Position numbers and translations under genes: made by a program. Under the pieces are notes generated by a model that saw only the letters and a list, made by a program, of their open reading frames with translations, was not told the origin of the DNA and did no database searches. A stretch of DNA of 64,000 bases, taken from Eledone cirrhosa. Taxonomy: Eukaryota. Shown one piece after another: positions 1 to 64,000 of the stretch (within the stretch, counting starts at the first letter, position 1; each line of letters opens with the position of its first letter). The stretch spans positions 39,494,001-39,558,000 of the forward strand of contig OZ024746.1 in NCBI GenBank assembly GCA_964016885.1. Reading direction: 5' to 3'.

Positions 1-262
<262 letters not shown>

Positions 263-494
263 TGATGTATAAAAGATAAATGCAGATACCTTGAAGAAGG
301 TGGAGTGGTACTGATTCTACTATGAAAGATAGAAACGAATGTTGTGGCTTTTAAGTAGACAAACCACTTTAAAAATAATTTATTCATCATCCTCAAATCA
401 CATCACACTGTCAAAAGAAGTACTTATAATGTGGCTTCAGCTTCCTTGTGCATACTGGAGAAGACGGCTCTGAGATTTTTCAACAATAACAACG

Positions 495-935
495 GATCAA
501 CAGCAATAATCTTTTCTGATTTAGGTACAAGGCCAACAGTTTTGCGGAGGGAAAAGCGATTAAATCGACCCTAGTGCGTTACTGGTACTTTATTTTATCG
601 ACCCTGTAAGGATGAAAGGCAAAGTTAACCATGGCGGGATTTGAAATCAGGATGTAACTTTATGCTGCAAAGCATGGTGTCCGACGCTCTACCGATACTG
701 TCAATCCACAACAATAATAGTTGCTTCTACTTTAGGCACAAGGACAGCAATTTAAAGGGGAGGGGAAAGTCGATTAAATCAACCGCAGTACATTACTGGT
801 GCTTTATTTTATCGACCTCGGCGGGAAATGAAATCAGAACGTAAAGGGCTGTAACTATATGCCGTGAAGCATGGTGTCCGATGCTCTACCGATGCTGCCA
901 ATCCACAACAACAACAACAACAACAACAATAACAA
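495..935 (-). mobile_element. Two tandem copies of tRNA-derived SINE family 1, with (CAA)n tails on the + strand
   Basis: Reverse complement of the 61872-62063 element (A box, B box, GCCTTTCATCCTTACGGGGTCGATAAAATAAAGTACC core). Confidence 0.85.
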
Positions 936-1782
936 TATTACTCATCAATTAATTTTCTCTTTGCAAATCAATACTTTCTGGTTTCTTAATCGATCTGACC
1001 TGTATGTATGGATTATGTGTTCACTAATAGGAGTTATTGATACGAGGATAAATAAGGTTGGTAAATGACAGCTAATCATAACAAAATTGTCAACTGATCC
1101 GATATTTGGAAATTAATGAAAGGTGGAAAAGGACATGGCGAATTTGCAGATTTTGTCTTTTTATGAGATCTGTAAATCAAAGTGTGTGGTTACCAGGTGT
1201 ACTAAAGATGTATGAGTTTCTATCTTTTCACAAACATTGCACTAATTCAGTCGATAAAAAAACTTACAGAAGCCCATTATCTGAAGTGGAGTGTGCTTTG
1301 CCAACTTGTATTATCTCGTTAAAGATGATGTTTATTTCTTTTATTTTTAAGTTGATTTGATATTAATCACTTATTCAAAAACATGTATAAATATTTCATT
1401 TCAACGATGAGAGCTTCTGATGGTAATAAATGAAATTTGAAATTTAAAAAAGTAATAAAAATCTCTTAACAGAAAGAAATTAATCTCTGATGTTGGAAAA
1501 TGTGTCTTTGTTTAAAACAAAGCGAATTGAAACATCACATGTACATAAATAACTTTACAATGGTTCACATACTAACAGAAAATATAAATAGCTAACTTCT
1601 GAATCTAGAAAAAAAGAAATTAAGGAGATCTGTTGTGAAATTAGTTCATGAGGGTTATTTGAATAAACTCTTTAAAAATCAGTAAAAAACAAAACTACTT
1701 CTGTCCTAAAAGATATACTATATACAACAAGAGCGAAATTCTAAATATACACTAATTCGAACAATTGAACATCATTCGATGA

Positions 1783-1955
1783 AATGGCAGTATCGGTAGA
1801 GGGTCGGACGCCATGCTTTGACGCATAGAGTTACGGCCCTTGCCATTCTGAGTTCAAATCCCGCCGAGGTTTCATCCTTACGGGGTCGATAACATAAAGT
1901 ACCAGTAATGTACTAGGTAATTGCTAGCCTTGTGCCAATAGTAGAAACAATTATT
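1783..1955 (+). mobile_element. SINE family 1 copy
   Basis: TGGCAGTATCGG A box, GAGTTCAAATCC B box, TTTCATCCTTACGGGGTCGATAA core. Confidence 0.85.
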
Positions 1956-3229
1956 TGCATATAATGATCCAGGATTTGCATGGCCGGTCGTTAGCTGGTC
2001 TTCGGATAGGGATAATACACCAGTGTTTAAAAGTGTATGACAGTATACGTCCATTTTGGTATATGATATCACAGGTGTGGTATTTGAGCTCTGAAAACCT
2101 TTTTGCGATTTCATTGTTCGCTATTGACTAGTAAGATGTAATAATCTTTGGTATGTTAGTATCATACATTAAGCTGGTTGTTATTTTGTTGTGGGATATG
2201 TCAACACGTTAGAGAAGAGCAATTATCAAATTCCCAAGTATTGTGAACAAAGATAGCAATTGCTATAAGGATTGTTATCTCGCCCCAAGTGGTCTTAACT
2301 GGGTGTATTATTAATAGATTACATACAGATAAGTAAAGACAATAGGACAGTGAACTATGAACCTTCTACAAGTTATAGCAATAATTGAGGTTAATAAACA
2401 TGACAGTTATGCTGTGGAAAATATCAACAGAATTATCAATTTTTACAATAACATGGTTGAGACATGCTAATCTGTTTGTTCGTATTGACCTAGGTGCACA
2501 AACACACACACACACATACACACACCCACACACACGCACACACACACACACATGCACATTTACGCAGGCATTCATATAATTCACACAAGCACACACGTAT
2601 TCATATAAATTCTAGTACATGCACAAACAATAGGAAAGTGAATGTTTTTACTTTGATCCGGATATAATCACAAGCTATGACGTTACGTGATATGCCATAA
2701 AGACGAGACGTTTGAATTTTAATACATAGAGTGAATTTATAACTGCCAACAGCTTAAGATATTAACTTTTTTTGTTGGGGACAGATTTCATCATTTCTTC
2801 AAGAGTCACAGTAACCGAGTCTCTGAAATGTCAAATAATTGTTCGTACACTGAACAAGAGAGGCAAAGTGATCAAGTAGTTGAAATAGTGAACTACAAGA
2901 ATTTGGTCATTGAGTTCAATCTCTTCGAAGCGGGTGGGGGGAGGGGTTTCTATGTTTCTTGGCTCTACGTTTTATACTGTAGTGTCTCGGTTTATCTATT
3001 TCAGGTATGAACAACAGATTTTTGAGAGGAAAGTTCGTGGATTTGTTGTCATCGACGCAGACCCTCACCAGTTTGCTTAGATTCTAGACCTTACTCTTTT
3101 CCAGGAAAGTTGCATACAGTCCCGTCACCTTTGGTTTAACCACCTTCAATCTGATATACACGTATCTTCATTAAAATCCCCTCCCCTTTGCAGTTGGACA
3201 ATCGCTCAGTAATGGAGTCACAAAATCAC

Positions 3230-3472
3230 ATTATGGCCTAGTGTCATGGGTGTGAGGTGACTGAGAGTACAAAATTTCCTCCTGGACAGGATGCCTTTTC
3301 ATCCGAGAATTAACCACCAGCCTCTCCTGTACTTGTTTTCAATTGAGTGAACTGGAGTAACGGGAAATGAAGTGTTTTGCTTAAGAACTCAACACACCAC
3401 CCGGTCCTGGGATAGAATCCACGATCTATTATCTTAAATCCAATGCCCTAACTAATAGGCCACGTGCCTTCA
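3230..3472 (-). mobile_element. Diverged SINE family 2 copy (tRNA head plus CORE-like domain)
   Basis: Aligns by eye with 19534-19786 (GAAATGAAGTGTTTTG.T.AAGAA block, B-box remnant). Confidence 0.65.
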
Positions 3473-3829
3473 CAGAGTACATAAATATATACATAAAAAT
3501 GGTCGAGTGCGTGCATTTGTGTGTAAGGTCGTGCCTGTAAATAACTGATAAATTCAGTTATATGCTCCTCGAAAAATTGTAAATGATCTTTCACGACAAT
3601 GTATCTGAAAACATACACCTCATCCTAATTTATAGCATAATATTTTTGTATCGAATGGTAGCATGTAGCAAGGTTTGTAATATTAACACTTTTATTATAG
3701 CAACAGAGCTGAGTAAAACTTTTAAAATTGTAAACCAATATTAATTAGTATGTGCTACATATTAAAATATATGACTTGAGCAGAGTTACTTGAAGAGAAT
3801 GGCGTACATATCATATTAACGGAAAGCGA

Positions 3830-4265
3830 TATGTTTCATTCAATTACTTGCAATTGCATCGAGAGGTTCTTTTGATACATATTTGTGACCTTATCTGAAA
3901 AAGTGAGGAAGTTCAAAGATAGCTTCTGGTTAATGTTCTGTCCAAAATGATTACTTTGATGCTGACCTCTTACACTCGCAATTATATGCATAGAATCAAT
4001 ACTTTTGGATGATATATTTTAATCTTGAAGGAGGAATTGGTGATCTTTATTTCTATGAAAACAGTAACATTATTACCACTTTACATCTAAGATATTCTAT
4101 TTTATGAAAGATTCAGTTTCGGAATTACTTCAGAAGAGATCACCCATTTAGAAAACACATAAGGCATAATGGATGGAATTACTTATGGAGACAACATTCT
4201 ATGAGATCTACAATGTGATCAATCTTTTGCTTCCATACAACATTATAACATTTTCTACATAGCAA
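3830..4265 (+). pseudogene. Possible highly decayed hAT (ZMYM1-like) transposase C-terminal remnant
   Basis: Short frameshifted peptides CNCIERFF, DYFDADLLHSQL, TSE..RS and MRSTM occur in the order expected for a hAT C-terminus; weak. Confidence 0.3.
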
Positions 4266-4349
4266 TTCGGTAAACACAGTCATTTTCTTTTAGCAGAATT
4301 CGATAAAATTCAGTTATAAGTATGCATAATGTTATTATTGTTATTATTA

Positions 4350-4495
4350 TTCCCGCCGAGGTTTGCTTTGCCTTTCATCCTTATGGGATCGATAAAATAA
4401 AGTATCAGTAACGAACTGGGGTCGATTTAATCGACTTTCCCCTCACCCTTCAAATTGCTGGCCTTGTGATTAAAGTAGAAGCAATTATTATTATT
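4350..4495 (+). mobile_element. 5'-truncated SINE family 1 copy
   Basis: CCCGCCGAGG..GCCTTTCATCC..GATAAAATAAAGTA..GCTGGCCTTGTG, (TTA)n tail. Confidence 0.8.
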
Positions 4496-5678
4496 TTTGA
4501 ATAGGAGTTTGAAGATGTATAAGAATAAAGAATTGAACCAAAGTTTGTTATCAAAATTGTATCGTAATGAACGAGTTGGTCTGGAAAATTATTGGCAAAA
4601 CTATCGTTACATCTATTTCTGATTGAGTGTGAGATATGTGGGCTAGGTATCAATGTAAAATTGGTAGTGCCACCACCATTACTTCAGCTGCTATTTCCCA
4701 AATATATCAACTGTTATGTTATTACTATATGACAGTAATTTCAGTTCATTTCTCTATCTTGAATCCCGGCTGAAGCCGATTTACCATGTTTTTACTTTAG
4801 AATATATATAAATAATACCAAAGGATCGCAGAGATATCCTTAATAAAATAGAAAGAAAAAAGAACCAATCAAAATTAAGATGTTGAAATAACTGCTCCCA
4901 GCAAGAAATATGTGTCTATATACATACACACATTCATAAATGAGTGTATTGGTGCGTATATGTATGTTTGTTTTTCCTCGTTTGTAGAACGACTATAATA
5001 CATATAACATCCCTTATTTGACGCTCAAGAGATAATAGGTTACAAATGTAAAACGCTTTGAGAAAACACCCTTTCAACCAAAGTCATTATAATGTCGTGC
5101 TTAAATGACATTGTATGGTTAGTAAGTTTGTGTGTTTATTTAGAATCAATGAAAAGGTTCAGTTGACTGAAATTTTACCTCAATTGATAGCGACAAGTAT
5201 TATCATCAAATAAATTAAAATTGTACAACAGTCTATATTTCTGTCCGACTTTATTCCCAATAGTGTGGTAATTGAGAGGCGAGAAATTTTTATTTTTAAA
5301 TTTATTTTTCTCATTTGTAAGCAGATATTCAATAATGTTTTAAAAGATAGAAAACAAAACAGCATTTAAGAATTAAAAACATACCAATTGTAATTACTTC
5401 AAGTGTTGTATTTGAAGGAGAGAGAGAAAACCACTTACTCTCATTTCTGAATGGCTTCAAATAGAGTGAGATGTTGAATTAACTTTATATGAATAGACTC
5501 AAGTATGTAACTAATCCTCATGTGTTTCAGGACTAACAATCTTTATCAAATCGGATGACAGTTATAGAGATTACTTATATGTTTATGAGGAGTTATATAC
5601 TTTTAAAGTACCTTCTAAGAGTAAAAGTTTTTTTTATTAGAATTTTACCAGTTATGAACTGGGATAGGTTCAGTCAAT

Positions 5679-5792
<114 letters not shown>

Positions 5793-6059
5793 TCCCTTAT
5801 TATAAGACCTACTAAAATAAAAAACCCTAGGATAGTTTTTATGTTGCTGTCCAATACAAAGCCTAGCCCCAAAATAAGCCCTATCCCATTTTTCGGGAAA
5901 AATTAATATAAAAGATAATATAAAACGCATTACTTGCTGATTACTAAAATAATATATTCTTTTAATGATATTGTTTTTAACTTTATAATATATATGTATA
6001 TATATATCAACTAGAAATAGATTGACATATATATAAAATAAATATATGGAACAATCACG

Positions 6060-6090
<31 letters not shown>

Positions 6091-6092
<2 letters not shown>

Positions 6093-6247
6093 CGAAGGAA
6101 ATGTGGTAAGGAACCAGGTGGACCATAACGCACCAAAGTACTCAATACTTAGGGTAGTAGAGTGGGTAATAGCCGTTTCGACGGGTAATTCTGGACAGAA
6201 TTAGCCGTCGAAACGGCTTGAGCTCAGCCGTCGGGGTCTTACTTGTT

Positions 6248-6250
<3 letters not shown>
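6091..6250. mobile_element. Short (TA)n-embedded repeat family A with fold-back carrying the 3' half of a hammerhead
   Basis: Related copies at 14559-14759, 20884-21080, 50933-51075, 62666-62860; hairpin 6171-6218 followed by GAAACGGCT..AGCCGTC. Confidence 0.75.
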
Positions 6251-6310
<60 letters not shown>

Positions 6311-6450
6311 AGTGTAATTTACTACACAAAACGAAGGTTATAGAGAAAATTGAGGTTGGTAATGGCACATGGAATATATAAGAGACAGAATACTTTTTTG
6401 TGAAAAAACATATAATTTTATAAGGTAAGGAAATAATAAAGGGTATAAAA

Positions 6451-6495
6451 AATGACCGGTTTCGATGGGTCTGCAAAAGCCATCTTTTCAAATGT
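6451..6495 (-). ncRNA. Decayed type I hammerhead motif
   Basis: UUGAAAA-GAUGG..CCAUC-GAAAC-CG-GUC; stem II and palindromic stem III intact, core mutated, stem I weak. Confidence 0.4.
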
Positions 6496-6551
6496 TGATT
6501 AATATTAAGAAAAATTAATAATAAGAAGAGTTAAAATTTGAGATTTGAAAA

Positions 6552-6595
<44 letters not shown>

Positions 6596-7230
6596 TATAT
6601 ATATATGTGTTTGTGTGTAGTGTTAGTGGGGAAAACTTCAATAAACTGAGACTATTCTCGTAATTTCCTGACCGAAACTCCCTTTCAGAGAATGTTTTCA
6701 GACCGTGAGAAGCAAGCAAGTGAGAGAAGTCCTATGGCCTGAGCAAATATTTTGAAACATATTCAAACAACGTATTGGGAGTGGGCCATGTATTTAGTGT
6801 ATTTAGGCCAGCTTAATGAAAGCAACTGAGATATTTCCCTCTAATTAGATGACCCGAATGAAACATATTCATATACCAGGTTGGCTAAACTAGAATACAG
6901 TTAAATATATACGAGAAAGAAAAAGGAATTAAATGTTAATTATGTTTGTTAACAAAAAGTAAAGGCGAAAACGGCCAGGCGAGCGCTCCACAAAAAGTAC
7001 ATAGAGACATGTAGAATCATATATTCTGAATATGTTGATTGGTAAAGAATCAACTGAGACTAGCTCCACAATTTGAAGGCCCTCTAGCATTTTCAACTCT
7101 ACTCTTCACATGCTTGCACACATACATATAGATACACACACACACACATACGCACACACACACGCACACACATACATATAATATATGTTATATATTAAGA
7201 AAGAAGAGGGACGGTTTTACATATTCAGCT

Positions 7231-7272
<42 letters not shown>

Positions 7273-7390
7273 AAAGAAATCTGGCTGATCAGTGCATCTG
7301 CTAATATGCAAATCAGGAAGAACAGTCACTGCGTAAATTTGAAAATAGCATATATTTTCACTAGCTCTGACAGTTTGGCAGGTGAACAGT

Positions 7391-7440
7391 GAGCTGTACT
7401 GATGAAGGGTGATACCCAGAAACATTAGTGTCTGCAGTTC
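7391..7440 (+). ncRNA. Type I hammerhead ribozyme motif
   Basis: GAGCUGUA-CUGAUGA-AGGGUgauACCCA-GAAACAuuagUGUC-UGCAGUUC: 8-bp stem I, 4-bp stem II, 3-bp stem III, GUC site. Confidence 0.85.
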
Positions 7441-7567
7441 TGTTCGCATGCCAACACAAGAGCAAGAATGAAGTGTTCATTCTACTGACATGGCTATAAA
7501 ATTGAGGCTTGTTTGCAAAATTGCAAACGAATCGAATGTTATTATTAATATTCGAAAAACTCAGATT

Positions 7568-7605
<38 letters not shown>

Positions 7606-7665
7606 CTGTAAAACATTTTTTCCGATTCGGCCCAGCCCGTTCAACCTTTATCATTTTTTATTCTT

Positions 7666-7701
7666 TCTTCTGATGAAGGACTGGCGCCCGAAACGTTAAG
7701 A
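7666..7701 (+). ncRNA. Minimal type I hammerhead motif (degenerate stem II)
   Basis: UCUU-CUGAUGA-AGG..CCC-GAAAC-GUU-AAGA; loopless palindromic ACGU stem III. Confidence 0.55.
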
Positions 7702-7805
7702 CCCTCTTCTTGCTATTTCAAGCGTTAACCTAATATATTTCTTCCAGAAGTATATGGAAGGAACATATTAGGTGCCGATTGTCTTGTTATTTCTGTTTAC
7801 CTTTT

Positions 7806-7943
<138 letters not shown>

Positions 7944-8336
7944 CTACTCTATAAGTTTATTTAGCCTTGTAAAAGAATAATCAATATTATTTCTGTTTTA
8001 AGCACTGTGTAATTGTAATATTTTATATGTTTTCTGCTGAGAACTGATTATGTGACACAAATTGTGTACTTAAGGAAGTTATCAGAATTTATTTGAAGAC
8101 AGACACAATTATTAAGTTGTTTTGAGAATTATAGTCTGATAAATATAGTTTGGTCGGTATTGATTACATATAGAAAATGAAATATAATATTTTTTTCTAT
8201 TTTTACCACGTCTAATCCATCGAATATTTTATAACTATTTTATGAAATTGTATATAACTCGCATTTGTTGTGTCTAGCCATATTGCAATTTTTGGTGGTC
8301 TTATCTACGCCAATCACCAATCTGGTACTTTTCTTA

Positions 8337-8790
8337 ATTCGGTATTCGTGCCAACTCTTACCTTTGGCCATGAATCTTGGGTAATGACCGAAAGAATATG
8401 ATCGCGAATACAAGCGGCCGAAATGGGGTTCCTCCGAAGGGTCTTTGGAGTACTCGATAGAGTGCGTAGCTCGGAGATCAGAGAATCACTCCAGGTAGAG
8501 TCGCTAGCTTTCCGAATTGAGAGATCACAGCTCCAATACTATGGGTATGTGGTTAAAATGTCTCGGTAAAGAATCGCTGGACAGATTTTACGGGCAAAAC
8601 CAGCCGGAAAGAGCCCCAGGTGTAGATGCCGAGCATGATGGTTGGATAACATCCATGAGCCTGACTGCTTTCGCTTGGGGACCCAGCCGGATCATTTGGA
8701 GACAGTTGCTTTTGATAGGACCCACTGGTGGGAGTGTTTGAAGGCTCATCATCCACAATCCTCTCAAAAATAAGTAGGTGAAGAAGATAG
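8337..8790 (+). mobile_element. RTE-clade LINE 3' fragment
   Basis: Translates as VFVPTLTFGHESWVMTERI.SRIQAAEMGFLRRV..RVRSSEIRESLQVE..IERSQL; copies at 30052 and 53160. Confidence 0.85.
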
Positions 8791-10627
8791 AAGTGTACAG
8801 CTCGTTCTGAATTAAATGAAAATATTTAATTCTTGCTACAATTGATTTATGGAAGTCACACAGTAAATATCCCTCACATATTATTCACATTTATATAAAA
8901 TATATAGAAGAAAGATATAGGAAAAAGATATATAAATGTTCTATATATCATCTACATATTCACACTCAGCTACCTTGCTTCTTTTTAAATTACAAACGTA
9001 TGTAGTGTTTGAGTAGGAACATACTGATTGTATATTACTCTAGATGATGAGTTAGTAAACTGTACTTGTTCGTTTCGAATGTCACCTTGACTGACATAAA
9101 CTTTATTCCCGTGTCATTGGTAAAATAAATACCAGTATTTAGTGAGATACATGGTTTAAGAGGAGGAGAGAACATTTTAGATTACAGATTTATGCAGCAT
9201 CTGATTTCATGCAATAGCTGGTGGGTATCTGGCAGCTTCCAGTTTGAAGTCTGCAAGCAATAATGGGATTATTTTTTAACATAATCTGAGCAAAGCATGA
9301 ACACTACACAATCCAATTCTTCTACTATAAATGTGTGGAATAATAGTTAAGTAAAATTCATTATGTTTACAGCTTCTGCTTGAATATTTAACGAATCTCG
9401 TAATACTTTGTATCACATGGGTATTACTTAAGACTTAGCCTTTATTTTGTTTTTAAAGAACTTAATCAGAAGAGAAATGATACAGTCTATTAGCCTATTC
9501 ATATACTTCGTGATGAGAGAGAGGAAGGGTGGAAGTAAATATCAGACCTGAAATCTGGCCTGAATGTTTGCAATATGTTGTTCACCGCTAAATGTACCAG
9601 GTATTGGTTTTAAACCTAGCAACGAATTAAATTTGGTACCCAAGAACAGGTACGAAAATAACGATTTGGGGTTATAGAAGCAGCGGCTTCGTCTGTAATA
9701 ACACATTGATGTTTTTCTTTTTTTTATATATATATATTTCCCCCCTTTTCTTCCTTCTATCTTGATAAAAGCTAAACTGTCCGAAACGCCAATCTTTCTT
9801 TTTCTTTATAATGTATCACATAATCTTTTACTCCCGTTCATCATTATTTAGAAATGTATCTTTTTATAGTTTTTATTTTCTTTCTACCTGGTTTTGCTAG
9901 GAATGTATCTTTTGGATATATACCAAAAGTTTTAGCCATTAGCCAAACTACTGCCATCTGATGCTCTTTTTATTAATTATTTTAAAAAATATACTTTTTC
10001 ATCTTACCATATTGTACGTATCTATCTAATTTCTTTACAGGGTTTTTGCGATATATAATCCCTCACGAATAAATATCAATAGAGATGTTAAAATGATTAT
10101 TTCTCACGTAAATAACAAATTGTGATTCTACTCTGTAAGAGAAGAAAACGGGATTTATCGTCAATGACAGCACTGAAACAAATCCACCAGTATACCTTTA
10201 CATTTAACAAGTAAGAAATCAAGCCAATAAAGGAGCCTTCACATAGTTACTAGGCTTACTAGAAATGATAGTCAAATCACACTCAGCTAACACCTTGCAG
10301 TTTCAGAAAGGACTCACTTACTGTTGCAATCTGCTATACCTTCTAAAAGAGCTTAATTAAATATTTTAGGGCTGGCCAGAGGTTAAATAATATCAATAAA
10401 AAATAATAAAAATAAAGAAGTTGTGATGCACTATAGGCGTCTTCAATGAAGGGAGATTACTCACTTATTTTTATAAGAACTGGGATAAAGTCCAACTGTA
10501 TGAACTGCCATGACTTGGAAAATGTTTTAAAAAATTGAAACGAAAACTGCGCAACTGGAGATTTGCCAAGAAACTGCTCGTATAATAAGAAGAAGAGGGA
10601 GAGGGGGGGGGGGGAAGAGAGAGTGGG

Positions 10628-10684
10628 GAAGAAGAAGAAGAAGAAGAAGAAGAAGAAGAAGAAGAAGAAGAAGAAGAAGAAGAA
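10628..10684. repeat. (GAA)n microsatellite
   Basis: Direct reading. Confidence 0.95.
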
Positions 10685-10937
10685 AGTCGGTAAAGTGTAG
10701 TAGCTAATATAAATTCTTCATAAATATAGTGAAAGTAATATCGAAAGTAAAAATTTTGGAAATTTTGTGAGTTTATTACATTAGAAAGAGAGGAAAGGTA
10801 GTATTTATCCATTAATAGGTTGACTGAAGTGTTTTTATATATTTATAAAATTCTCTGGAAATACCATATAATTTCTTCTTCTTCTTCTTCTTCTTGTGGT
10901 CTACCTGTTCTCAGCACTGCAGACAAACACACACACA

Positions 10938-11638
<701 letters not shown>

Positions 11639-11800
11639 ATATATATATATATATATATATTAAAGAGTTAAACAAGATTCAATGAGTAGATCAAAGAATG
11701 GGTTTTACAGTAGATTGTAAGCACTCTACGGCAGATATTTTCCAGAGTTATTAATATTAATTCAAATATTAACAAAATAGATATTCTTGTGATCAATTAA

Positions 11801-11865
11801 ATTTTATTATACATATTTCAGAGGTACTGAATAAATTTCAACAGTACGTCCTCATCAGATAAAAT
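11801..11865 (-). ncRNA. Type I hammerhead motif, family with copies near 14.1, 14.3 and 60.2 kb
   Basis: AUUUUAU-CUGAUGA-GGAcGUACUG..CAGUACcUCU-GAAAUAUGUAUA-AUAAAAU. Confidence 0.75.
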
Positions 11866-12821
11866 AAAATGATACATGACATACCCTGACATGTTAGATA
11901 GTTAAGATTTAATCAAGGTAGTGATTAACCTATGAGAAAACTCAATATATTATATTAAGTAAGTGATTATATAAGTTCGACCTTCTAGAGAAAACCGAAC
12001 TATAATTTATTATTAGTTCATATATTATATGAAGTAAATGATTATATAAGTTCGACATTATCTATATAAGTGTAACTATGATTATGTTATTATCCTAGAT
12101 ACAAATATGTGTATAAAACTATATATAGATGTACTAGGTATTAATGAAATGGTAAACATTTAATAAAAATCGTAATTATAATCATTGTTATTAGTTTTAT
12201 ACAAATGTAACTATGATTATGTTATTATACAATATAAATATATTTGTACAAACTATATATAGAGATATACTAAGTATTAATGAAACGGTATACATTTAAT
12301 AAAGGATACCGATTATAATCTTTGTTAGTAGTTTCATATATGTGTAAGTATGATTATGTTATTACACTAGATAAAGATATTTGCACAAACTATACATTGA
12401 TATAATAGATATTAATGAGACGGTATATATCCAATAAAAAATAGCGATTACAAACACTGTTAGTAGTTCTACCTCCAGTTCAGTGGAGAGATATTTGTCC
12501 GCTGATATAGTTTGTTAAATATATAGTTTAGATATCTAACCTGTAAATTTTACTGACTTTAATTTGAACTCTGGATCATTCATGCGTTTACATTTATATA
12601 TATATGTATATATTTTTTATATATATATTTTACTCATTTTGAGATGGTTTTTGAGGACTCAGAAAGTTGGGTTTGCGCTTTGCTTTTTATGTATATTTAA
12701 CAAACTATATTAGCAGATGCATCACTGATTCATCATTTTCCATATTATTATACTCCGAGGGGGCATAGAGTGCTCAACCGGCATACCGCCTATGGACGCA
12801 TCCAAGCAACCTTACTACAAT

Positions 12822-12891
<70 letters not shown>

Positions 12892-13004
12892 TATCAGTTC
12901 CTCAGAGGAATAACAACACAACCAGGAGCTGGACATATCGATGTATTGACGGAGTAAAACACACTTCAACAACATGTGTACCTGTCTTTCCCACACCAAT
13001 TCGG

Positions 13005-13054
13005 ACTGCCTGAAGAGGTCACAGCCAAAATGATGTCGAAATATATATAGCAGT
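13005..13054 (+). ncRNA. Type I hammerhead motif (stem II imperfect)
   Basis: ACUGC-CUGAAGA-GGUCA..UGAUGUC-GAAAUAUAUAUA-GCAGU; palindromic AU stem III. Confidence 0.65.
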
Positions 13055-13430
13055 ATATCTATAATTTATAATAAACGAAGCCAAATTTTACATATTTGAC
13101 TTAATTATTTTACATTACTCCAGAGTAAACAAACCAACCTGCGTACTTCGTCGACTGCTCCAATCTGCATACCGAGGTGTCGGTAAACAACCAACATATA
13201 CTAAAAAAATATATGTATATATATATAGATGTAGATATCCACCGTGTACCCCCAGTGGATCGAACCTGGTACTGCCCAGCATAGCTATTGAAGTCGCCAG
13301 CCAAGATGAGGTCTCTTGTTCAGTAACTGAGGCTATCTGTAAAAAAGTTCCTCTTTGAAACTGTCCTTGCTTGTGAGGGATAGGTTGAGGTAATTGCCTA
13401 CAACTATTCTAGGCTTGATATATATATATA

Positions 13431-13540
13431 TATAATAACTAGAAATTGATTAACATATAAATAAACATGAATAATCACAGGATTAATCTCCTGTGATTAT
13501 TCATGTTTATTTATATGTTAATCAATTTCTAGTTATTATA
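13431..13540. repeat. Perfect inverted repeat abutting (TA)n (52-bp arms, 6-nt spacer)
   Basis: ..AATAATCACAGGA-ttaatc-TCCTGTGATTATT.. Confidence 0.9.
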
Positions 13541-13641
13541 AAATGCTCGGACCTATTCGTTAGAATCTTAGAGCTTATTTTGCGGGTGATATGGCGCATG
13601 TCTTTCTGGCATGACACCCATAATTTTGATTATCTTAATTT

Positions 13642-13676
<35 letters not shown>

Positions 13677-13782
13677 TTAGTTATACTATTTATGGTTATG
13701 TAAACACAAAACCTTAAGCAGTTGTAATGGTATGTCTCTCGGCTGAAAAGGAGGTCATATAACTGTCCATGCATTAATAAAT

Positions 13783-13829
13783 TGCTCCGAAGAATCCAAA
13801 CCTCGGTTTGGAGGAAACAGCTGTAAGCA
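13783..13829 (+). ncRNA. Type I hammerhead motif with variant CCGAAGA core
   Basis: UGCU-CCGAAGA-aUCCAAACcucgGUUUGGAg-GAAACAGCUGUA-AGCA. Confidence 0.7.
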
Positions 13830-13863
13830 CAATAATGTTTTGAACAGTTCTTTGATTCTTATA

Positions 13864-13944
<81 letters not shown>

Positions 13945-13949
<5 letters not shown>

Positions 13950-14367
13950 GTGTTAAACGATATTCAATGATTATGTCAAAGAATGAGTTTTACAGTAGAT
14001 TGGAAGCACTCTACGAAAAATTTATATTTATATAATAATTTTCAGGAGTTATTAATATTAAAATATAAATATTAATAAAATAGATGTTCTTTTGATCAAT
14101 TACATTTTATTATACATATTTCGGATGTAAAACAGTACGTCCTCATCAGACAAAATATAATGATACATGACATACCCTGAGATGTTAAATGGTTAAGATT
14201 TAATCAAGATTTAATCAAGGTAGTACTACCTTGATTAACCATTTCACATCTCAGGGTATGTCATATTTTGTCTGATGAGAACGTACTGTTGTACATCCGA
14301 AATATGTATAATAAAATGTAATTGATCAAAAGAACATCTATTTTATTAATATTTATATTTTAATATA
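13945..14367. mobile_element. (TA)n-flanked PLE-like element with inverted arms (about 14054-14367) and two HHRs (14104-14156 on -, 14265-14317 on +)
   Basis: Centre GGTAGT|ACTACC at 14224/14225; homologous to the element starting near 11660. Confidence 0.8.
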
Positions 14368-14512
14368 TATATATATATACATGCGTATGTGTGTGTGTGT
14401 GTGTGTGTGTGTGCGCGTGGTGATGTGTATATATGTATATTATTATTAACACTCTGCTTCTTAAGGATACCGACTACAGTGAAATACCAAACGTAGTAGA
14501 CCACATCAGCCG

Positions 14513-14558
<46 letters not shown>

Positions 14559-14560
<2 letters not shown>

Positions 14561-14756
14561 CGAAGGAAATGTGGTAAGGAACCAGGTAGACCATAACGCA
14601 CCAAAGTACTCAATACTTGAGGTAGTAGAGTATGTAATAGGAACCAGTAAGACCCCGACAGCTGAGCTCAAGCCGTTTCGACGGCTAATTCTGGACTGCG
14701 TCCAGAATTAGCCGTCGAAACGGCTTGAGCTCAGCTGTCGGGGTCTTACTGGTTCC

Positions 14757-14759
<3 letters not shown>
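14559..14759. mobile_element. Family A copy with perfect palindrome 14637-14759
   Basis: 60-bp arms, TGC spacer, flanked by (TA)n on both sides. Confidence 0.85.
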
Positions 14760-14791
<32 letters not shown>

Positions 14792-14861
14792 ATATATATA
14801 TATATTCATAGAAATTTGGGACTTGTCTCCTTCTTCCTCACTTTCTGTTGCTTCACCATTT

Positions 14862-15045
14862 TAATAATAATAATAATAATGAAATTATTGTGTACAGTGC
14901 TCAGGTGCACTACAACTCATCAAAGGTGCATGTATAGTACATAGAATAATGTACAAATGTCAGGAAAATAAACAGTGTATGAGTCATGATATAATAACAA
15001 TAACAATAATGAAATATTGTGTACAGTGCCCAGGTGCACAACTTG
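14862..15045 (-). mobile_element. CR1-like LINE 3' tail fragments with (ATT)n tail
   Basis: Reverse complement matches the 3' UTR at about 57830-57930. Confidence 0.7.
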
Positions 15046-15225
15046 TTTGTTTACACTCGCGTCCCCTTTATTTACGTGTCCCAACGACTTTTTTTAGCCG
15101 TTGCTCGCACCAACCGGAGGTATATGGTCTTTAAAGCGATGAAATGCCTATGATGGTTGGAAGATCACTGATGAAAGACAAACTTTTTTCATATGTAACC
15201 CATTTGCAACTCCGCAGCGCCCTTA
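15043..15225. repeat. Unclassified dispersed repeat; second copy at about 63940-64000
   Basis: Shared GCGTCCCCTTTATTTACGTGTCCC.ACGACTTTTTTT. Confidence 0.6.
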
Positions 15226-15346
15226 TTATCATATATATATGTATATATATATATATATGGAGTAATGTAAAGGAGGGCTGAAGAACAGAAAGAGAGAGTG
15301 AGAGAGAGAGAGAGGGGGTAGAGAGAGAGAGATAGAGAGAGAGGGG

Positions 15347-15415
<69 letters not shown>

Positions 15416-16771
15416 TAAACGGAAGAAATAACCCCCCCCCTCTCTCTCTTTGACGAAAAAAAAAGAATAAATGAGAAAGGCAGATAAAGATAAACGGTCT
15501 CAATTGATGAAAGGTGATACTACAACATTCAATAAAACCAAATGAGTATTTTTATAAAATCGTTTTTATAACAAGTCCCAACAGAACAGTTATCTACAGC
15601 TGGTTTCCATGAAGAGTCAGAACCATCCAGTTATATACATAGTTACTGATAGACAGATTTTCCCATCTCTAAACGTTACAATACAAATATTTGAGTCATC
15701 CAGTACTGGAGTCTAACAAACTTGCGACGACCAGTGGCATTTGAGGAATTTTACTAAGCGTTATAGTGATCTGTAAATTACTCAGGTTGATTGTGCTGTT
15801 AATAGACGCAAGCTGGAGCGGTTAAACGGGGTATCTCTCTATCTGCAAGAGGAAATGGGGTGAAGGTGAGACTACCCAAAACTAAAAATAGTTTTCTTAC
15901 AAGAAGAGCTGCTAGATTTGACGACAGCACAGAAGATTTCAAACAAGCAGTAGATAGATAGTAAGACTGGTAAATGTTCGGGCGCCGTGGATTAGAAGAA
16001 TGCAACACCCACCACTCTCGGGAAACTGAATTTTTGTGTAGTTTCGATTCCAGTATATAGTTGCTTTCATTTGTAACGCTAATTGATTGCTTTAGAGAAA
16101 GATATGGTTATGAGAATTTCCATTTCTCCTTCGCCTAAGTATACATACAAACTTTCGTTCTTGTCTAAAGACAGAGAAATCGCTGTAAAACATAACACAG
16201 CGAACTATGTTCCGAAAATGGGCGTTTTTGTTAGCTTTTAGAAAAGACTACCGTTGAAATAATGCAAAAGATTTTACACATTTCTTCCTGAAGATTTATT
16301 ATATGTGTAAGGAGATGCTCTAGCATAACCTTGCCCGTGATGGCTAAAATAACCTAAAGTACTAAGAATAATTGGCTAAATGTTTTTCATAAATAAATAT
16401 GCATTCTGAAGTAAGAATTCATATCCTGTTATCTTATTTTTATGCATTTATATCTTATATCCTGTCTGATTTTGCCAACTGCTCACCTACCGCCCTCACT
16501 CCCAGTCTCTCAAAAGTATTTAGTTACGCTCCTTTATGTTCTGAGTTCAAGTTTTACTGAGGTTGACTTTGCTTTTCATATTTCCACAGTATATAAAATA
16601 AGTACCGATCGAGGACTGGGCTTTATATAATCGACTGAGGGCTGCTGAACAACACTTGCGCTTGGTGGCCCAACCGGCTGTGTAGTGATAGGCAGTTTCC
16701 GAACGGCGTACATCCACGTCGGCCTTTGGGCACCTTATTCTAAAGAAGTCTTGTGTGTATATGTATATAAG

Positions 16772-16896
<125 letters not shown>

Positions 16897-17029
16897 TGAG
16901 TAAAATAACAGGAGGCTGGACTTGTGAAATTCTTTAAAGATTTATTATAAACACTATGCACATTTCAATGACAGGGATCTGCAAGAACCCTATTATATCG
17001 TTTATCCGTGTTAATCATTCTTTATCTGT

Positions 17030-17064
<35 letters not shown>

Positions 17065-17125
17065 TGTGTGTGTGTGTGTGTGTATATACACATACACAGA
17101 CACAAATATATATATATATATATAT

Positions 17126-17298
17126 ATGTAAGCTATCGCCGTATTTGGACTAAAGAAATTAAAGAAATTATTTAGCCTGATAGTGGGGTTAAGAACCCTC
17201 GGAGAAATGGAAAAAGGTTCTCCGAGGGTTCTTAGCCCCACTATCAGGCTAAATAATTTCTTTAATTTCTTTAGTCCAAATACGGCGATAGCTTACAT
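17126..17298. repeat. Near-perfect palindrome in (TA)n (81-bp arms, 11-nt spacer)
   Basis: ..AAGAACCCTCGGAGAA-atggaaaaagg-TTCTCCGAGGGTTCTT.. Confidence 0.9.
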
Positions 17299-17341
17299 TT
17301 CTAATAATTTCAAACCCACTCGCTGTTTCGAAAATATTCTT

Positions 17342-17429
<88 letters not shown>

Positions 17430-17430
17430 T

Positions 17431-17600
<170 letters not shown>

Positions 17601-17671
17601 ATAAATATAGTTAAATCTGTATAAATACAGAATGTGTAACTGAGACGACACAAGCGTGTATAAATATATAT

Positions 17672-17720
17672 ACGTCTTCTGATGAGGGTCCAATAAGATC
17701 CGAAAATTGATTAAAGATGT
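17672..17720 (+). ncRNA. Canonical-core type I hammerhead motif
   Basis: ACGUCUU-CUGAUGA-GGGUCcaauaaGAUCC-GAAAAuugaUUA-AAGAUGU: 7-bp stem I, 5-bp stem II with G-C closing pair. Confidence 0.85.
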
Positions 17721-17865
17721 TTATCATTTTTTGAATTTACTGGCAAATTCGAATTTTCTGGCATGTTTACATTCCTTCAAATTAGATACATGCAGTCTTG
17801 GTTACACACTGTATTTATACAGATAATATATCTTTATCATACACTTCGGCTGCTAACGCACTCCC

Positions 17866-17901
<36 letters not shown>

Positions 17902-17974
17902 AACAAGGGGAGAAGAATACTGCATGGTTGCACATGGATTACATATTATAAAATTAGTCCCTCATCAGTGATTT

Positions 17975-18043
<69 letters not shown>

Positions 18044-18214
18044 ATGTGTTTGTGTCTATTATTCATTTAATCAATTTAAACACCCTTATCGAACTAGCAA
18101 ACCATGACAGACTAAAAGAGGTATCTAATACCGCTTACAATTAAGCAAAAACTAGAATGAAACAGAGAAAGAAAACAAAAGAAAGAAAGAAAGAGGACAA
18201 CGGGGGTAAAAGAA

Positions 18215-18278
<64 letters not shown>

Positions 18279-18417
18279 GGATACTATTTATGGTTATGTA
18301 TATACTAAAACTTTTTATAGTTATATATATTTTAAACCCTAAACAGTGAAGGTCAGTAATTTATTACTACCTTATTACCAGTAAGATAAATAGCTCAATG
18401 TAATAACAGAGCAGTTA

Positions 18418-19087
18418 TATAGAATTCACAAGAATCAAAGCTATGTTTAAAGCATTTATTCACTTACAATTGTTTCATCCAAACCTAGGCTTGGAATCTT
18501 CGGAGCATTATTCAATGTTTGTACACAAGATTGACCTCCTTTCCAACACAAGAGATATACAGATACATATGTATATATTGATGTACAGTGGAGTGACATA
18601 TATTATATTATATTTTTTGTATATGATACAGAAGTATGCGTGCAGAAAAATAGTATAAAGGAGAAGCAAAAGAAAGTGATGGTTTTTGTATCCACCACCA
18701 TTTTCACATTCAAGAAACGTAATATATAGTTTATACATCCTTCACATAATTAACGATGATTCCGTATTGGATGTTTGATGCATTAAATTAAATTATTTTT
18801 GCTTGTTGCGGCTCAGTGTTCTTTAATCCAATTTTATAGAGCAGGTTGTAAAATTACTCGCTTTAAGTGCTTCTATTACATTTGAATTGCTATACAGAAA
18901 TATAATATAATATATGTCACTCCACTGTACATCAATATATACATATGTATCTGTATATCTCTTGTGTTGGAAAGGAGGTCAATCTTGTGTACAAACATTG
19001 AATAATGCTCCGAAGATTCCAAGCCTAGGTTTGGATGAAACAATTGTAAGTGAATAAATGCTTTGAACATAGCTTTGATTCTTGTGA

Positions 19088-19095
<8 letters not shown>
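18418..19095. mobile_element. PLE-like element with about 200-bp inverted arms (18418-18622 and 18891-19095), each with a CCGAAGA-core HHR (18461-18507 on -, 19006-19052 on +)
   Basis: Near-identical inverted arms; UGCU-CCGAAGA-uUCCAAGCcuagGUUUGGAu-GAAACAAUUGUA-AGUG. Confidence 0.8.
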
Positions 19096-19124
<29 letters not shown>

Positions 19125-19132
<8 letters not shown>

Positions 19133-20100
19133 AAATAAGGTAGAGCAACAATAAAGTAGTGAAAGATTTCTGTTGTTGTATCTTTTCGTAGTCCCATGTA
19201 GTGAAATATCTTTTTTATAGTTGGTAGATCTTTGACAATATATTGCACTACCAATGCTGGTAGTTTTAAAAAACCGGCTTCAAGATGTCTTCTTTCTCAG
19301 ATTCGTAGTTTCTCCATTGGAACAAATAGTACCATAGAGTTTTAGGGTAGTCTCCACAAGAACATAAAGGTGATTTTATAGGACATATTCGTGATAAAAT
19401 ATAGTTCAACGGTATATAGCCCACTGGAAGTCATACAGTTCTAAAGCTTGACACATCTGGCTTAGACAATAGAGGATTGAAATTTGAGAGCTTATCTCTA
19501 AGTCTAAAAATCTAAGGTCTGTCTCGAGAGTCTGGAGGCTCATCAGGCCAGTCCTTATTCCGGTTTCCGTGGCGTTAAGTGGCTGAGTGTACATGACTTA
19601 TCTCTGGATATGACGCTGGTCCATCGCAGGGTTGAACTCCCAGCTATTGCTGGTACTCATTTTCAGCTGAGTATACTGAAACAATATGAAATGAAGTGTT
19701 TTGTTCAAGAAAGAACACCAAATAACACAGTCCAGGAATCGAACCCATGGCATTGAGATCGTAAGTCCAACGCGCGCTTCCACCCAGAGAGTCTTCCCCA
19801 AATTTTACGCACTCTTGACCTTTTGCTAAATGATTTGATTTGCGATAAATTTAGAATGTAATCTACATTTATTATTTTCCTCTGTGCTCCCTTCTTTGCT
19901 AATTCATCTACTTTCTTATCTCTCCTAATATTTACATGCCCTCCTATATAAATCGTTATTTGTATATTATTTTCTGAAAGATACTTATCTATTTTTGAGC
20001 AAAACACTCTCAATATCTCTAACACCTCTTTTTTTCTTGGTTGAAGTAGTTCTAAGTTCGATAAACTATTAGTAAATAGAAAACCTTTTTCCCATGGCAT
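19125..20100 (-). mobile_element. I/Nimb-like LINE 3' fragment (RNase H plus C-terminal zinc-knuckle remnant), interrupted by a SINE
   Basis: FTNSLSNL..GGHVNIRRDKKVDELAKKG resembles the RNase HI GH.GI.GNE.AD.LAK motif; downstream LNYILSRI..SPLCSCG. Confidence 0.7.
19534..19786 (-). mobile_element. SINE family 2 (tRNA head, CORE-like central domain) with 8-bp target-site duplication
   Basis: GGTTCGATTCC B box; GAGAGTCT duplicated at 19526-19533 and 19787-19794. Confidence 0.8.
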
Positions 20101-20384
20101 TTCTTAGCCGAGTTTATAGATGATATAATTCGCCACCATCCTACATTAAATATGAAATCCTAATGTAATCTCAACCTAATATTTGTATTATTATTTTCGA
20201 GTGACCTAGTCGTTCCACACCCTACTCGGTGTACATCTAATGATATGTTTGTGTAACCCATCATTTTTAACCCTGAACAACTTGACAAAAAAGACACGCA
20301 CAATACGTACAGATAGAAAGTATAGTGTTTTAACCCTTTTCTCCGGATGGAATCGTAAGGGCACAATTATTACATTGGTGACAG

Positions 20385-20597
20385 GCTGGTGAATTGGCAG
20401 TATCAGTAGAGCGTCGTACAACATGTTTTGCAGCATAGAGTTACGACCTTTTACGTTCTGAGTTCAAATTCCGCCGAGGCTCGCTTTATCTTTCATGCTT
20501 ACGGGGTCGATAAAATAAGTACCAGTAGCGTATTCGGGACGATTGACTTTTCCCTTCCCTTCAAATTGCTGGCCTTGTGCCAAAAGTTGAAACCATT
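20385..20597 (+). mobile_element. SINE family 1 copy
   Basis: A and B boxes and core as at 61872. Confidence 0.8.
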
Positions 20598-20697
20598 TTT
20601 ATATATGGCATATCCTAGACATTTAAACTTCGCGGAGTTTATCCTTCTCCATGTCACCCGATTTCTTCCAGCGAATGAAAGATATATATATATATTA

Positions 20698-20855
<158 letters not shown>

Positions 20856-20859
20856 TGGA

Positions 20860-21298
20860 ACAGGTAAAAGAGTAAAAGAGTATATAGGAAAAGAATCAGG
20901 ACTCCGACGGCTGAGCTCCGGCCGTATCGACAGCTAGATCCGATCAGTTCGGATCTAGCTGTCGAAACGGCCGGAGCTCAGTCGTCAGGGTCCTGACTAT
21001 TTTCCTATTACCCACTCTACTTCCCTAAGTATGGAGTACTCTGGTGCGTTATGGTCCACCTGGTTCCTTACCACACTTTCTGCCGATTATTTAGTCGAGT
21101 AAGATCGATCGAACCTTGAGCTGATCAGTGGCGAAACGCACGTCACACCTACCAATAAATGTAATGAAGGAGTAACCAATCGTCCTTGTTATCCTTTCAA
21201 TATATTACACTCTGTATAGCTCTACACCTCAACACAGAAGTGAACCTAAGTATCGAGTGCTCACCCGGGTGAACCTGCAGTAACTCCAAGTTACACTC

Positions 21299-21302
<4 letters not shown>
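20860..21302. mobile_element. Composite of a family A fold-back (palindrome 20884-21008) and a 63.5-kb-family segment, between (TA)n tracts
   Basis: About 21085-21302 matches 63630-63852; contains GAAACGCACGTC hammerhead 3' half. Confidence 0.7.
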
Positions 21303-21373
<71 letters not shown>

Positions 21374-21535
21374 TTATTAAAATAACAGATTAAAGTTTAA
21401 GCAAAGAATCGCTGCTTTCACCCTTCTGAAACTAACAAAGTCAATCTGCTCTACGGTTCTTATATATTTGATATTTTTGATATTTTCCTTATCGAGCCCT
21501 CTTTGGATTTTAGTCTTCAATTTTATTATTATTAC

Positions 21536-21579
<44 letters not shown>

Positions 21580-21704
21580 CTATTTAGATTCAGTTTCTTC
21601 CAGAACAAATTTATATTTTCCATTTAACAAAATCTTATTTCTCAGTATTTATCTTCACACGATTAGAAATGTAAAAAATTTTACTACAGTTTCATTACGT
21701 GAAA

Positions 21705-21891
21705 TAATTATTTTACTTTTGGCACAAGGCCAGCAATTACATAGTGTATTACTGTTACTTTATTTTATCGAGCCTGTAAGGATGATAGGCAAAGTTAACC
21801 TCGGCGGGATTTGAACTCAGACCATAATGGGCCGTAACTCTTTGCTGCAAAGCATCGCGTCCGACCCTCTACCGATACTGCCAATCCACCG
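21705..21891 (-). mobile_element. SINE family 1 copy
   Basis: Reverse complement of the 61872 element. Confidence 0.85.
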
Positions 21892-23029
21892 TGAAATAAT
21901 GTATTTTATAATGATGTGAAATATCTCTAAACTGACTATAACTTTTGTTGACTTTATGTTTAAGTATACGTACAATATTGATAGAAGTATAGTTCTGTTT
22001 CAAATTAAAATATCAGTTGAAGTCATACTACAAAACAAGTTAATTATTATGGCATCTCACCAAAAGAATTGTTATAAACCTGTCGACACTAAAAGCGTAT
22101 ATAGTGGATAATATTTTAGCTGCGGGGTTTGAATATTTTGTTGACAACGGGTTCATCCCGTTGAGTTCCTGACCTCAATTAATTCATTATATATTTTGAG
22201 AAACGTATTTTTTCATTTCAATTTAATTATTGGAGACAGCTTTGATATTAAATTCTTTATACTTGTGATTTTATGGATTGTGTAGTTGGTGCAATCTCAT
22301 TAATTTTATGGCTAAATACAGGCATACATTATATGTTGTAATGTAAAGAGATGTCTGCTCGTTGAATCTTCAGTTGCATTGACAGCTGCCAAACAGGCTC
22401 TTCTTTAAATATATATATTAGACACCAACGTATTAAAACCCGTTTCTCAAGGGCATATTATGGAAAAAAGGGAAAGGAATCTTCGCTCCCTTAATATTTT
22501 TATCAGGGCTGTTGATCTCAAACGAATGTTTAACCAATTCTTTTTTAACAGTAGCACGTAGCCGACAACCAATACTTCAGTCTCCTGTGGGTATAATGAA
22601 AGATAATTGTTAGAAAACGAAGAGACTTGTGATACTTTGTGGCAGCAAGAATCAATCCAGCAAAAAATAAAATGTGAGATATGTGCTCTCATAGAGAAGA
22701 AATGCCTAACATTTTGAAAAGAACCTTTCATATCTATTTCTTCTATATGGTCTCTTCTCAACAAAACGTTAGGTAGACGTTTCACACAGCCATCTTACTT
22801 TCGACTGCTGTAGTAAAGAGAATAACACAAGAAGAGAAATACCTTTGCCTAGAACACACTACAACGAATATATTTTTAATTCATTTATTGAGAATAAATT
22901 GATTTTTGTTTTTAGTTAGACGTATCGATAATACTGAACTAATGTTTTCAAATTGCTACAAACACTAGGAATCATAATTTCGATGTTGTCGAGCTCATAC
23001 ATCATTCATTATAAAACCTGCATCCCAAT

Positions 23030-23400
23030 GGTGTGCTTTCTTCAATGATTAGTAGTTAAATCTCTACAAATCTTAACTATGATCCACATGAGAATAATTC
23101 ACACATACCTGAGAAGGTATGGTTCCTACACTCGTAAAAGTCGTAGACCGGCAGATTGGCAAATATCCAGTCACTAACTCGATACCGATACAATCAGTGA
23201 TTCTTCTCGTTGTTTCTTCAACCGCTGCTACAAAGGTGTCTTCTCCTAACCAAATAGCTGCATCCCACATTACCAAAAGCACGCTTTCTTTTTTCATCAT
23301 GCACATACCGCACTAAACACTTCATGCAATCAATCCTCTGTCTGGAAATCCCTCCCCATTCACGTTTTCCCTTCTAAAGACAACCATCATCATATGGAAT
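23030..23400 (-). pseudogene. Possible decayed Merlin/ISXO2-like DDE transposase fragment
   Basis: CGMC..KKE..L, T.RITDC and YSHVDHS resemble the GG..R..K..F, GT.I.SD.W and Y.H..VNHS motifs in order. Confidence 0.4.
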
Positions 23401-23850
23401 ACACCAGTCTTACAGAACTTACAGAATCATTCAATACAACCTTCTGAATAATTAGACTAATTATTGATAATACAATAGCCGTACTTTAAGTATTGTTTAT
23501 TTTTCAGGTTGCTACAACAGGTATAGACACTCCAAAGCAATTAGACAATCTTAAGCACACAATGTCATTGATATAGACGTAACAAACATAGTCTCTCCGA
23601 TTCAGGAGAGTCTTCTATGAAAAATTAATAATAGAAATTAAAGATGTAATATGGTTGCTTTCACTTCGGTTATGTGTTTACATATTTCGTATGAAAACAC
23701 ACGAACATATGCTTATCTCTTATTCTCGCTGCTGACTTGTTCTTTCTGTCCCACTTTTACTTTCCCATTGAAACCAATCCATATTTAGCCATGATAAACG
23801 CATACACAATGGCACGTACGCAAGCACACACACACACATACACACATATA

Positions 23851-23880
<30 letters not shown>

Positions 23881-23890
<10 letters not shown>

Positions 23891-26800
23891 AATATAGACA
23901 TAGAATATTCGAAAATATTCTGTATGTTTATAATAAACATTTTGAAGACCTAATCGCTATAGAATAGAATACGTCACGTATTACAATTAGATTCTCGATA
24001 AAAGCAAGGGAAGTAATCTACGCGTTTCATTCTTATTAGAAATCTTCAGGACTACATATCCAGTGCTTTTATCGAGAATGACACAGCTAGAGACTTATAG
24101 AATACTTAGCTGTGTACATGAACTGGTTTGAAAGAGCGGTTGCCGGTCCGGCAGAAATTAGAAATTGGAATAAATGCTCTGAAATAGCGATATATATGTG
24201 AATATAGACATAGAATATTCGAAAATATTCTGTATGTTTATAATAAACATTTTGAAGACCTAATCGCTATAGAATAGAATACGTCACGTATTACAATTAG
24301 ATTCTCGATAAAAGCAAGGGAAGTAATCTACGCGTTTCATTCTTATTAGAAATCTTCAGGACTACATATCCAGTGCTTTTATCGAGAATGACACAGCTAG
24401 AGACTTATAGAATACTTAGCTGTGTACATGAACTGGTTTGAAAGAGCGGTTGCCGGTCCGGCAGAAATTAGAAATTGGAATAAATGCTCTGAAATAGCGA
24501 TATATATGTGAATATAGACATAGAATATTCGAAAATATTCTGTATGTTTATAATAAACATTTTGAAGACCTAATCGCTATAGAATAGAATACGTCACGTA
24601 TTACAATTAGATTCTCGATAAAAGCAAGGGAAGTAATCTACGCGTTTCATTCTTATTAGAAATCTTCAGGACTACATATCCAGTGCTTTTATCGAGAATG
24701 ACACAGCTAGAGACTTATAGAATACTTAGCTGTGTACATGAACTGGTTTGAAAGAGCGGTTGCCGGTCCGGCAGAAATTAGAAATTGGAATAAATGCTCT
24801 GAAATAGCGATATATATGTGAATATAGACATAGAATATTCGAAAATATTCTGTATGTTTATAATAAACATTTTGAAGACCTAATCGCTATAGAATAGAAT
24901 ACGTCACGTATTACAATTAGATTCTCGATAAAAGCAAGGGAAGTAATCTACGCGTTTCATTCTTATTAGAAATCTTCAGGACTACATATCCAGTGCTTTT
25001 ATCGAGAATGACACAGCTAGAGACTTATAGAATACTTAGCTGTGTACATGAACTGGTTTGAAAGAGCGGTTGCCGGTCCGGCAGAAATTAGAAATTGGAA
25101 TAAATGCTCTGAAATAGCGATATATATGTGAATATAGACATAGAATATTCGAAAATATTCTGTATGTTTATAATAAACATTTTGAAGACCTAATCGCTAT
25201 AGAATAGAATACGTCACGTATTACAATTAGATTCTCGATAAAAGCAAGGGAAGTAATCTACGCGTTTCATTCTTATTAGAAATCTTCAGGACTACATATC
25301 CAGTGCTTTTATCGAGAATGACACAGCTAGAGACTTATAGAATACTTAGCTGTGTACATGAACTGGTTTGAAAGAGCGGTTGCCGGTCCGGCAGAAATTA
25401 GAAATTGGAATAAATGCTCTGAAATAGCGATATATATGTGAATATAGACATAGAATATTCGAAAATATTCTGTATGTTTATAATAAACATTTTGAAGACC
25501 TAATCGCTATAGAATAGAATACGTCACGTATTACAATTAGATTCTCGATAAAAGCAAGGGAAGTAATCTACGCGTTTCATTCTTATTAGAAATCTTCAGG
25601 ACTACATATCCAGTGCTTTTATCGAGAATGACACAGCTAGAGACTTATAGAATACTTAGCTGTGTACATGAACTGGTTTGAAAGAGCGGTTGCCGGTCCG
25701 GCAGAAATTAGAAATTGGAATAAATGCTCTGAAATAGCGATATATATGTGAATATAGACATAGAATATTCGAAAATATTCTGTATGTTTATAATAAACAT
25801 TTTGAAGACCTAATCGCTATAGAATAGAATACGTCACGTATTACAATTAGATTCTCGATAAAAGCAAGGGAAGTAATCTACGCGTTTCATTCTTATTAGA
25901 AATCTTCAGGACTACATATCCAGTACTTTTATCGAGAATGACACAGCTAGAGACTTATAGAATACTTAGCTGTGTACATGAACTGGTTTGAAAGAGCGGT
26001 TGCCGGTCCGGCAGAAATTAGAAATTGGAATAAATGCTCTGAAATAGCGATATATATGTGAATATAGACATAGAATATTCGAAAATATTCTGTATGTTTA
26101 TAATAAACATTTTGAAGACCTAATCGCTATAGAATAGAATACGTCACGTATTACAATTAGATTCTCGATAAAAGCAAGGGAAGTAATCTACGCGTTTCAT
26201 TCTTATTAGAAATCTTCAGGACTACATATCCAGTGCTTTTATCGAGAATGACACAGCTAGAGACTTATAGAATACTTAGCTGTGTACATGAACTGGTTTG
26301 AAAGAGCGGTTGCCGGTCCGGCAGAAATTAGAAATTGGAATAAATGCTCTGAAATAGCGATATATATGTGAATATAGACATAGAATATTCGAAAATATTC
26401 TGTATGTTTATAATAAACATTTTGAAGACCTAATCGCTATAGAATAGAATACGTCACGTATTACAATTAGATTCTCGATAAAAGCAAGGGAAGTAATCTA
26501 CGCGTTTCATTCTTATTAGAAATCTTCAGGACTACATATCCAGTGCTTTTATCGAGAATGACACAGCTAGAGACTTATAGAATACTTAGCTGTGTACATG
26601 AACTGGTTTGAAAGAGCGGTTGCCGGTCCGGCAGAAATTAGAAATTGGAATAAATGCTCTGAAATAGCGATATATATGTGAATATAGACATAGAATATTC
26701 GAAAATATTCTGTATGTTTATAATAAACATTTTGAAGACCTAATCGCTATAGAATAGAATACGTCACGTATTACAATTAGATTCTCGATAAAAGCAAGGG

Positions 26801-29137
26801 AAGTAATCTACGCGTTTCATTCTTATTAGAAATCTTCAGGACTACATATCCAGTGCTTTAATCGAGAATGACACAGCTAGAGACTTATAGAATACTTAGC
26901 TGTGTACATGAACTGGTTTGAAAGAGCGGTTGCCGGTCCGGCAGAAATTAGAAATTGGAATAAATGCTCTGAAATAGCGATATATATGTGAATATAGACA
27001 TAGAATATTCGAAAATATTCTGTATGTTTATAATAAACATTTTGAAGACCTAATCGCTATAGAATAGAATACGTCACGTATTACAATTAGATTCTCGATA
27101 AAAGCAAGGGAAGTAATCTACGCGTTTCATTCTTATTAGAAATCTTCAGGACTACATATCCAGTGCTTTTATCGAGAATGACACAGCTAGAGACTTATAG
27201 AATACTTAGCTGTGTACATGAACTTCGAATATTCTATGTCTATATTCACATATATATCGCTATTTCAGAGCATTTATTCCAATTTCTAATTTCTGCCGGA
27301 CCGGCAACCGCTCTTTCAAACCAGTTCATGTACACAGCTAAGTATTCTATAAGTCTCTAGCTGTGTCATTCTCGATAAAAGCACTGGATATGTAGTCCTG
27401 AAGATTTCTAATAAGAATGAAACGCGTAGATTACTTCCCTTGCTTTTATCGAGAATCTAATTGTAATACGTGACGTATTCTATTCTATAGCGATTAGGTC
27501 TTCAAAATGTTTATTATAAACATACAGAATATTTTCGAATATTCTATGTCTATATTCACATATATATCGCTATTTCAGAGCATTTATTCCAATTTCTAAT
27601 TTCTGCCGGACCGGCAACCGCTCTTTCAAACCAGTTCATGTACACAGCTAAGTATTCTATAAGTCTCTAGCTGTGTCATTCTCGATAAAAGCACTGGATA
27701 TGTAGTCCTGAAAATTTCTAATAAGAATGAAACGCGTAGATTACTTCCCTTGCTTTTATCGAGAATCTAATTGTAATACGTGACGTATTCTATTCTATAG
27801 CGATTAGGTCTTCAAAATGTTTATTATAAACATACAGAATATTTTCGAATATTCTATGTCTATATTCACATATATATCGCTATTTCAGAGCATTTATTCC
27901 AATTTCTAATTTCTGCCGGACCGGCAACCGCTCTTTCAAACCAGTTCATGTACACAGCTAAGTATTCTATAAGTCTCTAGCTGTGTCATTCTCGATAAAA
28001 GCACTGGATATGTAGTCCTGAAGATTTCTAATAAGAATGAAACGCGTAGATTACTTCCCTTGCTTTTATCGAGAATCTAATTGTAATACGTGACGTATTC
28101 TATTCTATAGCGATTAGGTCTTCAAAATGTTTATTATAAACATACAGAATATTTTCGAATATTCTATGTCTATATTCACATATATATCGCTATTTCAGAG
28201 CATTTATTCCAATTTCTAATTTCTGCCGGACCGGCAACCGCTCTTTCAAACCAGTTCATGTACACAGCTAAGTATTCTATAAGTCTCTAGCTGTGTCATT
28301 CTCGATAAAAGCACTGGATATGTAGTCCTGAAGATTTCTAATAAGAATGAAACGCGTAGATTACTTCCCTTGCTTTTATCGAGAATCTAATTGTAATACG
28401 TGACGTATTCTATTCTATAGCGATTAGGTCTTCAAAATGTTTATTATAAACATACAGAATATTTTCGAATATTCTATGTCTATATTCACATATATATCGC
28501 TATTTCAGAGCATTTATTCCAATTTCTAATTTCTGCCGGACCGGCAACCGCTCTTTCAAACCAGTTCATGTACACAGCTAAGTATTCTATAAGTCTCTAG
28601 CTGTGTCATTCTCGATAAAAGCACTGGATATGTAGTCCTGAAGATTTCTAATAAGAATGAAACGCGTAGATTACTTCCCTTGCTTTTATCGAGAATCTAA
28701 TTGTAATACGTGACGTATTCTATTCTATAGCGATTAGGTCTTCAAAATGTTTATTATAAACATACAGAATATTTTCGAATATTCTATGTCTATATTCACA
28801 TATATATCGCTATTTCAGAGCATTTATTCCAATTTCTAATTTCTGCCGGACCGGCAACCGCTCTTTCAAACCAGTTCATGTACACAGCTAAGTATTCTAT
28901 AAGTCTCTAGCTGTGTCATTCTCGATAAAAGCACTGGATATGTAGTCCTGAAGATTTCTAATAAGAATGAAACGCGTAGATTACTTCCCTTGCTTTTATC
29001 GAGAATCTAATTGTAATACGTGACGTATTCTATTCTATAGCGATTAGGTCTTCAAAATGTTTATTATAAACATACAGAATATTTTCGAATATTCTATGTC
29101 TATATTCACATATATATCGCTATTTCAGAGCATTTAT

Positions 29138-29142
<5 letters not shown>
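23881..29142. repeat. 310-bp tandem array, about 10.8 units then about 6.2 inverted units (switch near 27224), one hammerhead per unit, flanked by (TA)n; retrozyme/PLE-pLTR-like
   Basis: Unit starts at 23881, 24191 ... 26981 (period 310); only three substitutions noticed (near 25925, 26860, 27713). Confidence 0.95.
24013..24055 (-). ncRNA. Minimal type I hammerhead of the 310-bp unit (11 copies on -, 6 on + starting 27392-27434)
   Basis: GUAGUC-CUGAAGA-uUUCUaauaAGAAu-GAAAC-GC-GUA-GAUUAC; palindromic ACGCGU stem III; enclosed by a 16-bp outer helix 23991-24006/24064-24079. Confidence 0.8.
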
Positions 29143-29211
<69 letters not shown>

Positions 29212-30051
29212 GTGGGAGGGGTCTGGACAAATTTTCATAAGTATTTTAAACAAAATTACAGGATATATGACACGAGACACGATAAATGAGATTTTATGAT
29301 ATTCATGTTACTGTGATATAGTCTGATCAAAGTAAACCTTTTATATGATTAAAGACATTCTTGCCGTAATCATCCCATAAGTATTTCTATTGAAGAGAAC
29401 CCAGCACCACATGTACCTTTTAAAGATTGTTTTGTTTTATTTGAGAGAGATTTTGTCTATCGTGGTGAGACCAGTAATGAATTAACATAATATAAGAATC
29501 AAAACCGAGTCGCCGACTCAACTCAAATGTTTTATTCCCGATGCCCAGTCTGAACCTTCGAGATTTAAAACCCAGGAACTAAGCCTTAGTTTAGCAAACT
29601 TTGATCAAAAGCTTTCTAGCCATGACCCGTCCCTTTTTTCTCCTCACAGTGCTCACATGACATCATTATCTAAAGTGGTTTTTTTTTTCTAATTTGAGGG
29701 GGTGTTTGGCTGTTGTTTTCTTCTGGTGAATAACCAGGAAGGAAATAGCAGTATCTATGACTCATTATATTTTTCAGTGCCCGTGAGCCGTATAGGAAGA
29801 GGAAAGGAAGTCACCCTTAAGCCAAAGACTTATCTTGAATTCTTACAACAGAATGAACTTCACAAAAGACGCCCAAGAATGAAATAGTGGTGTTAAACCA
29901 GGTAATGGATTAAATCTTTCACCTAAAAATTAAGAACGCAAACAGCTGGAACAAATAACTCAAGACATCTCGTCCGACTATGTAATAATATCACCAACCC
30001 ACCGCTATGGACTGTATCGACTCCAAAATTTAAATTCAGCGAGATTTTAAA

Positions 30052-30480
30052 CTCGGTTTTCGTGCCAACCCTTACGTATCGTCATGAATCTTGGGTAATG
30101 ACCGAAAGAATACGATCACGAATATAAGCGGACGAAATGGGATTCCTCTAAAGGGTCTTTGGAGTAACGTTACTCGATAAAGTGCGTAGCTCGGAGATCA
30201 GAGAGTCACTCCAGGTAGAGCCGCAACTTCTTTCAATTGAGAGATCACAGCTCAAATACTATGGACATGTGGTTAGAATGTCTCAGGAAAGAATCACTGG
30301 ATAGATTTTACGGGCAAAAACCAACCCGCAAGAGACCCAGAGGTAGACCCCGAACAAGATGGTTGGATAAAAACCATGGCTGGTCACGCTTGGGGCTCCA
30401 GTCGGATCAGTCGGGTACGGTTGCTTCTGACAGGACCCGCTGAAAGAAGTGTTTGAGGACTCTGCACGCCACAACCCCCC
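30052..30480 (+). mobile_element. RTE-clade LINE 3' fragment
   Basis: Same family as 8337-8790; KPTRKRPRGRPRTRWLD C-terminal motif. Confidence 0.85.
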
Positions 30481-30963
30481 CCCCCCCCGGAACGTGAGAG
30501 TTAAGAAGAGAAAAGAGAGCAAAGAACCGAAAAAAGAACGCGAGTAATTTCGCCCTATGTTCTAACAACTTTGCCGATACGCTATATTTAACAAGTCGAG
30601 CAAAAACATGGAGGTTGTTTCAGTGGAGAGTTAATTTAAGTTGGTGTCTATTTTTATTCAAATTCAAAGATATTTCAGATCTCTAATTAGAGCTACTGAT
30701 AGGTAGTAACGTATATAATGACAATTTATTTTTGTTACTAGCAAAAATACTTGCTGGTGTCGTTAATATTGTAAATATTAATGTTGCTTACACTCCAGCA
30801 GCTGCTTTCGTTGGTGTCACGTGTAATCTTTTTTTGTTGTTGTTGTTTCCAGGTAGTTATTTATTTCTTTATTTGTTTGTTTATTTATTCATATTATTTT
30901 TATAATTATTTTTACTTTATTGCCTATCTTCTCTTTTTCTGTCGTTTGTGAAAGTGTAGGTAT

Positions 30964-31573
30964 GTCAGGTCACCACTTGGTGCTACTGGTAACATGTATT
31001 CCAGTACAACCTGTCCCATGGTCGGGTCGTTGGGGACTAAACTGGCAACCCCACCAAGGTTTCTTGGTGAGGAGGGTGACTTTGGACATCCTGAAGGACT
31101 ATAAACAAAACCTGTCAAAGAGCAAAGGAGCTCTTAAGAGTCAATGGCCATCCAAAATCACCGGGAGAGATGACCTCTTAGCCTTTGTCAAGGCAGAATT
31201 CTAGGAGAAGGAAAACTCTGATATAACACCTGCAACCCTGATGGTATCCAATGATGTTGACTTGTTCTTCTTTTTGGTAAATATCATCTTGGTTAAGTGA
31301 GTGGGACTGGCTTTGTGCAGTGCCTTTGCTCACTATAAAAGCTTCACGGCACAGGCATTGCTTTATATCTGGAGATCTCTCTGCACTTGTCGTCACATGG
31401 TACCATGGGCCCAGCACTATGTGTCAATAATTGTCGCAAGTGTAGTGTTTGTACCAGAGTTTTCAAGTCGCTGGCTGGACTAAAAAGTCACACTCGTTCA
31501 GCGCATCGGTAGGGGTTCTCCTACATGGATATAAAGTAGTGGCCGTACTCGTAAACGAGTTTGCAGCCACCAT
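30964..31573 (+). mobile_element. About 610-bp non-autonomous bipartite RTE derivative (5'-UTR-like part plus 3' end with C2H2 finger)
   Basis: Closely related inverted copy at 58567-59176; 3' part encodes CSVCTRVFKSLAGLKSHTRSAH; no RT. Confidence 0.7.
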
Positions 31574-31610
31574 ATATATATCTATAGGTGTGTGTGTGTG
31601 CACGTATATA

Positions 31611-31705
31611 CAGGGTGTCCACCAAAATTTATACACATTTATAAAACGATTCTAATAAATATTGCCTGTAGAGGTAATCAAAGTATGTATACATTTTTGG
31701 CGATA

Positions 31706-31710
<5 letters not shown>
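31611..31710. mobile_element. About 100-bp Tc1/mariner-type MITE
   Basis: TA-CAGGGTGTCCACCAAAATTTATACAC.. with imperfect inverted end GTATACATTTTTGGCGATACC. Confidence 0.5.
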
Positions 31711-31754
<44 letters not shown>

Positions 31755-31782
31755 CATCCATCCATACATACATACATACATA

Positions 31783-32680
31783 CGAGGTGGGTCAGAAAAG
31801 TTCCAGGACTGATGTCACAAAAGATTTATTTCAAACCCAAACTTCACACTAAGAGTTTTCTCCATCAAAGTAATTCCCCTGGAGTCTAATGCACTTTTTT
31901 TTATCCTTTTCTGCCACGCTTGCATGCACTCCTGGAAGGATTCTTCCGGGATCCTCCGCAGTTCCGTCGTCACGGCCTTTTTGATGTCGTCCACGTCTTC
32001 AAAACGGGTCCCCTCCGGATCGTACTCGAAGATCCATAACTCATCACCGGTGATGACTGTCCCTAGCAAGTCTGGTTCGGTTTCAAGACGTTCGATGATG
32101 TCCTGGCACACTTGCATGCGTCGACCCTTCTGGTCATCGTTCAGCAGTTTTGGCACCATCTTCGCGCAGACTTTCTGCATGTCCAAATCTTCAGTGAGAA
32201 TCTTCCAGACGCTGTACCGATTCATTCCCAGCTCATTTGCTATCAGTCGAACAGTCAGCCGACGATCGCTACGCACGATCTGCCTGACGCGCTCAACGTT
32301 GACCTCAGTCCTGGTTGTTGAGGGCCTTCCGCTCCTGGGGTCATCTTCCACGTCCTCACGCCCTTCTTTAAACCTCTTGCACCACTCAAAAACACGTGAG
32401 CGTGACATCGTCTCATCTCCATACACTTGCTGCAGCAATCCCAGTGCTTCCGACGGAGTTTTCAAGTTTGTTCGTTGCTCTGTGCTCATTGCTTGACGAC
32501 CTGAAACAGAGAACATGTATATGAAATTATGAAGAAAAAAGTTTGATCGCTGAAGAGAGCTAAGATTACAGTTACATACTACAGGGGGATTTCTTTGAGG
32601 GAGAAAACTCTTAGTGTGAAGTTTGGGTTTGAAATAAATCTTTTGTGACATCAGTCCTGGAACTTTTCTGACCCACCTCC
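31783..32680 (-). mobile_element. Internally deleted mariner element (898 bp, about 100-bp TIRs, TA target duplication)
   Basis: TIR CGAGGTGGGTCAGAAAAGTTCCAGGACTGATGTCAC.. at both ends; TA at 31781-31782 and 32681-32682. Confidence 0.92.
31815..32489 (-). pseudogene. Mariner transposase with in-frame deletion of most of the catalytic domain
   Basis: HTH region (MSRSRVFEW.KRFKEGREDVEDDPRSGRP), AKMVPKLL linker, ITGDE first catalytic Asp, then YDPE jumps straight to GTRFEDVDDIK. Confidence 0.85.
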
Positions 32681-32777
32681 TATATACATACATACATACA
32701 TATATATATATATATAGAGAGAGAGAGAAATTGGGTGAGTAGAAGAGTAAGTGTACTATGTATCATTATTTCTAACC

Positions 32778-33585
32778 GTGAGTTCAAATCCCGCCGAGGT
32801 TAACTTTGCCTTTCATCCTTACGGGGTCGATAAAATAAAGTACCAGTAATACACTGGGTAATTGCTGGCCTTGTGCCTAACGTAGAAACAATTATTTCTA
32901 ACAAAGAGTGAACTCAATACAATTGTAGAATGTATTTTATTATCTATTTCATGGTTTAGTCACCTAGTAAGAATGCCGATTGGCCAAACGGTCTTGTTGG
33001 TCAAAACATTAAGTGCTCAGACTTCAGAATGAGAGGAAGACGACGGTGGTAGTTGATTGATGGGATTGCTGACAGACTCCACACCCATTGCATGTCATTA
33101 CTATAGACCTCAAGCATTGCTGTTGGCCACAAACTATGTATATCTCTCTGTGACACCTTTTTGGACAAGAATTTCACTACCAGATATGACATGTGTTCCA
33201 TCCATAAGAATTTATTTAGACATTATTATAATGTTCAATGCTGACGTCTGATGTAACCTCGACGCGCCATAATAAAATAAATAGTTATCAAATCCCGCCG
33301 AGGATAGCTTTTCCTTTCATCCTTACGGGTCGATAAAACAAAGTACCAGTAATGCACTGGGGTCGATTTAATTGACTTTCCCCATCCCTCCAAATTGTTG
33401 GCCTTGTGCCTAAATCAGAAGGTGGATTGGCAGTATCGGTAGAGGGTCGGACGTCATGCTTTGCAGCAAAGAGTTACGGTCCTTTATGGTCTGAGTTCAA
33501 ATCCCGCCGAGGTTAACTTTGCCTTTCATCCTTACGGGATGCACTGGGTAATTGCTGGCCTTGTGCCAAAAGTAGAAACAATTAT
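32778..33585 (+). mobile_element. Three SINE family 1 copies or fragments (about 32778-32897, 33289-33420, 33421-33585)
   Basis: B box and core motifs repeated. Confidence 0.8.
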
Positions 33586-34547
33586 GAAATAAATAGTTGA
33601 AAAACACTTGAGTCCAGATTCTGACACATCCTTTTCAAATAACTTCCCTAAGTCAATGAACTCGACATATATAATAAGCCCTAGTTCACAATACCTAGTT
33701 ACTACTTCAAAGCTGTAACTTATTAAATACTCATATTTTACCAACTAACTTCAATGACGACAAAGTAATTAAAAAAATATAATAATATTTTCGATGAACA
33801 CATATTTGTGTGTGATATTTAACCGTTATTCTTCTGGTTGTTAAGATGGCTAAATTTGGTAAAATCTCTAATGGCGTTAACTTTTTTTTAAATGTATTTT
33901 TATCTTTTATCTAAGAATGTATTGTTAGCCAATTATCTTTTATAAATCTCAGTCGGCTGATGTTTTTCCGTGATGACAAACACTTTTCTTTATTGTTCTT
34001 TCCTTAAATGTTTCTATATGTTTTTGACCGATTATGACCTTATATGAACATTGACAGACAAATTGTTCTACCGTTTAGGAATCTGTGCCTTTTCTCCACT
34101 GTCTATTCAAGCTTCAGGGAAGAATGAAAGAAAAAAAGAAATAAATAAATATAGAAGCAATGGAATGAAATAGTATCTCTTCTTATTATAATTTTCTAAT
34201 CAAAAGTGAACAGAGACGCCTACAGGAATCAAACCAAGAATCTCGAATGCCCGGTTAACTTGTTTAACCATTACGCCAGGCGGGATTTTTTTCCGTCCCT
34301 CAGGGTAACTTTTACCCGACTTATTCAACTATTATTTCTAGTTATCAACTATTATTATAGTTATCCTCATTGTGCTATCCATATTTTTAAATTTCAAATT
34401 TCCTAATGCTTTGTAAGATAACGAAATGTTAACACTTCTATATTTGTGCATAAAATCTTCTACAAAATGTTAATGAGCGGTCAGTGGCCCTTTGGCATCA
34501 TGGTTAAATGCACTCGACCCGCATACGAGAGATGAGTGACCCGATAT

Positions 34548-34621
<74 letters not shown>

Positions 34622-35789
34622 TTGTGTGTGTGAGTGTGTGTAAACAACTATCCTGTTAATAAAATAACCGACGGAAAATTATAATAATAAAAACTGTTTT
34701 TATTGGCAGCATGACCAAAGTATAACAATATGTACCATTTGATACTATTTGATCCAATATTCTTTATAATTATTCTTACTAACACTGTCGCATCACCAAA
34801 TATTAAATGTGTGTGTTCATTTGTAGAACATTTCTGACATTAACGTTCGTTAATTCCCAAGTAAACGAACAGTTAGATGTCGTGCTATGTTTTTTATTCT
34901 TGTCAGAATATAAAGAAAACATTACTAGTGAGTGATGGCAACAGTCTTAACCAACTAGATTCAGTTATTACTACAACCCTAAATTCAGTGGTTTCATCGC
35001 ATCACTAACTATTACAACATAAGTTTTACAACTTACAATTTCAAGATGTCAACTAAATGAGAATAATAATTAGATTTATCGAGTAATTGAATATTAAATT
35101 AACCAACAAATTAGACAGATGTGAGTTTAACATGATACGAGCAAAGGAAAAGTAATTTGTACACATTAACACATATGTTGTATGTGTTTACATATATATG
35201 GTGTGGTCTTGTAGATATATTTAACATGTTTTCGTATGACACAAATAGAAATACATTATGTAAGTGTGCGTGTTCGTATGCGAGAGTCTGTATCTGAATG
35301 TGTGTATATTTATGTGAGAGTGTCTGTGAGAGCCAGGAACCGATGAAAGTTCAAACTACTGTTTCATGTTAATACAATTTAAACTCAGTCTGCGTATCAA
35401 TTAGGATGAATATTTCCTGTAACATGTATTGAAGTAACACCAAAAACTTTATCATCCTGTGGTGCGGGTAGGGCACGTGTAATACAACAGAACTTACTCC
35501 TACTCGTGGTATCGGGTACAGATGGATATCGTCAATATAAAGACTGAGGTGAAATGACTAAATCAGAAATCAAAAATGGGTCACAGTCTTGATTTGCCTG
35601 GGGCGTATAACAAGTCTATGACACTCGCACATTCATAAGGTTGTGTGAACTGTCAAGTCCTATAATACATTGTATCCTAGGGGCATCACTGAAGATTGTG
35701 ATTTAATGTTAATTAATGTTAATAGATCCGAGGGTTAGTCAACAAGGCAGAGCCTACTTACCTTCAGTCTGTATATATATATATATATA

Positions 35790-36363
35790 TAAATGTATAT
35801 ATAGTGTATTTTGCAATACACTATATGCTTAATTAAAAGCATTTCGAAGACCTTACAGGGGAGATAAAGCTGACTGAGCTCTGTTTCGCACTTTTTGGTG
35901 CTTATCAAAACTAACTACTCCACCTGTTTGCTGAAAATTAAGTAAGGTCTTCGAAATGTTTTTAATTAAGCATACAGTGTATTGCAAAATCCACTATATA
36001 CACATTCATATATATATATCGCTATTTCAGAGCACCAATTCTAATTTTCAATTTCTGCTTGACCGGCAACCGCTCTGTATAATCAATTCCTGATTATTAC
36101 TAGAATTCTATAAGAATCAAACATTCATGATTCTCAGCAAACAGGTGGAGTAGTTAGCTTTGATAAGCACCAAAAAGTGCGAAACAGAGCTCTGTCAGCT
36201 TTATCTCCCTGTTTGCTGAAAATTAAAGTAAGTGAGACTGTCACTACTCTAAAACAATAGCGTAAGGTCTTCAAAATGCTTTTAATTAAGTATACAGTGT
36301 ATTGCAAAATACACTATATATACATTCATATATATATCGCTATTTCAGAGCACCAATTCTAAT
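35790..36363. mobile_element. Sister family of the 310-bp unit: 318-bp period, inverted left arm, two variant HHRs (35868-35912 on -, 36156-36200 on +)
   Basis: Shares CGCTATTTCAGAGCA, GACCGGCAACCGCTCT and AGGTCTTCAAAATG blocks; AGCU-UUGAUAA-GCACcaaaaaGUGC-GAAACAGAGCUCUGUC-AGCU. Confidence 0.8.
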
Positions 36364-36499
36364 TATATATATATATATATAGTGAAACGCACTTTTTATG
36401 ATCATTTTGGAACGGACACTTCCAGATGACAATAACAAACAGATAACATTAAGTAAAAGATTAATCTTGATTACAGCAACCATTTAATAACTTTATATT

Positions 36500-37647
36500 A
36501 TATATAATAAATGCTATCACCACATGAGCAGTATCACTCCTCAGATATGGAGCAGGGACGATCACATAAACAATAAATAGCTAAACAGCTTACACCGAAA
36601 GACAAGATTGCTATTGACTAGATATGGAGTATTTCATCCATATATGTACAAAGAAAAAGAGGAGGAAGATGGCAGCAGACAGTATTAGAACCGAAGAAAA
36701 CAACATGGCATGGTACATAAAAATTCCACGGAACCGCTATTGTCAGAAGGTCAGGGTTGTGCAAAATTGAAGGTTTCAATAATAATAGACGGTACAGGAA
36801 TTTGAAAATGGATTAAACTAAAAATAGGTGGACAGGAAAAAGAACGCGTAAGTAATATCATAGAGATGTTGAATATAGGACAGACTAAAAAAAAAAAATG
36901 CTGGCTATGGGTGGCTAAAAGTGATTTAAAACAGGAAACAGAAACTTTAATATGTGCTGCCTAAGAACAAGCACTAAGAACTGATTACATCAAACATAGA
37001 GTAGACCACACAGCAGAAAGCGATAAATGCAGAATTTGTGTCAAGAATGGAGAAACTGAATAGCTCAAAAAAATATAAAAGGCGCATTTGACAATGTAGT
37101 AAGGATAATCCATTGGGCACTTTGCAGCAAATATAGACTTGATAGAGAAGAAAGTGGTACGAACATAAACCTGGGGGCGTTGTCGAAAATGATTAATGCC
37201 TATGGGATTTTATGATCCGGTGTGACCATGAAATTGAGAATAGGAAATACAATATTGTGATAATTGAGAAAGAAAACAATGTTGGATAATAGATACAGCA
37301 TGTCCAACTGATAAGGTGTACGATAAAGAAGGAGTTAAAATCGATAGATACGGGGATAGATAGAAGGTTAAACAGTCACTACTGTTTAACCTTCTAACTA
37401 TCTGAAAAACGTGATAGTAATACCCATAATAATTGGAACCTTATGAAATAGTAAGTAAAGATCTTGAAAAGCATATTAAATGAATAGGGGCTGGAATATG
37501 GATGGAGCATTTACAGAAAACAGCACTGCCTGGAACAGTTCGAATACTCCGGAGGGGGCTTAAAAAATAAGGGGTGTTACTTCAATTCACTGGCAATGAA
37601 CAGCTGACACCGTAAATCATCAAGGGAAAACACATAATAATAATAAT
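36500..37647 (+). mobile_element. R4/Dong-like non-LTR retrotransposon 3' fragment (restriction-like endonuclease type), ending in (TAA)n
   Basis: INAI..AV.LLRYGAG, SDLKQETETLICAA.EQALRT, DKCRIC, KWYEHKP, WDF.I.CDHEIE, IPIIIG, LQKTAL.GT.RILRR, with stops and frameshifts. Confidence 0.85.
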
Positions 37648-37815
37648 GGTTTCTGATTTAGGCACAAGGCCAGCAATTTTGAGGGACAGGAATGTCGATT
37701 AAATCGAATCACAGTAGACTCATTAGATTTAGCGGGGATACAACGGCACACACACACAGAAACACACTCATACACACACACACATACACACACATATATA
37801 TATATTTATATACAT

Positions 37816-37895
<80 letters not shown>

Positions 37896-38287
37896 GTGGT
37901 TTACTCAAGCAAGAATTTACACTAATAAATGTGACAGAACTAAAGCTACGTATCATCAATTAATTGATTATGTTAGTCTGGACGAGGCCATTTAATAGTT
38001 AGGGGTCTTGGTCATAGATACTTCAATGCCTTCGCTATTTATAGTTCTCTAAAATGAAACTTCCTTATTTTTTAATGCTTCATCATGTCAGCTTGCCTTT
38101 ATGTATGTAGCTGGGAATTGTAGACACTGTAAGCAACTGGAGTAGGATTACTAAATCAGGAATCATCCAACCAGTTGAAAAAAAGAGGAAATTAAAATGA
38201 TTTCGTGTCGCTGAATTGTGTAATGTTATTCATCAAATATTGAATGAATGCTTATTAGTTGAATTTAGTCAAGATATATCTGTGTAA

Positions 38288-38570
38288 AGGCGGCGAATTG
38301 GCAGAGTCCCGGATAGAATGCTTTATGGTATTCGTTCCGGCTCTCTGAGTTCAAATCCCACCGAGGTCAACTTTGCCTTTCATCCTTTCGACGTCGATAA
38401 AAAAAGAACCAGTCAAGTACTGGGGTCGATTCTTCCTCTCCCTGGAAGAAATCTGATGTACCCAGGCCAGGAGAAGGATGGGCTCCGCCAGGCTTAAAAT
38501 GCCCAAGAAACGCCGTATGTCATTACGGCGCCTCTACGACTCTATCAGGAGTTACGGGAACGTGCCATAT
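38288..38570 (+). mobile_element. SINE family 1 variant followed by a different GC-richer tail
   Basis: GGCGGCGAATTGGCAG head, B box, GCCTTTCATCCTTTCG core. Confidence 0.65.
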
Positions 38571-39128
38571 CATATCATACCATACCTGTGTAAGGATATA
38601 GTGAATTTGCAGTAAACGTTGTCTTAACGCTGTAAATCAAGGGATAGTAAGCACAACGGGTCCCATTCTTCATGATACATGTAAATTATTACTTGTAATC
38701 TCTCTCTCTCTCTTTATATATATATATATATATCTCCGCCTCTCTCTTAAACCATTCTATGGCCGTGTTGCGCTTCGGACCATCAGTGGATGATTTGGTT
38801 TTGTTACCATGAGTTTTTCTATGAGAAGAGGTTTCTCCTATCTCAATTGATTTTGCTTCATTTTGGGATACAAGGTCGTTGTGAGTGGTCTCCCATAACG
38901 CTTCTCAGGGCTCAGCATAACTGATGCAGTTTGAGAGGAAAAGAGAGGGAAAGAAAAGAGAAAGAAAAAGAAGGAAAGAGAGAGGGATAGGAAAAGAAAA
39001 AGTTGGCTCCAGTTGATAACTAATGCTTTATATATCGATCCTGAAAAGATGAAAGACAAACTACGGTGGGATATGAACTCAAAGTGCAAGGAGTTGGAAC
39101 AAATACTACAATGCCTTTTATACAACTG

Positions 39129-39322
39129 CAGACCTGTCAACTCTTCCCGTCTGACGGGGAGATCTCCCACCCACTTTGGGTGGATGAGAGATGTCTTTTC
39201 TTGTGAAAATGTATACAGTTTTCATTATGTAAAATCTCCCCATTTTTCCTTATTTCTCCCTGTTTTGGGGCACTATTTTTCATGGTACTCCCCGTTTGTG
39301 TTTTTAGAGGTTGGCAGGTCTG
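39129..39322. mobile_element. 194-bp MITE, TIR CAGACCTG.CAAC, 6-bp TSD CAACTG
   Basis: TSD at 39123-39128 and 39323-39328; inverted diverged copy at 55596-55790. Confidence 0.8.
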
Positions 39323-40253
39323 CAACTGTGCCATTTCATCACTCGAAAGCACAAAACAGTTATAGTGTTGTCTTGTTGAATAAAGCTGTGATATGTGAAG
39401 ATGAGAACGTTTATATATTAGATTTGTTATTGGTTAGTGTAAGGAACATTTTAGCGAAGTGTAAACAAGCTTGTGCAACATGAGTAGAACGTTTCTTTCG
39501 TGGAACACCCATTAAAACATGATTATTTTCATAGAAAAATAGTACAGAGACTTCTTCCTATAAAATGTAGAAACAGCATTAGTGATGATTATTTGTTTCA
39601 AACGAAATTATTTTAGTTGCAGCAATTATACAAGACAAGTTTATTTAATTGTTATAATAACATTTAAGTTGTATCAATTTCCATTATAATTATTGCCGTC
39701 CTGGCATATGTTATAATTATTTTTCGTTATAATTTTGCAATGTCTGTCTCTGTTATTACTATTGTATGTTTCTGTGTTACAAGTGATGTAGTAGTAGCGT
39801 CCATATATTGATTACTGATTAACATTATTTGTACTATGACAGATTGTAAACAGCTGCTTATGTTGTCAATCATCTTTATGTTGAAGATGGATGTACCGGC
39901 TTTCTTAGTGTAGTAGTAAACTCTAACCAAACTAAAATTGCGACCTGGTTTCGACTTAAGAATAAAACACTAATATAGTTAAGAGGGGTATCGACCCCAC
40001 ACAATTTCACATCTCCTATTCTTATAAATTTGACATCTTGGGCTTATCAAACGAATAATTGGTAAGATGAGTGAATTGCCTTAAGTTGTTCTGCTTTGGC
40101 TATATAATCAGTTGCTGATGGTTTGTAAGGAATATGCGTAGGACTTTGCCTGGATGTCCTTGAATTTTATTTAACAAAATGCACTGTCAAATTTCTCGTT
40201 CTGAAAAGTAGGTTGTATCTAAATATCTAAATATACGTCACATACAACGCCCC

Positions 40254-40407
<154 letters not shown>

Positions 40408-42199
40408 ATAATTAAATGTATTCAAATAGCCATATATGTACACACTAGTATACAGATAATTATGCGAGTAAGAGAAACCTATTGAAATTTAACTACTGTC
40501 AACTAGTTACTTCTTCTTGTCAATAAATGTACCAAATATGTTTATTCTTGTATAGACAATAGAAGCAACATTTCTTGATGAAGGCCATCTCAAGAATAGA
40601 AGCATTGTAAGGTACCCAATTTCTCGTCGCGTGTCACCGATATATATCTTTAGTTTTCTATGTGATTCATCTCTCAACTATATAATTCCGGGCTTTCATT
40701 ATTCTTGGTCTTTTGGCACAATTTCCTTCTAAATTTAAATTTGTATTTTACAATTGCTGTTGTGGTTTCTAGAATTGCTTAAGATCAAATTCGGGCTCAG
40801 GCACTACAAGCTAACCAGATTCACTTTAAACGTGCAGTTCGACTTTTGCATACAGCGGAAAACTTTACGCCTTCACAGTAACATAAAAGTTGACTTGTTT
40901 TAGACAGATAAAATCCTCCCAAGAATCTGAATAATGTAACGGAGAATCATTTCAGTGTTCGATCCTGTCCTAACGACCCATTTAGTTAATTATTGGTGAT
41001 GTAATTGCAGTCGAGATGATAAGACAATTGTTAGAAGGAATCAACTGCATCTTTCATTTTTTAGTAATCGATACATAGATATTGTAATAAAACAAGAACT
41101 AGTCAACCGATTGCACCTCTCATCTTACAGATAAATAACCGCTTTGTATTTGAGAAACAAAGCAATACTGTATCGATAATGTATTAATAGGTAATATGAT
41201 GTAAAAAGAATAATAATGAATGTGTCGTTAAAAATCAAGAACAACCAAATAAAACTAACGCTTAAACGAGATGTTAAACATTTATCATTTACATTCAGCT
41301 AACAAAGACTATATCATTCTAACATTTCTGTATATGTAATAGATTTTTCTCGTAAATACAAATAAAATATGTGTCTATGCCCATCAAAAGACAGGAAAAA
41401 ACACGGAATTACCTATATGTTTGAAATCTTGTGTGTCTGTATATTCAGCAAGAAATATATATATAAAAGAGAAAACGAATGAGACAGAAATCGAACTAGA
41501 TAGAAAACAACAAAAGTTTTGGCAGAAGAAAAGACAAAGAATGATATAAAGGAAATTTAAAGGCCACATTCATTATAGGTAAAAACGTAAAAACATAATA
41601 ACGAACATATAGGCAAAAATAAAAGTCTTCTTGAAGTAATAGCTTCTGGGATGACTAGAATTTGGTAGAATTGATTATAGTTATAAAGATGAAAATAAGA
41701 AAATTAATACATTTGAACCAGCAGACACAATAGACATTTACGTTTTAACAAATGAAAAAATAACGATATTTCTAAAGTGTTAATAAGATTAGTAATAGTA
41801 TAGTTCCGCTAGCAATACTAGATAATTAGAGATGTGATTGATATTTTATTTTCTTAGCAATTTATTTGACTAGCCGTGTATAAATATAGAATATAAAACA
41901 TGGAGCATAAAAGAAAAAAAGTATGATACACTATTACCAAAGAAGAGAATAAAAAGTTTTTAGGAATGGAATGAAGCGATTCGTTATTGAGAATGTGCTA
42001 ATCAGGCTAGTGAGACCACCGAAAAGGATCATAGCAAAAAACTATCATCCTTTTCAGGACGACCTGTAAAAGGAGCACTTTATGTAAAGTAATTTTTCAT
42101 TTTATTTACAAATTTTGAAATATTTCTTTAATGTTGCTATCATAAAAATGGTAGGTTTTTTTTTATAACAAACAGGTTTATTGATTTTCTCAACAGCAT

Positions 42200-42600
42200 C
42201 TTTTAATATATTTATTTTACATCTTTTGAATCTGGAAGAGTTGCATCTTTTGTACACAAAAGAATTCCAGACAATTGGTCCACGATAGGGGTAGCTGCAT
42301 GTATTAAATTTTATTATTGCATAACTATTACATTTGAATACTTCGTCGGATATCTGTGCATATTCTTTGTGAATTTTTCTTGAATATATTTTGGTGCAGA
42401 GTTGTGATAAACTTTGAACATTAGTTTCAAGTGAGCAGCCAAATTTATTTCATAAGTTTAGTAATTTATTATCAAGTGGGAGGCTCTGAGTGCCTTTAAT
42501 ATAATCCTTTCTGCACGTTTTTGTAAAATATGAATTTTACTTGATTTTATCTTCTTGAAACTACCACAAGGCAGTATATTAAAAATGGATTAACAAAAGA
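42200..42600 (-). mobile_element. Decayed L2/CR1-group LINE 3' fragment
   Basis: KIHILQKRAERII, LMFKVYHNSAPKYI, YRGPIVWNS. Confidence 0.65.
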
Positions 42601-42854
42601 AAAATATAACATTTTCATTGTTTTATTGAACAAAAGATTATTCCAATTTGTGTCTATAGTTTGGATTCTATTGCTTGAATTTTTAGTCAATAAGGATTCC
42701 CAGAAACTTTGTATATCGGCAGCTTCAGCTTCGAATCTGACGGATCCTATGGAAGTCTGTGCCTGAACTTTACGACTGATAACGGCACTGGGTGAAGCTG
42801 GTGAGTCGCATATCCGCCAACAAGCTGATGCTGTAGTATATCGTTTCTAATTGT

Positions 42855-43003
42855 TAGCCTAACAAGGCCAACAATTTTGGGGGAAGGGAAAGTCGATTAA
42901 ATCGACCCCAGTGCGTTACTGGTACTTTTGTTGACCCGTAAGGATGAAAGGCAGAGCTAACCTCGGCGGGATTTGAAATCAGAACGTAAAGTGGCGTAAC
43001 TTC
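42855..43003 (-). mobile_element. SINE family 1 copy
   Basis: Core and B box on the reverse strand. Confidence 0.8.
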
Positions 43004-43194
43004 ATGAATTTCACTGCTTGGCACAGGTTTGTATCTTGTGTATAATACGGTAGATCAATAATTATTTTCTCTGACAAGATTTATATCAACATTCGACAAC
43101 TATTTCTCTTGTGTTCAAGAAGACTTCTGTGTTTTTCCCCCCAAGGGTTCGTTAGTACTTTAATACTAAGTATAAATGATGTTTATTCGTTTTT

Positions 43195-43249
<55 letters not shown>

Positions 43250-43251
<2 letters not shown>

Positions 43252-45337
43252 TCCTTATTGTAGAGTTTTTTTCGGAATGTTTTTTTACTGTTGTTTCTTG
43301 TAAACAAACATTCGTCTCATTCTGACGTCACCAGCCCTGTCTTTCTTCATGTGCGTTTTATTTTTCATAATCACGCATGATGGTGAATTAGCCTGTTTTA
43401 AATTCCCTTTTTGGCATATTAATCTGTGAGAATCTTGGTTATCGAGTTGAGCTCTGCTAAGGATCGAATTCCAACCGTGACCATCTCCACTGAAAGTTTT
43501 CGTGAAATAGTCTTTAAGACTATACAGAGCTTTTGAAGTTTTTCAAAATTGAAGGTTGAGTATTTTAAACTTTATTTTATCATGAGTTAAGGCTCTATTG
43601 AATTTTCCCTGGATTTCAATAAATTCTGTGGATGAATCTATATCCTGATTAATCTGTGAGAATCTTGGTTATCGAGTTGAGCTCTGCTAAGGATCGAATT
43701 CCAACCGTGACCATCTCCACTGAAAGTTTTCGTGAAATAGTCTTTAAGAGCATTTGAAGTTTTTAGAGCATTTGAAGTTTACAGAGCATTTTTAGAGCAT
43801 TTGAAGTTTACAGAGCATTTGAAGTTTTTCCAAATTGAAGGATGAGTATTTTAAACTTTATTTTATCATGAGTTAAGGCTCTATTGATTTTTCCCTGGAT
43901 TTCACTAAATTCTGTGGATGAATCTATATCCTGATTCTCTTTGAGATGAGTTTGAATTATTTTTCCCACATCTTACGTTAACTATTTTTCCCATTTTGAC
44001 GCTATAGTCACTTATATATTATAGAATACTGTTGGCTTTTCGCTACAATGTTTTCTATACCTTTCATTTATATATTTATACTCGGATTTCTTTCCTAGAG
44101 TGCTTAAATTATTTGTGACTAATCCCGGTATTTTTTTAATAAAAAACCGCGATAATATAGCTTTTTGCTGAACTCCTTATTGTAGAGTTTTTTTTCGGAA
44201 TGTTTTTTGACTGTTGTTTCTTGTAAACAAACATTCGTCTCATTCTGACGTCACCAGCCCTATCTTTCCTCATGTGCGTTTTATTTTTCATAATCACGCA
44301 TGATGGTGAACTAGCCTGTTTTAAATTCCCTTTTTGGCATATTAATCTGTGAGAATCTTGGTTATCGAGTTGAGTTCTGCTGAGGATCGAATTCCAACCG
44401 TGACCATCTCCACTAAAAGTTTTCGTGAAATAGTCTTTAAGACTATACAGAGCTTTTGAAGTTTTTCAAAATTGAAGGTTGAGTATTTTAAACTTTATTT
44501 TATCATGAGTTAAGGCTCTATTGAATTTTCCCTGGATTTCAATAAATTCTGTGGATGAATCTATATCCTGATTCTCTTTGAGATGAGTTTGAATTATTTT
44601 TCCCACATCTTACGTTAACTATTTTTCCCATTTTGACGCTATAGTCAGTTATATATTATGGAATACTGTTGGCTTTTCGCTACAATGTTTTCTATACCTT
44701 TCATTTATATATTTATACTCGGATTTCTTTCCTAGAGTGCTTAAATTATTTGTGACTAATCCCGGTATTTTTTTAATAAAAAACCGCGATAATATTGCTT
44801 TTTGCTGAACTCCTTATTGTAGAGTTTTTTTCGGAATGTTTTTTGACTGTTGTTTCTTGTAAACAAACATTCGTCTCATTCTGACGTCACCAGCCCTGTC
44901 TTTCCTCATGTGCGTTTTATTTTTCATAATCACGCATGATGGTGAACTAGCCTGTTTTAAATTCCCTTTTTGGCATATTAATCTGTGAGAATCTTGGTTA
45001 TCGAGTTGAGCTCTGCTGAGGATCGAATTCCAACCGTGACCATCTCCACTGAAAGTTTTCGTGAAATAGTCTTTAAGACTATACAGAGCATTTGAAGTTT
45101 TTCCAAATTGAAGGATGAGTATTTTAAACTTTATTTTATCATGAGTTAAGGCTCTATTGATTTTTCCCTGGATTTCACTAAATTCTGTGGATGAATCTAT
45201 ATCCTGATTCTCTTTGAGATGAGCTTGAATTATTTTTCCCACATCTTACATTAACTATTTTCCTATTTTGACGCTATAGTCTCATATATATTATGGAATA
45301 CTGTTGGCTTTTCGCTACAATGTTTTCTATACCTTTC

Positions 45338-45345
<8 letters not shown>
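43250..45345 (-). repeat. 638-bp tandem repeat (about 3 units; first has an internal duplication) in (TA)n, carrying a possible GIY-YIG C-terminal remnant; PLE pLTR-like
   Basis: Units start at 43253, 44174, 44812; - strand peptides INERYRKH and FKILIL..LYSLKDYFTKTF..GHGWNS. Confidence 0.65.
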
Positions 45346-45376
<31 letters not shown>

Positions 45377-45468
45377 AAAAACGAATAAAGAATTACTCAT
45401 ACGTTATTCAATAGTATTAATTCTTCGATATTGAGTACTACTTTCTCTCAGCCGTCAACTACATACGG

Positions 45469-45578
<110 letters not shown>

Positions 45579-45590
45579 TTAAATAATTAT

Positions 45591-45631
<41 letters not shown>

Positions 45632-45634
<3 letters not shown>

Positions 45635-45850
45635 TGGCGGACTGGGTCTAAAAATATTGGTTGCCAGGAGATGAAGGGGGCCAACCTACATATAGAATGT
45701 TTTCATTTAATTTTTATAATGAATAAATAACATTTTCAAAAAATACATAAGTGGAAACGAAACAGTGCAAACAAATTTTTGCGGAAAAATATCTTACCTA
45801 CTCCCGTAAAAAATATGTATTTTGCGAAATCCAGAGACTTTCACACTCAC
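45632..45850. mobile_element. Probable hAT-type DNA transposon end
   Basis: Begins CAGTGGCGGACTGGG after (TA)n; partner end not found. Confidence 0.4.
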
Positions 45851-46502
45851 TCAATATATATATATATAGTTAAATTAATTCAACAGTTAAACACACATAG
45901 GAATAATTGGTTGTTACCAAAGAGCCAGAAGATTGCCAAGTCGACCGTAAATATGACTAATAGCTCTAGGAAAGCCATGAATGAAATCACATCTTTTTAA
46001 CTATGATTTTGAAAGTAGGTTTATATTTATTAATTTCCATTAGGCTTTTGTATCTGTCTCGGCGGCCTAGGTGGAGGAATCATAGCCGGTGGTGATCTTG
46101 TCTGAAGTTCAATCCTAGTCGGAGTAGGGTTCCCAGTAAACCTTTTCAGTTTTTTTTATTGGTTGGAAAATAAAAACTGAAAAAAAATTACATGTACCTC
46201 TTGACCAGGATTGAACCCAATGTTAGGATCTTCACCGTCTCTAGTACCTACCTCTAGGTCACAGAGACAACTACGAATATCTTGTGAAAATTCATACTTA
46301 TAAACCTACTTTCAAAATTTTCAAAACAAAGTGTTGTGGTGTCGTTCATGTCTTTCTTAATGTTATTGCTACTACTTAAAGTCGACTTCTAAATCATTTG
46401 GGTGTTCCATAAACTACATCCTCGTTTTGTTTCTCATCTATCTAGACAACATTTTAACCTGTAATCAATGTTTCATTTCTGTTGCTCCTCATTTCTCCCC
46501 TC

Positions 46503-46506
<4 letters not shown>

Positions 46507-46574
<68 letters not shown>

Positions 46575-46596
46575 TTCTCCCCCCCTCTCTCTCTCC

Positions 46597-46663
<67 letters not shown>

Positions 46664-46670
46664 TCTCTCT
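46507..46670. repeat. (CT)n microsatellite
   Basis: Direct reading. Confidence 0.95.
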
Positions 46671-47199
46671 GATTTGGGCTTACTTTATTTATATATATAT
46701 GTTTTTGAATGTCAGATTCAAACTTACAGTGATTAGTATTATATATATATATATATATAAGAATCCAATATTATTATTCTTTTTAAGCTGTTGCCCCATT
46801 AATCTGAAGAAATGTACTTCTTTGTACAGTTAATCCGCATTGCAACTGACAGAACAGTTACTTTAAAATTTTATATTTCACATTCTCTATTAAATTTTAA
46901 CATTTTAAATAATTGTACATATCAGCGTTAACGCAACTCATCCACCCAATAGACTGTTTGTGTTGCTTCAACGCTGATCTCTTCAATTAGTAGTATTAAT
47001 ATTATCTACCTTTGAACTGTTGGTGTTTCCAAATTGAACTTTACTATCAATATTTATTTAGGTTAACTACTAAGATATCTTATTCTAAATTAAATAACAG
47101 CTTCGCAATACAAACATCGTAAACTTGAATTTAAAATCAAGTAGCTTTCCTACACATTATTACCATTCGGTCAGGTCAATGACCATCCTCATTACTGCT

Positions 47200-47555
47200 G
47201 GGAAAAAAGTGACACTTATAGGTCCCAGATCCTTGTCTGACCATTACCCGGAAGCTGGCTACCCAGTCGCAGCTTCATCACAAGGATGAAGCCGTCGGCA
47301 ATTTGGAAGGTTATCACCGAGCTGACTAAGGAGTCCAATCTACTCCGGTTTTGAAATCAGAACGATCCTTCTCCTAGCCAGATTGCAACCAAGGCTAACG
47401 AAATCTGTCTACCTGCCTTTTACACACTATTGGATAGCCGTTGACTCTCTTGAATTCCTCTGCCCTATGGTGGTTTCTTTTGGTTTCTTTTTCTTCATCC
47501 CATAGAGTGTTCATAGGTCACCTTTCTCACTTGGTGGGGTTGCCGATCATGTGAC
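47200..47555 (-). mobile_element. Diverged RTE 5'-UTR-like remnant
   Basis: Shares GGCAACCCCACCAAG, AGAGTCAA.GGC.ATCCA, TTAGCCTT and CTAGGAGAAGGA blocks with 30964-31220. Confidence 0.55.
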
Positions 47556-48564
47556 AGGTTTATTGGGTTACATGTTACATGTTACAAGCAACGCTCGAAA
47601 GCGACCATCTAACCGCCTTTAAAACTAAAAGAGTTAATTATATTTTACAAGACTAAAACCCCGTATTCATAAGTTTTAAAATCACACAGCAATGTTATTT
47701 TGGTAAATAGGCTTTAGTTACCCGTCCTCCCAACCCTGTTTAATATTAACCACTACAATAGACAAAATTTAAAATCGTGTCTTGTTATTTATTCACCGTG
47801 ATATTCTAAACATTAGAAAAATATATTATCATCTCCCCGTTATTTTCCCCATCTCTGACTAATTCATCAATACCACCAAACTCGGGCCTTTTTCTATTGT
47901 ATTTGCGGTTGTTCACGTGTGTCTTTCACATGAGACTTTCTCACTATGGCTTCACCTTAGATATTTTTGTAATTCATTAGACAATGGGAAAGTCATTTTA
48001 GTCACTTAAAATGACAAAAACCTTTAACTTTATTTTATATTTCTTATTTATTTCTCGGTGTCAAGATTTTTATTACACTGTCTACAACCCGATCATTCCA
48101 GATTAGTATTTTCATGATATATGAGACTTATATTCTTGTGCGCTGCAATTCGTAGCAAGAATCTGTTGCCAAAGACTACTTTATACATACCGAGACTGTT
48201 CTACATGTCTATTATGCTATTTAAATACACATATATATGTATTTATCTGCTCATGATGTTCGGTCAACAAATAGTTTACAGTGAGTAGATCAAAGGAAGG
48301 ATAATACATTATTTCTATTTGAATCAACATGTCAACATATGTTTATTTATTCATTTATGATTAATGAACATCAAATATCAGTTTCGCAACATACTTGATT
48401 TCGTTTATTTTGGTTGGTTAGTTGGTTGGTTTTCCTGTTATTAATCGGTTTCATTTTGGTTCATTATTAGTTTATTATATAACATTAATTATTGTTAATA
48501 ATGTATAATTAATGCAATGAAAATAATTAGCATATATGATGTAACTAATCTGTTAGTCTTTCTG

Positions 48565-48702
48565 CGAATTGGCAGAGTAGTTTGGGTGTTTAGGTGCGGG
48601 TTATGGATAGGAAAAACTTATATCTATTTCCGGTGTTTGCACTCTAAGTTAAAATTTCGACGAAATCAACTTTGCCTTTCATCCTTTCGAGATCGATAAA
48701 TA
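48565..48702 (+). mobile_element. Diverged SINE family 1 copy
   Basis: GCGAATTGGCAG head; CAACTTTGCCTTTCATCCTTTCG core. Confidence 0.6.
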
Positions 48703-48809
48703 AAGAATCAATAAAGGGCGGTAGATTGGTGGAATGGTTTGAGTGCCATACTGGATACCTTTCAGTATATGTTTGTTTCGACATCAATAGCAACGCCTGC
48801 GTCGGCACT

Positions 48810-48897
<88 letters not shown>

Positions 48898-48904
48898 TGT
48901 GTGT

Positions 48905-48974
<70 letters not shown>

Positions 48975-49019
48975 CTGTGTGTCTGTGTGTGTGTCTGTGT
49001 GTGTATGTACGTATGTATG

Positions 49020-49061
<42 letters not shown>

Positions 49062-49064
<3 letters not shown>

Positions 49065-49990
49065 TAGCAGTGGTACCCGGGATAAGGTATTTTGGAAGGC
49101 GGGCCGCCAACAGACCTAATCGTGGAAAAATTGCATGCCTGTACAATATGTAAAGAAAATAAACCGAATGCTCTGATGGCTGGATAATCTTTCAGATTTT
49201 CCTCCATGAAGCAGGAAAAATGCAGGTTTTCACCTAATGCGCGACCTAGGGGATCAAGAAAATGAATTTTTTTTATGTGTTAATATGCCTTGAAGTTTCG
49301 GGAAAATCGGCTAGGCGTAACGCCACAAAAAAGCCCTAAAAAGCTGAAAAAATGAAGTTTTTCACCTAATGCCATAAAAAAAACTTGGATTTTCTTTGCT
49401 CACGGTATGAAGAAGAGACTGACTAATACATAATTACAATTTCAAGGAAATCGGTCTGACGTAACGCCTCAAAAAAACCCCTAAAAAGCTTAAAAAACGC
49501 AGTTTTTCACCTAATACGGGCCCTAGGAGATCAACAAGTTGAATAGAGAGAGATCGCTAAATCGCCTAATGCGGTCCCTAGGGCATTGCAAATTTGCTCA
49601 GAACACTCCCTGAAACATAAGTAATACACATGTAAAGTTTGAAAAAAATCGGTTGGGTACTTCTCGAGTTTTAGGGATTCAAACTCACAGACACACACAG
49701 ACAGACATCCTTAGGGAAGAGGCGTAATGCAGACAGCCAGACATATATTATAAGGGCGCGACGTTATATGTATGTATCTATCTAAAAAGAGAATGACTAA
49801 GAATTATAGAGAGAGATCGCTAAATCGCCTAATGTGGTCCATAGGGCATTGAAAATTTGAAATTTCTTTGGCTCAGAACACTCCCTTAAACAAGTATTAC
49901 ATGTGTAAAGTTTGAAAACAGTCAGTTGGGTGGTTCTCGAGTTTTAGGGATTCAAACTCACACACACAGAGACAGACATCCTCAGTTTTA
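49062..49990 (+). mobile_element. Non-autonomous Helitron-like element with internal subrepeats
   Basis: Starts TACTAGCAGTGGTACCCGG in (TA)n; ends ACAGACATCC..TTTTATATATA; 3' segment duplicated (about 49545-49710 and 49807-49981). Confidence 0.55.
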
Positions 49991-50113
49991 TATATATATA
50001 TAAAGTGATGATTCAGTATGAATTACTGGTGGTGATGTCAATATGAGCATACGATGCACAGGCAGAGTTTATATAATAGTAAGAAAAACAACAATAAAGC
50101 TTCGTTTACATGT

Positions 50114-50268
50114 TTTTATTGATTATTGACCTGTTACATACGTTTCACAGTTGATTGGCTCAAGGTCACCTATGGGAGCTATCAGCCCAACTCCAGCATC
50201 GATTTGCTCAACAGATTGATGATTCAATCATCTGTGAAACATACGTAATTGGTCGATAATCAATAAAA
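50114..50268. repeat. Imperfect palindrome mirroring a hammerhead 3' half
   Basis: GTTTCACAG.TGATTG ... CAATCA.CTGTGAAAC-ATAC-GTA. Confidence 0.6.
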
Positions 50269-50300
50269 TTTGATCGTTTTCTTTTCATAGTATATATATA

Positions 50301-50361
<61 letters not shown>

Positions 50362-50384
50362 TATATATATAAATATATATATAA

Positions 50385-50448
<64 letters not shown>

Positions 50449-50456
<8 letters not shown>

Positions 50457-50592
50457 AATCAACAAAGAAGCCTTTAATACATTAAAAATCTTTATTTGCT
50501 GACAATGTTTCGTCCCTAATTACTGGGACGAAACATTGTCAGCAAATAAAGATTTTTAATGTATTAAAGGCTTCTTTGTTGATTTATATAAT
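50449..50592. repeat. Perfect palindrome (68-bp arms, 8-nt spacer) centred on a hammerhead stem II
   Basis: GTTTC-GTCCC-taattact-GGGAC-GAAAC-ATT-GTC. Confidence 0.9.
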
Positions 50593-50716
50593 TTTTCGGC
50601 TCTGTTTGATAACATTGATCTATCTCTTATACTGCCATTTCTCTAATACGACGAGTGTGTTTGACTCTAATGCACTCAAGTATTTTTATCTTATATATAA
50701 TATATATATATATTTA

Positions 50717-50892
50717 TGATGTAATCTGAGTTTTTCGAATATTAATAATAACATTCGATTCGTTTGCAATTATACAAACAAGCCTCAATTTTATAGCCAT
50801 GTCAGTAGAATGAACCCTTCATTCTTGCTCTTGTGTGGGCATGTGAACAGAACCGCAGACACTAATGTTTCTGGGTATCACCCTTCATCAGC
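50717..50892 (-). mobile_element. Second copy of the 7.4-kb HHR family, truncated just 5' of the core
   Basis: CTGATGAAGGGTGATACCCAGAAACATTAGTGTCTGC identical to the 7399-7435 segment; 5' strand of stem I replaced. Confidence 0.8.
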
Positions 50893-50932
50893 CATGTAGA
50901 GCGAACATTTTCTTTTATATATATATATATAT

Positions 50933-51075
50933 AACGAAGGAAATGTGGTAAGGAACCAGATTGAGATGGACCATAACGCACCAAAGTACTCAATACTTAG
51001 GGTAGTAATACTTAGTCCAGAATTAGCCGTCGAAACGGCTTGAGCTCAGCCGTCGGGTGTCCTACTTGTTCCTAT
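50933..51075. mobile_element. Family A copy with internal deletion
   Basis: Matches 6091-6250. Confidence 0.8.
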
Positions 51076-51092
51076 ATATATATATATATATA

Positions 51093-51272
51093 GCGGCGAT
51101 GAATTAGTTTTGCGAGGTTTTTTATATGAAATCGTGTGTCGAAACAGATATTGTTATACTTGGGGAGGGTCATATTTGCGTAATATTGCCAGAATTAATA
51201 ACAGAACACACTCACTGTTGTGTTCTGTTATTAATTCTGGCAATATTACGCAAATATGACCCTCCCCAAGTA

Positions 51273-51276
<4 letters not shown>
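51093..51276. mobile_element. (TA)n-flanked element with perfect palindrome 51153-51276, related to the end of the 11.1-kb element
   Basis: 58-bp arms, 8-nt spacer; shared TGAAATCGTGTGT.GAAAC.GATATTGTTATACTT.GGGAGGGTCAT. Confidence 0.8.
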
Positions 51277-51313
<37 letters not shown>

Positions 51314-52764
51314 CGGTAAATAATTAAGAGATCAATCATCTTCGCCTTGATACGACGTCGGTCTACCGCAACTAACATTGTTAGAAAAAACTGATAAGTT
51401 GTTTTGTAGCTCCATGTCAATAGTCCTATGTCATACAGTGCAACTTATTTCTGATAAATAACTAAAACAAGGCGTGTAGGATTAAATCGTCTGTTCAAAT
51501 GTGCAATATGTCTGAAGATTTAGATTATGAGAGTTTACGCTCTCGCTGTTGTTGTTGTTGTTGTGGTGATTGTTGTTTCACTTCAGTTCCGTCCTAATGA
51601 AAAACATCTGTGGCTATCGTATTAATGTATCTCGTACTATATTAACTAATGTATCCTTCCATTTTTAAGACAGTAATTTGACGAGGTATTTAGTTACGAT
51701 TTCTAGCAGATCGAGTGACCACATAGAAGCTCCTGTTTCGGTTCTAGGAATCAATATATGTTGATTTCGCATTCAACATTTGTCGTAAAATTCGTACAAT
51801 CTCTGGGAGCATAATATATAGTGTTTCCACAAACAACACACACTTATTTGTTCAATTTTGTTTACCATAATCTTAAGAAAAGGCATGGCTGTCACTTGGA
51901 GTGTTTTGTTTAACGCATGTGCAGCAGTTGATCTCCATCATAACCGTCCAAGTTGTACAACAATCGTTCGCAAAAATAAATAATATACATGTAAATACCA
52001 TTTTAAATTAACATCTTGTGGCATGAATTACACACAAATTTGATGTTCGAATCAATTTATGTAACTATATTTCTAATTATTATCCTTGGAACTGAGAAAG
52101 AAAACTAGAAAAATGGATAAATCAGCGAGAAAATAAAATAAGCATGAATAGGAAAACAATAAACCTTGATACATTACGACATAAACACACTAGAGAGTGA
52201 GTGTGTAAGTGTGCATGGTGTGTGTGTGGGGGGGGGGGGGTTTCACAGAAGGGAAGAGAAAAAAAATTGGCGTATGCACGGTGAAAATAACAGCCTAAAA
52301 ATTATATATCCAGCGGTCACAAACGACAAAGGGGAGATTAAAAAACGTAGTCATTACTATTAAAAAACGCAGGTTACATTCCACTATTACAAACCAGGGT
52401 TCCTTTCCTCATAAATGGATCAGGCTTGAACGAAGGGATAGTAACCCCTTTATATAGGAAAACAGATATGCTACTCAAACAATCCAAGTTCGACACCGAA
52501 TGGATTTAAGAAGATACTGATTGTGTTCTTTAGAAACATACAAAATGCAGTGTGTTACATTAGAGCTGACCTGAGGATAGGCAATAACAAAAGCCTGTAT
52601 GTGGTAGGTAAATCTGCTAGAAATAGCAGCCTTAAATAATTCTACAATCTTCAAAACGGAAAGATGCATTTATATTTTGATTTCATGGGTTTCAATAGAT
52701 AATTCCGTCTCGCCAATGTATCACTTTCGGTTTTATTAACGCACATACTCTGCACTAGATAAAA

Positions 52765-52877
<113 letters not shown>

Positions 52878-53159
52878 GTACGACTGATAGTGAGGAATGA
52901 AAGAAAACAACCGTTTTGTTATCGCTTTATTTACACATCACTACTACAAGAGATACCAGACAAGTCTCATTTAAATCACACATCCAATGGGCTTTGAAAG
53001 GAAGATTTTGATTCAAGAAATGAGAGAGCGGGGTGTAACTAATAAGCAACTTCGACGGATCTGGTGCGTGTTGTTCATGATGAAAGATAATGAGATATCA
53101 ATCTTCTTTATTGTCTGGGGATTACGTTATTGTGTCGTTGAAAGATGCAAATGTTATCA

Positions 53160-53580
53160 TGTCTTCTTCTTCTTCACCCACTTATTTCTGAGAAAGCCGT
53201 GGGGGAAGAGTCCTTAAACACTCCTTCCAGGGGGTCCTGTCAGAAGCAACCGTCTCCAACTGATCCAGCTGGATCCCCAAGCGAGACCAGCCAAGATCAT
53301 GGATGTTATCCAACCATTTTGCTCGGGGTCTACTCCTGGGTCTCTTGCCTGTTGGTTTTGCCCGTAAAATCTGTCCAGCGATTCTTTCCTGAGACATTCT
53401 AACCACATTCCCATAGTATCGCAGCTGTGATCTCAATTCGGAGAAGAAGCGGCTCTACCTGGAGTGACTCTCATCTCCGAGTTACGCACTCTATCGAGTA
53501 ACGTTACTCCAGAGACCCTTCCAAGGAATCCCATTTCGGCCGCTTGTATTCACGATCGTATTCTTTTGGTCATTACCCAT
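53160..53580 (-). mobile_element. RTE-clade LINE 3' fragment
   Basis: RSQLRYYGNVVRMSQERIAGQILRAKPTGKRPRSRPRAKWLD; (GAA)-type tail. Confidence 0.85.
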
Positions 53581-54296
53581 GTCTGCATTGGAAAATGTTC
53601 TTGAAGATATTATTCAATAAGGTACAGCATATTTGAGGTTGTGTATTGATAAAGTCTGTGTGGAAAATTATGAAATGCTAATGTGTGATATCATATGTAT
53701 AGGAATGTGCATTGTTAAATGTGACATAGATACCTGTGTTATACAAGAGTTGATCAAATTGAGTCAAATAGAGTCCCTTTGACAAACACCATGGTGCGAT
53801 CTAAGAAATATGAAACGGATACAAACCAGAGGCGGGTAACGAAGCTAAGTGGTCCTCATGCTAGACCTGGTTAAAGGGCTTGATGCTGCTACCACCAAAA
53901 TATTTGAAGTAAATTATCGTTTATTTATATTTGATAAATGTAGCAACCACCACAAATAAATGGCTGTTAAATATACGGAGTGAGAACTGGAAGTTATTCA
54001 ATTACCTCAACGAGAATGGTAATGGTGCTGTTCGAATTGAAATGTTTATATCAGAAAGTATTTCAAATAGTAGTAACATCTTTCTGATTGAGTAATATGG
54101 ATGATGGCGAGGGAGACAGAGAAATATCGCTAAGTAGAAACACTTGATATCTGTAGCTGCATTCTTCAAGAAAGCCAAATAGCAATGTATATCTATAAGG
54201 GATAGCCAATATATGAACATAAATCAGTGGAGCATAAGATGAATTTTGTACATCATAGATGATGGAAATGTACACGCTCAGATGACAGATTACAGA

Positions 54297-54327
<31 letters not shown>

Positions 54328-54799
54328 AGTGTGTGTGGATGGAGGCAATGAGAATGTATATATATATATATATATATACGTATGGAGGCAATGAGTATGT
54401 AATGGAAGGCTACATCGGGCCAGCGAGCCGTTACTTACATTTTACATACATGAATACTCGTGAAGGAATAAATCAATAAAATAACAAACAACAGCTTAGT
54501 AACAACTGTAGAAGGTTACATAGACAAAGAGCTGCCGCCAAAATGGCAGCCATCTTTACGCGATAGCTAAATGAATAAAATTTTAAAAGTTGCTTTTAAG
54601 AAAACATTTCCCCTTCACTGATTAATAGTCATGATGTATAATTTGCTTCTACTACATTGGAATGTTTTTCTTAACTTTCGTTTGGCATTTTCTCAATTTA
54701 GCACATCAAACTTCATGATATTGTTGTTAGTATATTTTAGATATATACGAGAGCAAGGTGTGAAGTAATTGCTTAGTGAAGTTATATGAGTGATGAAGG

Positions 54800-55056
54800 T
54801 ATGTGTGTATATATGTACGTATGTATGTATGTATGTATGTATGTATGTATGTATGTATGTATGTATGTATGTATGTATGTATGTATGTATGTATGTATGT
54901 ATGTATGTATGTATGTGTGTACGTACATATGTATGTTTGTACGTACGTTCGTATGTATGTATATATGTATGTACGTATGTATGTACGTTCGTATGTATGC
55001 ATGCATGTGTGTATGTACGTACGTTTACACACACACACACACACGCACACACACAC
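54800..55056. repeat. (ATGT)n microsatellite grading into (CA)n
   Basis: Direct reading. Confidence 0.95.
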
Positions 55057-55595
55057 AAATAGTGTATATGTCTGTGAAGTATATTGTTAGTGTTAATTCT
55101 TTTTTTATTATTTAAGTATAATCTGATTATGTTAAATTGTTTTCGAAAATATATGTAAGCCTTAGTGTATGAATGTGTGGGTGGGTGTTGCTATCCTCGT
55201 GTGTTTTCTGTGTGATAATGTATACACTGTATGTATAAATGTTATCTGGTGCTGAATTTGTGATTTTCCCGTGAACTAATGTATATGTGTACGTGTGTAA
55301 GCTGTTGCTATTAAAATAAGTAAATTCCTATTTTCCACCCCTTATCTAAACCATTGATGTTGACTGATGCAAAACGTTCTCATAAAAACTTGAAATAGCC
55401 AAGTCAGCTCCGAAAATTTCTAACATATTCATAGCGTCAAAAACGTACAAACCCTCACAGAAAAACGAGATAAATTTCATTCATTGAGATGAATAGGCTG
55501 CACTCCCCTCCGTTGCTTAAAGGGGCATCCTTTAATAGAAAGTAGTGTTACAATAATAATAACTGCAGTAAGGGAGATATAATAATTGAAGCTTT

Positions 55596-55790
55596 TAGAC
55601 CTGCCAACCTCTAAAAACTCTAAAGAGGAATACTATGAAAAAAAGTGCCCCAAACTGGAGAGAAATGAGGCAAAATGGGGAAATTTTACATAATGAAAGC
55701 TATACCATTTTTCACAAGAGAAGACATCTCTCACCCAACCCAAAGTGTGTAGGAGATCTCCCCGTCGGACGGGGCGAGTTGATAGGTCTG
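55596..55790. mobile_element. MITE, inverted copy of 39129-39322
   Basis: AGACCTGCCAAC ... GTTGATAGGTCTG termini. Confidence 0.7.
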
Positions 55791-56556
55791 ATACATGTCA
55801 GTAATTAACCTCATTCTAAGTTAAGTTCGATCCGCTTTGTCTATATGTAACTCTGTATATATATTTATTCAATATTCACAATTGTAACTAATTAGAGGAA
55901 TCTATTTGTATGATGCTCGTGTGTAGGGCGAGTGCGATGCAATACTTTCTCTCTGTTATGTATAGTGATAGTGTTTCGGTGCTGTGAAAAGGAGCTCAGT
56001 TCTCATTTCATCTTATGCCCCCTTTGGAGGAATTTATTGTTCGTTTTTTTTTCTTAAGATTTCTATTCGTGGAGATCTTGGCTGGTATGAAAGAACAAAG
56101 ATGCGTGGGGATGATTAAAGTAAGATTGAGAGTGAGGGATATTATCTACATGGGATTGTGTGCTATTAGAAGTGACAGCCAAGCTATAGAATTATTATTT
56201 ACAGGTATATATCTCTATTACTGGTAATTACTGTAAAACATTGCCTTACTTTACTTTGTTCTCTCAAATGATGATGGATTTATTAGGGCGACCTTTTGAG
56301 TCTTTTAGACCTGACATATAAAACCTGGTGGAGTCCATTCCTCTCCGGGTTTAACCACAACCGATTTCTTCCAAAGGCAAAGAGTTATCCCACCCTTGGA
56401 TTAACCATTAAGCAAAATAAGCAGGTGCTTAGGGCTTCAGTTATAGACTTGGCTGTGAGACTTGGGTAATTTGACCATCACAGTAATTTAATAAACTCTG
56501 ACATATTGTCCAGAGATGTTTCGCTTTACTGTTGGCCAAATATGTCGGTATTTTAT

Positions 56557-56881
56557 TAGTGGGATCTCGGTTCACGTATTTAATTCATCACCTGACATAT
56601 TGGTAAACCGAAACTATTTTACCCATACGAAATGTTGAGAGAGAAATACATTGAGAGAGAGGCTGTGTGTGAAAAACAAATAGATATCACCATAGTAACT
56701 AACTACACAGCAAGTAATGCTTTCCAGTCGATACTACCAGCTTTTCGCTAACCGTTGTTGCCGGCTTGCATGTTCGTTACTCAAGATACCATTCGTCACC
56801 CGAGACGTTTTATGTTCGGAAAAATTGTTCGTGAACCGATTTATTCGTGATGAGAGGCGTTCATGAACCGGGGTTCCACTG
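56557..56881. mobile_element. Tigger/pogo-like MITE
   Basis: Imperfect TIRs AGTGGGATCTCGGTTCACG and CATGAACCGGGGTTCCACTG followed by TA. Confidence 0.55.
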
Positions 56882-57234
56882 TATTTAATTCATTAGTCCA
56901 CACAAGTAGTTATTGTCTTTTTTGTTTTCTGTTTACAATTTCCATTGGGTAACAGCACCAACCAGCCAATGAAGGTTATTACACCTACCCCTCTGTTCAC
57001 ATTCTCTGCCACTCCCACGTGTAGGATCCCAGGCGTATGTTGTCTCATGGTCCCAGCCAACAGAACCGATAAAGCGATATCCAGGAGCTTAGCACTGATA
57101 GAACTATTCCAACAAACGGTGCTCATTCATGCGGGTGGCCAACTCCGCCCCGATAGCATCGAGTAGGAAGGCGGTTTGGGGACCCAGGGTGATATAAAAC
57201 ATTGACTGAAATATCTAAATTACAACACAATGCT

Positions 57235-57450
57235 GTTCCTACTTTTGGCAAAAGGCCAACAATTTTGAAGGAGGGGAAAGTCAACTAGAAAGTTACTGGT
57301 GCATTATCGACTCCGTAAGGATGAAAGGCAAAGCTAACCTCGGCAGGATTTGAACTCAGAACGTAAAGGGATGTAACTCATGCCCGACGCTCTACCGACA
57401 CTGACAATCTACCGCCGTTTGGGTTTCTGAATTAGGCACAAGGCCAAAAT
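57235..57450 (-). mobile_element. SINE family 1 copy plus a tail fragment
   Basis: GGATTTGAACTC B box and core on the reverse strand. Confidence 0.75.
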
Positions 57451-57577
57451 TACAGTACTATGTTAAGAGTTTTACATCGTGATTACTGCAAACAAATGGA
57501 TATGAATTCTAAACTTCCTATGAAAGAAATAAACATGAGTTGTGGTATTTATTCCATTCCCCAAGCTATTGGCGATG

Positions 57578-57930
57578 TACCTTTTTGATTTCCATGTGTC
57601 TAACACACGTGGACATGCCCACAAAGTCAGAAAACAGCACAGTTTCCAAGACTTTCGGAAACATTTTTTCACGCTCAGAGTTACTGAAGCATGGAACAAA
57701 CTACCTTCATCAGTTGTTAGCTGTCGAGACACTGCATCCTTTAAGGCCTCCATGCTTCCCGAGATCCGCCAACACTACAGCTAATGTTCCCCCTCCATAC
57801 ACATACACACATGTATACCATGACACTGTTCACTTCCCTGACATTTGTGTATTATTCTATGTACTATACATACACCTTTGACGAGTTGTAGTGCACCTGA
57901 GCACTTTACACAATAATTTCATTATTATTA
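57578..57930 (+). mobile_element. CR1-clade LINE 3' end with UTR and (ATT)n tail
   Basis: NTRGHAHKVRK..RKHFFTLRVTEAWNKLPSSVV..SFK matches the CR1 ORF2 C-terminal signature. Confidence 0.85.
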
Positions 57931-58566
57931 TTTATATGAAGCAAAATAATTTTATTTGAAGTCCGAGTTAGTGATGCTAAAAAACCCCAAAATAAACGAA
58001 AGCGTAAATGCAGATTATTTACACAGTCGTCAGTCAGTACTGTATGTTAGCCTCTTATATATATATATACATACACGCCATTCCGTGCGAACACACACAT
58101 TCACACCCCCACATACATACACACATAAATGCATATACATAGATTGACACCCACACATGCATACAAACATATACGTAGATGCACACGTACTCGCATTACC
58201 ATCACCGTCACCATCAGCATTATCAACAATAACGACAAATTACCACATACAGACATACATACACAAATACATACACGCCAATACATACATGAACACACAG
58301 ACGCATGCATACACACTCACACTCTCACACACACATACCATTACCATAAACAACACCAGCCACTCACACATACACATATACATACATATATATGCATACA
58401 TAAATATATATATACATGCATATATACATATATAAACATACATATACATACAAGATACACATATACATAAATAAATATACGCAAGCATACATACATACCT
58501 ACATATATATGTACATACATAAATATATACATGCAAACAAACAGACATGCATACATACATACATAC

Positions 58567-59176
58567 ATGGTGGCTGCCAACTCGTTTTCGAGTACGGCCA
58601 CTACTTTATATCCATATAGGAGAACCCCTACCGATGCGCCGAACGGGTGTGACTTTTTAGTCCAGCCAGCGACTTGAAGACTCTGGAACAAACACTACAC
58701 TTGTGACAATTATTGACACATAGTGCTGGGCCCATGGTACCATGTGACGACAAGTGCAGAGAGATCTCCAGATATAAAGCAATGCCTGTGCCGTGAAGCT
58801 TTTATAGTGAGCAAAGGCACTGCACAAAGCCAGTCCCACTCTCTTAACCAAGATGATATTTACCAAAAAGAAGAACAAGTCAACATCATTGGATACCATC
58901 AGAGTCGCAGGTGTTATATCAGAGTTTTCCTTCTCCTAGAATTCTGCCTTGACAAAGGCTAAGGGGTCATCTCTCCCGGTGATTTTGGATGGCCATTGAC
59001 TCTTAAGAGCTCCTTTGCCCTTTGACAGGTTTTGTTTTTAGTCCTGCAGGATGTCCAAAGTCACCCTCCTCACCAAGAAACCTTGGTGGGGTTGCCAGTT
59101 TAGTCGCCAACGACCCGACCATGAGACAGGTTGTACTGGAATACATGTTACCAGTAGCACCAACTGGTGACCTGAC
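58567..59176 (-). mobile_element. Second copy of the bipartite RTE derivative, embedded in (ACAT)n
   Basis: Reverse complement of 30964-31573 with scattered substitutions. Confidence 0.8.
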
Positions 59177-59507
59177 ATACATACATACATACATACATAC
59201 ATACATACATACATACGTACATACGTACACACACACACATATATATATATATACGTACAAAAATATATTCATACATACGTAGGTACATACAACCATACAT
59301 AGATATGTACGTACATACATGCATACAAACATACATATATACATACATATATACATACATACACACATACCGACGTATACGCCCCCTCCATACTCTCAAG
59401 CGTGAACCTAATACCAACACTGTTTGTACTGCACTCTTTGTAATTGTTTTTCTTTTTTACTTATATATATATATATATATATATACATAAATATATACAT
59501 ATATATA

Positions 59508-59548
<41 letters not shown>

Positions 59549-59994
59549 ATAATAATAAATTTGAAGATTAAAATCTATATATATATATACAAACACACAT
59601 TCCTATATGCACATATGAATACAAACAGACGCTAGGTGGCCTTTAGCCAAATACGGCCAGTGTGCGTGATTCGTCTTGGAAACTCTGTTTTCTATCTGAA
59701 AGAAGCACATGTTCCTAGTTACCAATGTTTACTTTTGGTCAGACAGAACGATGAACAGATCTAACCAAGAATAGAATCTGAATCAAAATGGCACCGACAG
59801 TTAAACAAGATTCAATTCGACAGAGACTTGCTGAAAGACGTACTATCTTCATCTTTTATTCCCCCCACCCCTGCTCCTCCTCCTCTCTTCTTCCGTTCTC
59901 TCCTTCTCTCTCCATCTCTCCCTCACTACGCGTTCTCTCACCCCCTCTCTCTCTTTTCTCTCACACTCGCTCTCTGTCTCACCACCCTCTCTCT

Positions 59995-60073
<79 letters not shown>

Positions 60074-60145
60074 TAAATATACACGAGTGTATATGATTGT
60101 TCATATTGTGTGGTGACAGTCAAGTTTGCAATTTTTAACCTTTTA

Positions 60146-60185
<40 letters not shown>

Positions 60186-60226
60186 TTCAAAATATTAACA
60201 AAATAGATATTCTTGTGATCAAGTAT

Positions 60227-60291
60227 ATTTTATTATACATATTTCAGAGGTACTGAGTTAACTTCAGCAGTACGTCCTCATCAGATAAAAT
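60227..60291 (-). ncRNA. Type I hammerhead motif (11.8-kb family)
   Basis: AUUUUAU-CUGAUGA-GGAcGUACU..AGUACcUCU-GAAAUAUGUAUA-AUAAAAU. Confidence 0.7.
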
Positions 60292-61871
60292 AAGATGATG
60301 CATGACACACCCTGACATAGTAGATGGTTAAGACTCAGTCATGGGAGTGAGTAATATATGACAAAACTCAATATTTATATACCTTAATATTGAAAACATG
60401 AAAAAAACTACATATAATACATATAATAGAGAGGGTGCGTGTGAGAAAGCTTAAAAGAATACATGGCAGCAATATAACTGTTAAAGATTGAAATAATTTA
60501 AATTACTGAAGAAAGAGGAAAGAAAAGAAAGGCATAAAGGAAGAAACAGATAAGGGGATAATATAGCTAGTAGGAGCCTAGAAAACAAAAGAGAGTTGAT
60601 TACAGAGAGAGAGATAAAGAGGAATAACTTTTATAATTTAATAATATAGGGAGATATTAAATTAGAACAACATTTGGGCTTAGCTTTAGGAAAAAGAAAA
60701 AAAACAATTCATTGAATTATTGAAATATCTAAAAATATTCATCAATCGGAATTTTAAATATAATTGGATGTATTCATATGAAGGTTAATACCAAGTCTTT
60801 AGATAATTATCTATATATACAATATATATCCAAACATATCTGGTTGACCGTTAACATTCAAATCATTTAATTTAAGTTAGTTCAGAGTAATGAATAATAT
60901 TTTAGGTTATAAAAGTTAATAAATATCTGTATTAATATTAAAGTATACTATCATATTTAATTTATAAAATCAAATTTTATGAAATCAAATTTAAAGGATT
61001 TACAAACACGAGAAAGAAAACAATGTTTTTACAACCTCACGAAGGTAAACTTTACTAAATTTATTATATAATATTAAATTATTTATATTATATTGAAAAT
61101 AGTTTATATTATATAACTTAGAAAATAATTACAGTTATAATTTTTAAAGAATTTTAAGATTAACAATTTGAATGCCTAAAGGATCAACAGGCCTTATAAT
61201 TAAACTTTAAAAATCCTGATTATTAAATTATATATATGCGTTTATAAAAAAAAATACACAAAGATTATATTGTCCAAAGACTTAAGATGATACCTCTCAA
61301 TTAGACATAACCTAATACAATACAATAAATAAGTTACTGAAAATATTGTTAAAATTAATGTTTTAGATCAAATTATTGTAATAGGATCATTTAATAGATA
61401 TATATTATAAATATACAAGTCAAAACTTCATGAGTCCTAAGAATAAGGACTAGATTCAAAATAAAAAGTGAAAAAAGTAAAAATAATGAATTGTTTGCGA
61501 TCATAAAAGTGCCCAATATAAAAAAATATAGTTTAAAATGCAAGAGAGTTTTTTTTTATTTATATAGTAGACTAACAACCCTTAGATGATAGAAAGAGGA
61601 GCTAAGGATTTGAATGACCCAAAGGTAACCCGAATTTAATTAAAATAAATTAAATTAAGTAATAATCGTTATATAATTTAGAACATTAAGGAAATATCTA
61701 ACAATTATAACAACAGAGAGTCATTTGAGTATCCAAATTACTTATAAATGTAACCAGGAGCATGTTATTATACTAGATAAACAAATTTGTTCAAATATAT
61801 AGAGAGAGTATTATAAGTATTAATGAAACGATATAGATATAATGAATAAATAATTACAGTCATTATTAGAA

Positions 61872-62063
61872 GGCGGTGGATTGGCAGTATCGGTAGAGAG
61901 TCGGACGCCATGCTTTGACGCAAAGAGTTACGTCCCTTTCCATTCTGAGTTCAAATCCCGCCGAGGTTAACTTTGCCTTTCATCCTTACGGGGTCGATAA
62001 AATAAAGTACCAGTAATACACTGGGTAATTGCTGACCTTGTGCCAAAAGTAGAAACAATTATT
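61872..62063 (+). mobile_element. Most complete SINE family 1 copy (tRNA head plus Meta/MESC-like central domain)
   Basis: GGCGGTGGATTGGCAGTATCGGTAG A box, GAGTTCAAATCCC B box, GCCTTTCATCCTTACGGGGTCGATAAAATAAAGTACC; domain name is from memory, not a search. Confidence 0.85.
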
Positions 62064-62339
62064 AGTAATGTTATAATTGTAGTTTTACATCCAGTTCAGT
62101 GGAAAGAAAGACTAATATTTGTCGACTAGTATGATTTGTGACATCTATACCTAAATATATATAAATAAACATATATGTACAAATCTAACTTTCTGAATCT
62201 CAAAACATACTCAAAATGAGTAAAATATATAAATACATGAATGATTATATATTTAAAACCAAAACAAATATATAAGGATCCCAATCTAAATTATATATAT
62301 CTAAAAGGTGTGCATATTCATCAAGAGAACAAGTTAACA

Positions 62340-62660
62340 AATAATATGTTTATATACCTAAACAGGACCCTTCAGACTAACATTAATTCTATTATAAATG
62401 AATAGAAAATAACATTTTTAAAGTTTTAAAATCTGTTATAACGTTTTAGGTTGATAAGAGACGTCAAAAATTAAAACTTGTTTATTTAGTGTTTTTCCTG
62501 ACTTTTTGTGAGGCTTTGAATGTAGTTTGAGAATAATTCACTTTTTTTGTTAATTAAGTTTTCCAAATTCCTCTCAGGAAAACCAATACTGTTGAGTGCT
62601 TCCAATCTATTGTAAAACTCATTCTTTGATTTATTCATTGAACCTTGTTTAACCTTTAAA
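62340..62660 (-). mobile_element. Possible Penelope-like ORF C-terminal remnant with a decayed HHR downstream
   Basis: NRLEAL..NLINKKSELFS resembles PLE C-termini of the LLNKRSEL type; CTGAAG-GGTCCT..AGG on the - strand near 62375. Confidence 0.35.
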
Positions 62661-62665
62661 TATAT

Positions 62666-62860
62666 ATATGAAAGATTCGGCAACCCGACGGCTGAGCTCT
62701 TGTCGTTTGAACAGATAGATCCGAACAGTCTTCGTATCTAGCTGTTGAAACGACAGGAGCTCAGCCGTCGAGATGCCAAATCTTTCATATTACCCACTCT
62801 ACTACCCCAGGTATCGAGTACTCTGGTGAGTAATGGTCTAAATGGTTTTTACCGCTTCCA
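62666..62860. mobile_element. Diverged family A copy with imperfect palindrome 62666-62790
   Basis: CTAGCTGTT-GAAACGAC..GAGCTCAGCCGTC; CCCACTCTACTACCC flank. Confidence 0.7.
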
Positions 62861-63355
62861 ATCTGATATGAGAAAAACCACAAACCCTCCATCTCGATTG
62901 AAAAGGATAAGAACTGTGAAACCGGTAAAGGAAACAAATAAATATTCTTAAAAAGACTACAGTTGCATTTTCGATTTCTTTTCCTTATATATATATATAT
63001 CCTGAAGAAACCTAACTCTGGAAATTCATATTATTTGGATGTCCTAAATAAGGAAGAAACCATCGTAGAGATATAATTACGGTATGTGCGCATTTCTTCT
63101 AAGTTTAATTTTACTACTAATTGTGTGTGGTTGATGGTATATTTGGTCGGATTCTGCATGCTGCCGAAATGTTGGATAAATAATGGAACGGGGCTGCCGC
63201 GAAGTGGCTGCGATCAATTGTTTGTCGGAGATTTCCCCATAAGAAAATTTATTCTTAAAGCTTGCTAGATTTGATTTTGTATATGGTTAATTACGCTAAT
63301 TAGAAGAAGAAATAGTATATATTTTAATATCTGATGATTCTATTGACATGATTTA

Positions 63356-63857
<502 letters not shown>

Positions 63858-63859
63858 AT

Positions 63860-63926
<67 letters not shown>

Positions 63927-64000
63927 ACAGAGAACCATTTTGTTTGTTTACCCTAGCGTCCCCTTTATTTACGTGTCCCGACGACTTTTTTTTAGCCGTT

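Follow-up and report, generated by a model that had tools for sequence, protein, structure and literature searches.

In this study, we sought to explain how a 310-bp hammerhead repeat came to occupy a (TA)n tract of the Eledone cirrhosa genome in many nearly identical copies, and which enzyme and template placed it there. The window, a stretch of 64,000 nucleotides, holds 17 hammerhead cores of the form GUAGUC-CUGAAGA-stem II-GAAAC-GC-GUA^GAUUAC, one per 310-bp monomer (GC 34%), in an array with 3 substitutions in 5.26 kb. An earlier note on this DNA had described the unit and its cores, the near absence of mutations, the (TA)n on both flanks and the lack of a unit-length ORF, and we confirm each of these; the longest stop-free run is 59 codons and spans four joined copies. 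We found no rolling-circle ORF in the array and no ORF with reverse transcriptase (RT) plus GIY-YIG, and an autonomous Penelope-like element (PLE) is rejected on the latter ground. The note's single direct tandem of 17 units is wrong: 11 cores lie on the minus strand and 6 on the plus strand, in two head-to-head arms that meet 5'-to-5' with a 1-nt overlap. This inverted two-arm layout is the most diagnostic feature of the insertion and had been overlooked. The features are given below, with monomer positions counted from the ribozyme cut.

23846..23887, no strand: left (TA)n target tract, sharing an 8-nt microhomology overlap with the left arm end
23880..27224, minus strand: left arm, 10.8 head-to-tail 310-nt copies with 11 hammerhead cores, running from monomer 205 at the inversion junction to the proximal start site, monomer 139, at the outer (3') end
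24013..24055, minus strand: type I hammerhead chosen as the left-arm example, with cleavage predicted between 24019 and 24018
27224..27224, no strand: inversion junction where the arms meet head-to-head, monomer 205 next to monomer 106, with a microhomology of 1 nt
27224..29143, plus strand: right arm, 6.2 copies with 6 cores, running from monomer 106 at the inversion junction to the distal start site, monomer 165, at the outer (3') end
27702..27744, plus strand: hammerhead predicted to be inactive because of G8>A at 27713
28608..28696, plus strand: extended stem I and the 16-bp helix that closes it, formed by 28608-28623 and 28681-28696
28632..28674, plus strand: example type I hammerhead of the right arm, predicted cut between 28668 and 28669
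29057..29095, plus strand: pair of hairpins at monomer 79-95 and 98-117, immediately upstream of where the proximal end falls
29118..29143, plus strand: 'tail', monomer 140-165, at the distal outer end and missing from the proximal outer end
29142..29208, no strand: right (TA)n target tract

The ribozyme is a canonical metazoan type I hammerhead, and the 'minimal' PLE-type ribozyme of the earlier note is rejected. It combines a 6-bp stem I (GUAGUC/GAUUAC in the right-arm example), the core CUGAAGA, a 4-bp stem II closed by U-U and capped by a hexaloop, an internal loop, a short palindromic stem III and an additional 16-bp helix; core positions follow the established hammerhead numbering. The cut predicted earlier on the minus strand was recovered at the same position. 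A core does occur in every unit, as had been claimed, but one carries G8>A and is predicted to be dead, leaving 16 of 17 intact. The Rfam hammerhead search proposed in the note returned a match to HH9 on a 301-nt stretch (17 bits, E 0.13), below the gathering threshold of 52, and no hammerhead family was among the best 150 of 158 matches with E<=1 in the whole window. The fold z is -5.9 for a 96-nt region and -0.9 for the 57-nt core alone, and in the predicted fold the 16-bp helix closing the extended stem I would keep the cut ends together.

A helix beyond stem I is present in sister families too, with different letters. In these families stem II covaries and the two hairpins are maintained by compensatory changes; both sides are changed in 6 of 18 named pairs, a score reached by 0 of 500 shuffles in an alignment of 10 rows representing about three lineages. 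Only stem II and the two hairpins were counted, because MAFFT misaligns stem I between families. None of the 34 variants fixed within insertions falls in the 12 core positions, and the 9 changed positions of the 43-nt ribozyme also lie outside the core (p about 0.05 by hand arithmetic, weak alone). Together, these comparisons suggest that RNA structure is kept across the family, and the two hairpins are a candidate binding site for a PLE protein. In 18 of the 101 insertions sampled, A-U replaces the U-U pair closing stem II. Axolotl HHR_Amex2 also has this U-U; in the part of PMC7229834 available to us, its monomer reaches 22% cleavage and its dimer more.

The earlier note had called for a search for other arrays, and the genome contains 19,013 hammerhead cores and at least 1,013 insertions of the window type, with a total that we estimate at about 2,000. 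The two end junctions occur 1,013 and 684 times, which marks a dispersed mobile family; reversed-pattern controls gave 0 for both cores and junctions, which speaks against chance matches. Two head-to-head arms were present in 90 of 101 sampled insertions. Wherever both ends of a two-armed insertion were visible (88/88), one end lay 125-139 and the other 165-172 nt past the cut, an offset of 26-47 nt with 130/165 as the commonest pair, and none of these 88 loci had two alike outer ends. The pairing held in 18/18 two-armed loci picked independently of their ends, in 52/52 picked by a 165 end with the other end visible, and in 18/18 picked by a 130 end without an exact 165 partner. Nearly all insertion ends lie at (TA)n; a 12-bp target duplication is visible in L045, while duplications at other loci are mostly masked by the microsatellite. 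Inner ends are scattered and joined by microhomology, with 4 of 142 no more than 3 nt from the cut (about 3 would be expected). The two-arm layout recurs in an older sister family, whose arms hold about 2 copies or fewer.

PLE insertions consist of an inverted 5'-truncated copy with a 30-40 bp tail at one end, according to the accessible text of PMC8557442 and PMC3846280, and purified PLE protein cuts and extends both strands, two internal start sites bounding the tail (PMC11167929). The outer ends of the Eledone insertions match this two-start-site 'tail'. In our reading the window holds a single insertion, in (TA)n, of a non-coding hammerhead repeat, a young and abundant non-LTR retrozyme, and we consider it likely that a PLE endonuclease and RT made it, with both cut strands priming on one RNA, probably a 310-nt circle. 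The interpretation in the earlier note, of a mobile retrozyme inserted as a concatemer and copied by a PLE RT from a 310-nt circle, is supported; it fits both the tail in 88/88 two-armed loci and the single haplotype per locus described below.

Our model predicts that arrays would be transcribed and that their hammerheads, probably as dimers, would release monomers for a host ligase to circularise. A PLE protein dimer would bind near the two hairpins and nick both (TA)n strands; one 3'-OH would start at monomer 165-172 and the other at 125-139, each aided by a short AT microhomology. Both reverse transcriptions would go several laps round the circle; the two cDNA 3' ends would then anneal across 0-5 nt and be filled in. 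Multimeric or switched templates may have served in a minority of events, and a few arms may have grown later by local block duplication. We somewhat favour the most specific form of this model, in which a PLE dimer sits on one ADAR-edited viroid-sized circle and two simultaneous rolling-circle reverse transcriptions from the cut microsatellite strands build palindromic satellite arrays in a single step.

Candidate partners are present in the same genome. Families with RT and GIY-YIG have paired ends into (TA)n, at +76/+142 (family A), +122/+168-183 (B) and +124/+164 (D) measured from their own cut, and B and D are young (99-100% among 40 scored copies). Sequence shared with the monomer was found in none of the 50 PLEs examined of 150 scored, drawn from 10,596 GIY-YIG candidates, and no clear shared motif emerged when PLE 3' ends were folded.

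The nature of the template can be read from variants. Every copy within an insertion represents one monomer haplotype, which the arms share in 41 of 43 cases; 48 loci carry 24 haplotypes, and two random loci share one at 0.064. In all, 34 variants are fixed in all copies of an insertion, including a 2-nt deletion in 22/22 copies. Changes at the cut junction number 3 in 913 copies, two of them one duplicated event, and inner ends do not pile up at the cut, as would fit a template continuous across it. A>G accounts for 10 of 29 fixed substitutions vs 7 of 105 single ones (p 4e-4), and we take the excess as a possible sign of an RNA step. Against this, polarity was set by majority alleles, and paired bases make up 7 of the 10 sites compared with 60% of all A. 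Our best reading is that the template is mostly a monomeric circle, and that a few loci point to linear multimers. At L099 the outer two units of both arms share a haplotype that differs from that of the inner units, at L081 and L196 a variant is confined to the first lap of both arms, and L072 and L108 differ within or between arms; a single monomer circle could not produce these patterns. A dimer circle as the source of first-lap variants was rejected at L196, where lap 3 lacks the variant.

Most of these loci favour a different template, a linear transcript, uncut, that reads through an array already in the genome and on which the same PLE would twin-prime, the ribozyme being incidental to insertion. 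The block switch mirrored in both arms of L099, the first-lap variants shared by both arms of L081 and L196 (absent from lap 3 in L196) and L072 would all be accommodated. In addition, 8 of 9 Xenopus dimers failed to cleave, and an anole PLE in vitro did not need ribozyme cleavage and used unprocessed RNA as its dominant substrate (PMC11167929). We nevertheless regard read-through as unlikely. Variants would be inherited unit by unit, with no step to fix a new variant in all copies, whereas the 34 fixed variants stand against 2 single-copy variants mirrored in both arms (66 are not) plus 1 mirrored block, and arrays would get shorter every generation.

Less likely still is a cut linear monomer with its ends held by stem I and the 16-bp helix, on which a telomerase-related RT jumps precisely from 5' end to 3' end, repeating the unit. 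This template would likewise yield one haplotype per insertion, the predicted fold places both ends side by side, and occasional jumps to another molecule would account for L099 and L072. End-to-end template jumps usually leave junction errors and an end pile-up, as in work on R2, and here the 3 junction changes in 913 copies are no excess and the 4 of 142 inner ends near the cut no pile-up.

A short PLE-type insertion later amplified by unequal crossover and homogenised by gene conversion is very improbable. Later local amplification is the route suggested in the part of preprint 10.64898/2026.07.22.740005 available to us, and it finds some support in L062, L063 and L085, where blocks are duplicated at periods of 2-8 units, and in the short arms of the older sister family; conversion between inverted arms could also produce mirrored variants. 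Yet of 81 insertions just 3 have duplicated variants, variants found in one copy (0.46 per kb) have stayed single, and 42 of 69 insertions have at least 2 copies in both arms, with sharp ends. Palindromic arrays are difficult to assemble, but an assembly artefact caused by fold-back reads, or a DNA transposon of the foldback type whose termini are tandem repeats, is strongly disfavoured and scarcely credible given 19,013 cores, 1,013 identical end junctions, zero counts in the reversed-pattern controls, haplotypes specific to each locus, the duplication in L045, the same layout in the older sister family, and outer ends that differ by a fixed offset in 88/88 loci and therefore form no shared, identical terminal repeat.

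The monomer also surfaces in data from other organisms, with 57-93% of its words present in 20 of 24 listed sequencing runs (18 organisms, 17 studies); no RNA run carried them among the 24. Reads were examined for 4 of these runs: two gave a single closed 340-nt contig (depth 14 and 34), and a third gave a 394-nt piece at depth 3 with a join resembling Hi-C ligation. Raw reads from a second sample of organism B contained the monomer in 0 of 12.8 million. These near-identical matches look like trace carry-over, which fits better than genomic copies; horizontal transfer is possible but unsupported.

The non-LTR retrozyme class and the circle hypothesis are already published: in the accessible portions of these sources, reinsertion and a circular template have been proposed since 2014-2020 (PMC4209133, PMC7229834), and the 2026 preprint (10.64898/2026.07.22.740005) lists genome return as open and favours later local amplification. 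We did not find the two-armed layout or the haplotype evidence in the literature searched, the supplements of PMC7229834 (with model figure S9) and of the preprint lying outside that search. The family is young, so individual insertion events are readable. For an existing in vitro PLE assay it provides candidate enzymes and a 310-nt substrate, with the target and the exact start sites defined. Its estimated 2,000 insertions offer a genome-scale test of circle vs multimer, and it illustrates how palindromic satellite arrays, amounting to about 5.9 Mb in this genome, could arise in a single step. If true, the double rolling-circle reading would amount to rolling-circle retrotransposition in an animal, would account for why all Penelope insertions combine an inversion with a tail, and would mean that the history of an RNA quasispecies stays readable in about 2,000 genomic snapshots.

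Altogether, the Eledone repeat joins features of two known systems. Its 310-bp unit (within about 150-450 bp), GC of 34% (below 50%), lack of an ORF and type I hammerhead per unit, with an intact core in 16/17, are those of non-LTR retrozymes; the inverted copy (90/101), one-ended tail (88/88) and (TA)n at nearly all ends are those of sequences mobilised by EN+ PLEs. A plant LTR retrozyme, with type III hammerheads in two LTRs and a 4-bp duplication, was rejected, as the array is type I, concatemeric and without an LTR pair. As far as the accessible parts of PMC7229834 and 10.64898/2026.07.22.740005 describe them, the metazoan non-LTR retrozymes of coral, mussel, axolotl (Rtz_331/Rtz_353) and newt (satellite 2) are alike in their non-coding tandem unit of 150-450 bp and low GC, one type I hammerhead per unit whose helix III is short and palindromic and whose helix II, like that of HHR_Amex2, has U-U at its base, and thousands of copies alongside PLEs in the same genome. 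They are reported there as direct tandems, whereas nearly all Eledone insertions have two opposed arms, PLE tail ends and (TA)n; for them RNA and cleavage are shown and PLE mobilisation and circle copying proposed, whereas in the Eledone family the evidence bears on mobilisation and the template, and the RNA and its cleavage are predicted.

EN+ PLEs (Neptune, Poseidon, Naiad) resemble the Eledone insertions, in the portions of PMC8557442, PMC3846280 and PMC11167929 available to us, in an inverted, 5'-truncated head-to-head copy, a one-ended tail of 30-40 nt, (TA)n targeting, a variable target duplication and starts about 100-170 nt past the ribozyme cut. The Eledone element differs in having no ORF, arms of many units in place of a partial tandem, a canonical rather than minimal ribozyme, and no match to any PLE sampled in the genome. 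In L1 twin priming, two target strands prime on one RNA and leave a 5'-to-5' inversion joined by microhomology. The Eledone insertions share that inversion and join, but the second primer site of L1 is random and its arms do not overlap, whereas in Eledone both start sites are fixed, some 35 nt from each other, and the overlap between arms extends across many units.

The 310-bp repeat is very probably a real, young non-LTR retrozyme that bears the clear insertion footprint of a Penelope-like element (PLE). As the earlier note had described, 17 hammerhead cores lie in near-identical 310-bp units; we place them at 23880-29143 and count three substitutions across 5.26 kb. Its reading of a single tandem array gives way to two head-to-head arms. 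The features are:

23880 to 27224, minus strand: left arm, 10.8 copies, outer end at monomer position 139
27224: inversion junction, where the arms meet 5'-to-5'
27224 to 29143, plus strand: right arm, 6.2 copies, outer end at monomer position 165
about 35790-36372: two-armed insertion of a 316-nt sister family, in (TA)n, ends at about 131 and 167

Monomer positions are counted from the predicted ribozyme cut, which coincides with neither outer end of the array (139, 165). The (TA)n flanks described earlier are present at the outer ends of both arms, and the reported lack of a unit-length ORF was borne out: when four copies were joined and read in every frame, no ORF exceeded 59 codons.

The earlier note had proposed a genome search for other arrays, and in the 3.0-Gb Eledone cirrhosa genome we counted 19,013 core copies by pattern (control 0), together with exact junctions at position 165 with (AT)n (1,013; control 0) and at position 130 (684; control 9). 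Since an exact '165' partner was found for 21 among the first 41 '130' junctions, the total is estimated to be near 2,000 insertions. We examined 101, drawn as three samples. The first comprised 21 loci whose copies match those of the window exactly, from 150 listed of 305 matches; 18 were two-armed and three one-armed, one of the latter with its other side unreadable. The second, the first 60 among the 1,013 '165' junctions, yielded 52 two-armed insertions with both ends visible, four one-armed (one unreadable upstream) and four extending beyond the retrieved sequence, two of them visibly two-armed. The third took the 20 of 41 '130' junctions without an exact '165' partner, chosen as the likeliest source of exceptions, and 18 were two-armed and two one-armed. 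Outer ends were paired in all 88 fully visible two-armed loci: each has an arm that stops at 125-139 and an opposite arm that stops at 165-172. This matches the PLE tail layout and supports the proposal of retrozyme insertion by a PLE. Inner ends fall at scattered monomer positions, and 71 centre junctions comprised 42 with 1-5 nt of overlap, seven blunt, five with longer overlap and 17 with extra bases. Median arm lengths are 1,161 and 954 bp (maximum 5.5 and 5.9 kb). At L045, where the target is imperfect, there is a 12-bp target duplication.

A linear multimer template would hand down a variant in one unit only, at matching places in the two arms, and such mirrored single-unit variants numbered two vs 66 unmirrored. 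Every insertion is one haplotype repeated (24 haplotypes in 48 well-covered loci), shared between the arms of one insertion in 41/43 cases, against a probability of 0.064 for a random locus pair. In the 101 insertions we counted 34 variants that every copy of one or more loci carries, and many of the 34 were seen once; at L063 a 2-nt deletion is in 22/22 copies. The cut junction is clean, with three changes in 913 copies, and only 4/142 inner ends lie within 3 nt of the cut, without clustering. Together, the single haplotype per insertion, the few mirrored singles and the clean cut junction point to a covalently continuous monomer, which would have been copied round several times. Some loci do not fit a pure circle: they show a haplotype switch two units in from the outer end of both arms (L099), variants confined to the first lap and present in both arms (L081, L196), mixed haplotypes (L072, L108) and block duplications later than insertion (L062, L063, L085), which we read as minority multimer templates, template switches or conversion. 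L099 is the best locus for separating a linear template from a coupled template switch. With good but indirect evidence for it, rolling-circle copying of the monomer is likely.

With polarity set by majority alleles, A>G on the ribozyme strand accounts for 10/29 fixed vs 7/105 single-copy substitutions (p 4e-4), and A>G against T>C is 10:4 among fixed and 7:15 among single-copy variants (p 0.04). This excess among fixed variants is the pattern that A-to-I editing of an RNA template would be expected to leave.

The predicted ribozyme has a 6-bp stem I, a stem II with a U-U closing pair and a hexaloop, and the palindromic stem III described earlier, here of two pairs; stem I is extended and closed by a 16-bp helix. 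In the Rfam check the only hammerhead match was HH9, on a 301-nt stretch, at 17 bits and below the gathering threshold of 52, and no hammerhead was among the matches listed for the whole window. No variant is fixed at the 12 core positions in 101 insertions, while single-copy variants hit the core in 6/105 cases (first 81 insertions); free position 7 is A, U or C, and a U10.1>A variant restores a pair. The 316-nt sister family (25 loci) is older, has a U3-A8 core and shares both outer ends, with shorter arms; its window copy has the U3-A8 core and a CAAAAA loop and is 69-78% like the monomer. In ten rows from three lineages, stem II and two hairpins before the proximal site show two-sided changes in 6/18 named pairs, and 97% of their alignment cells can pair (slid controls 28-53%).

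Elsewhere in the window are five hammerhead-like motifs of other families (+ 13010, + 17679, - 11858, - 14149, - 60284), a mariner-type transposase fragment (31815-32762, minus strand; HTH_48, HTH_32) and, at about 29990-30450, what we take by motif to be a seemingly decayed LINE reverse transcriptase fragment. Long near-perfect inverted repeats at 11330-11428 and 51150-51279, with microRNA matches below threshold, probably represent other families, inserted as small two-armed copies. About ten additional hammerhead-like families occur across the sampled loci. One related ribozyme family, present as a short head-to-head pair (L150:7890-7990), shares stem II but differs in stem I and has a longer stem III; at L151:8168-9700, hammerhead units about 490 nt apart with (TA)n tracts between them are laid out unlike head-to-tail arrays. 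Most monomer words also occur in twenty sequencing runs from 18 coded organisms; four of these runs, checked by reads, each gave one low-depth contig or no read, and carry-over is the probable source.

The genome holds 10,596 GIY-YIG candidates and at least five PLE families with long ORFs; among five PLE proteins compared with Pfam, RVT_1 was found in all and GIY-YIG in four. Measured past their own ribozymes, (TA)n ends lie at +76/+142 in family A, +122/+168-183 in B and +124/+164 in D; D and B, both young, come closest to the retrozyme geometry. No sampled PLE (50 sequences, from 150 scored among the 10,596) has sequence in common with the monomer. Two long PLE reading frames, at L141:1775-5062 (1,096 codons between stops) and L142:4809-7622 (938), have a Cys-rich linker ahead of the GIY-YIG domain and are presumably Neptune-like. 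Hammerheads with U3-A8 occur in the 3' ends of families A (L142, L143, L150) and D (L147, L153), the latter with GCAAC replacing GAAAC.

A U3-A8 core is a known feature of PLE ribozymes (PMC4209133). According to PMC8557442 and PMC3846280, PLE insertions favour (TA)n targets, and they often include a 5'-truncated copy in inverted orientation, with a tail of 30-40 bp at one end. The literature searched, which covered few subscription papers and no supplements, listed no paper that describes retrozyme arrays with two arms or haplotype evidence locus by locus; a preprint (10.64898/2026.07.22.740005) links retrozymes to PLE terminal repeats (pLTRs) and suggests local amplification, its main text mentioning neither tails nor inverted arms. 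PMC7229834 defines the non-LTR retrozyme class, shows RNA circles and proposes tandem cDNA made from them by an RT, with PLEs as candidate, and PMC4209133 likewise proposes RT copying of circles into tandem cDNA for PLEs. According to PMC11167929, the purified anole PLE protein, a predicted dimer, cuts and extends both DNA strands and begins synthesis at two internal RNA sites, with the tail between them.

Follow-up and report, generated by a model that had tools for sequence, protein, structure and literature searches.

Positions 35790-36363 of the window (the whole 64,000-nt stretch of Eledone cirrhosa contig OZ024746.1 analysed here) hold a repeat related to the 310-nt units of a tandem array at lower coordinates. 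A first-pass annotation described it as a diverged sister unit that keeps the whole RNA fold by covariation, including the exchange of a UUCG for a GCAA tetraloop, which raises the question of what, outside the ribozyme itself, is maintained as RNA structure in these elements. A 318-nt unit is indeed present, but the locus is not a single unit; it comprises 1.3 units plus an inverted arm within (TA)n. The order is (TA)10, inverted arm, 3′ part of a unit, full 318-nt unit, 27-nt extension and (TA)9, with the parts located as follows:

35772..35791, no strand: (TA)10 target-site run, left
35792..35934, minus strand: inverted, 5′-truncated S1 arm that ends at the "short" 3′ end (inverted matches to 36134-36326)
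35923..36019, plus strand: 3′ part of a preceding unit that has lost 35 nt (matches 36208-36337 in direct orientation)
36020..36337, plus strand: full 318-nt S1 retrozyme unit
36338..36364, plus strand: 27-nt extension (Penelope-like tail) that reaches the "long" insertion end; (TA)9 comes next, at 36364-36381

The best genomic matches to the full unit are 96-98% identical, and the period of the sister family is mostly 319. One full and one partial inverted hammerhead motif are found at the locus, tandems being present at other S loci. The inverted arm carries one internal deletion, or two deletions on another count; its strand switch falls within 12 bp of outer-helix homology. The sister locus represents an insertion, by now slightly decayed, from one subfamily within a large family of tandem repeats that bear hammerheads. 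The 310-nt (U) array exhibits the same anatomy, with two opposed arms in (TA)n:

23880..27224, minus strand: left arm, 10.8 units, short end in (TA)n
27224..29143, plus strand: right arm, 6.2 units, long end in (TA)n
27392-27434, plus strand: an example of the U-unit hammerhead, with C3-G8
27368-27383 / 27441-27456: outer helix of the 310-nt unit
27526-27545, plus strand: hairpin P7 with a TTCG loop

The two units are members of a single family of type I hammerhead non-LTR retrozymes. The unit is short, non-coding and tandemly repeated with one hammerhead each, and it occurs at many dispersed loci devoid of LTR architecture. A shared 25-nt motif has 17,642 exact matches in the 3.0-Gb genome (control, 0), and the long end is joined exactly to (TA)n in 1,015 cases of the U type and 769 of the S type. 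By changing the queries nine subfamilies were sampled (S1-S5, T1-T3 and U), from which 163 distinct full units were extracted; since these were drawn from best-match lists, mainly on contig C1, they do not constitute a random sample. Forty-two of the 163, picked to cover the nine subfamilies plus one single variant, were aligned, and over these 42 rows the S1 and U units are 59% identical overall. By region, identity is 85% in the first 59 columns, 47% over the ribozyme with its outer helix, and 71% for the 3′ domain. Each of the two window units folds far better than its shuffles (z of -6.25 and -5.64).

The two least diverged groups are U (mean divergence 0.023) and S1-S3 (0.057). In a tree built without hairpin P7 they lie at opposite ends, with U on a long branch and weakly placed among the T subfamilies. 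A full unit could be read at 116 of the 122 U loci. Of the 107 multi-unit loci, 64 had only identical units among those seen, the haplotypes being locus-specific, and a single haplotype ran throughout 13 of the 30 U loci with both arms. An old S2 array (L159) still has about ten units, each of them diverged by about 10%, which shows that long arrays endure while their units decay one by one.

The hammerhead motifs were read by hand, because the Rfam models matched nothing in the window at gathering score. In the sister unit the following elements are recognized:

36156..36200, plus strand: type I hammerhead motif, predicted cleavage after C36196
36156-59/36197-200: stem I
36160-66: core U3-U-G-A-U-A8-A, followed by stem II (GCAC/GTGC)
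36181-83: GAA
36184-95: palindromic stem III

The motif conforms to C/U3-U-G-A-N-G/A8-A, G-A-A-A and U-H with stems I, II and III in type I order, and its stems and 3-8 pair covary. The stem III palindromes reported earlier are in place, ACAGAGCTCTGT at 36184-36195 in the sister and ACGCGT in the 310-nt unit. A point missed by the first-pass annotation is the core pair 3-8, which is C3-G8 in U and U3-A8 in S1: among the 163 distinct units U-A occurs in 76 and C-G in 63, five are unpaired and 19 are unmatched, and the family tree carries three switches between the two states. The U3-A8 variant is described as a natural compensated core pair, active in vitro and found in motifs of Schistosoma Penelope-like elements (PLEs), and the U10.1-U11.1 mismatch and palindromic stem III are likewise described in hammerheads (PMC3088659, PMC4209133). 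The compensated pair is the same as in those accounts, as far as they were consulted, whereas here both states alternate within one family. Cleavage of the present family cannot be assumed, because only one of nine Xenopus retrozyme dimers is reported to have cleaved in the consulted part of a recent preprint (bioRxiv 2026.07.22.740005).

The arms of these insertions end at two fixed places approximately 35 nt apart, one in the AT tract that follows P7 and the other beyond the extension. Counted with a strand-specific anchor, 40 of 42 arm ends at 29 S loci (whole-unit match) abut (TA)n, and 10 of the 13 two-armed loci possess one long and one short end. The corresponding figures are 40/46 and 12/16 for 29 S5 loci, and 22/32 and 3/4 for 29 older T loci. 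At L178 (plus strand, near 1923), L160 and L173/L180, copies have an internal segment inverted inside a helix, which points to template switching at hairpin structures.

An inverted 5′ arm, a tail at one end and an AT-rich target are what would be expected of mobilization by Penelope. Penelope-like insertions are described as partial tandems in which one arm is inverted and 5′-truncated and one end bears a tail of 30-40 nt, the targets being AT-rich or (TA)n (PMC8557442). The anatomy of the present family is similar, as far as that account goes, though its units are without a reverse transcriptase (RT) or GIY-YIG open reading frame. Purified Penelope protein reportedly cuts both strands of AT-rich DNA and initiates from two positions within the RNA, at a stem-loop, the tail lying between these two start sites, and initiation in vitro is independent of target homology and ribozyme cleavage (PMC11167929). 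In the consulted part of that work the anole Penelope starts at a position lacking homology to the target, while the short end observed here coincides with an internal AT tract resembling the target.

The genome contains elements with RT plus GIY-YIG, their frames reaching 1,096 codons. A Penelope element with the same 3′ domain was not found among 72 loci searched with a covariance model or 98 searched with nhmmer, a small sample of the 10,597 GIY-YIG candidates. Applied to the window and the 72 loci, the 3′-domain model matched only retrozyme copies nested near PLEs. Several candidates for an autonomous partner were rejected. At L155/L224 (1410-1590) a retrozyme 3′ half is joined to an RT/GIY-YIG PLE on the opposite strand; because 19 other copies of this PLE lack the retrozyme piece, the junction at L155 is likely a template switch or a nested insertion. 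L148/L154 has a retrozyme 3′ piece inside another repeat, and L116 is a decayed fragment. Separately, the Penelope-type family represented by L302, L303, L306, L311 and L313 carries, 3′ of the GIY-YIG frame, a type I hammerhead motif of its own, and its copies terminate at either of two 3′ ends, one lying directly in (TA)n; its sequence does not resemble the present retrozyme.

The helices that bear on the question of structure lie, in the sister unit, as follows, all on the plus strand:

36134-36145 with 36208-36219: outer helix P1, which extends hammerhead stem I and shows the strongest covariation
36056..36068: small conserved hairpin PB (TGC..GCA), with a G·U pair in 7/9 subfamilies
36227..36248: hairpin P5, in the same register in 8/9 subfamilies and in a different one in the 310-nt unit
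36256..36344: conserved 3′ domain, with closing helix P8, hairpins P6 and P7 and an internal AT tract
36256-62 with 36338-44: P8
36276-93: P6
36296-36315: P7, loop GCAA

Every helix string quoted in the first-pass annotation was found where it had been placed. Its observation that the outer helices of the two units differ in sequence and are nevertheless paired is borne out: seven of 11 aligned pairs have changed on both sides and none is broken (chance ~5e-7). Over the 42 rows the ribozyme and P1 have two-sided change in 18 of 23 pairs, with 95.8% of cells paired. The other helices have it in nine of 46, a figure reached by 118 of 500 shuffles, and several of the nine arise from misregistered P5 columns.

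Because alignment cells are related by descent, changes were mapped on the tree, with the tip branches, which record decay after insertion, serving as the control for the inner branches. The test excluded P2, P5 and the 5′ hairpin, whose register varies from subfamily to subfamily. Changes that keep and break pairing, respectively, number 31/3 on inner branches against 10/15 on tips for the hammerhead (p 4e-5), 21/4 against 13/14 for P1 (p 0.009), and 5/0 against 8/13 for P6 plus P7 (p 0.04). When P8, P0, PB, P6 and P7 are pooled, the figures are 6/2 and 30/36 (p 0.15, not significant). Double compensations on inner branches amount to six in P1 (null mean 0.32), three of them on one branch, and to three in P6 plus P7 (null 0.35, p 0.001), two of them on one branch. 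The P1 compensations in S4 and S5 are events outside the pair of units from which the fold was first proposed. The three in P6 and P7 are those of the U-S comparison itself, in pairs that had been used to define the helices; for the 3′ hairpins the seven further subfamilies add only that pairing persists. These small helices are held in sequence as well, because columns in P8, P0, PB, P6 and P7 accumulate 0.20 changes on inner branches versus 0.97 elsewhere, with tip rates alike (1.15 versus 0.91).

The claim that the whole fold is kept by covariation goes too far: beyond P1 there are just three compensated events, and three helices shift register or vanish in U. The 5′ hairpin is reduced to three pairs in U and takes another register in the T subfamilies, and P2 and P5 adopt other registers in U. 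The broader proposal, of selection on the structure of the sense RNA beyond the core, is supported by P1 covariation in subfamilies not seen originally, by 3′ hairpins that are paired in 9/9 subfamilies and by helix columns evolving approximately five times more slowly on inner branches. Published retrozyme folds are predictions from single sequences; here the helices are tested on a tree, and the family separates an outer helix that is free in sequence from a sequence-fixed 3′ domain at the two insertion ends.

Within this 3′ domain, RNAalifold adds P8, which closes P6 and P7 into one unit; its terminal pair is disrupted in S3. The AT tract inside the domain contains the "short" insertion end. 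The P6 helix ATGCTT..AAGTAT is present at 36276-36293, the T at 36291 being private to the sister copy where the family has C. P7 also reads as first described, AGTGTATT-GCAA-AATACACT at 36296-36315 and AGAATATT-TTCG-AATATTCT at 27526-27545. Between S1 and U, two-sided changes affect 1/6 and 2/8 pairs of the 3′ hairpins (chance 0.03 and 0.002). The direct swap of UUCG for GCAA does not hold. The P7 loop is GCAA in S1-S3, ACCA in S4, GCCA in S5, AUCA in T1-T3 and UUCG in U, with a CUCG variant that forms whole arrays; the loops AUCA, ACCA and GCCA thus stand between the two ends of the tree, and by parsimony AUCA to UUCG and GCCA to GCAA are separate steps. The special stability of UUCG requires closure by C-G. 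In U the loop is closed by U-A and gains no energy bonus, and under the one parameter set counted (Turner 2004) its loop term, 5.4 kcal/mol, is worse than that of AUCA (5.1) or GCAA (4.1). The P7 loop is not restricted to UNCG or GNRA across the family.

The pairs other than Watson-Crick bear on the sense of the structure. Subfamily-majority states at 35 pairs in nine subfamilies (315 cells) comprise 291 Watson-Crick pairs, 19 G·U, no A·C and five others, while private deviations include 18 A·C. The 19 G·U and zero A·C are more readily explained by RNA of the ribozyme sense than by a DNA palindrome or by template switching on its own. Folding energy was of no help as a strand test, the antisense being more stable in 7/8 representatives.

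Among young U copies, substitutions in the catalytic core make up 0/38 inherited and 5/63 private changes (p 0.15). In the non-ribozyme helices, inherited changes keep or break pairing 6/3 and private ones 6/16 (p 0.056), two of the three inherited breaks being in a helix peculiar to U. One inherited change, A>G at unit position 289, would lengthen P7 by a C-G pair. Changes of A>G account for 10/38 inherited versus 4/63 private ones (p 0.007), and paired A>G for 8/46 versus 0/27 for paired C>T (p 0.02), though both yield G·U. Two further comparisons in these copies were not significant, namely A>G against T>C (10 vs 6, p 0.12) and paired against unpaired A (p 0.17). The excess of A>G among inherited changes hints at A-to-I editing, as judged from the substitutions.

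We consider it probable that this is a retrozyme family in which the outer helix and the 3′ hairpins stay paired because only RNAs able to fold are cut, circularized and copied back by a Penelope-type RT. By analogy with known retrozymes, tandem transcripts would self-cleave through a dimeric type I hammerhead with a palindromic stem III, and the cleaved units would close into circles of 310-320 nt. P1 presumably holds the cut ends together for cleavage and circularization, which would leave it free in sequence but not in pairing. To judge from the in vitro work on Penelope, the enzyme would then nick AT-rich DNA on both strands and start at two internal RNA sites. In this family those sites would fall within the P8-P6-P7 domain and immediately beyond it; the domain is a candidate recognition site, conserved in both sequence and pairing as a protein-binding site would be. 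Selection would have acted on the replicating master lineages and not on the sister genomic copy. It thereby supplies a specific candidate, 90 nt long, for the signal that Penelope recognizes. That P8-P6-P7 is the element on the retrozyme circle at which the Penelope RT binds and initiates, and that A-to-I editing of paired RNA, fixed by reverse transcription, feeds G·U states into helix evolution, is a more tentative extension that we think could be correct but would not presume.

An alternative, which we regard as unlikely, is that only the ribozyme and P1 are selected as structure, the 3′ region being a primary-sequence or DNA-level signal (an AT-rich quasi-palindrome, or a site for priming or for an endonuclease) in which the three compensated pairs are incidental. 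The near invariance of the 3′ and 5′ helices, whose two-sided changes shuffles so often match, accords with this, as do the freedom of the P7 loop sequence and the want of any new compensated P6 or P7 pair among the seven further subfamilies. Yet three doubles exceed their null expectation (0.35, p 0.001), all five inner changes keep pairing (one via G·U), and the inherited A>G at 289 would extend P7. The idea that an UUCG or GNRA hairpin is itself required, with the multi-hairpin fold kept pair for pair as first proposed, appears very improbable: the two least diverged groups do carry UUCG and GCAA, and GCAA cuts the loop term by ~1 kcal/mol, but five of nine subfamilies have ACCA, GCCA or AUCA, CUCG arrays exist, and neither the U-A closure nor the three helices that shift or vanish in U fits such a requirement.

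We give little credence, too, to template switching during reverse transcription or DNA replication as a complete account, in which one arm of a helix is copied onto the other and no RNA structure is selected. Such a mechanism has been described for RNA hairpins (PMC8794818, in the part consulted), strand switches at the outer helix occur in the family, the sister locus included, and the concentration of three of the six P1 doubles on one branch would suit it. It predicts perfect Watson-Crick arms without regard to strand, however, at odds with the G·U and A·C counts of the subfamily states, and it can neither generate the C3-G8/U3-A8 switches nor keep a catalytic core. Template switching may still be the source of some of the mutations.

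The class of element is known and has already been linked to Penelope elements. Expression and circles have been shown for metazoan non-LTR retrozymes (Cervera and de la Peña 2020, PMC7229834), which, in the text consulted, resemble the present family in that the tandem units of ~300 nt are low in G+C, lack an open reading frame and bear one type I hammerhead each, the circle is predicted to be extensively self-paired, dispersed loci run into the thousands and Penelope-like elements are proposed as helpers. The words "cephalopod," "covariation," "inverted" and "microsatellite" do not appear in that consulted text. By comparison with it, the present family, as seen in its genomic copies, contributes a nine-subfamily tree test of the helices and insertions into (TA)n whose arms are opposed and whose ends are fixed at two places. 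The Xenopus retrozymes (Li, Clavereau and Pollet, bioRxiv 10.64898/2026.07.22.740005) likewise include monomers, dimers and multimers of one family and co-occur with PLEs; according to the consulted part of the preprint, 24 of 57 families are linked to known elements, mostly PLE pLTRs, whereas no homologous pLTR was present among the loci examined here. Its main text, as consulted, names no mollusc among 35 genomes. Recently active Penelope-like families are described in an octopus in the consulted part of PMC13282606. A partial literature search located no tree-based covariation test outside the ribozyme for an animal retrozyme, and supplements may list such families.

Three runs labelled as other organisms (X4, X5 and X6) each yielded one 340-nt contig, consisting of one unit plus overlap, which matches window positions 27568-28187 with just three to four differences from the 310-nt unit; these may represent relatives, diet, contamination or transfer. 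Elsewhere in the window, a broken Tc1/mariner-type transposon lies between microsatellite runs at 31783-32680 (frame 31815-32762, minus strand) and matches Pfam HTH_32 and HTH_48 (Mos1), and frame-broken pieces at 29900-30480 and 36800-37600 resemble, by eye, the 3′ ends of non-LTR retrotransposons.
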